Positions 1 through 38,875 of a DNA stretch of 38,875 nt are shown piece by piece. The notes under the pieces are model-generated. The model had not been told where the DNA came from, made no database searches, and saw only the letters and a list, made by a program, of their open reading frames with translations. The number at the start of each line of letters is the position of its first letter. Position 1 is the first letter of the stretch. The DNA comes from a virus (Duplodnaviria > Caudoviricetes), in IMG/VR virus record IMGVR_UViG_3300019874_000014, positions 1-38,875 of that record; one strand, written 5' to 3'. The position numbers and the translations under genes are program-made.

Positions 1-1
1 T

Positions 2-754
2 CTCGGGGTGTGGACGTGGTCGCTCTACTCGGACGGAGGCACCACGCCGTTCCAGACCGGCACGAGTGCCGCGGGCCCAACCGCTCTCACTGGTGCAGCT
101 GCGGGTCTCTCCCTGAGCATCGCTGCCGGAGTCGCGGTCCTGAACAACACGTGGAACGCTACCCTCGCAGCGTGGGCCGATCAGTCCGGCAACGGTAACC
201 ACTGGTCGCAGGCCACGCCGGCAAAGCAGTTCAAGATCACAACCGGGATCAACGGAAAACCGGGGCTCCTGTCGGATGGCGTCAACGACCTGATGACCGC
301 CGCACTCGCGCTCCCGGCCCCGGGAACCACGCCCTCGTGGCACGGCCTCGTCTGTCGGGTGGTCACCTGGACCAGTAGCGGAGTCATCACTTCAGACGCC
401 AGTGGCAATTCGGGCCTGCTTTTTATGAACGCGGTGACGCCCCTGGTCAGGGCATTCAATGCCACCGGCGGCACGCAGCAAAGTGTTGTGGTGAATACGT
501 GGGAATGTACGGAGGCTGGGTTTACAAATTCTGTAAACGACTACATCCGTCGAGGCTCGAACGCGGCATCTGCGGGAACGATCCTAGGCAATAACGCCAG
601 CGCATCCCGCACACTCGCCGGCCTTGCGTCCTCCAACTTCGGTAATGTCGAGTTCGTCCACCAGGTCGTAACCAATACGATCCCGAACGCTACGCAGATC
701 GCCGCGTGGCGTGCGGCGGTGACATCGTTCTACGGCTCAACGGTGCAGGTGTAA
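2..754 (+). CDS. Tail fibre/receptor-binding protein C-terminal part with LamG/ConA-like domain (5' truncated)
   Basis: Frame open from window edge; WADQSGNGNHWSQAT...INGKPGLLSDGVND motif typical of LamG-like phage tail domains; G/T/S/A/N-rich; precedes lysis genes. Confidence 0.65.
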   Translation, partial: LGVWTWSLYSDGGTTPFQTGTSAAGPTALTGAAAGLSLSIAAGVAVLNNTWNATLAAWADQSGNGNHWSQATPAKQFKITTGINGKPGLLSDGVNDLMTAALALPAPGTTPSWHGLVCRVVTWTSSGVITSDASGNSGLLFMNAVTPLVRAFNATGGTQQSVVVNTWECTEAGFTNSVNDYIRRGSNAASAGTILGNNASASRTLAGLASSNFGNVEFVHQVVTNTIPNATQIAAWRAAVTSFYGSTVQV

Positions 755-755
755 A

Positions 756-1085
756 ATGGCGACTAAGGTCATTCCGGCGGCGGTAGCGGCAGACGTTACA
801 ATAGCACTCGCGCTCGATCCTCCGGTGAGCGGGTGCCACGGCGGCGGCGGGGTGCACGTCGGCATTCCGCCCGACTGGTTCGTGCGCTGCAATTCGGGGC
901 AAGCGGTACCGGGATGCAACTATTCGCACCTGGAGGACGACGGGGCTCTCTACGTTTCGGACGCTGCGCAATCCCGCGTGGCGAACCCGGCATACACGAC
1001 GGTCCTGAACGCAGGGCAGCTCGCGGCGTTCGTGACGAAGCTATCGACGGCGGCGGTCGTTTCCATAGCCATGGTGGACGCATGA
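756..1085 (+). CDS. Hypothetical protein (position suggests tail fibre-associated)
   Basis: ATG 1 nt after upstream TAA; stop overlaps next ATG (ATGA). Confidence 0.6.
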   Translation: MATKVIPAAVAADVTIALALDPPVSGCHGGGGVHVGIPPDWFVRCNSGQAVPGCNYSHLEDDGALYVSDAAQSRVANPAYTTVLNAGQLAAFVTKLSTAAVVSIAMVDA

Positions 1086-1390
1086 TCCGCCGCCCGCTAC
1101 TCCTCCTCGCTGCGATGCTCGGCGACGCCCTCCACGAGCGCGTCCGCCTCCGCTTCCCGCGCGTCTGGCCGTGGGCGCTCGTGCTGCTGACGGGGTGCGG
1201 AGGCGCTCCCGCTCCACGCTTCGGCATCGGTCATTGCAGCCCGGCGCAGGTCGAACTCCAGCGAGCCGAGATGACGGCGCAGGTTATCCCGGCTGTGCTC
1301 GCATGCGTCCAGGCCGGCAACGCGGAAGACTGCCCCGTTGCGGATGCGGCTACGGAGCGCTGGCTTGCAGAGCGCGAGGCCTGCAGGTGA
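1082..1390 (+). CDS. Predicted Cys-rich lipoprotein in lysis region
   Basis: ATGA overlap at 1082; basic stretch then WALVLLTG-C lipobox; further Cys residues; start may be the downstream Met. Confidence 0.6.
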   Translation: MIRRPLLLLAAMLGDALHERVRLRFPRVWPWALVLLTGCGGAPAPRFGIGHCSPAQVELQRAEMTAQVIPAVLACVQAGNAEDCPVADAATERWLAEREACR

Positions 1391-1587
1391 CTGACACGGC
1401 CGGCGTCATCCGCAAGGCGGTCAAGCTCATCCTCGCCGAGGAGAAGCTACACCGCGAGGCGCTCATCGAATGCGCGCGGCGGAAGCGGGAGCTCCACGAG
1501 CTTCTCGATGCCCTTACGCCGACGATGTCCACGAGCGCGAGCCAGTCTTTTCGCGCCGCCACCGCGGCGCTGGAGCCCAAACTGTGA
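1387..1587 (+). CDS. Small helical hypothetical protein
   Basis: GTGA overlaps at both ends; VTDTAGVIRKAVKLILAEEK... Confidence 0.6.
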   Translation: MTDTAGVIRKAVKLILAEEKLHREALIECARRKRELHELLDALTPTMSTSASQSFRAATAALEPKL

Positions 1588-2039
1588 CCATCACCGAGAC
1601 CCTCATTGCCCAGCTACATCCCGAGGTGCAGGGCAAATGCCGCGTTCTCCTGGAGACAGCCAAGGCCGCCGGCATTGAGCTATGCGTGACCCAGGGATAC
1701 CGCTCTCCGCAGCAGCAGGCGAAGCTCTACGCGCAGGGGCGCACAGCTCCCGGGCCCGTCGTGACGCGCGCTCCCCCGGGATTCTCCTGGCACGAATATC
1801 ACCTCGCGTTCGACGTCGCCGTGCTCCACGAGGGCAAGCCGACATGGCCGAACGATATCCGTCTTTGGCGCCGCATCGGGGAGCTAGGGAAGGCAACCGG
1901 GCTCGACTGGGGCGGGGACTTCAAGACCATCACGGATCTGCCCCACTTCGAGTATCACCCGGGGCTCACGCTGGCCGATGCCCGGGCCGGGAAGACGCTA
2001 CCCGATGCCGCCCCACCGGAGACACCCGATGCAGCCTGA
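1584..2039 (+). CDS. Endolysin, M15 family (L-Ala-D-Glu-type) zinc peptidase
   Basis: GYRSxxxQxxLYAQGRT, SWHEYHLAFD (SxHxxxxAxD) and WGGDF...DLPHFE motifs; GTG start overlapping upstream TGA. Confidence 0.92.
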   Translation: MTITETLIAQLHPEVQGKCRVLLETAKAAGIELCVTQGYRSPQQQAKLYAQGRTAPGPVVTRAPPGFSWHEYHLAFDVAVLHEGKPTWPNDIRLWRRIGELGKATGLDWGGDFKTITDLPHFEYHPGLTLADARAGKTLPDAAPPETPDAA

Positions 2040-2223
2040 TTCCCCATTTCCTCCGCCGCCAACGGTCCCCGGCGAGCTCAGGGATACTCTGCCGCCCGAT
2101 GCTGAGGATCGCGTCGTGACCGCCCTGTCGAGGCTCATGGGCAAGGTGGATCGCATTCTGATTCACTTGGGATTACCACTCGAAGATCCGGAGCGAGCGA
2201 ATGGGCACCAGTCGGATGGCTGA
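2029..2223 (+). CDS. Hypothetical protein
   Basis: MQPDSPF...; overlaps both neighbours by a few nt in operon fashion. Confidence 0.55.
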   Translation: MQPDSPFPPPPTVPGELRDTLPPDAEDRVVTALSRLMGKVDRILIHLGLPLEDPERANGHQSDG

Positions 2224-2566
2224 CCCCGACGCTACGGGCATCGCTCTCTACGTCTCCACCGGAGTCGCCGCCGGGGGCATCATCGCCAAGGCCATCGCGG
2301 CGTTTTGGAAATTCGGCAACAAGGGCAAGGAAGACCTCATTGACGAGCTACGAGCCACGAACGCGGTCACCGCGGACCGGTTGAAACGCTCCGAGGAAAC
2401 GGTCACCAAGCTCGGAGACCTGCTGGATATCAAAAAGCAGGAGCTCTCGGATCTGAAAGAGCGCTTCGCTGCGCACGTGATACGCACGGACGACTACGGG
2501 GACGTGCCGACTGGCGTCCATCACCTCGCCGCAACGCTCGACCCGTCGAAACCCACGCCACGCTGA
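2216..2566 (+). CDS. Single-TM coiled-coil membrane protein, holin-like candidate
   Basis: N-terminal hydrophobic helix (IALYVSTGVAAGGIIAKAIAAFW) followed by Lys-rich heptad region; in lysis cassette. Confidence 0.55.
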   Translation: MADPDATGIALYVSTGVAAGGIIAKAIAAFWKFGNKGKEDLIDELRATNAVTADRLKRSEETVTKLGDLLDIKKQELSDLKERFAAHVIRTDDYGDVPTGVHHLAATLDPSKPTPR

Positions 2567-2576
2567 AAGGCTCCCC

Positions 2577-2708
2577 ATGGTCACCACCGTCCTCCTCTCC
2601 ACGGCCGTCATCGTTCTCGGCGCTCAGGTGCTCCGCCCTGGCGGTTTCATCGCCATCGGTCTCGGGGTGCTAGCCATCCTCGCGGCGGCGCTGCATTGGC
2701 CGTTGTAG
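2577..2708 (+). CDS. 43-aa two-helix membrane microprotein, holin/antiholin candidate (not in ORF track)
   Basis: Hand translation MVTTVLLSTAVIVLGAQVLRPGGFIAIGLGVLAILAAALHWPL*; AAAGG upstream of ATG. Confidence 0.65.
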   Translation: MVTTVLLSTAVIVLGAQVLRPGGFIAIGLGVLAILAAALHWPL

Positions 2709-3104
2709 ACCCGCCCCCCGTACCAGCTCAGCCCACGGCAGGTCTACCCAGGGGCCCCCGTCATTGGCGTGCTCATCGCAAGCGCGATGGAACGGCGACG
2801 TGTGTTTCGTCGCCGGCCGCCGGCATGAGCGGCACTCGGTGAGCTCAGGTAGCAGCGCGCGCAGGGCCTCCCGCCACCTCCGGAGCTCCTCCCGCGCCCT
2901 GTCCTCCGCATCGCTCCTGTCCTGCCACCCATCCAGCGCTCGCTGCGCCTTCTCCGCGAGCGTCATCGGCCCGCCGCAATGCGTGTCGTGCTGGACGGCC
3001 TCGTCGGTCAGGATGGTGGCCAGTGTGGCGAGCTCGGAGCGGGCGGCGTCGCGGTCCGCGACAACATCGGCGAGAAAGTTCGCGTCGGCTTCGTCTTCGG
3101 TCAT
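2670..3104 (-). CDS. Hypothetical early protein with C-terminal CxxC...HxxCxxH putative Zn site
   Basis: Start MTEDEAD at 3104 with GGAG upstream and ATGA overlap; CRSC...HRACDEH. Confidence 0.65.
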   Translation of the reverse strand: MTEDEADANFLADVVADRDAARSELATLATILTDEAVQHDTHCGGPMTLAEKAQRALDGWQDRSDAEDRAREELRRWREALRALLPELTECRSCRRPATKHTSPFHRACDEHANDGGPWVDLPWAELVRGAGLQRPMQRRREDG

Positions 3105-3343
3105 GGCGTCTCCGGTGCGGCCAGGCATCCAGGCTCGTGGTCCTCTGGCTCTCCGGCATAGAACTCCGCTCCGCACAGATTGCACGAGTCGCCGGTCAGG
3201 TGCAGCAACCGGAGCGCTTCGGAACGGTCCATCTCCCCCGCCAGCGCGGCCTTCACCTCGGCGACTAGTCGCGCCGCGTGAGACCCGTAGCCGGTGAGTT
3301 TCAGTAGCCGCTCACACAACCGGTCGATGGCGGCGGGGTTCAT
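3101..3343 (-). CDS. Hypothetical protein with CxxC...HxxxC putative Zn site
   Basis: Start MNPAAID with GGAG SD and ATGA overlap; CNLCG...HEPGC. Confidence 0.65.
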   Translation of the reverse strand: MNPAAIDRLCERLLKLTGYGSHAARLVAEVKAALAGEMDRSEALRLLHLTGDSCNLCGAEFYAGEPEDHEPGCLAAPETP

Positions 3344-3708
3344 GTCTCCCCCGCTGGCGTGGCGAGGACTGCGTCGATTCGTCCACGCCAGTATTCTCCG
3401 TCGCTCGTGGCCCCGGGTGAGAGCATGTCCCAGGCGCGAAGCTGGACAAGTAGCCCCCGCATCCTCCCCGCCTCCTCCGCCGCATCGCAGAGCGCGACGG
3501 CGGCGTTGCGGAGTTCGGCTATCAGCTCGCTGTCCTCCTCCCGTGCAGCGCTCGCGACGTGCGGCCACATGCCTACGCGCATGCCGCTAGCCGGCTCACC
3601 GTCAGGCCCGACAACGCGCACGTGGTAGAGCTTTGATGCCCAGCGTCCTGAGGTAGCCTCAGCCTCCAGCCTCCGAATGGTGGCGATGGTTGCGGGGGAG
3701 AGGATCAC
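3340..3708 (-). CDS. Ead/Ea22-like early protein
   Basis: EAEATSGRW...DSELIAELRNAAVAL resembles the AT(P)GxW...DAxFIAxxRNA pattern of Ead/Ea22-like domains. Confidence 0.6.
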   Translation of the reverse strand: MILSPATIATIRRLEAEATSGRWASKLYHVRVVGPDGEPASGMRVGMWPHVASAAREEDSELIAELRNAAVALCDAAEEAGRMRGLLVQLRAWDMLSPGATSDGEYWRGRIDAVLATPAGET

Positions 3709-3941
3709 AGCTCGTGCTCCCGCGGGCTACACGAATGCATCCCGATTCCAGATTCGAGGATGCGCGCCACTTCCTCGCAGTTCTCGGCCGTGAGCTTTAC
3801 GCCGAGGCTCTCGCGCAGGATTTCGCCCAGCGCGGCGACGACGCGGAACCAGTTCGCAACTGCGAGGTGCGACTCGGGAGGTTTCGGCGCCGGGGTTCCT
3901 TCTCTGATACGCTCGGCCCACGACTTCGTTTTCTCGGGCAT
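3705..3941 (-). CDS. Hypothetical protein
   Basis: Purine-rich SD region upstream; GTGA overlap downstream. Confidence 0.6.
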   Translation of the reverse strand: MPEKTKSWAERIREGTPAPKPPESHLAVANWFRVVAALGEILRESLGVKLTAENCEEVARILESGIGMHSCSPREHEL

Positions 3942-3974
3942 CTCCCTACTTCCTTCCGCCCCTGGTTTGGGGGC

Positions 3975-4181
3975 TCAAAACGGTCCGCTCTTCGGGGCCT
4001 TCATCTTATCGGCCCACGTCCGCACCTGGTAGTTGAGGAACCGGTGCGCCTTGTCGTGCGCCCGTTGCTCTGCGTCGGACAACACATCGGAGCTGCCGCC
4101 TTGAGAACCGTGCGTCGGGTCTCGGTCGACCATCAAGAACAGTCGCTCAAAGTCATCGTCCGTAAGCAGGTAGACCCTCAC
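3975..4181 (-). CDS. Hypothetical protein
   Basis: GTG start overlapping upstream TGA; VRVYLLTDDDFERL... Confidence 0.6.
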   Translation of the reverse strand: MRVYLLTDDDFERLFLMVDRDPTHGSQGGSSDVLSDAEQRAHDKAHRFLNYQVRTWADKMKAPKSGPF

Positions 4182-4351
4182 CCGTCCCTCGCTTTCCTGG
4201 TCGCGGCGCGTTTCGCTGCTAGCTCGCGCTTCTCCGTAGCCCGCGCCGAGTCGGTCGTCCCGCAGAGCCAACGGGACAGCGTCTCGACGAACTCCGCGTT
4301 TTGGATGCGCTCCTCCAGCTCGACGGCCGCCATGTGCATTGCGGGGGTCAC
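4178..4351 (-). CDS. Small hypothetical protein
   Basis: GTGA overlaps at both ends. Confidence 0.55.
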   Translation of the reverse strand: MTPAMHMAAVELEERIQNAEFVETLSRWLCGTTDSARATEKRELAAKRAATRKARDG

Positions 4352-4548
4352 TTTGGTTTCCTGGTCGCGGCGGGGGTCTTCTTCTTGAACCGTCCGTGGT
4401 CCGGGTGTGCCGGGTTGCAGTTCTTGCACGGGAAACAATGCGTGTCGTAGCCGACGCCCATGCAGGTCTGGCACTGGCTGGTGCGCTTGCCCTCAAGAGA
4501 GGAGACCCTTTTTTCTAGGTCCGCGAGGCGCTGCTCCGTCGTCGTCAC
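4348..4548 (-). CDS. Small zinc-finger protein (CxxCxGxG...CxxC) with N-terminal coil
   Basis: CQTCMGVG...CKNC; GTGA overlaps. Confidence 0.6.
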   Translation of the reverse strand: MTTTEQRLADLEKRVSSLEGKRTSQCQTCMGVGYDTHCFPCKNCNPAHPDHGRFKKKTPAATRKPK

Positions 4549-4847
4549 TTCCCACCTCCCGACGGCGGGGGCTGGAGTCTGCGGAGCCAGTAGAGGGCGG
4601 CCTCACCGGTCTCGATGCCGAGGTCTGGCGAGTCATTGCCGAGCCACTCTTCTAGGCGCGAGACCGTCTGAAGGAACGTCACGCCATCAGTGGTCCCGAC
4701 CGGCACGGCATCGGCGGCCTTCATCCAGTGAACGGCGCTGATGACGGTGTCGATCGGGTAGAAGCTGCGGCGCTTGTTGAGCCACCCATCGAGCTCCCGG
4801 ATCGTTTCTTTTAGCGTGTACTCCGGCCCGTCTTTCTCATTTGGCAT
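4545..4847 (-). CDS. Hypothetical protein made of two ~35-aa internal repeats
   Basis: TLKETIRELDGWL...IDTVISAVHWMK vs TFLQTVSRLEEWL...IETGEAALYWLR; AAGGAG upstream. Confidence 0.65.
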   Translation of the reverse strand: MPNEKDGPEYTLKETIRELDGWLNKRRSFYPIDTVISAVHWMKAADAVPVGTTDGVTFLQTVSRLEEWLGNDSPDLGIETGEAALYWLRRLQPPPSGGGK

Positions 4848-5001
4848 CGGGGGACTCTTTCTTCACTCGACTTCGCCACACCACGGCCCAACCCAGGAAC
4901 AGCTCTCGCTGACAACCGCACGACTCCGCGGCCACTCGCTCGCATTCGGCCGCGAGCCATGCCGGATCGCGCCAGTGCTGGTGCTCGAAGATGCGGTTCA
5001 C
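4837..5001 (-). CDS. Small hypothetical protein
   Basis: GTG start overlapping upstream TGA; fills operon gap. Confidence 0.5.
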   Translation of the reverse strand: MNRIFEHQHWRDPAWLAAECERVAAESCGCQRELFLGWAVVWRSRVKKESPDAK

Positions 5002-6584
5002 TTCCCACCTCGCGCGTTCAGCCACGATTCGTAGGCGAGTACGGCGCTGTACATGGACCCCGGAAGCCGAACGCGATCGGCCCTTGCGCCGACGACTGCA
5101 TCGACGACAGGCCGCATGGCCTCCACGTGCTCGGTGGCGAGCCTGAACTCCCGATGCAGCGCAATCACGCGCGGGTCTGACGTGGTCCAGCGGTCAGTGC
5201 CGGACCCGATGGTTTCCTCGCTGCGTGCGTCGCGCGCCTCCTCCCTCCGCATCGCCTCCCTCACCATCTTGTTCGCGGGATGCTCAAGCTCCGGAGGTAG
5301 GTCGCCGTGGGGGCCGGGAGCCAGAATGAAGACGTCGGGGGTCTTCGGGATGTCGACTGCGGCGTCATCATCGTCATCGCTGCACGCCTCTGCGAGTTTG
5401 TTACGCAGCGCAATCTCTCCCGGGAAACCACCGCAGTGCTCGTTGATATGCCGATACCAAGCCATGGCCGCCGCCACGATCGCGCGCTCCCTGTCGGCCA
5501 GAGGAGCGATGGGGGTAGCGGCGGCGCGGTCGCACATGGCCTCCGCTGCACACATGATCGAGTAAGTGTCCGGGTCACAGTCGAACATCTTCGCGATGCG
5601 CTCTATCTTAGCGATGGTTTCCGGGTGTACCGCCGGCTGAGTCGGCACCGCTGGCACCGGCACAGGTCGCTTGTGCACACTGCCGTAGCCGCGCGAGTCC
5701 GGGCAGTCAGGGTCAGCGCAGGGCTTCCCCTCGTCGGAGCGGGGCAAATCGTGCGAGCAATTCGGGCAGCGCTTGCCGTCTGGCTGTCCATTACCCCAGA
5801 CGGTTCGGGTCCCGGCGCACCTCGCGCAGACCTCGTCGGGTCGCGGCGGCTCTTCATGGGCGATGCAATCCATTCCGCACGTCGCGCAGCAACCGTCCTC
5901 ATCTGCCTTCACGTGAGGGCCGCAGTCCGGGCATGTCCAATAGCCGCGCGCCATCGGGGTACTCCCCGGGGAGCGGGGCGGCTCGTAGGGGACATAGTCG
6001 TACCCCTCGTGGTTGGATCGCTGACTGTCACGCCTGCGCTGTGCGTTAATCGCTCGCTTCCAGGTTGTCGCGGCCTCTTCCGTCATGGCGCGGATGGTTT
6101 CCTTGGCATCGTGCAGAGCGGCGTCTATCGCGGTCGTCTCTTTTTTTAGTTTCCGGATGGTTTCCGCGTCTTCGGTCATGAGCTCTCGCTGCCTCCGTAT
6201 CTCTTTCGCTTGGTTACTGTTGAGTTCCCCCAACTCCCGGAGAGTCTCGCGGGCGGATGTGAGGTCTAGTTCTGCATCGATAGCGCGCTCCTCGAAGGTG
6301 CCGGACTCGCATCGGGCGGCGTCCCTCTCCGCGACCGCTGCCGCGAGCTGGGCTCGAAGGTCGTCGCTTCCCACGTAGAGCTGGCGCCCCAGATACGCGG
6401 CAAGCACCTCCTGCCGGTATTCCGCCGTCTGCGCGTCGAGATGGCCGCGGATGTCGTCGGGGGCGGCCTTTTGCTGAACGTATAGCGAGCCATTGTTCTT
6501 GTAGATCTTGCGCGCGTAGAGCTCGCATGTGACCTCGGTGGTGGTCGCTGGTGAAGAGATGCGTTCGGTCCAGGGGGTGGTCAT
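4998..6584 (-). CDS. Large mosaic protein: coiled coil plus several Cys-rich zinc ribbons
   Basis: 528-aa ORF coupled by ATGA; heptad region then CPDC..CCATC, CARC..CPNC, CADPDC..H. Confidence 0.7.
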   Translation of the reverse strand: MTTPWTERISSPATTTEVTCELYARKIYKNNGSLYVQQKAAPDDIRGHLDAQTAEYRQEVLAAYLGRQLYVGSDDLRAQLAAAVAERDAARCESGTFEERAIDAELDLTSARETLRELGELNSNQAKEIRRQRELMTEDAETIRKLKKETTAIDAALHDAKETIRAMTEEAATTWKRAINAQRRRDSQRSNHEGYDYVPYEPPRSPGSTPMARGYWTCPDCGPHVKADEDGCCATCGMDCIAHEEPPRPDEVCARCAGTRTVWGNGQPDGKRCPNCSHDLPRSDEGKPCADPDCPDSRGYGSVHKRPVPVPAVPTQPAVHPETIAKIERIAKMFDCDPDTYSIMCAAEAMCDRAAATPIAPLADRERAIVAAAMAWYRHINEHCGGFPGEIALRNKLAEACSDDDDDAAVDIPKTPDVFILAPGPHGDLPPELEHPANKMVREAMRREEARDARSEETIGSGTDRWTTSDPRVIALHREFRLATEHVEAMRPVVDAVVGARADRVRLPGSMYSAVLAYESWLNARGGK

Positions 6585-8002
6585 TCACCCAGCTCCTCTT
6601 GGCAGTAAGCATTGAACAGCGCCCCAGGATACTCAATGCGCGCGAGCTGCACCCCGGCGGTCTTGCGCAACATCTCGGCACGTCGCTTGTGCCAGTTGCC
6701 AGGTTGCTTCCCCGGGTTGACGTGCAGCATCCCGGCGGCTTCGGCCTGCTCGATCGTGTAGCGGAGCGCCGTGGGTTTCGGGTTGCGCCGGTTCTTGGTC
6801 GTCCACTCCGCGTATCGGTCGTCCCCGCCCTCGAATTGGAAGTACTCGCAGTCCGGGTGGTTCTTCGCGCGGTCGATCAGAATGTGCGCGCCGACGCTAA
6901 CCTTGCCCTCGAAGAACGAGAGCGCATCCAGCGCCGTGGCCGCGGTTATTCCCATCTCCCGCCCACGGATGATGACGGCGAAGATAGCCTCACGCGTCCC
7001 GAACGACTTTCCGTAGAGTCTCGAATTGTGGAGGTACCCCGAAATCTTCCACGCCGCGTCGAGCGTGCGCGGCTCGAGTTCGAGCGCGAAGTCCACCGGC
7101 ACCAGGGCCAGCGCCGTCGTGGTGACCGTTTGCGTTACCTCCGCAGGCGGCGGCGCATCCTGTCCTGGTTCGCTCTTCGGCGCCTCGGGAGCGGGAGAAA
7201 TCGGGTCAAAGTCGGCATCTTCGGGAACGTCTGACATGGCTTTCGGTATCCTCTCCTCGTAAATCTTCATCCAATCGATCGGGCAGTCGTCGCGTAATCG
7301 AATCACCTGCTTCGCGAGCCGCGCCGCTGGCCCCCCCTGGAAGAGCGCCTCCTGTAGCTTCGGGGTCGTGATCTTGTCCACGTTCGCAAACACGTCCTCT
7401 AGCGTCCCGAACTTCATCAACAGCTTGGCTGCCGTCACCGGCCCGACCTTCGTCACCCCGGGCACGTTATCGCTAGAGTCGCCTTGTAGCGAAAGGCTGT
7501 CCAGTAGCATCTCAGGCGGAACGTGCCACGCCTCGATCACGTCTCCGCGCGCGAAGAATTTATCCTTCATCGGCGAATAGACACGGACCGCGTTCGCGTC
7601 GTCCACGAGCTGCAGCAGATCCTTGTCCGCGCTCGCCACCGTCACGTCCAGGCCATCCGCAACGGCCAGCTTGACCGCGCTCGCGATGACGTCATCGGAC
7701 TCCTCACCGGGGCACGATAGCAGTAGCAGCCCGTCAGCCTCCAGGCGCTCCTTCGTGCGCCGGTACTGCTCAACGAAAACGTTCGTGGGCGCGTCCCTCT
7801 GTGCCTTGTACGTCGGCAGCAGGGCCTTGCGGCGAGCGTACGGCGGCGAGTCCAGGCACACCGCTACCAGGTCGTACCCGCGGCGCATCTTGGCAATCGT
7901 CTCCACGGTGATGGAGAAGGCTTTACCGACCTCCTCGTCTCCAGAGGCATGGAACGCCGGGTAGTAAATTGACCCCAAATCGATCAGCAAAAGTTTCTTC
8001 AT
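6581..8002 (-). CDS. Fusion: PolI/FEN-type 5'-3' exonuclease (aa ~1-250) + RecT-like single-strand annealing domain (aa ~305-473)
   Basis: LLIDLGS, YKAQR, ESDDVIAS, SADKDLLQL, GDSSDNVPGVxxVGxxTAxKLL (H3TH); C-terminal GREMGITAATAL...FEGK, YTIEQAEAAGML, W...EMLRKTA...AR..YP..L...Y..EE. Confidence 0.85.
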   Translation of the reverse strand: MKKLLLIDLGSIYYPAFHASGDEEVGKAFSITVETIAKMRRGYDLVAVCLDSPPYARRKALLPTYKAQRDAPTNVFVEQYRRTKERLEADGLLLLSCPGEESDDVIASAVKLAVADGLDVTVASADKDLLQLVDDANAVRVYSPMKDKFFARGDVIEAWHVPPEMLLDSLSLQGDSSDNVPGVTKVGPVTAAKLLMKFGTLEDVFANVDKITTPKLQEALFQGGPAARLAKQVIRLRDDCPIDWMKIYEERIPKAMSDVPEDADFDPISPAPEAPKSEPGQDAPPPAEVTQTVTTTALALVPVDFALELEPRTLDAAWKISGYLHNSRLYGKSFGTREAIFAVIIRGREMGITAATALDALSFFEGKVSVGAHILIDRAKNHPDCEYFQFEGGDDRYAEWTTKNRRNPKPTALRYTIEQAEAAGMLHVNPGKQPGNWHKRRAEMLRKTAGVQLARIEYPGALFNAYCQEELGE

Positions 8003-8463
8003 GATACTTTTCTTTTTCTTCCTCTTCCGCGCTCACTCATCTCTCTCATGTTGTCCCGGTGCGTACCAAGGTGCAGATGCGCCGGGTTCACGCATGGGGG
8101 ATTGTCGCATTCGTGGAGCACATGCATTCCGTCTGGAATGGGTCCGACGTTCAGCTCCCAGCTCAAACGATGGGCAGTACGGAGCCTCTTCCTGTCTCCA
8201 CCAACTACCATAAGCATTCCATACCCGAATTTATGCGTGTAACCTGTCCATTCCCAGCACAGATCCGGGGTTCCTCGGCGAACCCTGGACCAGAATCGTT
8301 TCGCGGTATTTGCCAGAGCAGTAGCCCGGATCTCCGCCTTGGAACGACCGCGCCTCCTGCTTCTGCAGCAGGGAATACACCTAGACTGTAGGCTGTTTCT
8401 GGGGCGGCACACATAGAACTCACCACTGGGCCTAATCTCTTTGCATAGCGCGCACTGTTTCAT
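7999..8463 (-). CDS. HNH endonuclease with N-terminal Cys4 zinc finger
   Basis: RFWSRV...CWEWTG...GYG...AHRLSWEL..GPIP.GM.VLHECDNPPCVNPAHLHLGTHRDN; N-terminal CALC...F...CIPC; ATG at 8463. Confidence 0.92.
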   Translation of the reverse strand: MKQCALCKEIRPSGEFYVCRPRNSLQSRCIPCCRSRRRGRSKAEIRATALANTAKRFWSRVRRGTPDLCWEWTGYTHKFGYGMLMVVGGDRKRLRTAHRLSWELNVGPIPDGMHVLHECDNPPCVNPAHLHLGTHRDNMREMSERGRGRKRKVS

Positions 8464-8464
8464 T

Positions 8465-8824
8465 CTATGCGCGCCTCTCTTCCTTGAACCGGTACGCCAA
8501 AACCTGCGACGACAGCCCAAAGCGGTGTTCTTTCCGCAACTCCGCCGCCACGTCACAAAGCACGTCATCGCGCTCGCCGCCGCATGCCTCGATGAGCCCA
8601 GCAATAGACGGCGCGCCTTGCGCCACGACCATCGCGACCAGCCGGGTCACCAGCCGGCAGAACTCGTAGTCTTGAGCCTCTTCGGCCGTCGCCAACTTCG
8701 CGGATGAGATGGTGAGGTCCACGACGGACCCGGAAGCGCCTATCCACTGGCCGCCCTCGAGGCGAACGATGCGGTCCGTGAGTCCGCACGGAAGGTTGAA
8801 CTTCGCGTGAAGGATGGGGTTCAC
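8465..8824 (-). CDS. Hypothetical protein
   Basis: GTGA-coupled to upstream gene; stop 1 nt before HNH start. Confidence 0.6.
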   Translation of the reverse strand: MNPILHAKFNLPCGLTDRIVRLEGGQWIGASGSVVDLTISSAKLATAEEAQDYEFCRLVTRLVAMVVAQGAPSIAGLIEACGGERDDVLCDVAAELRKEHRFGLSSQVLAYRFKEERRA

Positions 8825-8997
8825 AGCGCGCCACCTTTCAGCTCCGCCAGAATCCGCTCAAATGTCTCCATGACCTTGCCCGCCGGAATCGGGTCCGTGC
8901 CGTACTGCTGGCGGTAGGTCAGCTCAGGCTCAACGACGGCGTACGGGTCAGCGGCATCGATATCCTCGTCCTCGAACCGATGCCAGGTGGTCTGCAT
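8821..8997 (-). CDS. Small acidic protein, first gene of leftward operon
   Basis: MQTTWHRFEDEDIDAADPY...; ATG 8997 preferred because upstream in-frame sequence is the AT-rich promoter region. Confidence 0.6.
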   Translation of the reverse strand: MQTTWHRFEDEDIDAADPYAVVEPELTYRQQYGTDPIPAGKVMETFERILAELKGGAL

Positions 8998-9024
8998 GAA
9001 AAGTACATCCCACGGCGCGGACGG

Positions 9025-9053
9025 AGTGTAAACATCTTTTCTTACTGTTTGAA
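9025..9053 (-). promoter_or_regulatory. Putative leftward sigma70-type promoter
   Basis: On minus strand TTCAAA-17 nt-TACACT, ~28 nt upstream of ATG 8997. Confidence 0.5.
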
Positions 9054-9058
9054 AAGAT
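9034..9058. promoter_or_regulatory. Inverted repeat, putative operator
   Basis: ATCTTTTC-ttactgttt-GAAAAGAT in divergent intergenic region. Confidence 0.6.
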
Positions 9059-9061
9059 AGC

Positions 9062-9090
9062 TTGACCATCGCGAATTCATGCCAGATGCT
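9062..9090 (+). promoter_or_regulatory. Putative rightward promoter, probably leaderless transcript
   Basis: TTGACC-17 nt-GATGCT ending 7 nt before ATG 9098; no clear SD. Confidence 0.45.
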
Positions 9091-9097
9091 TGAGAAC

Positions 9098-9319
9098 ATG
9101 AAGAGCCGAGCCGTTGTGACCCTGCGTGGCTTCTGTCGCCCAAAGAGTGGAGCGCGTCCACGTGTCCGGATCTGTGATCTGGCGCGGGACCTAGAAGTGG
9201 CTCCGCAGCAGGTTCAGGGGTGGCTATCCGAAAAGTACCGCCCGAAGCTCGAGGTAATGCTCGAGCTGGAAAAGTTGCTCGGCATTCCGGTGCCCGATTG
9301 GACGAAGGAGACGCGATGA
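9098..9319 (+). CDS. XRE/Cro-like HTH protein
   Basis: DLARDLEVAPQQVQGWLSEKYRPKLEVMLELEKLLGIP. Confidence 0.85.
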   Translation: MKSRAVVTLRGFCRPKSGARPRVRICDLARDLEVAPQQVQGWLSEKYRPKLEVMLELEKLLGIPVPDWTKETR

Positions 9320-9537
9320 AGGTCCATATGCTCGTTGCCAAAGCGAAGCGCGAGGGGAAGCTCGCTGTCGCTTCCGGGGTGAAGCGGCAGACCGTCGCGA
9401 ACTGGGAACGCGGCCTAGGCGGCCCCCAGTCGAAACACATCGTGCTCATGTCGCGCCTGGCTCCGTTCAAGAAAAACGGGGATGCGGCGCTTCAGCAGCT
9501 CCGCGACTGGCGTCTCGATCCGACGCCACCCAAATGA
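9316..9537 (+). CDS. Second XRE/Cro-like HTH protein
   Basis: KLAVASGVKRQTVANWERG...P; AAGGAG SD and ATGA overlap. Confidence 0.75.
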   Translation: MKVHMLVAKAKREGKLAVASGVKRQTVANWERGLGGPQSKHIVLMSRLAPFKKNGDAALQQLRDWRLDPTPPK

Positions 9538-9728
9538 TCCTCACCGCGCGCCGCACCTATCGCGAAGTGGCCGCGCTTCTCGGCATCTCGCACGCCCAAG
9601 TCATCATCGACGAACGCCGCGCGCTGGCCAAGCTGCGCGCGGCTCTGGAGGAATCCCATGAATCCCTATCTCGACACGACGCCTCAGTGCCAACGGCTCT
9701 CGCTCGCACCCCGAAAGACGGCGGTTGA
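9534..9728 (+). CDS. Stand-alone sigma70 region-4-like HTH protein
   Basis: RTYREVAALLGISHAQVIIDERRALAKLR matches TxxEVxxxxxxSxxxVxxxExRALxKLR. Confidence 0.75.
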   Translation: MILTARRTYREVAALLGISHAQVIIDERRALAKLRAALEESHESLSRHDASVPTALARTPKDGG

Positions 9729-10047
9729 AATCCTGGACGCGGTCGGAGCCCGATTCGGGGTGACGTGGGATGAGCTGCTCTCCAAGAGCCGGATCGCTCA
9801 CATCGTAGCCGCGCGTCACGTGGCATCATGGCTGATGCGCCGCTCGGGCATGAGCTACCCCGCGATCGGGAGAGCGCTCGGCGGCCGGGACCACACGACG
9901 GCCATGGCAGCCGTCGCGCGCGTCGAGGCTGAGCTCAGGCGCGCCCCGGAGGGCCTCCCCTCCCTCGAGGCCATGCTGGAGCCCGGGTTCGTCTCCAGGG
10001 CAACCAGGGTACCTGGCGAGGGGACGATGCTGCCCGACCTGCCGTGA
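9658..10047 (+). CDS. Stand-alone DnaA C-terminal (domain IV) HTH protein
   Basis: FGVTWDELLSKSR...ARHVASWLMR...SYPAIGRALGGRDHTTAMAA; GGAGG SD upstream. Confidence 0.88.
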   Translation: MNPYLDTTPQCQRLSLAPRKTAVEILDAVGARFGVTWDELLSKSRIAHIVAARHVASWLMRRSGMSYPAIGRALGGRDHTTAMAAVARVEAELRRAPEGLPSLEAMLEPGFVSRATRVPGEGTMLPDLP

Positions 10048-10295
10048 GGCTCTTCTGCTCAGGCTGTCGCCGAATGCACGAGTCGGAGGCGTTTAGCCCG
10101 GACCCTGGCTTTTCGATGGGTTACCGCTACGTCTGCCGGTCCGCGCGGAACGCCGCCCGCCGCTACCGTCCGCATCTCCCCGAATGCACGTGCCACGGCA
10201 ACCCGAAACGGCGGCACGAAGACCACTGCGCTAGGGGTCGCAAGCGGCGCGATGAGCGGGCCGATCTCGTCGTCCGGGTCGAATGCGGAAAGTAG
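10044..10295 (+). CDS. Small basic Cys/His-rich putative zinc-binding protein
   Basis: CSGC...F..D.....Y.YVC and CTCH...HEDHC; GTGA overlap. Confidence 0.6.
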   Translation: MRLFCSGCRRMHESEAFSPDPGFSMGYRYVCRSARNAARRYRPHLPECTCHGNPKRRHEDHCARGRKRRDERADLVVRVECGK

Positions 10296-10306
10296 CGGGT
10301 CCACGG

Positions 10307-10349
10307 GTCACTGTTTACTCATGCTGACATCTATCGTCAAGCTTGACGA
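10307..10349. promoter_or_regulatory. GTCA-N4-TGAC motif cluster upstream of the rep gene, including perfect 16-bp palindrome
   Basis: TCGTCAAGCTTGACGA 10334-10349; GTCACTGTTTAC 10307-10318; half site ATGCTGAC 10321-10328. Confidence 0.6.
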
Positions 10350-10381
10350 GGCATGACAAATCTGCGAGAGCTGAGGCAGAC

Positions 10382-11257
10382 ATGTACGGAAGACTTTTCG
10401 AGTCGGTGTTCGAGGGCTCGATGATTGGATCCGGAGCGCGCGTCTTCGCCGTGTGGGCGTATGTGGTGGCAAAACAACGCGGCGGCACGGTGGAGCTGCA
10501 CCCGACATTCCTCTCGGCCATCCTTGGTGAGCCTCCGGAATCCATCGAGGCGGCCATCGAGCATTTGTGCGCTCCGGATCCAAAGAGCCGGAACGATGCG
10601 GAGCAGGGGCGGCGCCTGGTTCACGTGAACGCCTACATGTACAACGTCGTAAGCGCCGAGATTTACGCTAAGATTAAGACAGAGGAGGACCGCCGTAGAT
10701 ACAATCGCGAGAAGCAGCGCGAGTCCCGTGCCCGGCGATCTGTCAATGCTGACCCTGCACCACCAGCATTGACCGATGCTGACGCTACGTCTGTCAATGC
10801 TGACCCTGCATCTGGATCTGATCTGGATCTGAGATCCGGATCAGACGCGCGCGAGGACCCGGGCCGGGCGACCATGTGCCCCGCGGACCTGTACCGGCAG
10901 GCGGACGCGAACGGCACCCTGAGCGCCATCGCCGAGAAGCTATCTGTTCCGCTCGAGAGCGTCCGGCACGAGGCGCGGCAGTTCGAGGCTTATTGGACCA
11001 TCGGCGGGGGCGCCGGGCAGCGCCGAACGGCGTGGATGGGGAAGCTCCGTCAGAGAATCGTGGAGCAGCATGGCAAAAACGAGCTGAAGCCGATCGGCGC
11101 GGTGGAGCATGAGCAGCCCCGCCGCGCCCCGAAGCGGCTCCGGTCGCTGGCAGATGGTACGCTTCGAAAGCCCCCCGAGCGCCCGCCGATGATTTCGCCG
11201 ATGGAAGCCGAAGAGCTGCAGCGCCGGATAGACTCGGCCATGCGCGGAGGAGTCTAA
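10382..11257 (+). CDS. Phage replication initiator / replisome organiser (lambda O-like architecture)
   Basis: MYGRLFESVFEGS N-terminus, wHTH-like region, basic RRRYNREKQRESRARR helix, then internal DNA repeats and a separate C-terminal domain; GAGG SD. Confidence 0.75.
   Translation: MYGRLFESVFEGSMIGSGARVFAVWAYVVAKQRGGTVELHPTFLSAILGEPPESIEAAIEHLCAPDPKSRNDAEQGRRLVHVNAYMYNVVSAEIYAKIKTEEDRRRYNREKQRESRARRSVNADPAPPALTDADATSVNADPASGSDLDLRSGSDAREDPGRATMCPADLYRQADANGTLSAIAEKLSVPLESVRHEARQFEAYWTIGGGAGQRRTAWMGKLRQRIVEQHGKNELKPIGAVEHEQPRRAPKRLRSLADGTLRKPPERPPMISPMEAEELQRRIDSAMRGGV
10739..10845. repeat. Iteron-like repeats inside rep gene, putative replication origin
   Basis: 21-bp direct repeat TCTGTCAATGCTGACCCTGCA at 10739-10759 and 10790-10810, inverted part-copy CAGCATTGAC 10764-10773, then tandem TCTGGATCTGA units with five GATC. 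Confidence 0.7.
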
Positions 11258-11799
11258 TGTTTTGGCATGCTTGCCCCACCGGCAACCCCGAATCCCTGCT
11301 CATCGCCCGGGAGCTCCCCGAGGACGAACCCCCGCCGGACCCGCGCACCGCGCGCCTCCGAGCCCTCCTCGGCCGAATCCCGGAGGAGGAATCCACGGTA
11401 GTCGCTCTAAGCCTCAACGGCGCGACCCAGGAGGCGATTGGAGACGCTCTGGGCATCCGGCAGTCCACCGTGTCGTACCGGCTGCAAAGAGCCACTGAGC
11501 GGCTTCTGTGGCTCGCCGGCAGGGGGTCATGGTTCGGACCCGACGACATCCAGCGGGACCTCGCCCCAGTCCTCGAGCGGCAGGTAGTCCGAATCCTGGC
11601 GGAGTGGTGGGCTACCGGCTCGCTGATGCGCGCGACCGAAGCTGCTGGGGAGATATCGCGCTACCGTGCACGCTCGAAGCTCCTCGGGGCAATCGGTGAG
11701 CTCCGGGAAGACTGCTCGGTGGACCCGAAATACCCGGTAGGGTTCCTCGCGCTCTGGCAGGACGGGGTAGCGCTCTCGAGGCCGGAGGCGAGGCGATGA
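11257..11799 (+). CDS. Sigma region-4-type HTH regulator, candidate late-gene activator
   Basis: LGRIPEEESTVVALSLNGATQEAIGDALGIRQSTVSYRLQRATERL (ECF sigma4-like); sits between rep and late genes. Confidence 0.75.
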   Translation: MFWHACPTGNPESLLIARELPEDEPPPDPRTARLRALLGRIPEEESTVVALSLNGATQEAIGDALGIRQSTVSYRLQRATERLLWLAGRGSWFGPDDIQRDLAPVLERQVVRILAEWWATGSLMRATEAAGEISRYRARSKLLGAIGELREDCSVDPKYPVGFLALWQDGVALSRPEARR

Positions 11800-11975
11800 G
11801 CGCGGCGGAGCTTGCGATGGAACTCGAGGAAGCTGAGCAGGAGGGAACCGTGAGCATTGCTGAGTTGACGGTGAAGAGACTCGTTAGGCAATCTCCGGGT
11901 GCAGTTCAGGGGGTGGCGTCACGCCTTGTTGCGCCGCTCCAGACGAACATTCACGGGCCGGAGAAGAAACCGTGA
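11796..11975 (+). CDS. 59-aa hypothetical protein (not in ORF track)
   Basis: Hand translation MSAAELAMELEEAEQEGTVSIAELTVKRLVRQ...EKKP*; ATGA and GTGA overlaps, GAGG SD. Confidence 0.6.
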   Translation: MSAAELAMELEEAEQEGTVSIAELTVKRLVRQSPGAVQGVASRLVAPLQTNIHGPEKKP

Positions 11976-12343
11976 GCGAGGGGCAAGAAATCACTCAGAC
12001 GCCGCGCGGGCGCACGCGTGTCCAGAAGCTGGCCGGCTCCCCGGTCACCCTCGATGCGGACGTCTACTCGAGGCTCAAGGATGGCGCCTTCGAGGCCGTG
12101 GAGGATCTGCGGGAGCAGCTGCAGATCGGCGAGCCCCGCGAGAAGGTCGACGCGGCCCGTGTGCTGCTTGGCGCCTATGTCCAGCTCCGGAAGGACGCGC
12201 CCGAGAGCGTGAATCCGTCCCTAGCGACTCGTGAAGCGCGCGTGGCTCACATGCGAGCGGCGATGCGGGACCCGGACGATGAGCTTTTAGAGGCGATGCG
12301 GGCCGAGGCGGACGCGATTCGAAAGGTGCTCGATGGCCGGTAA
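11972..12343 (+). CDS. Helical protein, candidate terminase small subunit
   Basis: EAVEDLREQL..G..REKVDAARVLL helical hairpin; near start of late region; no other TerS candidate next to TerL. Confidence 0.4.
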   Translation: MSEGQEITQTPRGRTRVQKLAGSPVTLDADVYSRLKDGAFEAVEDLREQLQIGEPREKVDAARVLLGAYVQLRKDAPESVNPSLATREARVAHMRAAMRDPDDELLEAMRAEADAIRKVLDGR

Positions 12344-12647
12344 CCCGAACAACGTTCCGATCGGTGAGCAATGCCCAACATGCGGGCGGGTGCGACATGG
12401 CCCATTTGGGTGGCAGCCCAAGAGGCGGCATTCCGCCGAGGAGATGTGTGAGAAATGGGACGCCTTCATCGAGAATCAGCACCCGAGCCTACTACTGAGA
12501 TTGACTCGGTTAAGCTCCGAGGCAGACCTGGACCACGCGCGCTTAATCGTAAGTGAGCGCGTATCCGGGGGCGGCACCATCGTTGTCACTACCGAGGAAG
12601 CGTTGCGCGATTTCGTGGAGCGAACCTTGGGGAAGGCTGCCGAATGA
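12333..12647 (+). CDS. Hypothetical protein
   Basis: AAGGT SD; CPTCG motif; coupled to next gene. Confidence 0.6.
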   Translation: MAGNPNNVPIGEQCPTCGRVRHGPFGWQPKRRHSAEEMCEKWDAFIENQHPSLLLRLTRLSSEADLDHARLIVSERVSGGGTIVVTTEEALRDFVERTLGKAAE

Positions 12648-12901
12648 GAGTCCAGTTCTACCGAAACTCGCACCAGCTCGACATAGCCGGGAAGCACCAT
12701 CAGGGCTCGTTCTACGTGGGCGAGGACGGCGTCACGAGCATCGAGGTACTCGGCGGTGGAGTCGTCGTCATCGAGCGATCGGAGGGTCTCCCGCAAATCA
12801 TCATCACGCCGGCCGGGTATGCGTTCGGCGGGGATAGGGACCCGCTCACGCCACTCGGCAAGAAACCGAAACTGAACGGAGGAGAGAAGAAGAATGGCTG
12901 A
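12644..12901 (+). CDS. Hypothetical beta-rich protein
   Basis: ATGA overlap, typical codon usage. Confidence 0.6.
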   Translation: MRVQFYRNSHQLDIAGKHHQGSFYVGEDGVTSIEVLGGGVVVIERSEGLPQIIITPAGYAFGGDRDPLTPLGKKPKLNGGEKKNG

Positions 12902-13277
12902 CCTGAGCAAGTTCCGCGGGAAGGCGGACAACGTCTTGGTTCGTTTTGATATGCACGCCGCGCGGCAACGCGACGAGCTCACGCCGGGCGGCATCTGGAA
13001 GCCTCGCAACCGGAACGCGCAGAGCCGGCGCGAGGCTACGCCCGCGGTCGTCTACGCGGCGGGCCCGGGGCATTACTGGGACCGATGGCTCGGGCACGAC
13101 AAGGGCGGCAGCGCCCCGGTGGGGGTCTCTACGTTCGTGCCAATGAGCGAGCACATCAAGCCCGGCGCGAAGGTGCTCATCGACGACCCGACGACTGGCG
13201 AGCGTGTGTATTCGGACGAGTTCGAGGAGTTCCGAGTGGTGAAAGCTCATAATATCCTTGCGGTGGTAGAGGAATGA
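12894..13277 (+). CDS. groES: GroES/Cpn10-like co-chaperonin
   Basis: DNVLVR...TPGGIWKP...VVYAAGPG...IKPGAKVL...EEFRVVKAHNILAVVE parallels GroES DRVxV...TxGGIxxP...VxAVGxG...VKxGDxVL...EEYxxxxExDILAIVE. Confidence 0.82.
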   Translation: MADLSKFRGKADNVLVRFDMHAARQRDELTPGGIWKPRNRNAQSRREATPAVVYAAGPGHYWDRWLGHDKGGSAPVGVSTFVPMSEHIKPGAKVLIDDPTTGERVYSDEFEEFRVVKAHNILAVVEE

Positions 13278-13744
13278 GCGTCATCGGCAGAATGCAACGC
13301 AAGCTCGAGCGCGACGCCTCGAACAAGACCGCCGAGCGCGTCGATGAGCACCTCGAGGCATCCGGCAAGGACGGCCTGGAGTTCGCTGCGCGCGTGGCCA
13401 ACGCGGCCTACCGATGCGTCAAGAACCGGCTCCCTGCTAATCGCGAGTACCGAACCGGCTACGCGATGGCACTCGCCGAGCTCGCCGTCGTGCTCCGGTG
13501 CATGCGCCGCGGGTCGCCGCCGGATACCGGAGAGCTGGCCGTTGCGAGGCGGGCAACGATCGAGTTCATCGAGGAGGAGTTCGATGGGGCGATCGCTCCC
13601 GAGCAGACCCCTGACCCGATGTGGGGCAACCTGGGGGAGGCGATCGGGGCCGTTTCCGTTTGCGTTTGCGTCCGATGCAACGGAACCCAGCGCGTCGCCG
13701 GCCCCGTGCCGGGTCTCGACCTGCCTTGCCCGGAGTGCACTTGA
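13274..13744 (+). CDS. Hypothetical protein with C-terminal CxxCxG...CxxC zinc finger
   Basis: CVRCNGTQRV...PCPECT; overlaps both neighbours by 4 nt. Confidence 0.65.
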   Translation: MSVIGRMQRKLERDASNKTAERVDEHLEASGKDGLEFAARVANAAYRCVKNRLPANREYRTGYAMALAELAVVLRCMRRGSPPDTGELAVARRATIEFIEEEFDGAIAPEQTPDPMWGNLGEAIGAVSVCVCVRCNGTQRVAGPVPGLDLPCPECT

Positions 13745-16035
13745 TCTCTGCCGTTCTGATCGTCCGCAACGAGGCGCCGCGCCTGGAAGCCTGCATCGCC
13801 TCGATCCGCCCGCACGTGGACGAGATAATCATCGTCGACACGGGCAGCATCGACGGCACGGACCGCATCGCCGAGCGCCTGGCGGATGTCTTCGCGCGTT
13901 TCACATGGAACGAAGACTTCGCCGAGGCGCGCAACTTCGCCACGCGGCTGGCAACGCACGCGTGGATCTTCTGGTGCGATGGGGACGACGTGGTGGAGGG
14001 CGCCGAGAACCTCCGGAGGCACACCGAGGAGATCGACGCGAAGCGCGGCGACCGGCCGGCGATGCTCATGGCGCCGTACGAGTACTCGCGGGACGCTGAG
14101 GGCAACGTTACTCTCCTGCAGACGCGCGAGCGGCTCTACACGCCCCGAGAGGCTTTCCAGTGGGAAGAGCCTGTCCATGAGGTGCTCATCCCGATGGCCC
14201 CGGACTGCCTCATGGAGCCGTGTAACGATGTGCGCATCGTTCACGCGAGGGGCGACAAGGCATCCGACCAGACGCGGAATCTCCGCATTCTGCGCGCGCA
14301 CTACGACGCGGGGCGGAAGAGCACGCGTTCTTTGCGGTACCTCGGGCTCGAGTACGGCAACCTGGGGGACATCGGGCAGAGTATCGAGTTTCATCGGCGC
14401 TATGTCGCCATGTCCGATTGGGACGATGAGAAGGCTCTCTCGTGCGTGGAGCTCTCCCGCCACTTCGCGACGCTCGGGGACCACCGGGCCGCGCTTGATT
14501 GGGCGTGGCAGGCTATGCAGGCGCGCGAGGGCTGGTTCGAACCGTGCTTCGCCGCGGGCCGCGCCTACTACTACCTGGCGCAGCGTGGCGGACCGGACGA
14601 GCGACGGAACTGGGAGCGGTGCCTATTCTACCTCGATCTCGGGCTGTCACTGCCGCTGACGCAAACGGTGCTCTTCACCAATCCGCTCGAGCGCGCGCAC
14701 GAGGTGCACAAGTTCCTCAACGTCGCGCTCTCGAAGCTTGGGCAGCATGACCGCGCCCTCGAAAGTTGCTCCCGGGGGCTGCAGGCCAAACCGGACGAAT
14801 CGCTCGCCGAGAATGCGTCCCTCCTTACCCGCTTCTTGGCTAGACGCGAGATCGACCGGTGTCTTGCAGTCCTCGGGGGCTCTTACTCACCCGCGCCAGG
14901 GCCGGAGGAGCGCGCGCCGGGATCGCTGGATATCGTCGTGTTCACCGGGCACGCGTGGGAGCCATGGACGCCAGAGACGGCCGCGCGGACCGGTATCGGC
15001 GGCAGCGAGACCGCGGTCATCGAGATGACCAAGCGATGGGCCGCCGTCGGGCATCGAGTGCGCGTCTTCGGGGACTGCGCTGCACTGGAGGGCAACTACG
15101 ACGGCGTGGAGTACCTCCACCACGACAAGATTGCGGGGACGTCGGCCGATGTGCTCATCGCATCGAGACGCCCGGACGCCGTTGAAGACGGCGTCTGCGA
15201 CGCTCCGCTAAAATTCGTCTGGGTGCATGATGTGCACTTGGGGCCGGCGATGAGTCACGCGCAGGCGCTCCGCACGGATCGGTTCCTCGTGCTGAGCGAG
15301 TGGCACAAGGGCTGCTTGCTGCACCATCACCCGCAGATACACCCGGACCAGGTCACGGTGACGCGGAACGGAATCGATCTGTCGCGGTTCGAGCCGCAGG
15401 AGGGGCTACGGCGGAACCCGCACCGGGCCATCTACAGCTCGAGCCCGGACCGAGGACTCGAGGTGCTACTCAAGTGCTGGCCAGCCATCCGAGAGCGCGT
15501 GCCGGATGCCACGCTCGAGGTGTTCTACGGGTTCGAGACCTGGGAGGGCATGGCGAGCGGCAACGCGGAGCAGCTCGAGCACATTTCTCGACTGAAGCGG
15601 GCGCTTCGGGACGCGGAACCGTTCGGTGTGACCTACTTCGGGCGGCAGCCACAGGGCACCGTGGCGGCAGCGATGCTCTCCAGCGGCGTCTGGGCCTACC
15701 CGACTTGGTTCTCGGAGACGAGCTGCATCACGGCGATGGAGGCGCAAGCGGCCGGGCTGTACATCGTCACCTCGCCGATCGCGGCGCTCAACGAGACGGT
15801 CGGAGAGCGCGGGGTGCTCATCGAGGGCGACTGGCTGTCGGAGGAGTACCAGGAGTCGTTCGTGATGGAAGTGGTCGGCGCCATGAACGCGCCCCGCGCT
15901 GCGTCGCACCGGCTTGAGCTCCAGGAGTACGCGCGAGCGCACTTAGGATGGGACTCGCTCGCTGTGGAATGGATCGACATGTTCAAGGCAACGCCGGCAG
16001 GGGTGATGCCTCCGTACAAGGGTTTCGCGCCATGA
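13741..16035 (+). CDS. Multidomain glycosyltransferase: GT2 (GT-A) + TPR-like helices + GT4-type (GT-B)
   Basis: ISAVLIVRNE...DEIIIVDTGSIDGT...DFAEARN...DGDD; TPR-like RYLGLEY, FAAGRAYY; GIGGSE, NGIDL, YSSSPDRGL, ETSCITAMEAQAAG; TTG start overlapping upstream TGA. Confidence 0.9.
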   Translation: MISAVLIVRNEAPRLEACIASIRPHVDEIIIVDTGSIDGTDRIAERLADVFARFTWNEDFAEARNFATRLATHAWIFWCDGDDVVEGAENLRRHTEEIDAKRGDRPAMLMAPYEYSRDAEGNVTLLQTRERLYTPREAFQWEEPVHEVLIPMAPDCLMEPCNDVRIVHARGDKASDQTRNLRILRAHYDAGRKSTRSLRYLGLEYGNLGDIGQSIEFHRRYVAMSDWDDEKALSCVELSRHFATLGDHRAALDWAWQAMQAREGWFEPCFAAGRAYYYLAQRGGPDERRNWERCLFYLDLGLSLPLTQTVLFTNPLERAHEVHKFLNVALSKLGQHDRALESCSRGLQAKPDESLAENASLLTRFLARREIDRCLAVLGGSYSPAPGPEERAPGSLDIVVFTGHAWEPWTPETAARTGIGGSETAVIEMTKRWAAVGHRVRVFGDCAALEGNYDGVEYLHHDKIAGTSADVLIASRRPDAVEDGVCDAPLKFVWVHDVHLGPAMSHAQALRTDRFLVLSEWHKGCLLHHHPQIHPDQVTVTRNGIDLSRFEPQEGLRRNPHRAIYSSSPDRGLEVLLKCWPAIRERVPDATLEVFYGFETWEGMASGNAEQLEHISRLKRALRDAEPFGVTYFGRQPQGTVAAAMLSSGVWAYPTWFSETSCITAMEAQAAGLYIVTSPIAALNETVGERGVLIEGDWLSEEYQESFVMEVVGAMNAPRAASHRLELQEYARAHLGWDSLAVEWIDMFKATPAGVMPPYKGFAP

Positions 16036-17006
16036 GGATTCTAGTTACCGGAGGCTCCGGCTTCATCGGTTCGCACTTGTGCGACTACCTGGTCGAGCGA
16101 GGGCACCACGTTACGTGCCTGGACAACCTGTTCACGTCGAGCCGAGAGAACGTGGCTCACCTGCTCGCGTCCCCGCTGTTCGAGTTCGTGCGCGGCGACG
16201 TGTGTCAGCCGTTCCACTTCGAGGTGGACCAAGTCTACCACCTGGCTTGCCCAGCCTCGCCCGTGCATTACCAGCGCAATCCAGTGCGCACGATTCAGAC
16301 GGCGGTCCTCGGGACCATGCACGCGCTCGAGCTCGCGCGGAACACGGGCGCACGGTTGCTCATCGCCAGCACGTCCGAGGTGTACGGTGACCCTTCGGTG
16401 CATCCTCAGCCGGAGCGCTACAACGGCAACGTGAGCTGCATTGGTCCTCGCGCCTGCTACGACGAGGGGAAGCGGTGCGGCGAGGCGCTCTCGGCATCCT
16501 GGCGGCAGCAGTACGGCACGGACGTTCGCGTCGCGCGGCTGTTCAATACGTACGGCCCCCGGATGGCTCGCTCGGACGGTCGCCTACTTCCGAACCTCAT
16601 CACGCAGGCCATCCGGGGCGATCGGCTCACGGTCTACGGCGACGGCAGCCAGACGCGCTCGTTCTGCTACGTGAGCGACACGGTGGCGGGACTTGTCGCG
16701 TTCATGAGCGCGCAACACCTCGGAGCCGACGCGGGCCTACCGGTAAACATCGGGAACCCGGACGAGCGCACAATCCTATCCGTGGCCGAGGACATCGCGC
16801 CGGGCCGCCCCATCGACTTCCGGCCGCTCCCTCAGGACGACCCCCGGCAGCGCTGCCCAGACATCTCCCTAGCAAAAAGGCTGCTCGGTTGGGCTCCCAT
16901 GGTCTCCTACCAAGACGGCTTGACGCGGACCATGGAATGGTTCAGAACTGAATTGCCCTCGCGTCGCTGCTACACGACCGAGGGCATGGCCCATCAGGAA
17001 AGGTGA
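16032..17006 (+). CDS. uxs: UDP-glucuronate decarboxylase (UDP-xylose synthase), extended SDR
   Basis: VTGGSGFIGSHL, HLACPASPVHYQ, STSEVYGDP..HPQPE, IGPRACYDEGKR (YxxxK), DDPRQRCPDI. Confidence 0.92.
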   Translation: MRILVTGGSGFIGSHLCDYLVERGHHVTCLDNLFTSSRENVAHLLASPLFEFVRGDVCQPFHFEVDQVYHLACPASPVHYQRNPVRTIQTAVLGTMHALELARNTGARLLIASTSEVYGDPSVHPQPERYNGNVSCIGPRACYDEGKRCGEALSASWRQQYGTDVRVARLFNTYGPRMARSDGRLLPNLITQAIRGDRLTVYGDGSQTRSFCYVSDTVAGLVAFMSAQHLGADAGLPVNIGNPDERTILSVAEDIAPGRPIDFRPLPQDDPRQRCPDISLAKRLLGWAPMVSYQDGLTRTMEWFRTELPSRRCYTTEGMAHQER

Positions 17007-17012
17007 TTCCCA

Positions 17013-17921
17013 ATGAACAAGTCAGAAGATAAGGCATCCGCACCCAAGAGTCACGTGATGCTCGCCTATCACGGCGATGCGGCTTTCCGTCGCCGCTTCC
17101 TTGCTGAGATCCGCAAGCATGAGAAGAACGACGCGATCATGCGCGGCACGTACGGCTCACTGGATGGTAAGGGCAACTGGCGCGGCTGCGCGGTTGGCTG
17201 CTCGCTGCGCTCGCTCAACCGCCTCGCCGACAAGCCACGAGGCAAAACGTCGGAGCACAGTCGTTACCCGAAAGAGCTGGGCATCCCCGTCGAGCTCGCG
17301 CACCTAGAAGACCGACTATTCGAGGGGATGCCAGCCGATCTCGCGTCCGGCTGGCCCATGCGGTTCTCATCCGCCATACGGACCAGCGCCGACCTGTCGC
17401 TCGTGTGGGATCGGTTTTCCGTGTGGCTATTGGTGGATGAGAAAGACGGCGTGATTCGGTTCGCAAATAACCACCGGACTCGCGACGCGATACGCGGGGT
17501 CGCCGCGCTCTTCGAGCGGCGGATCGCTGGGGAGACCGTGACTCGCGCCGAGTGGAGCGAGGCGCGGTCCTCCTCCTCCTCCTCCGCCTCCGCCGCCGCC
17601 GCCGCCGCCGCCGCCGCCGACGCCGACGCCGCCTCCGCCTCCGCCTACGCCTACGCCTACGCCTCCGCCGCCGCCGCCGCCGCCGACGCCGACGCCGCCT
17701 ACGCCTCCGCCTACGCCTACGCCTACGCCTCCGCCGCCGCCGCCGCCGCCGCCGACGCCGACGCCTACGCCGCCTACGCCTACGCCTCCGCCTCCGCCGC
17801 CGCCGCCGCCGCCGCCGACGCCGACGCCTACGCCTCCGCCGCGCGCTCACTCGCGTTCGCGCGCCAGGCCGAAAAACTGGAAGAGCTGCTCAGGGCAGCT
17901 CCGGTGCGGAGGGCGTCATGA
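17013..17921 (+). CDS. Hypothetical protein with GCAVGC motif and long Ala/Tyr/Asp/Ser low-complexity tract
   Basis: 302-aa ORF with AAGGTG SD; globular N-part, 91-codon repeat, amphipathic terminal helix; ATGA coupling downstream. Confidence 0.75.
   Translation: MNKSEDKASAPKSHVMLAYHGDAAFRRRFLAEIRKHEKNDAIMRGTYGSLDGKGNWRGCAVGCSLRSLNRLADKPRGKTSEHSRYPKELGIPVELAHLEDRLFEGMPADLASGWPMRFSSAIRTSADLSLVWDRFSVWLLVDEKDGVIRFANNHRTRDAIRGVAALFERRIAGETVTRAEWSEARSSSSSSASAAAAAAAAADADAASASAYAYAYASAAAAAADADAAYASAYAYAYASAAAAAAADADAYAAYAYASASAAAAAAADADAYASAARSLAFARQAEKLEELLRAAPVRRAS
17568..17840 (+). repeat. 273-nt degenerate trinucleotide repeat (only GCC/GAC/TCC/TAC triplets) with four higher-order units
   Basis: Read directly from sequence. 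Confidence 0.95.
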
Positions 17922-18133
17922 TTCGCGCAATTCTGGTCCTCGCGTTCGTCACTGGATGCGACGGAGGCACCCCGCTCAGCGGTGCCCCGGACTCTTCGGA
18001 GTCGGACGCCGGCCCTACCTGCATTCAGCAGGCGGATATCTGTCTCGCTGCGGCGCAGGTCAAGGCGGACGTCGGCGCGTGTCGCGCGGCATGGGAAGCC
18101 TGCGTCGCGCGTGAGACGGACGGTGGCCAATGA
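17918..18133 (+). CDS. Small Cys-rich lipoprotein
   Basis: MIRAILVLAFVTG-C lipobox; two Cx6C pairs; GGAGG SD; ATGA overlaps. Confidence 0.7.
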   Translation: MIRAILVLAFVTGCDGGTPLSGAPDSSESDAGPTCIQQADICLAAAQVKADVGACRAAWEACVARETDGGQ

Positions 18134-18312
18134 CCATCGTCGTCCCGCCCGTGCGAATCATCGAGGACGCGCGCTTTCTCATCGTTGAGAAGCCGCGCGG
18201 ATATGGCTTCCGTCGCGGCGCTCGGCACGCCCAGAAGCTCTTCGGGCTCGACCAGGAGGCGCAACGGAGAGCGCAGGTTGCGCGCATCAGGGCGTTGCGG
18301 GGCGGGCGGTGA
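18130..18312 (+). CDS. Small basic hypothetical protein
   Basis: ATGA and GTGA overlaps fill operon gap exactly. Confidence 0.55.
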   Translation: MTIVVPPVRIIEDARFLIVEKPRGYGFRRGARHAQKLFGLDQEAQRRAQVARIRALRGGR

Positions 18313-19430
18313 AACTAGCCTTTCTCTACGGCCCGTTCAGTCTCGGAAACCGCCCCGTCGACTACGCGAACCCATACACGTCGAAGCGTGGGCTCACCGG
18401 CTCCGAGCTGTCGTGCTTCGAGTTCGCTCAGGCCATGTCGCAGCGTGGCCACGATGTCGCCGTGTTCTGTCCAGGGGGCGGGTCTCCCTGGAACGGAACC
18501 GGTGTGCGGACGGTGCCGATTCGAGAGCTCACGCGCATCGACGCGGAATACGACGTTGCGTATTCATGGAATGAGCCGGACCTGCTTCGCCATGCGCACT
18601 CGCGGATCCGGATGGTGAATCAGCAACTCAACGACTTCTCGTACTGCCGCACTGGCTGGGAGCGGTTCGTGGATGTGCTCACGAGCCCGAGTCAGGTTCA
18701 CCTCGACTACCTGCGCGGACTTGTGGACATGAGCGGGATTCGTACCGTGGTGCTGCCGAACGGATGCGACCCGAGCCAGTACGACGGCGCAACGAAGCGC
18801 GTCTCGGGCCGCGTCATCTACGCGAGCTCTCCGGACCGTGGTCTGCATCTGCTGCTAGAGGCGTGGCCGAATATCCGGAAGCGCGTCCCGTGGGCGCATC
18901 TGCGCGTCTTCTACGAAATGGGTCCGTGGTTGCAGACGTTCCTCCATCAGGAAAACTTCGTCATCAACGGCGAGATGGAGACGGGGCTCGTGGAGACGGG
19001 CTACCGGGCGCGCTACATCGCTCGGTCGCTCGAGCTACTTCGTAGCGAAGGAGTGGAGGCGGTCGGCTCGGTCTCGCGCCGGGAGATGGCGCGAGAGATG
19101 AGCGAGGCGGAATGTCTGGCGTACCCGTGCGACACGATTCGGTTCACCGAGGGATTCAGCGTCTCGACGCTCGAGGGGTGCGCCTCGGGAGCGGTGCCGA
19201 TCGTGTCGGCGTGCGACGCGCTGGGTAGTATCTACGGCGAGCTCCCGACCATGGTGCCTGCGCCGATCCGAGACCATGGCTCGAGGTTCATCGACCAGAT
19301 CGAACTCGTGCTGCAGGATGATGTCTACCGGGCAGAGGCGCAGCGCATTGGGCGCTCGATTGCCGAGCGGCATCGGTGGGACGTGTTGGCGGAACGGCTG
19401 GAGGGTATCATCAATGATTCAGGAACGTAG
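18309..19430 (+). CDS. GT4-type (GT-B) glycosyltransferase
   Basis: GLTGSE, PNGCD, YASSPDRGL, EGFSVSTLEGCASG (Ex7E). Confidence 0.88.
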   Translation: MKLAFLYGPFSLGNRPVDYANPYTSKRGLTGSELSCFEFAQAMSQRGHDVAVFCPGGGSPWNGTGVRTVPIRELTRIDAEYDVAYSWNEPDLLRHAHSRIRMVNQQLNDFSYCRTGWERFVDVLTSPSQVHLDYLRGLVDMSGIRTVVLPNGCDPSQYDGATKRVSGRVIYASSPDRGLHLLLEAWPNIRKRVPWAHLRVFYEMGPWLQTFLHQENFVINGEMETGLVETGYRARYIARSLELLRSEGVEAVGSVSRREMAREMSEAECLAYPCDTIRFTEGFSVSTLEGCASGAVPIVSACDALGSIYGELPTMVPAPIRDHGSRFIDQIELVLQDDVYRAEAQRIGRSIAERHRWDVLAERLEGIINDSGT

Positions 19431-20130
19431 TTTTCGCGGCGCTCCGTACAAGATCGAGTGCACCGAGCTGGAGGGGTACCAGCACCCGTCGTGGTTTTCG
19501 TTCGACGACGAGGCCGACGTCCGCGATCGGGACTGGCTCATCCGCTCCGGCGACATCGTGCTCGACGTCGGCGCGGCCTACGGCTCGTATACGCTCACGG
19601 CGCTTGCCTCGGGTGCCGCTCGCGTCTATGCGTGGTCGCCGCAGGGTCCGCCCAATGAGCCGACAGAGGCCGAGATGCTCCGCCGGAGCCTCGCTCTCAA
19701 CGGTTGGACGGACCGCTGCACCATTTACGAGAATGGGGTCTACGACAAGAGCGGGTTCCTGAACGCCTCGACGCAGGACTTCAACGCCGCGGACTCGCCG
19801 CCGGCCGGGAACGACCCGGACGTCATCCGAGTGGAGTGCCTGGACGACTGGTGGGCTCGAAACCACATCTTCCGCGCCGATTGGATGAAGCTCGATGTAG
19901 AGGGGGCCGAGGTCGAGGTGCTGCGCGGTGCCAGGGCGCTCATCACGGAGCTCCAGCCGACGATCCTGGTCGAGAACCACCTTTTCAAGCGGGCCTCGCT
20001 CGGTGACGAGGTGCGTGGACTCCTGAGCCTGTACGGGTACAATCACGTTTGCACGCACCCGTACCACGCGATCAGCCACTCGGTTTTCAGGCCATGCAGC
20101 CCATCGCCCTCAGAATCAAGCGCCCGGTAG
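19414..20130 (+). CDS. FkbM-family SAM-dependent methyltransferase
   Basis: VLDVGAAYGSYT and MKLDVEGAEVEVLRGA..LI....P.ILVE; GGAGG SD before ATG 19414. Confidence 0.88.
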   Translation: MIQERSFRGAPYKIECTELEGYQHPSWFSFDDEADVRDRDWLIRSGDIVLDVGAAYGSYTLTALASGAARVYAWSPQGPPNEPTEAEMLRRSLALNGWTDRCTIYENGVYDKSGFLNASTQDFNAADSPPAGNDPDVIRVECLDDWWARNHIFRADWMKLDVEGAEVEVLRGARALITELQPTILVENHLFKRASLGDEVRGLLSLYGYNHVCTHPYHAISHSVFRPCSPSPSESSAR

Positions 20131-21650
20131 AGGCGGCATCGCGCGAGCCGGTGCTCTGCATCACGCCGCCGTCTGGCTTCCTGCTGGACGAGCGCGTGTT
20201 CATGTCGCTCGGCATCCTGAAGGTGGCCGCGTCGCTCGAGGCAGCGGGGCATCTCGTGGAGATGCTCGACTTGAGCGGGATTGAAAACTACGAGGAGGTT
20301 TCATGTCTCGCACTATCGCAGAGCGCGTGCGCGAACTCGACGAGTTCATTCGTAGCCGTTTCGGTTACTACGCCGCAGCTTCCGGCCGCCGTGCGGATAG
20401 CCGCCGCTTTGCGCTCAGTGAATCCGAGCGTGCGCATCATCGCGGGCGGGCCCCACGTGACGCTCGTTCACTCCGCGGTGAAGCTCGAGCGCAAGGCCGG
20501 GCGCATCGGCCGCGCGCACAGGGCGCTAGCCAAGCTCGAAAGCATCTTCGACGTACTGGTCAGCGGCGACGGAGAACGCGCGGTGTTCGAGGCGCTGAAC
20601 CCGAACGCGCCCAAGGTCATCGATGCCGACGTGCCGAGGGCCGGGCTCTTCATGGACAACGAGACCTATGAAGCAACCCCCTGGCCTGCGCGGCATCTCG
20701 TAGATGTGGCCTCCTACAAATACAGCATCGATGGGTTTCCCGCCACGAGCCTCATAGCTCAGCTCGGATGCCCGTTTGGCTGCGGCTTCTGTGGCGGCCG
20801 TAACAGCAACATGCTTCGGCGCATACGGACACGCAGTACGGAGTCCGTTGTAAACGAGATCGAACACCTCCACCGGACTCACGGATTCACCGGTTTCATG
20901 ATGTACGACGATGAGCTCAACGTGAACAAGGAGCTCGTCCCGCTCATGCGCGCCATCTCCGCGCTACAGAAGCGACTCGGCGTCGAGTTTCGCCTACGAG
21001 GGTTTGTGAAGAGCGAGCTTTTCACCACCGAACAAGCCGACGCCATGTACGAAGCCGGGTTCCGCTGGATACTTTGCGGCTTTGAGGCCGCGAGCCCGCG
21101 CATTCTGGAGAACATCAACAAGCGAGCGAAGCTCGAGGACAACGATCGCGTCATCGATACGGCACACCGTGTCGGGTTGAAGGTCAAGGCACTCATGAGC
21201 GTAGGGCACCCGGGGGAGAGCGAGGAGAGCATTCTCGCAGTCCGAGACTGGCTCATCTCCCGCAAGCCAGACGACTTCGACTGCACCACAATCACCACCT
21301 ACCCCGGGACGCCCTACTATGACGAAGCGATCGAGCACGACACGCAAAAAGACGTGTGGACCTACACGGCGAAGTCGGGCGACAAGCTGCACAGTCACGA
21401 TGTCGACTATACCGCGGTCGCGGACTTCTACAAAGGAGCCCCCGGCGGCGGGTACCACTCGTACGTCTTCACTGATCACCTCTCGGGCGAGGATATTGTT
21501 CGCCTGCGAGATCAGGTTGAAGGTGATTCAAGGAGGGCTCTCGGAATTGCTTTCAATCCTGGCGCGCCTGGCGTGAGATACGAGCACAGCATGGGGCAAG
21601 CGCCATTGCCGGAGTTCATCTTGCGCCGAACCCCCGATGCTCCTCCGTGA
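20094..21650 (+). CDS. Cobalamin-binding radical SAM enzyme (class B methyltransferase-like)
   Basis: N-terminal SLGILKVAASL...GGPHVT...GDGE B12-binding domain; GCPFGCGFC (CxxxCxxC); YDDE, GFEAAS, GHPGES, YPGTP; start uncertain. Confidence 0.9.
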   Translation: MQPIALRIKRPVEAASREPVLCITPPSGFLLDERVFMSLGILKVAASLEAAGHLVEMLDLSGIENYEEVSCLALSQSACANSTSSFVAVSVTTPQLPAAVRIAAALRSVNPSVRIIAGGPHVTLVHSAVKLERKAGRIGRAHRALAKLESIFDVLVSGDGERAVFEALNPNAPKVIDADVPRAGLFMDNETYEATPWPARHLVDVASYKYSIDGFPATSLIAQLGCPFGCGFCGGRNSNMLRRIRTRSTESVVNEIEHLHRTHGFTGFMMYDDELNVNKELVPLMRAISALQKRLGVEFRLRGFVKSELFTTEQADAMYEAGFRWILCGFEAASPRILENINKRAKLEDNDRVIDTAHRVGLKVKALMSVGHPGESEESILAVRDWLISRKPDDFDCTTITTYPGTPYYDEAIEHDTQKDVWTYTAKSGDKLHSHDVDYTAVADFYKGAPGGGYHSYVFTDHLSGEDIVRLRDQVEGDSRRALGIAFNPGAPGVRYEHSMGQAPLPEFILRRTPDAPP

Positions 21651-23226
21651 TGGCACCTTCCAGCCGCGCAAGCGCTCGATACTCACCCTCGAGACGGTCC
21701 TGTCGTCGCCCGACTACTTCGGACTCGAGACCATTAGCCCTCTCCAGCGCGCGATATGCCGCGCGCTCGACGGCCTGCCGCTCGGTCCGCTCGCCGAGGA
21801 TCCTGAAATCATCGCGGCGTTTGGCGGCGCTGAAGCACTGCTCCAGTTGCCCCAGGCGCGTCCGGCTGAATTCGTGCTCCTGGCGGGCATCCGGTGCGGC
21901 AAGAGCCTCCTGAGCGCCGCCGGCGCGGTCCGGGCGGCACTTACGTGCGACGTGTCGACGCTCACCGCTGGAGATATTCCGCGCGTGTCAGTCTTGAGCC
22001 TCTCGGTAGACACGGCGCGGGCCACGTGGAACCACGTCCGGGGCCACGTCGAGGCTAGCCCGGCGCTCCGGTCGCTCCTCGTGCGGGACCCAACGGCGGA
22101 CATGCTCGTGCTTCGGCATCCCTCGGGGCGACCCATCGAGATCCGAATCGTTGCCGGCTCCCGCGCGGCTGGTTCGCTCGTCGCCCGGTGGTCGGCCGGC
22201 AACATCTTCGATGAGGCGCCGCGCATGGTCGGGGCCGAGGACGGCGTGGTGAACATCGACGAAGCGCGGCAAGCCACGGTCGGGCGGCTTCTGCCCGGGG
22301 CGCAGAACCTACTCATCGGCTCGCCGTGGGCACCGTTCGGGCCGGTGTACGACCTGGTCTCGGAGTCGTTCGGGAAACCGACCCGGGGCCTCGTCATCGT
22401 GCGCGCGCCGGCCTACGCGATGAACCCGTCGCACTGGACGCCAGTACGCTGCGAAGACCTCCGCACGAAGAGCATCGATGCCTACAACACGGACGTCCTG
22501 TGCCAGTTCATGGATCCGGTTCAGGGGCTCTTCACGCTCGCCGAGCTCGAGGCGGCGAAACGTTCACTACCGCTCGAACTCGCCCCGGACCGACGATTCT
22601 CCTACGCGGCGGCCATGGACCCGGCCACGCGCGGCAACGGCTGGTCGCTGGTCGTCACCACGAACCTCGGCAAGGTAGACGGGCGCGACCGGTACGCCGT
22701 GGCGCTCACGCGGCACTGGACCGGCTCGAAGTCCGAACCGCTCTCCGCGCGCGTCGTCTTCCAGGAGATGGCCGAGATCCTCCGCCCCTACGGCGTCTCG
22801 AGCGTGCTCACGGACCAGTGGTCGATCGACACGCTGCGCATCATCGCCGGGGACTGCGGGCTCGGGCTCCAGGAGGTCACCATGACGGGCCCCCTACGGT
22901 ACGAGCTCTTCGACCGGGTCAAGGTGAAGCTGGTGGACGGAGCCCTGCAGCTCTCGCCCGACCCGACACTCATCCGCGACTTGGCCAGCACGCGGAAGGT
23001 CGTGACACAGCAATCCGTCTCGATTCAGCTCCACGACAGCGCGGACGGGCGCCATGCGGACTCGGCCATTGCCCTGGCTCTGGCGCTCTCTAGGTCCGTG
23101 ATGCTCCCCGCGCCCATCGAGCCAACCGGGGACGAGGCTCTCCGCGCGGAATCCGCCCGGGAGCGCGAGGAAGCCCGCAAAGAGGTGGAAAGGCGCGTAA
23201 ATGAGGGGTGGCGAGGGTATCGGTGA
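21637..23226 (+). CDS. terL: Terminase large subunit
   Basis: Walker A GIRCGKS, Walker B IFDEA, IGSP coupling motif, nuclease AMDPA, TDQ, terminal HADSAIALALA; precedes portal. Confidence 0.85.
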   Translation: MLLRDGTFQPRKRSILTLETVLSSPDYFGLETISPLQRAICRALDGLPLGPLAEDPEIIAAFGGAEALLQLPQARPAEFVLLAGIRCGKSLLSAAGAVRAALTCDVSTLTAGDIPRVSVLSLSVDTARATWNHVRGHVEASPALRSLLVRDPTADMLVLRHPSGRPIEIRIVAGSRAAGSLVARWSAGNIFDEAPRMVGAEDGVVNIDEARQATVGRLLPGAQNLLIGSPWAPFGPVYDLVSESFGKPTRGLVIVRAPAYAMNPSHWTPVRCEDLRTKSIDAYNTDVLCQFMDPVQGLFTLAELEAAKRSLPLELAPDRRFSYAAAMDPATRGNGWSLVVTTNLGKVDGRDRYAVALTRHWTGSKSEPLSARVVFQEMAEILRPYGVSSVLTDQWSIDTLRIIAGDCGLGLQEVTMTGPLRYELFDRVKVKLVDGALQLSPDPTLIRDLASTRKVVTQQSVSIQLHDSADGRHADSAIALALALSRSVMLPAPIEPTGDEALRAESAREREEARKEVERRVNEGWRGYR

Positions 23227-23238
23227 GATTCTGTCGAT
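23226..23238 (+). promoter_or_regulatory. AGATTCTGTCGAT motif, copy 1 (before portal)
   Basis: Identical 13-mer also before scaffold gene. Confidence 0.55.
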
Positions 23239-23254
23239 GCCCTGGCCCTGAGCG

Positions 23255-25231
23255 ATGGCCAAGAAGCCCGACCCGGCGCCCAAAATCTCGAAACGGATGA
23301 ACCGCCAGTCCCGCTGGTGGAAGTGCGAAGGGAGGGAACTCGCGAAGGTCGTCTCGGACACGGTAGGGTCGCTCAAGAAGAACGACAACTTCCGCCGGAT
23401 GCGGTACCAGGAGTGCCTGACGCAGTATGAGGGGCGCCCCGTCTCGCTCGACGACGACGGGTACTACATCGGGACGCTACAGGCCGCGATGGCGGGGCAG
23501 CCGATGTACAACCTGCCGCGCTCGGCGTGCGACTCCGTCAAGGCGGACATCGCCGGGAGGCAGAAGCCGAAGCCCGCGTTCATCACCACGGGCGGCGACT
23601 GGCGCGCGCGGAGGAAGGCGAGGAAGTGCGACAAGTTCGTGGAAGGGCAGATGTGCCAGCGTCAGGGGCGCTACGCGAATACGTGGCAGCTTATGGAGGA
23701 CGTGTTCCACGACTCCGCAAAGCTCGGCGTGGGCATCGCGAAGGTCACCCCGGACGTGGAGCGCTGCAAGGTGCAGATTGAGCGCGTCTTCCCGTGGCAG
23801 GTATTCGTCGACCGGCAAGAGGCGCGCTACGGCTCGCCGCAGAACATCTTCCACGAGTACCCCATGGAGGTGGACATCGCGATCGACACGTTCGTGGAGA
23901 TGAACGACTCGGACGAACCGAAGGACGACGAGGAGCGGGCGAAACTGAACGCTCTCGAGTCGTCTCAGCAGCCGCAATATGAAACGGGGCGCGTCGTCGA
24001 GAGCGTCATGATTCGCGAGGCGTGGCGCCTTCCGTTCTCGGAGTCGAAGCCCGGGCGCCACGTCATCACGTGCGAGAACGCGGTGCTGTATGACGAGGAA
24101 TGGACGCAGGACGAGTTTCCGTTCCTGATCCTGTGGTGGGAACGTGAGACGGTCGGGTTCTGGGGGCAGGGCATCATCGAGGCGCACCGCGCGCTGAACA
24201 TGAAGACGAACCGCGCCGCGGAGCGAATCGACGAGAGCATCGCCATTTGCTCGACCAAGCGCGTCTACATCGAGCAGAATATGGTGAAGCAGGGCGACAT
24301 GACCGCGGGAGGGGGCCCCGAGCTCATCATCACCGTGCAGGATATTACGCGCGTGCCCATAGACCCCCCGCTTAGCCCGGTGCCGCCCATCGCTCTGCAG
24401 TGGGTGCAGATCAATCGCGACCGGTACTACCAGGACTCGGGCGTCTCTCAGATGTCGGCGACGGCGCAAAAGAGCCCGGGCGTTACGGCTGCCGTGGCCA
24501 TCGAGGCCGAGAACGATCTTGGGGCTCAGCGCTTCATGCCGAAGGCTCGCGCCTACGAGGAGGTGTTCGTTACCGCGGGGAAGCTGTTCATCGAAGCGGC
24601 CAAGCGCGTGGCGGAGCACAACGGCGGGAAATATCTCGTGCGGTGGCCCGGCGAGCGATTCATCAAGGAGTTCGATATTTCGGACGTCTCCCTGGAAAAG
24701 GAGATGTACGAGATCCGGGTTGCCTCGGTCTCGATGTTCGCGAAGGACCCGGCGCAGATGCTCCAGGTAGCGCAAGACCTCCACGGGGCCGGCATCATCA
24801 ACCGGGAGACGTTCCTGCAGATGACGGCGCTCCCGGACCTCGAGGGGCTCATGAACCGGGAGACGGCCGAGCGCGAATGGCTCGAGGAGCTCTTCGACCG
24901 GTTCCTAGATGCCGAGGACGACGACAATCTGCTCGATCTCGGCGGGTACGAGGCGCCGGAGCCGTTCATCGCGAATAAGCCGGCGGCAATGTGGCTCGCG
25001 GTCTCGACCTACTGGCAGGCGAAGCGGGACTCGGCGCCCCTGTTCAACCTGGAGCTGGTCCAGCGCTGGATAGCCCAGCTCGACAAGCTCATCGCGCCGC
25101 CCCCGCCGGCCGCAGACGCGGCGACGGGGCTGCCCACACCGGAGGCCCCGGGGGCGCTACCGATGGCAGGGGGAGGCCCGGAGGCGCCCGGAATGCTGCC
25201 TCCTACGGCGCTCATCCCGGCCGCCGCTTAG
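23255..25231 (+). CDS. Portal protein
   Basis: 658 aa directly after TerL; YNL.R..CD, GVGIAKV, FPFL......GFWGQG, SGVS...G..AAVAI patterns and Pro-rich tail typical of podovirus-type portals. Confidence 0.82.
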   Translation: MAKKPDPAPKISKRMNRQSRWWKCEGRELAKVVSDTVGSLKKNDNFRRMRYQECLTQYEGRPVSLDDDGYYIGTLQAAMAGQPMYNLPRSACDSVKADIAGRQKPKPAFITTGGDWRARRKARKCDKFVEGQMCQRQGRYANTWQLMEDVFHDSAKLGVGIAKVTPDVERCKVQIERVFPWQVFVDRQEARYGSPQNIFHEYPMEVDIAIDTFVEMNDSDEPKDDEERAKLNALESSQQPQYETGRVVESVMIREAWRLPFSESKPGRHVITCENAVLYDEEWTQDEFPFLILWWERETVGFWGQGIIEAHRALNMKTNRAAERIDESIAICSTKRVYIEQNMVKQGDMTAGGGPELIITVQDITRVPIDPPLSPVPPIALQWVQINRDRYYQDSGVSQMSATAQKSPGVTAAVAIEAENDLGAQRFMPKARAYEEVFVTAGKLFIEAAKRVAEHNGGKYLVRWPGERFIKEFDISDVSLEKEMYEIRVASVSMFAKDPAQMLQVAQDLHGAGIINRETFLQMTALPDLEGLMNRETAEREWLEELFDRFLDAEDDDNLLDLGGYEAPEPFIANKPAAMWLAVSTYWQAKRDSAPLFNLELVQRWIAQLDKLIAPPPPAADAATGLPTPEAPGALPMAGGGPEAPGMLPPTALIPAAA

Positions 25232-25242
25232 ATTCTGTCGAT
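25230..25242 (+). promoter_or_regulatory. AGATTCTGTCGAT motif, copy 2 (before scaffold)
   Basis: Identical 13-mer also before portal gene. Confidence 0.55.
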
Positions 25243-25259
25243 TGCGGCCCCCATGGGTA

Positions 25260-26384
25260 GTGCCGCCCGAGGAATCTCCGCAGAATCAGGCCGTTGTCTC
25301 GAACGCTACCGACATGGGGAAGGCGGCGAAGATCGCCGACGTCTGGGAGCGCGTACAAGAGCGCCTCGGGGGCGTGTCCGAGGAGGCCAACGCGGAGGTT
25401 CTAGCCAACGGCGGCAAGGTGAAGCCGGACGAGGCTGCGCCGGCCGAGACCGAGAAGCCAGCGGCGAAGTCGAAGACCAAGGAAGAGTCGGCGAAGGAAA
25501 AGGAGCCCGAGGCGGGTGAGCCGGGGCACCGAGACTATGCGGCGGCCATCGCGAAGAACCGCGCCATCTACGAGCGCAAGGAAGCGAAGCTCGTCGGCGA
25601 CGTCCAGCGGCGCGAGCAGGCCATTCAGGCGGCCGTGACGAAGTACGAGCCGATCTATCAGGCCGTGCAGAGGCTCGTGGACTCGGGCGACTTCGATGCG
25701 TTCGCGGCGGCGCTCTCCCCCGCCATCGGCGACGAGTCGATCAAGGACTGGAACTCGCTGCAGCAGGCCGCGCTCCAGAGCCACGGCAACCCAGCAATCC
25801 GGGAGACGCGCAAGCTCAGGGCGCAGATCGAGGCCGACAAGAAGGCGCGCGCCGAGCAGGAGCAGGCGGCGAAGCAGACGGCCGCGCAGCAGGCGGCACA
25901 GGCGCAGCAGAAGCAGTGGCGCGAGAACATCTCGGACGAGCTCTCAACGGACGAGGATCCGGCGCTTGCGGCGCTCCCGGAGATCGACGAGGAGTTTGCG
26001 GGATACGTGTTCTCGACGCAGCAGAAGCACTGGAACGAAAAAGATGAAGTGCTTCCGACGAAGGACGCCGCGGAGCAGACCGTCCGGCAGCTCTACGCGC
26101 AGCTCTCGAAGTGGAACGGATGGCTCGAGACCCACAAGGACTCTCCGTTCATCAAGAAGATTCTCGGTGTCCAGCCCACCGCAAAGGCTGCTCTCGGATC
26201 CGGCAACCGCCCAAATGCCGCCAGGAAGGGAAACGGCCAGTTTCAGAAGCCGCCTCCCAATGTGTCCCAAAACCGGACCGCAGAAGCGGCGCCGAGCGAA
26301 CGTCCGTCCGATGACGATCTGAGAAGGATCTACCGGCAACGGATGGAAGACGCGGCGCGGGACGATGCACGTTCCAATCGCTAA
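25260..26384 (+). CDS. Capsid scaffolding protein
   Basis: Charged A/E/K/Q-rich coiled coil between portal and capsid; start GTG 25260 or ATG 25314 uncertain. Confidence 0.7.
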   Translation: MPPEESPQNQAVVSNATDMGKAAKIADVWERVQERLGGVSEEANAEVLANGGKVKPDEAAPAETEKPAAKSKTKEESAKEKEPEAGEPGHRDYAAAIAKNRAIYERKEAKLVGDVQRREQAIQAAVTKYEPIYQAVQRLVDSGDFDAFAAALSPAIGDESIKDWNSLQQAALQSHGNPAIRETRKLRAQIEADKKARAEQEQAAKQTAAQQAAQAQQKQWRENISDELSTDEDPALAALPEIDEEFAGYVFSTQQKHWNEKDEVLPTKDAAEQTVRQLYAQLSKWNGWLETHKDSPFIKKILGVQPTAKAALGSGNRPNAARKGNGQFQKPPPNVSQNRTAEAAPSERPSDDDLRRIYRQRMEDAARDDARSNR

Positions 26385-26408
26385 CAGCGGTCTCCAGGAG
26401 AGACCACC

Positions 26409-27656
26409 GTGGCAGCATCAACGATCGCGACCTTCGACGCCTTCATGAAGGAATTCTACAACGACCAGACCGTCGCCGACCTGACCAAGGCCGGAAAGCC
26501 GCTCTACGGTCGAATCAAGACGAACACCGAGGTTTCTGGTGACCCGTGGGTGGTCCCGATCCTGCTCGGGAATCCGCAGGGCGTCACCAGCGGCACGCGC
26601 GCGCAGGCGCAGTCTGCCGCGACGAACACCATTTCTTACAAGTGGCAGATCTCGATGGCAGACACGCCCGGAAGCGTGAACATCGGCGACAAGGTCATGA
26701 TGGCCTCGCGGAACAACATGGGTTCGTTCCTGCAGGACAAGGAGACGGAAATTTCCGGCCTGTACGAGACGGCTTCCACCGAAATTGCGATCAAGCTCTG
26801 GCGCAACGGCGGCGGCGCCTCCGGTCAGGTTGCGGCCATCGTCGGCAACGTGGTCACGCTCACGAACCCTCAGGACACGATGTACTGGGAAATCGGCGAG
26901 CTCGTCCAGGCTTGCGCGGACGACGGAACCGTCACCACCACGACTCCTCGCACCGGAAACCCTGCGGTGACGGCGGTCGACTACATCAACGGGACCATCA
27001 CGTTCACGGTCGCGACCGTCGTCGGCCTCGTCGTGGGCGACTTCCTATTCCGCCTCGGGAACGCCGTGGCCAACACGGGCATCAACCCGTTTACCGGGGT
27101 GCAGGCGTACATCACGCCGAGCGCGACCCCGGCGGCCCTCTGGGGCATCTCGGCCGCGACGCGCCTCACGAACCTCGTACGGTACTCCGGCGGGAAGCTC
27201 ACGACGGCGCAGATGGCCGGCAAGGGCATCGAGGAACGCATTCAGCTCCTCGGAGCCAAGATGCAGGGCATGTTCCGCGCGATGGGCGCCGGGACGTGGG
27301 AGGTCTACCTGCACCCCGAGGACTGGCAGACCCTCAACGGGTCCGTTCAGAACCGAGGGCAGCGCTCGCTCACCGACGAGTCGACGAAGATGGCTTACGA
27401 GTACATCGACGTCGTCGCGGGCGGGAAGCGAATGAAGACCTTCTCGGACCCCTTCGTGCCGAAGGGCAACGGGTTCATTCTGAAGATGGACAACTTCGTG
27501 CTCGGCTCCTACGGTCCGCTCCTCACGCCGGTCAACGGCGACGGCCTGCAGATGCTCCGGATCGCCACCACGGACGACTACGAGTTCCGGCTCAAGTCGT
27601 ACGCGAACATGAGCAATAACGCCCCGTCCTTCTCGGGCGTTTTCCTCTCGCCGTAG
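26409..27656 (+). CDS. Major capsid protein
   Basis: 415 aa after scaffold, AGGAG SD, strongly biased codons; N-terminal FDAFMKEFY and C-terminal YEFRLKSY.N....P pattern. Confidence 0.8.
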   Translation: MAASTIATFDAFMKEFYNDQTVADLTKAGKPLYGRIKTNTEVSGDPWVVPILLGNPQGVTSGTRAQAQSAATNTISYKWQISMADTPGSVNIGDKVMMASRNNMGSFLQDKETEISGLYETASTEIAIKLWRNGGGASGQVAAIVGNVVTLTNPQDTMYWEIGELVQACADDGTVTTTTPRTGNPAVTAVDYINGTITFTVATVVGLVVGDFLFRLGNAVANTGINPFTGVQAYITPSATPAALWGISAATRLTNLVRYSGGKLTTAQMAGKGIEERIQLLGAKMQGMFRAMGAGTWEVYLHPEDWQTLNGSVQNRGQRSLTDESTKMAYEYIDVVAGGKRMKTFSDPFVPKGNGFILKMDNFVLGSYGPLLTPVNGDGLQMLRIATTDDYEFRLKSYANMSNNAPSFSGVFLSP

Positions 27657-27686
27657 TGAAAGCAGGGAGGAAAGGAGCACCAGCAA

Positions 27687-28151
27687 ATGCCCAACGCATT
27701 CGAAGTCCCGAACTTCCCGCCCCGCGCGGCGATTCAGGCGCAGATTTCCTTTCAGGGAGTCTTCCCCATCGCCACGGGCGGGCTTCCCATCAACCCGATC
27801 GGGACCGGTATCCCGACGGGTACGCTACCGATCCCTACCGGGAGCCTCAACGGCGTGCCTTCGGGCGTACCGCTGTACTTCAAGGCAGGGGGCGCCATGC
27901 GACTCTCGCGCATCGGTGCCGGGTCGTACCGTCTCAACTTCGCCCCAGCTCCGAACGGCACTGTTCGGGCTTGGATGGAGCTCATGACGGTGCAGACCCG
28001 CATTTTCGGCAACACTAAGCGGGACATCGCCACCGGATACGTCGAGTTCAGCACGCTCTCCGCCTCGGGGACCGCGATGGACCCGGCAAACGGAGACGCC
28101 ATCGGAGTCGAGTTCACGGCGTTCTCGACTGGCGAACCGGGAGCCCCGTAG
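27687..28151 (+). CDS. Putative minor capsid/decoration protein
   Basis: Strong GGAGG/AAGGAG SD, beta-rich G/P/T composition, directly after capsid. Confidence 0.5.
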   Translation: MPNAFEVPNFPPRAAIQAQISFQGVFPIATGGLPINPIGTGIPTGTLPIPTGSLNGVPSGVPLYFKAGGAMRLSRIGAGSYRLNFAPAPNGTVRAWMELMTVQTRIFGNTKRDIATGYVEFSTLSASGTAMDPANGDAIGVEFTAFSTGEPGAP

Positions 28152-28366
28152 TGGCCCTCCCCAAGCCCAAGGAGAAGCCCTCCATGGACCCGGCCAGCAT
28201 CTTCGGCTCCCCCGCGAAAGCGGACGGGGCCGAGGATGAGGGCGGGGACGCGAGCGAGCAGCTCAAGGCGCTCACCGGATGGGACGACGAGACGATCGAC
28301 GCCCTGAAAGCCTGCTTCAAGGAGTGGGAAGGGGAAGAGACGGCCGAGCCCGCCGGGGAGTACTAG
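28151..28366 (+). CDS. Small acidic hypothetical protein
   Basis: 1-nt overlap with upstream stop; fills operon. Confidence 0.6.
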   Translation: MALPKPKEKPSMDPASIFGSPAKADGAEDEGGDASEQLKALTGWDDETIDALKACFKEWEGEETAEPAGEY

Positions 28367-28369
28367 CCC

Positions 28370-29140
28370 ATGCGCACGCGCACGCTCGCGGAGCTCCGGA
28401 CGGACGTGTGCGACCGCGCGGACATCGTGGACAGCGGAACGACCGGGCGACACACCTCCGCCCGGCTGAACCGCTACATCAACCAGTCGATCCAGCGGTA
28501 CCGGTCGTTCGTAATCGAGGCGGGCGGCACCGACTACTTCATGAAACGGACGGGCGTGCTCACCATGAGCACTTCCCAGACGCGCGACGCTGCCGGATGG
28601 GCGCCGTACATGTACGTACCGCTACCCGCGGACTTCGTTGACCTCATCGGAGTGGATGTCATCATCAACGGGCAGGTGACGACGCTGCAGCAGTTCGAGC
28701 GCGCGGAGCGGAACATGTTCCGAGCGTCCCCGAACTGGGCAGTCGGCGTCGGTACGGGGCAACCGGTGTTCTTCCGGATCGGTGGCCTAAACGCAGCGGG
28801 CTCACAGGTACTCCAGCTCATTCCGTTTACGGACTCGGCGTACCAGTACGAGATTCTGTATGTGCCGGTGCTCACTGACCTGTCCGACGACGCGGACACG
28901 TTCGATGGCATCGCGGGGTGGGAAGAATTCGTGGTGAGCGATGCGGCAATCGCGGCACTCATCAACGACGGGAACACGAACACGCCCCTCTACGGGAGCA
29001 TCGCCCAGGATCGCGACGACACTCAGAAGAAAATGACGTTCCGGATCGCCACCATGGGCGGCCCGGCGCGGCGCGTGAACACCGAGGATTCTCGCCGGCT
29101 CTCGTGGGCCATTGCGCGAGGAGAATGGTGGGGCCGGTAG
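28370..29140 (+). CDS. Head-to-tail adaptor protein
   Basis: TLAELRTDV.DRAD...LNRYINQS...LPADF...L.L.P...Y.I.Y.P...L..D.D...W.EFVV..AA; GGAG SD. Confidence 0.72.
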   Translation: MRTRTLAELRTDVCDRADIVDSGTTGRHTSARLNRYINQSIQRYRSFVIEAGGTDYFMKRTGVLTMSTSQTRDAAGWAPYMYVPLPADFVDLIGVDVIINGQVTTLQQFERAERNMFRASPNWAVGVGTGQPVFFRIGGLNAAGSQVLQLIPFTDSAYQYEILYVPVLTDLSDDADTFDGIAGWEEFVVSDAAIAALINDGNTNTPLYGSIAQDRDDTQKKMTFRIATMGGPARRVNTEDSRRLSWAIARGEWWGR

Positions 29141-29578
29141 ATGGCCGACCGTATCGCGTTTCGGCGCGTCGGCCGCTTCGGTGGGGACTATAACGCGCGC
29201 GAGGTAGAGGCGCTCGAGCAGAACGCGAACACGAAGTTTAGGAATCTGGACGACTTGGCCTATGGGCCCTTCGTGCCGTCCGAGGATCCGCTCGTGAAGT
29301 CCGCGACCGGAATGGCCGTGAAGCTCGCGCAGCCGTTCGAGATCGTGCGGTACACCGCGATCCCCACGGGTCTAGTGATGCTGCTACCGAGCCCGCAGGA
29401 GCCAAGGACGGGGCCGATCCGGTTCAAGAACCAGGGTACCGGAACGGCCATCGTGACGATCCGCCCGATTGCTACAGGCACCACGGTTGACGGGTACCCG
29501 GTGGCCACGCTCGCCGGAGCCTATGCCTCAGCTGCATTCTTTCCGGACGGCGTTCGCAACAATTGGATCAAGCTATGA
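29141..29578 (+). CDS. Small virion structural protein (beta-rich)
   Basis: Abuts adaptor; LLPSP...KN.G...VTI.P...TVDG...L......F..DG..NW module seen in tail proteins. Confidence 0.55.
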   Translation: MADRIAFRRVGRFGGDYNAREVEALEQNANTKFRNLDDLAYGPFVPSEDPLVKSATGMAVKLAQPFEIVRYTAIPTGLVMLLPSPQEPRTGPIRFKNQGTGTAIVTIRPIATGTTVDGYPVATLAGAYASAAFFPDGVRNNWIKL

Positions 29579-32500
29579 GCCAGCCGAAAGCGTCCCTGCT
29601 CGAGGTGCAGTTCAATCGAGGGCTGCGGCAAGACCTCGAAGAGAATCTGCTTCCTCCGGGCGCGCTCGTCACGGCCGACGAAGTGGAGTTTGACAAGCTC
29701 GGGCGCCTGCAGAAGCGGGATTGCTTCAGTGCAATCGGGACGACCAGCCTGGCGACGTCATCGGCGGCGTTCGTGGGCACCGCGAAGCGTTTCGCGGAAG
29801 GCCCCAACGGAGAGCAAGTCGTCTTCACGGACGAGAATGCGCACCTCTACTTCCCGGGCGCCGACAAGATGCGCGAGGCCGGGCAGTGGCACGTCGAGTC
29901 GCCGATGCGGGCGAGCCTGGCCGAGAAGTTCACCATCGGTGCGGACCAGGCCGGGCAGTACGTCGCGGCGGATGCATGCTCGCTCGGGAATTGGCTCGTT
30001 ATCGCGTACATTCAGCTCGTCGCCACGAACACGTACCAGGTGCGTGTAGACGTCATCGACAAGGAGACGAAGGCAAAGGCCATCTCCGGGACCATCAGTG
30101 GAATTTTTGCGGCCACGACACCCAACAAGTTCGCGGGGATTCGGGTTCTGGCTACCAACGCCTCTACCGCAATGGTCATTTGGGCCGATGGGGTAAACAT
30201 CGTTTCGACCATAATCACCGCTTCTGCCGGATCAGTGTTCACTATCCCGGCACCCGTCGCGCTCATCACGGACTCGGACAACGTCCAGCCCATCTTTGAT
30301 GCCGCGGTGACGTCGGTCGGTTTCGTGGTCACGTACCGAAAGCTCGTCGCCGGCAACCATACGGTGATGACCAAGACGTTTCAGTTCAACGGCGGTGCCG
30401 CGCTGGCCACGTTCGACATGCAGCACCTTGGGGCCGCTTTCACGGCTACGGCCGTCGCGGTGCTCGGCGCCCGAAACTCATCCGAGAAGATTTTCATTCT
30501 CGCGGCGGATTCAACCAACTCGGTCATGGAGGAGGCGTGCACCGCGTTCGATCTGAGCGCGCCGGACCAGGTCGCGGGAGGAATCGCTTACGGCACGTGG
30601 AGCGGGTACACCGCGGGAGACGTCTGGCAGATGGTGCTCGGGCGCATGGACGCGACGCATGCCGCGTTCCTGTTCTCCACCGTCCAGACGTACCTGACCG
30701 TTGCGACGCTCCCGGAGGGGCCGCGCGGGCCCATCTTCATGTCCAAGCTGAGCGATACGCCAAACGTCGGCGGAGCCCTCGCGCAGATTACGTGCCCGTT
30801 CGCAAACTACTTCATTGCCTCGAAGTTCTATAACGACTCGAGCGGCAACATGTACGCATGGGCGCGCTTCAATGTTCATGATCAGGCTCAGTCCCACTAT
30901 CTTCTCCTCGACTTCGGGGGCAATGCGGACCAGGCGTTCCATCGACCGAGCCCCGTCATGCACGTGGCGAATGGGCTCGTCCAGACGAACGCGATCAACC
31001 TCGCCACGGGCGTCCCGGTAAACCCGGTCCCCGTGTTCGGGTTCGCTGACCTTGGGAGCGGAGAGTTCCTTTTCGTGGCCCCGGTCAATATCGGAGCTTC
31101 CAGCCTTTCCGGGCAGCAGATCGGATGCTGGCGAGGGCAATCGCTCGGACCGAAGCGGTTTCTGAACACCGTGGCGCACGGGAACCTATTCGTGGCCGGC
31201 GGGACGCCGCTCTCTTATGACGGGCAGCGCCTCGTCGAGATGAGCTTCTACAGCTACCCGGAGCCGAGCACGCCTACGGTTTTCGCGGTTGGTGGCTCGG
31301 GGGCAGGTACGTACCAATATCGCTTCGTCTACGAGTGGACGGACGCATCGGGAAACCGTCACCAGAGCCCAGCATCCCCGGCGGTGTTCGTGGTGCTGGC
31401 CGCAAACCAGGGGGCGAACCTTCAGGCCTCCACGATTCACGCGACCCGGAAGCAGGTCGAGCCTAATAATACGGGCGGAGTGGTCCGAGATGACCAGGCC
31501 CCGATCCGGGTTGTGGCGTACCGGACGGAGGTCAACGGGACCACGTTCCACCGTCTCAACGTGGAGATGAAAAACCAGCTAGGGAACTCCGCCGCCGGAT
31601 TCCTGCCGCACGTGTCGATAGTCACCATGACGGACATCGACCCGGACATATCGATCGCGTCCAACGAAATCCTTTACGTGTCCGGCGGAGGAGAGGGAAA
31701 GCTATCCTCGAATTGCCCGCCGCCCTGCCTGTTCCTGGGGGTGCACGCGGGGCGCCTCTGGGGGCTCGACTCGGAAGACCCGGAGCGCGTTTGGTGCACG
31801 AAGCTTTTCGAGCCCGGTGAGGCCCCCGGATACAATCCAGGTCTCGAGATTTTCATTGCTGGATGTGGGCAGGTAAACGGGGTCGGCGGACAGGACGACA
31901 AGCTCTACGGGCTATGCAGCGGCGGCACGTACATCGCGAGCTACGGCCCTGGTCCTGACAACACCGGGCAGGGCGCGTTCCCAGATCCGGTGCTCATCAC
32001 GACCGCTGCCGGGTGCGACGATCCGAGGAGTGTCATCACCGGCACGAACGGGATTTACTTCTCTGGCGTCGGCAAGTCAGGAACGGACATTTTCCTGCTT
32101 CGGCGCGGCGACGGGAACCCGGACAGCATCGGGATCCGCTGCCGAGATGAGCTCAACGGCGCGAGCGGCACGCCGCAGATTCGCGGAGTGCTCGAGCGAA
32201 TCGACAAGGGGCGGATCGAGTTCCTCTTCGCGAGCAACGACGAAGGAAACGGAACTTCCAGGCTGCTTTACTACCACTACGACCTGGTAGACGAGCAGAA
32301 CATCGGGCAGTGGACCACCGCGAGCTTCTGGGGCGGTGGAGCCGGCACCTCGCTTGAGTGTCTCGGTGTCTGGGATGGTCTGACCGTGATCGGCGTGAGC
32401 GCTATCCTGCCGCAGTTTCCGATCATGCGTCAGACGGGGCTGGCGGTCGTCTCAGGTAGCGTTTCGTTGCTGCCTGGTTCTGACGCTGGTAACGTGTTCG

Positions 32501-33147
32501 CGTTTCAGATCGTGACCGGGGACCTACGCCCGTTCGGGATAGCGGGGTACGGCGATGTGCATTCACTGACTTTGGTCGGGACCGGTCGCGCTCGAGCCGG
32601 CTTCATCAATATCTCCGCTTCGTACGACTCGAGGCTCACGTTCCTGGACGAGATGGGGACGAACACGACGGAGCTCAACGGGGCGCCCGTGGTGCGCCGC
32701 TGGGAGATGGCGACGAAAAAGCTTCCGTTCGGGTCGGTCTCCTATAGCTTCCAGGAACAGCTTACGACCGAGGGTGGTCAAATCTATACGGATGAGGCCA
32801 TCCTGCACGGATTCTCGCTCGAGGTGCTACCGCTCGAGGGGAACGCTCGGCTCTCGGCATCGGCTCGGGACAACGAGGAGCCCAACATCGTGCCGATCGG
32901 AATCACGGGAGTAACGCAGACCGGCGCGGGCGTGGCGATGACCATCACCGGCTTCCCGTCACGAATAGGTCACGGGATACTGACCCTTCTGGGTCCGAGC
33001 GGACCCGTCGGCGCCGGGACCCTGTCGTGGAGTTTTGCGGGTGAATCGGCGACGGGCATCACGACGGTGCAAAACCTCATCCTCGGGACCACGGGACTCA
33101 CTGTCCATTTCACGGTCAACGGGTGGCCCGCCGGAAATGGACAGTAA
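29575..33147 (+). CDS. Tail nozzle / stabilisation protein (P22 gp10 / T7 gp12-like position) with large insertions
   Basis: ~1190 aa; N-terminal F.RGL.QD....LPPG.L..A..V.FD..G.L.KR; GTYQYRFVYEWTD..G; beta-propeller-like GRLWG; follows adaptor. Confidence 0.65.
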   Translation: MSQPKASLLEVQFNRGLRQDLEENLLPPGALVTADEVEFDKLGRLQKRDCFSAIGTTSLATSSAAFVGTAKRFAEGPNGEQVVFTDENAHLYFPGADKMREAGQWHVESPMRASLAEKFTIGADQAGQYVAADACSLGNWLVIAYIQLVATNTYQVRVDVIDKETKAKAISGTISGIFAATTPNKFAGIRVLATNASTAMVIWADGVNIVSTIITASAGSVFTIPAPVALITDSDNVQPIFDAAVTSVGFVVTYRKLVAGNHTVMTKTFQFNGGAALATFDMQHLGAAFTATAVAVLGARNSSEKIFILAADSTNSVMEEACTAFDLSAPDQVAGGIAYGTWSGYTAGDVWQMVLGRMDATHAAFLFSTVQTYLTVATLPEGPRGPIFMSKLSDTPNVGGALAQITCPFANYFIASKFYNDSSGNMYAWARFNVHDQAQSHYLLLDFGGNADQAFHRPSPVMHVANGLVQTNAINLATGVPVNPVPVFGFADLGSGEFLFVAPVNIGASSLSGQQIGCWRGQSLGPKRFLNTVAHGNLFVAGGTPLSYDGQRLVEMSFYSYPEPSTPTVFAVGGSGAGTYQYRFVYEWTDASGNRHQSPASPAVFVVLAANQGANLQASTIHATRKQVEPNNTGGVVRDDQAPIRVVAYRTEVNGTTFHRLNVEMKNQLGNSAAGFLPHVSIVTMTDIDPDISIASNEILYVSGGGEGKLSSNCPPPCLFLGVHAGRLWGLDSEDPERVWCTKLFEPGEAPGYNPGLEIFIAGCGQVNGVGGQDDKLYGLCSGGTYIASYGPGPDNTGQGAFPDPVLITTAAGCDDPRSVITGTNGIYFSGVGKSGTDIFLLRRGDGNPDSIGIRCRDELNGASGTPQIRGVLERIDKGRIEFLFASNDEGNGTSRLLYYHYDLVDEQNIGQWTTASFWGGGAGTSLECLGVWDGLTVIGVSAILPQFPIMRQTGLAVVSGSVSLLPGSDAGNVFAFQIVTGDLRPFGIAGYGDVHSLTLVGTGRARAGFINISASYDSRLTFLDEMGTNTTELNGAPVVRRWEMATKKLPFGSVSYSFQEQLTTEGGQIYTDEAILHGFSLEVLPLEGNARLSASARDNEEPNIVPIGITGVTQTGAGVAMTITGFPSRIGHGILTLLGPSGPVGAGTLSWSFAGESATGITTVQNLILGTTGLTVHFTVNGWPAGNGQ

Positions 33148-33199
33148 TGGGACGCATTTTGAGCGCGCGGCGCATTCTTTCGATGGAAAGGAGATAGTC

Positions 33200-34630
33200 A
33201 TGGGCGACTGGTACAATCCGTTCGACGACGAGAAAGGCCACGGTTTCAACGGGGGTACCGCCAGCACCGTGGCGAACATCGGTACCTTCGGTGGCTACGG
33301 AGTGGCCAAGCAGCTTGTCGGAGGCTCGACCCCGGCTTCGGCCGACCCGAACGCGCACGTGCTGGCGGGCGATCCGGCCTACGCCAAAAACACGTCGGAC
33401 ATGCTGTACAACACGGGCGCCGTAGGTCAGGGAAGGCAGGCTCCTGCGGCTGCTCAGACCTACGCGGCGACTACACCGTACCTGCAGGGCGTCACCACGG
33501 CACAGGGCAACGTGGGCACCGCGGCACAGGGCGTCGGGGGCGCAGCGGATCAGCTCGGACGTCAGGGGAACGTGTCGAATGCCATCGCCGGATCGCTCTA
33601 TCAGCAGGGACAGAGACTCGGCGAGGGGCAGGGCCTCGTGGGGAGAGCCGGCAATGGGCTCCTTGCTCTCGGGCAGATGCCGGCCGGGCCATCCGCTGCC
33701 GAGCTCGCGATGCGCGCACAGGGGCAGCAAGCGGTTCAGCAGCAGGCGGCACTTGCGGCCGGGGCACGCGGAGGAAACTCGGCGCTGGCGCTCCAGAACG
33801 CGGCGGCGAACTCCGCGTCGATCGGGGGCAACCTCGCGGGACAGGTCGGGATCCAGCGCGCGCAGGAGGACATGGCCAACCGGCAATTCTCGGCTAACGC
33901 GTTGTCTGGCGCGGCAAGCATCTTCGGGAACCAGAATCAGCAGGCCCTCGGGGCGACCCAGGCCGCGGGTGCCGGGGTTTCACAGGCCGGGCAGCTCTTC
34001 GGGGCGCAGGGGCAGACCTACGGCGCACAGGGTCAGCTCGGGCTCGGTCAGGGTCAGCTCGGACTCGGCGCGGCGAACGTGCTCACCAACCAAGGAACGG
34101 CGGCGGCGAATCTGTATCTGCAGAACCAGGGACAGAACGACGCCTACCAGCTGGGCATGCAGAACCAGGGCAATCAGCTCGTGCTCGGGCAGGGAAGCCT
34201 TAGCGCGGGCATGGACGCCGCGAACATGCAGGCGCAGGCGGCGGCAGAGGCCAACGATGCGGCTCTTCGTGGGCAAGTGATCGGTGCCGTAGGCGCGGCG
34301 GCGGCCCCGAAGTCCGACAAGCGCGCCAAGAAGAATATCAAGCCTGCTGGAGACGAGATCGACGAGCTGTTCCGGAACGCTCCGGGCTATTCGTACGAGT
34401 ACATCGAGCCGGATTCCCCGGGGGCGAAGCCGGGGCAGAACTTCGGCCCTATGGCGCAGGATCTCGAGAAGACGCGCGCGGGTGCTTCCGTGGTCGGGAC
34501 TGACGCGAACGGGGAGAAGCGCGTGGATACCGGGCGCCTCTCCCTGATGACCACGTCCGAGGTCGGCAAGCAGCGCGCGCAGATCGACGCCCTGGCGCGC
34601 GCGGTGTTCGGCAAAAAGCGAGCGGCGTAA
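33200..34630 (+). CDS. G/A/Q-rich ejection/pilot-type protein with C-terminal peptidase S74-like chaperone domain
   Basis: AAGGAG SD; SDKRAKKNI...YSYEY...GPMAQDLE...V......VD. Confidence 0.75.
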   Translation: MGDWYNPFDDEKGHGFNGGTASTVANIGTFGGYGVAKQLVGGSTPASADPNAHVLAGDPAYAKNTSDMLYNTGAVGQGRQAPAAAQTYAATTPYLQGVTTAQGNVGTAAQGVGGAADQLGRQGNVSNAIAGSLYQQGQRLGEGQGLVGRAGNGLLALGQMPAGPSAAELAMRAQGQQAVQQQAALAAGARGGNSALALQNAAANSASIGGNLAGQVGIQRAQEDMANRQFSANALSGAASIFGNQNQQALGATQAAGAGVSQAGQLFGAQGQTYGAQGQLGLGQGQLGLGAANVLTNQGTAAANLYLQNQGQNDAYQLGMQNQGNQLVLGQGSLSAGMDAANMQAQAAAEANDAALRGQVIGAVGAAAAPKSDKRAKKNIKPAGDEIDELFRNAPGYSYEYIEPDSPGAKPGQNFGPMAQDLEKTRAGASVVGTDANGEKRVDTGRLSLMTTSEVGKQRAQIDALARAVFGKKRAA

Positions 34631-36390
34631 TGCCTCAGCTCGCGCCGCCGCTTCCATTCACCGGCTACACCCCGAACGACTCGGGGCCAGGCTACTATTT
34701 TGAGAAGCCGGACGGCGGCAGCTACCTCGGATATGGAGATGAGGCCGAGGCTATGCGGGCGCGAATTGACGCGAATCGGCAACCCGACCAGCGGACGGCG
34801 CAGCTCGACCCGACGAGCATCATGGCCGGGAGCGGAGACATGCAGCCCCAGCCGCCCCCCGTGGCGACCGACGCGGGCGGCATGAGCCAAGGGCCGCAGA
34901 TGAGCGAGGCCCCGCCGGTCAGCATGCCCCAGGCCGCTCCCCCGGAACCCATCCGGCAGGGTGTCACGGTCGAGCCGCCACCTCAGCAGAGCCCGAGCGC
35001 GCCCATCCAGCCGCCCTCAGGGCAGCTTCCGACGCTTCAGGGGGCAGGTGGCGCCCCCGCGGGAGAAAAGCCCGCGGCGCCCGGCCTGGTCGTTCCCACG
35101 ATGAAGTACGTGGCGGGTCAGAGGGGCGGAGTCATCCCGGTGTCTCAGTCCGTCGCCACCGAGGGCGGGGTGCAGGACCCCGAGGCCCGAAAGGCCATGG
35201 TCGAGAACTTCCACGCGCAGGAGGACGCGCAGCGGAACCTCGCGTCCGTCCAGCAAGAGGCGGCCAAGGCGCAGATCGCCGGGCTCCAGGCGCAGCAGTC
35301 TGAGGCCGAGCGGCAGCACCTCCACGCGCAGATCGAGATCCAGAACGCACAGGCGCAGCAAACGCTCGTGAAGGACGAATTCGCCAAGCGAATGAACATC
35401 GCGCAGCACGAGTACGATACCCGCTCCAAGCGCGAGGTGGACCAGGAGCGGATCTTCAAGGGCAAGCCGGGCGCTAAGATGCAGGCGACGCTTGCGATTC
35501 TTCTCGGCGGCATCGGCGCGGGTCTATCCAAGTCGAACGTCAATCTCGGGCTGCAGCAGGTCAACGCGAACATCGACAACGACATTGCGGACCAGCGCGA
35601 CGAGATCCGGCGCGGCATCACGAGCGCCGGGAACGACCTATCCCGCATCCGGGACAAGTACGGCCTCGACACGGACGACGCGGCGGCGATTCTGAAACTC
35701 AATTACGCGCGCCGCACCGAGGCGCAGGCGGCGCAGCAGGCGGCCTATCTCGGCACGCAGCAGGCTCAGATCCAGCTCGCCTCGATCGCGCCGCAGTTCC
35801 AGAAGTGGCAGGCGGACGCGGCAGCCACGCTTCAGGCGAACCTCAACGGCAAAATCCGCGTGGTGCAGGACGCGCGGATTCAGCAGGCGACGCGCGGCGG
35901 CGTGCGGCCTCTTACCGACGACGAGCAGACGAAGGCGTACGAGAACGCCGCGAAGCGAGCGGAGGCGGAATACAAGGCGACGCACGGCGGCTCGGCGCCA
36001 CCGAAGGCCAAGGCCGAGGGGCCCGGCAAGCTCGGCCAGCGGATGGCGATGACCGAGGCGATCAACGAGTCCGCGCAGGAAGACCTAGCCCACTACGGGC
36101 AGATTCAGGGATTCGTGGCTCCCGCTGGCCCCGCCGGTCTTGCGACCGAGGCGCGCCGAACGCTGGACGCTCGCGCGGACGCGATTGCCGCTAAGATTAT
36201 CGCGGGATCCGGCGAGAACATGACCGAGGAGTCCATGCATGAGATGAAGGCGAAGCTCAAGTCTTCGATCCCGTCCGTGCGGGAAGCGGCACTTCGGGAG
36301 TACACCAGCGCAGCGAAGACGGTGCATCGGGCGTTCGAGCGGCAGCGCGGCGGCGTTACCGAGTCGAACTCATCCGGGAGTGAAGAGTAA
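34630..36390 (+). CDS. Putative internal virion/ejection protein
   Basis: TAATG overlap; Pro-rich N-part, A/Q helical body, one hydrophobic LAILLGGIGAGL segment. Confidence 0.6.
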   Translation: MPQLAPPLPFTGYTPNDSGPGYYFEKPDGGSYLGYGDEAEAMRARIDANRQPDQRTAQLDPTSIMAGSGDMQPQPPPVATDAGGMSQGPQMSEAPPVSMPQAAPPEPIRQGVTVEPPPQQSPSAPIQPPSGQLPTLQGAGGAPAGEKPAAPGLVVPTMKYVAGQRGGVIPVSQSVATEGGVQDPEARKAMVENFHAQEDAQRNLASVQQEAAKAQIAGLQAQQSEAERQHLHAQIEIQNAQAQQTLVKDEFAKRMNIAQHEYDTRSKREVDQERIFKGKPGAKMQATLAILLGGIGAGLSKSNVNLGLQQVNANIDNDIADQRDEIRRGITSAGNDLSRIRDKYGLDTDDAAAILKLNYARRTEAQAAQQAAYLGTQQAQIQLASIAPQFQKWQADAAATLQANLNGKIRVVQDARIQQATRGGVRPLTDDEQTKAYENAAKRAEAEYKATHGGSAPPKAKAEGPGKLGQRMAMTEAINESAQEDLAHYGQIQGFVAPAGPAGLATEARRTLDARADAIAAKIIAGSGENMTEESMHEMKAKLKSSIPSVREAALREYTSAAKTVHRAFERQRGGVTESNSSGSEE

Positions 36391-38875
36391 TGGCTGGCTG
36401 GGTCAAAGACCCGTCCAGCGGTCAGCCCGTCTACCAGGGGGACGACGGGCTCGTTCACCTGGCGGACGCCAACGGCAAGATCCAAACGGTCGCACCGGCG
36501 GATCTGCCGAAGCTGCTCGGCGGAAGCGAGTACGATCGCGAACTCCGTCCGGCGACTGCCGAGGAGCTGAACGCGCACCAGGCGCAGAAGAGCTGGGACG
36601 AGGCATCCCTTGGCACCAAGGCCGACTTCTACGCGCGCGAGGGCATCAAGGGAGCCGCAGACGCGGCGACGGCGGTCCCGCGGGCGGCCTTCGGCGCCGG
36701 CATGGCTGCCGCGAAAGCGCTGACCGGCTCGAGCGCTGAGGTCGAGAACCCGCTCGAGGCGCTCTCGGGTGAGCACCTCGTAGAAAAGCTCGACACGCTC
36801 ACCGGCGGCGAAGCGAACGCGCGCCAGGCCGCGGAGCAAGCGCGACAGTTCTCGGAGGTGGCGCCCGGCGGGAAGTTCGTTGCGAACGCTGCCGGCTTCG
36901 TTGCGGGTGGCGCGGCGCTCAAGGGGCTCGGGGCGGTCGGGGATGTCCTCGCCGGCTCTGAGCTCCTCGGGGGCGGAAGCAAGCTCGCGCGCGCCGGCTC
37001 GATGGCAGCCGAGGGCGCGGCGCAGGGATACGTTGCCGGCGCCGAAGACGCGTGGGTGAAGGATACGGAGTTCACGTCGGACGCGGCCGTTGCCTCGATG
37101 GGCATGGGCGCGGCGCTCGGCGGGGCACTCGGAGGAGCAGTCGAGGGCGGCAAGGCGCTCGGCGGCGCCATCAAGAACACCATCGCCGAGAAGGTCTTCG
37201 GGCGCGCCAAGATGCCGGCGGAGAGCGCCGAAGCCGTCACGAAGATGGCCGAGGATGTCATGGGCACGAAGCCGCCAGAGGGCTTTGCGAGCAAGTTCCG
37301 CGACGCCATGGACTACGTCCGGGATAAGGTCGAGACGGCGCAGAGTGTCGCAAGCGGCGTGGCGAAGGAAGATTTGGAGAAGTTCGGTGGCCTCCGTTGG
37401 GACGAGGACGCCATGAGCGGGCGCGAGGCGTTCGCGAACCGGACCGCGAACCGCGAGGCGGCATCGCGCGACCTGACCGAGGCACTCCAGACGATGCACA
37501 CCGAGGGGCGGACCATCATGGACGAAGTGTCCAGAGCCAACGGCAAGAAGCAGGAGAATATCGCTCATCTGCTCACCGGGGACGCGGACACTATGGCGCA
37601 AGCGGCTACCGGAAAAGCGGCAGCGATCGAGAATTCGATTTCTAAACTCGACGAGGTCATGGGGCGCGAAGGCGAATATTCCGCCATGGGGAGCAAAAAG
37701 TCAGTAGCGGACCTGCGCTACACAATGGAAAAAGCAGTAGACCGAGTGAACGGCGCATCAACCATCGAGGAATCCGTTAACTCGCTGGACGAGTTCAAGG
37801 CGAGGATGGATGCGGCTTACAAGAATGCGTCTCAGACCGTGCGCTCGGCCACCAGCGACGTGGCAAGAACTCAAGCCAAAGCGCGCGCCGAGTTCGCTAG
37901 AGGGCTAGCCGACGACATGCGCGGGTTCCTCGAGCGAGAAGACATATGGGGCAAGTTCGGGCCCGTGCAGAGGGAAACGAATCAGGCATACGCGCGCGTC
38001 CTGGAAAACGACAAATTCCTATCGTCCCATCTTCTCGAGAAGATTTCGGACGGCTACGGTGAGCCGACATATGTCATCGACCCGGCAAAGGTGGAGCGCT
38101 ACGTATCTGGACTCGGCACGACCAAGAGCCAGATCGTGGACGGTCTGCTCCGAGACAGCATCGCCGCACGGAAGGAACTATCGGAGAGCATCGTGAAGGG
38201 CTACGGCCTCGAGTCGCACGGTGGCGGACTCGCGAAGCTCACAGAGAGCGCCGACAAGGCTCAGGAGATTCTGAAGCAGGCCGACAAGAACATCGCCAGC
38301 GCCAACATCATCGAGGGCATGATGGGGACGGCCAGCTCTTCGCGCGAGGGGTCCCGCGGGGCGATCGTCGGCGGAGTTCTCGGTGGTCTCCCCGGTGCCG
38401 TTGCGGGCTTCGCGGCGGACACGCTCATGCATCCGGACAAGCTCATGATGCAAGCCGTGTCGCTCCGTGCCGCGGCGCTCAAGATGGGCAAGACCATCGA
38501 CAGCAGCGTTAAGGCACTCATGACCGGCACGTCGGCGGCAGCTCGAGCGGCCGCGAAGGTCGGCGAAGCGGGCGGAGTCGTCCGGCGAGCAGCGATCCGA
38601 GAGAACGTCTCCGCTAAGGACCAGACACAGAAGTACGACCGAATCACGAAGGGCCTCGTTGCTTCCGTTGCGGACCCGGTCGGCACCGCACAGCACATCG
38701 GTGACTCGATGGGAGCCATCAGCCACTCGACCGTTCGCGATATGATGATTTCGTCGTCGATGCGAGCGGCCAACTTCCTCAACTCCAAGATCCCGCAGCC
38801 GGTATTCGCCGGAACGCCGCTCACGCCCAACCAGCTCATGAGCGTTGCGCCCGCCGAGAAGGCTCGGTTCTTACG
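36390..38875 (+). CDS. Large putative ejection (DNA transfer) protein, 3' truncated (not in ORF track)
   Basis: TAATG overlap; MAGWVKDPSSGQPVYQGDDG...; G/A-rich glycine-zipper segments; no stop noticed to window end. Confidence 0.7.
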   Translation, partial: MAGWVKDPSSGQPVYQGDDGLVHLADANGKIQTVAPADLPKLLGGSEYDRELRPATAEELNAHQAQKSWDEASLGTKADFYAREGIKGAADAATAVPRAAFGAGMAAAKALTGSSAEVENPLEALSGEHLVEKLDTLTGGEANARQAAEQARQFSEVAPGGKFVANAAGFVAGGAALKGLGAVGDVLAGSELLGGGSKLARAGSMAAEGAAQGYVAGAEDAWVKDTEFTSDAAVASMGMGAALGGALGGAVEGGKALGGAIKNTIAEKVFGRAKMPAESAEAVTKMAEDVMGTKPPEGFASKFRDAMDYVRDKVETAQSVASGVAKEDLEKFGGLRWDEDAMSGREAFANRTANREAASRDLTEALQTMHTEGRTIMDEVSRANGKKQENIAHLLTGDADTMAQAATGKAAAIENSISKLDEVMGREGEYSAMGSKKSVADLRYTMEKAVDRVNGASTIEESVNSLDEFKARMDAAYKNASQTVRSATSDVARTQAKARAEFARGLADDMRGFLEREDIWGKFGPVQRETNQAYARVLENDKFLSSHLLEKISDGYGEPTYVIDPAKVERYVSGLGTTKSQIVDGLLRDSIAARKELSESIVKGYGLESHGGGLAKLTESADKAQEILKQADKNIASANIIEGMMGTASSSREGSRGAIVGGVLGGLPGAVAGFAADTLMHPDKLMMQAVSLRAAALKMGKTIDSSVKALMTGTSAAARAAAKVGEAGGVVRRAAIRENVSAKDQTQKYDRITKGLVASVADPVGTAQHIGDSMGAISHSTVRDMMISSSMRAANFLNSKIPQPVFAGTPLTPNQLMSVAPAEKARFL

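Follow-up and report, generated by a model that had tools for sequence, protein, structure and literature searches.

Lambda Red (Exo and Red-beta) and the Rac pair RecE and RecT (EATR/SynExo), the closest described systems, consist of two proteins, the exonuclease having a PD-(D/E)xK fold. How exonuclease and annealase cooperate, and why they bind 1:1 despite the need for far more annealase, are open questions in the field, and no structure of a full exonuclease-annealase complex has been solved, going by the part of PMC11611040 available to us. Phage T7 recombination requires gp6, a FEN-type exonuclease that gp2.5 stimulates (PMC4124056, in part). At the locus described here, a FEN-type nuclease and an annealing domain are predicted to be joined in one chain. 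Such a nuclease-annealase fusion is apparently undescribed in print. The original prediction knew of no characterised example, and we found no paper whose title or abstract opening reports one; the available parts of PMC8093625, PMC2896510, PMC11611040, PMC9870868 and PMC11783212 do not mention a natural fusion (supplementary annealase tables could list such proteins), and the fusions mentioned in the available part of PMC12825301 are engineered constructs only.

The fusion gene and its two domains

The window, the 38,875-base stretch analysed, makes up the whole of a linear virus record of an uncultured phage, whose other genes include those for a terminase, portal, major head protein and endolysin as well as repressor-like genes. 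A single polypeptide had been proposed at 6581..8002 with no strand given; the minus strand indeed reads there for 473 aa without a stop, whereas the plus strand has stops, and the product (P0001) is predicted to combine a FEN-type 5'-3' nuclease with a Red-beta/RecT-fold annealing domain. Its start overlaps (ATGA) the stop of an upstream HNH endonuclease gene (7999..8463, minus strand), and its stop overlaps (ATGA) the start of a downstream 528-aa ORF (4998..6584, minus strand) that has no match in Pfam or PHROG; no sigma-70 promoter was matched in 6300-9700. Third-codon-position GC is 0.62-0.90 over the full ORF, with its minimum in the linker, where a search for a nested gene gave only alternative-frame stretches, none running beyond 27 codons from a start. 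The linker is bridged without differences in contigs from the possible source sample (soil metagenomes), which are not independent support. The runs listed as containing the record are soil metagenomes of this one sample, and none of those listed is an RNA data set. GC content of the phage is 61-68%, the sole basis for the suggested GC-rich host.

The FEN/PolI-type 5' nuclease domain (aa 1-250; 7253..8002, minus strand) is supported by Pfam, Foldseek, Z scores and conservation. It scored 86.7 bits for 5_3_exonuc_N (PF02739; cut-off 34.3) and 83 bits for 5_3_exonuc/H3TH (PF01367; cut-off 40), both families being matched in 100 of 100 alignment members (E<=0.001). The predicted model resembles ExoIX in Foldseek (E 3e-17, TM 0.90), with Z scores of 26-30 to plastid PEN1, FenA, ExoIX and T5 D15, and of 13.4 to Exo1. 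All acidic positions named in the original prediction (D8, D51, E101, D103, D104, D126, D128, D175 and D178) are where it had placed them, the YKAxR arch reads Y65-K-A-Q-R69 (with K66 and R69), and the H3TH is seen both in the Pfam match above cut-off and in the FEN fold of the predicted model. All 150 representatives retain these nine acids together with Y65, K66 and R69 (save that six have E for D51), as do 115-116 of 116 homologues; judged by its residues, the active site is intact. The GDxxD pair presumably corresponds to T5 D201/D204, to which we mapped it by motif. Loss of D201/D204 in T5 abolishes much of the exonuclease activity and not the flap activity, and loss of the site II aspartates defines the ExoIX (Xni) subclass (PMC2650880, in part). 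The fusion nuclease keeps D128, D175 and D178, which sets it apart from that subclass, and the retained site II acids favour a predicted exonuclease activity. No Klenow/polymerase domain (PF00476) is present in the protein.

The expected acidic, Pro-rich linker (aa 251-304; 7091..7252, minus strand) has a net charge of -7 and low model confidence, and leads to the predicted Red-beta/RecT-fold annealing core (aa 305-473; 6584..7090, minus strand), assigned from its model, the PDB match 7UJL and PHROG. The RecT-like motifs reported there are present (G347-R-E-M-G351, E365-G-K, Y415-TIEQAEAA-G424, W437, M444-L, R455, P459, Y466 and E469-E470), and are also conserved across the 116 full-length homologues. 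Pfam RecT (PF03837) matched aa 409-471 with E 2e-4 and 21.4 bits, under the cut-off of 24, which 5 of 15 fused viral relatives passed (maximum 34 bits), and was matched by 96 of 100 alignment members (E<=0.001); PHROG gave a Bet-like match (E 3e-4). Modelled alone, the C-domain has a pLDDT of 92.8 and shows the helix, hairpin, helix, three-stranded sheet and crossing helix of the Rad52-superfamily annealing fold as defined in PMC9870868 (in part). In Foldseek against the PDB, lambda Red-beta 7UJL was its sole match at E<=0.001 (3.4e-5, TM 0.57), with LiRecT second, and a second aligner gave 7UJL a Z of 9.4 (rmsd 3.7, 135 aligned), with lower scores for LiRecT (6.5), dsRBDs (at most 6.2, over 60-75 residues) and Rad52 (5.0). 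Its sequence profile also matches 7UJL (E 3.8e-5), the alignment stopping at Red-beta residue 176, and among predicted viral structures the best match was a 462-aa UniProt protein named solely for PIN_53EXO, followed by RecT-/Bet-like proteins. Given the matching fold and the profile end at residue 176, the C-domain thus appears to equal the Red-beta annealing core without the partner-binding tail; only a median of 3 aa follow it in 129 relatives. Profiles and predicted folds, the latter with Foldseek on the separate halves, bear out both domain identities. The full-length AlphaFold model (100-row alignment) has a mean pLDDT of 91.8, and its confidence is low in the linker, around aa 260-300.

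Family, genome context and exchange of the C-terminal module

The fusion is real and conserved, and its family is large. With the C-terminal region as query 182 proteins were found, and the two-domain order that the original prediction had asked after is present, as full-length fusions, in 116 of the 120 matches listed, which is not chance. Seven shorter C-domain matches, considered as stand-alone proteins, look like fragments, several of them starting within the linker, and were rejected. A nuclease-domain profile run against 1.84 billion representatives gave, among its best 150 clusters (50% identity, down to 275 bits), 129 of RecT type, two with Sak4, two with ERF and three with phrog_10048, the remainder being one PolI-like, ten short and three with frameshifted-looking tails; linker length in the 129 RecT-type relatives is 39-203 aa. 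Relatives with two separate genes were also looked for, and FEN and annealase occur as separate ORFs in none of 50 metagenome and none of 39 viral loci. The viral loci, found via the C-domain and including some contigs that repeat earlier ones, comprise 34 fused, two cut by the contig start and three unfused; the metagenome loci, from which the window's own record was left out and in which two rows are chimeras, comprise 29 fused, 17 open at the contig edge and four with the C-domain only. The chimeric contigs L271 and L314 were set aside. The ESM Atlas holds seven clusters with the fusion, nearly all viral where the taxon is known, and databases label the architecture 5'-3' exonuclease. A viral scan with the single protein as query returned no loci. 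No cultured phage in INPHARED has the whole fusion: 87 records match, none covering more than 80% of the protein, and the 30 listed cover the FEN half or slightly more.

For genome context we used 44 virus records, 42 fused and two unfused, of which 24 (23 fused) are at least 90% complete. YqaJ, DUF3799, PDDEXK_1 and the PolA domain are absent from all 23 near-complete fusion genomes, in four profile scans that matched in 2, 1, 10 and 11 of 14 control genomes and that divergent nucleases may escape. Across all 44 records YqaJ and DUF3799 are lacking, as is DNA_pol_A (PF00476), and PDDEXK_1 was found in two, the unfused G043 and the fused G013, a 5.4-kb fragment. Among three unfused relatives, a PD-(D/E)xK nuclease lies nearby in L176 and also in L313, the third of them, which has a homologue of the G043 nuclease (E 3e-44) downstream; the unfused G042, which is 50% complete, gave no PDDEXK_1 match. 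Integrase occurs in 19 of the 44 records, SSB in 5 and a small protein family in 19, with an SSB-like acidic tail at the end of several of its members. The window's record has none of these three, nor YqaJ, DUF3799 or PDDEXK_1.

Other C-terminal modules are found on the same nuclease. At three loci (L021, L022 and L202) it carries phrog_3290 ('single strand annealing protein'), for which Pfam gave no family and which, from its motifs, we tentatively take to be 'Rad52/Sak-like'. ERF is attached in two clusters and the unnamed family phrog_10048 in three. A Sak4-type ATPase is fused in L016, with five 90% clusters of this form; an SSB gene lies directly downstream in L016, and Sak4 requires SSB (PMC5928155, in part). 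We also built a nuclease-domain tree, by a quick search, from 95 rows that we chose and had found with family profiles. A branch with SH-aLRT 97 separates its 66 fused rows from 18 rows of PolI and 11 of other phage FENs, a grouping that is partly by construction, since profiles made from the fused rows had served to gather them. Each ERF row pairs with a RecT-type row (96 and 99), the phrog_3290 rows group with three RecT-type rows (100), and phrog_10048 is scattered over three positions and Sak4 over two, these other partners being nested among RecT-type rows; one row, P0138, carries a tail without an identified family. These sequence groupings show that annealase families have replaced one another repeatedly as the C-terminal module. 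All partners that have a name are annealase families, over two unrelated folds, the rarer types resting on few records. Profile-profile comparison left the RecT-type domain unlinked to phrog_3290, ERF and phrog_10048 (best probability 3.4%, with shallow alignments). In the Atlas, phrog_10048 matched unnamed clusters at 0.95-0.97 and a Sak family only at 0.79, and its kinship to Sak is a lead at most.

Proposed single-chain recombination and its alternatives

From sequence and predicted models, we read the fusion as a single-chain exonuclease-annealase, that is, a single-strand-annealing recombinase, at a probability of roughly 0.65. Starting at a nick or the end of a DNA molecule, its nuclease domain would digest 5'->3'; the tethered annealing cores would assemble into an oligomer along the resulting 3' single strand (in Red-beta each subunit takes up about 4 nt) and anneal that strand to a complementary one, in phage circularisation, concatemer formation or repair; surplus nuclease domains would lie outside the filament and possibly trim 5' flaps too, and an internal start could add extra annealase. 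We favour this reading because the site II acids are kept, the C-domain best matches Red-beta, the same FEN lineage carries other annealase families, the usual PD-(D/E)xK partner is absent in near-complete fusion genomes and T7 gp6 provides a precedent; the repeated exchange among annealase families is the strongest functional argument for it. Counting against it are the Pfam RecT score under cut-off, the PDDEXK_1 gene in G013 and the lack of one in the unfused G042. The fixed 1:1 ratio is awkward, since excess exonuclease reduces Red and RecET recombination (PMC11611040, in part), and long resection is not assured, since FENs of the PolI type do not reach the speed of T5 FEN (PMC2650880, in part). 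The handling of host SSB is not explained by the single-chain reading either, and was counted against it.

In the main rival, which we consider unlikely, annealing would come first and trimming second: strand pairing by the annealase would take place on the lagging strand or follow strand displacement, the FEN would mainly remove 5' flaps or primers, and host enzymes would resect. FEN-fold enzymes are structure-specific flap cutters, FenA and ExoIX are among the closest solved folds, and one nuclease per filament subunit far exceeds the needs of DNA ends; yet the flaps that remain when annealing follows classical 5' resection are 3' flaps and so escape FENs, the exonuclease-linked site II acids are invariant, and the fusion occurs where PD-(D/E)xK resection nucleases are absent. 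A 5'-flap role has been proposed for T7 gp6 in recombination (PMC4124056, in part). Stimulation of gp6 by gp2.5 during host DNA breakdown (same source, in part) would also suit a C-domain that merely binds single-stranded DNA or oligomerises, and so lends the nuclease processivity in host DNA breakdown or phage replication. The pTM of 0.80 from five-model AlphaFold hints at possible docking of the nuclease and C-domain, but that of the Atlas model is 0.53; moreover, all named swapped-in partners are annealase families, including the RecA-like Sak4 of unrelated fold, and PolA is lacking in the 44 records, and we find this alternative quite improbable. As to an assembly chimera or read-through artefact, chimeric contigs do exist among the metagenome loci of the family (L271 and L314), but the same single ORF recurs in 116 of the 120 homologues listed, in 129 of the best 150 representatives and in 34 of 39 plus 29 of 50 loci, a recurrence that refutes the artefact for the RecT-type fusion and leaves it a practically negligible chance.

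Compatible with the single-chain recombinase, and a tentative possibility, is a second product: annealase-only protein, in excess of the full fusion, would be made from an internal start near the beginning of the linker. The candidate in the window is Met256 (7235-7237; feature 7235..7258, minus strand), in frame after a purine-rich stretch, at a site that is weak in this gene (p 0.185); strong sites occur in relatives such as L193 and L303. Among 129 representatives the Met rate is 0.043-0.050 at linker offsets 10-24 compared to ~0.015 further on, and Shine-Dalgarno-like (GGAG-like) pairing before linker Mets, at -6.0 kcal/mol compared to -6.5 at real gene starts, exceeds, in each of two gene sets, that of codon-order shuffles (one set: 33 of 39 genes having a linker Met, 0 of 500 shuffles; the other: 20 of 26 genes, 0 of 400 shuffles). 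The family signal is ambiguous, however: synonymous resampling with the protein fixed mostly matches it (for the mean, p is 0.15 in the first set and 0.65 in the second; for strong sites, 0.036 and 0.88), so that an acidic peptide motif or the relic of an ancestral start explains it equally, and a linker Met is missing from 12 of 65 genes (where ATG but not GTG/TTG starts were scored). More far-reaching, and somewhat unlikely as a whole, is an undescribed widespread class in which a constant FEN chassis would take interchangeable annealases of unrelated folds (Red-beta/RecT, ERF, phrog_3290 and RecA-like Sak4), the internal start would give surplus annealase, one gene would suffice for dsDNA recombineering, and phrog_10048 would be a new annealase family.

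Comparison with known systems

As a natural covalent version of an exonuclease-annealase pair, the fusion offers a simple object for studies of structure and hand-off. It would extend the nuclease repertoire of Red-beta-type phage annealing systems to the FEN fold, and C-terminal modules of no known family on the same nuclease become readable as candidate annealases. It is also a one-gene candidate for recombineering or compact genome editing, as the original prediction had suggested; caution is due because the Red-beta-type C-terminal domain, required for recombination in vivo in Red-beta (PMC9870868, in part), is missing.

Like lambda Red and RecET, the fusion would pair a 5'->3' nuclease with a Red-beta/RecT-fold annealing domain, here in one chain and with a FEN fold, and like Red/RecET-type loci it lies in a divergent early phage region beside repressor-like genes. 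Its 1:1 ratio is that of the purified lambda Exo-Red-beta complex (PMC11611040, in part). Described annealases have their core in the first ~180 aa (PMC11783212, in part), a rule that the fusion breaks by carrying it at the C-terminus, and Red-beta has an Exo/SSB-binding C-terminal domain that the fusion lacks. We infer that it works like Red/RecET, yet it is not an EATR member because of its one chain, different nuclease fold and missing C-terminal domain. The T7 protein gp2.5 is an SSB-type protein with an OB fold. T7 likewise couples a FEN-type nuclease, gp6, to a single-strand binding/annealing protein (PMC4124056, in part), but as separate proteins, and encodes its own polymerase, whereas the fusion-bearing phages show no PolA domain. 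Sak4 with its cognate SSB (HK620) and ERF (P22) belong to the families that serve as alternative C-terminal modules of the fusion lineage, but are described as free proteins (PMC5928155, in part), whereas here they are nuclease-fused. Fold and catalytic residues are common to the fusion and to the PolI 5' nuclease domain, FenA, SaFEN, T5 D15 and ExoIX; PolI joins this nuclease to Klenow and the fusion to an annealase, ExoIX lacks the site II that the fusion keeps, and the fusion nuclease branches apart from PolI and other phage FENs. In eukaryotes, single-strand annealing involves Exo1 and Rad52. These belong to the same two superfamilies as the fusion, with a distant fold likeness only, and act as separate proteins with many cofactors, whereas the fusion is a single chain.

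C-terminal modules and nuclease partners

In P0325, P0333 and P0360, proteins found at three places in the tree of nuclease domains, the annealase slot of the fusion is occupied by phrog_10048 (aa ~305-569), whose module carries a Cys-rich insert; this family, which has no assigned function, is a candidate new annealase family. The C-terminal part of P0138, also of the fused FEN lineage, matched no family. In two metagenome contigs (L271 and L314), the annealase end continues in frame into bacterial peptidase or S7/dehydrogenase sequence, and these joints are likely mis-assemblies. Among the records examined, the sole exception to the exclusion of PD-(D/E)xK nucleases is a fusion-bearing fragment (L014/G013) with a PDDEXK_1 nuclease at 4730-5197, ~600 bases downstream of the fusion.

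FEN domains are joined to other partners in viruses: to a uracil-DNA glycosylase domain in L044 (6857-8431, a phage FEN), and behind an N-terminal part with a weak NusG-like match in viral ORFs of L047 (5918-7702) and L068 (668-2536).

Other genes of the window

Coupled to the stop of the fusion gene is a 528-aa ORF (4998-6584), coiled-coil-like and with several Cys-pair motifs as judged by eye, for which a family search returned no match. The early region encodes a stand-alone DnaA C-terminal helix-turn-helix protein (9658-10047; Pfam E 3e-19). Directly preceding the terminase, a block (13621-21650) of glycosyltransferase, NAD-dependent epimerase, FkbM methyltransferase and B12-binding radical SAM genes, with one glycosyltransferase being an 804-aa GT2+GT1/4 protein, points to possible glycan modification of the surface or virion.

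A small protein with an SSB-like tail

A small protein without a match in Pfam searches (L191, 6516-7001, and 18 further records) adjoins the fusion on its downstream side in several loci. In several members the C-terminus is an SSB-like acidic tail, and the protein may substitute for the SSB contact missing from the fusion, whose annealing core lacks a Red-beta-type C-terminal partner-binding domain.
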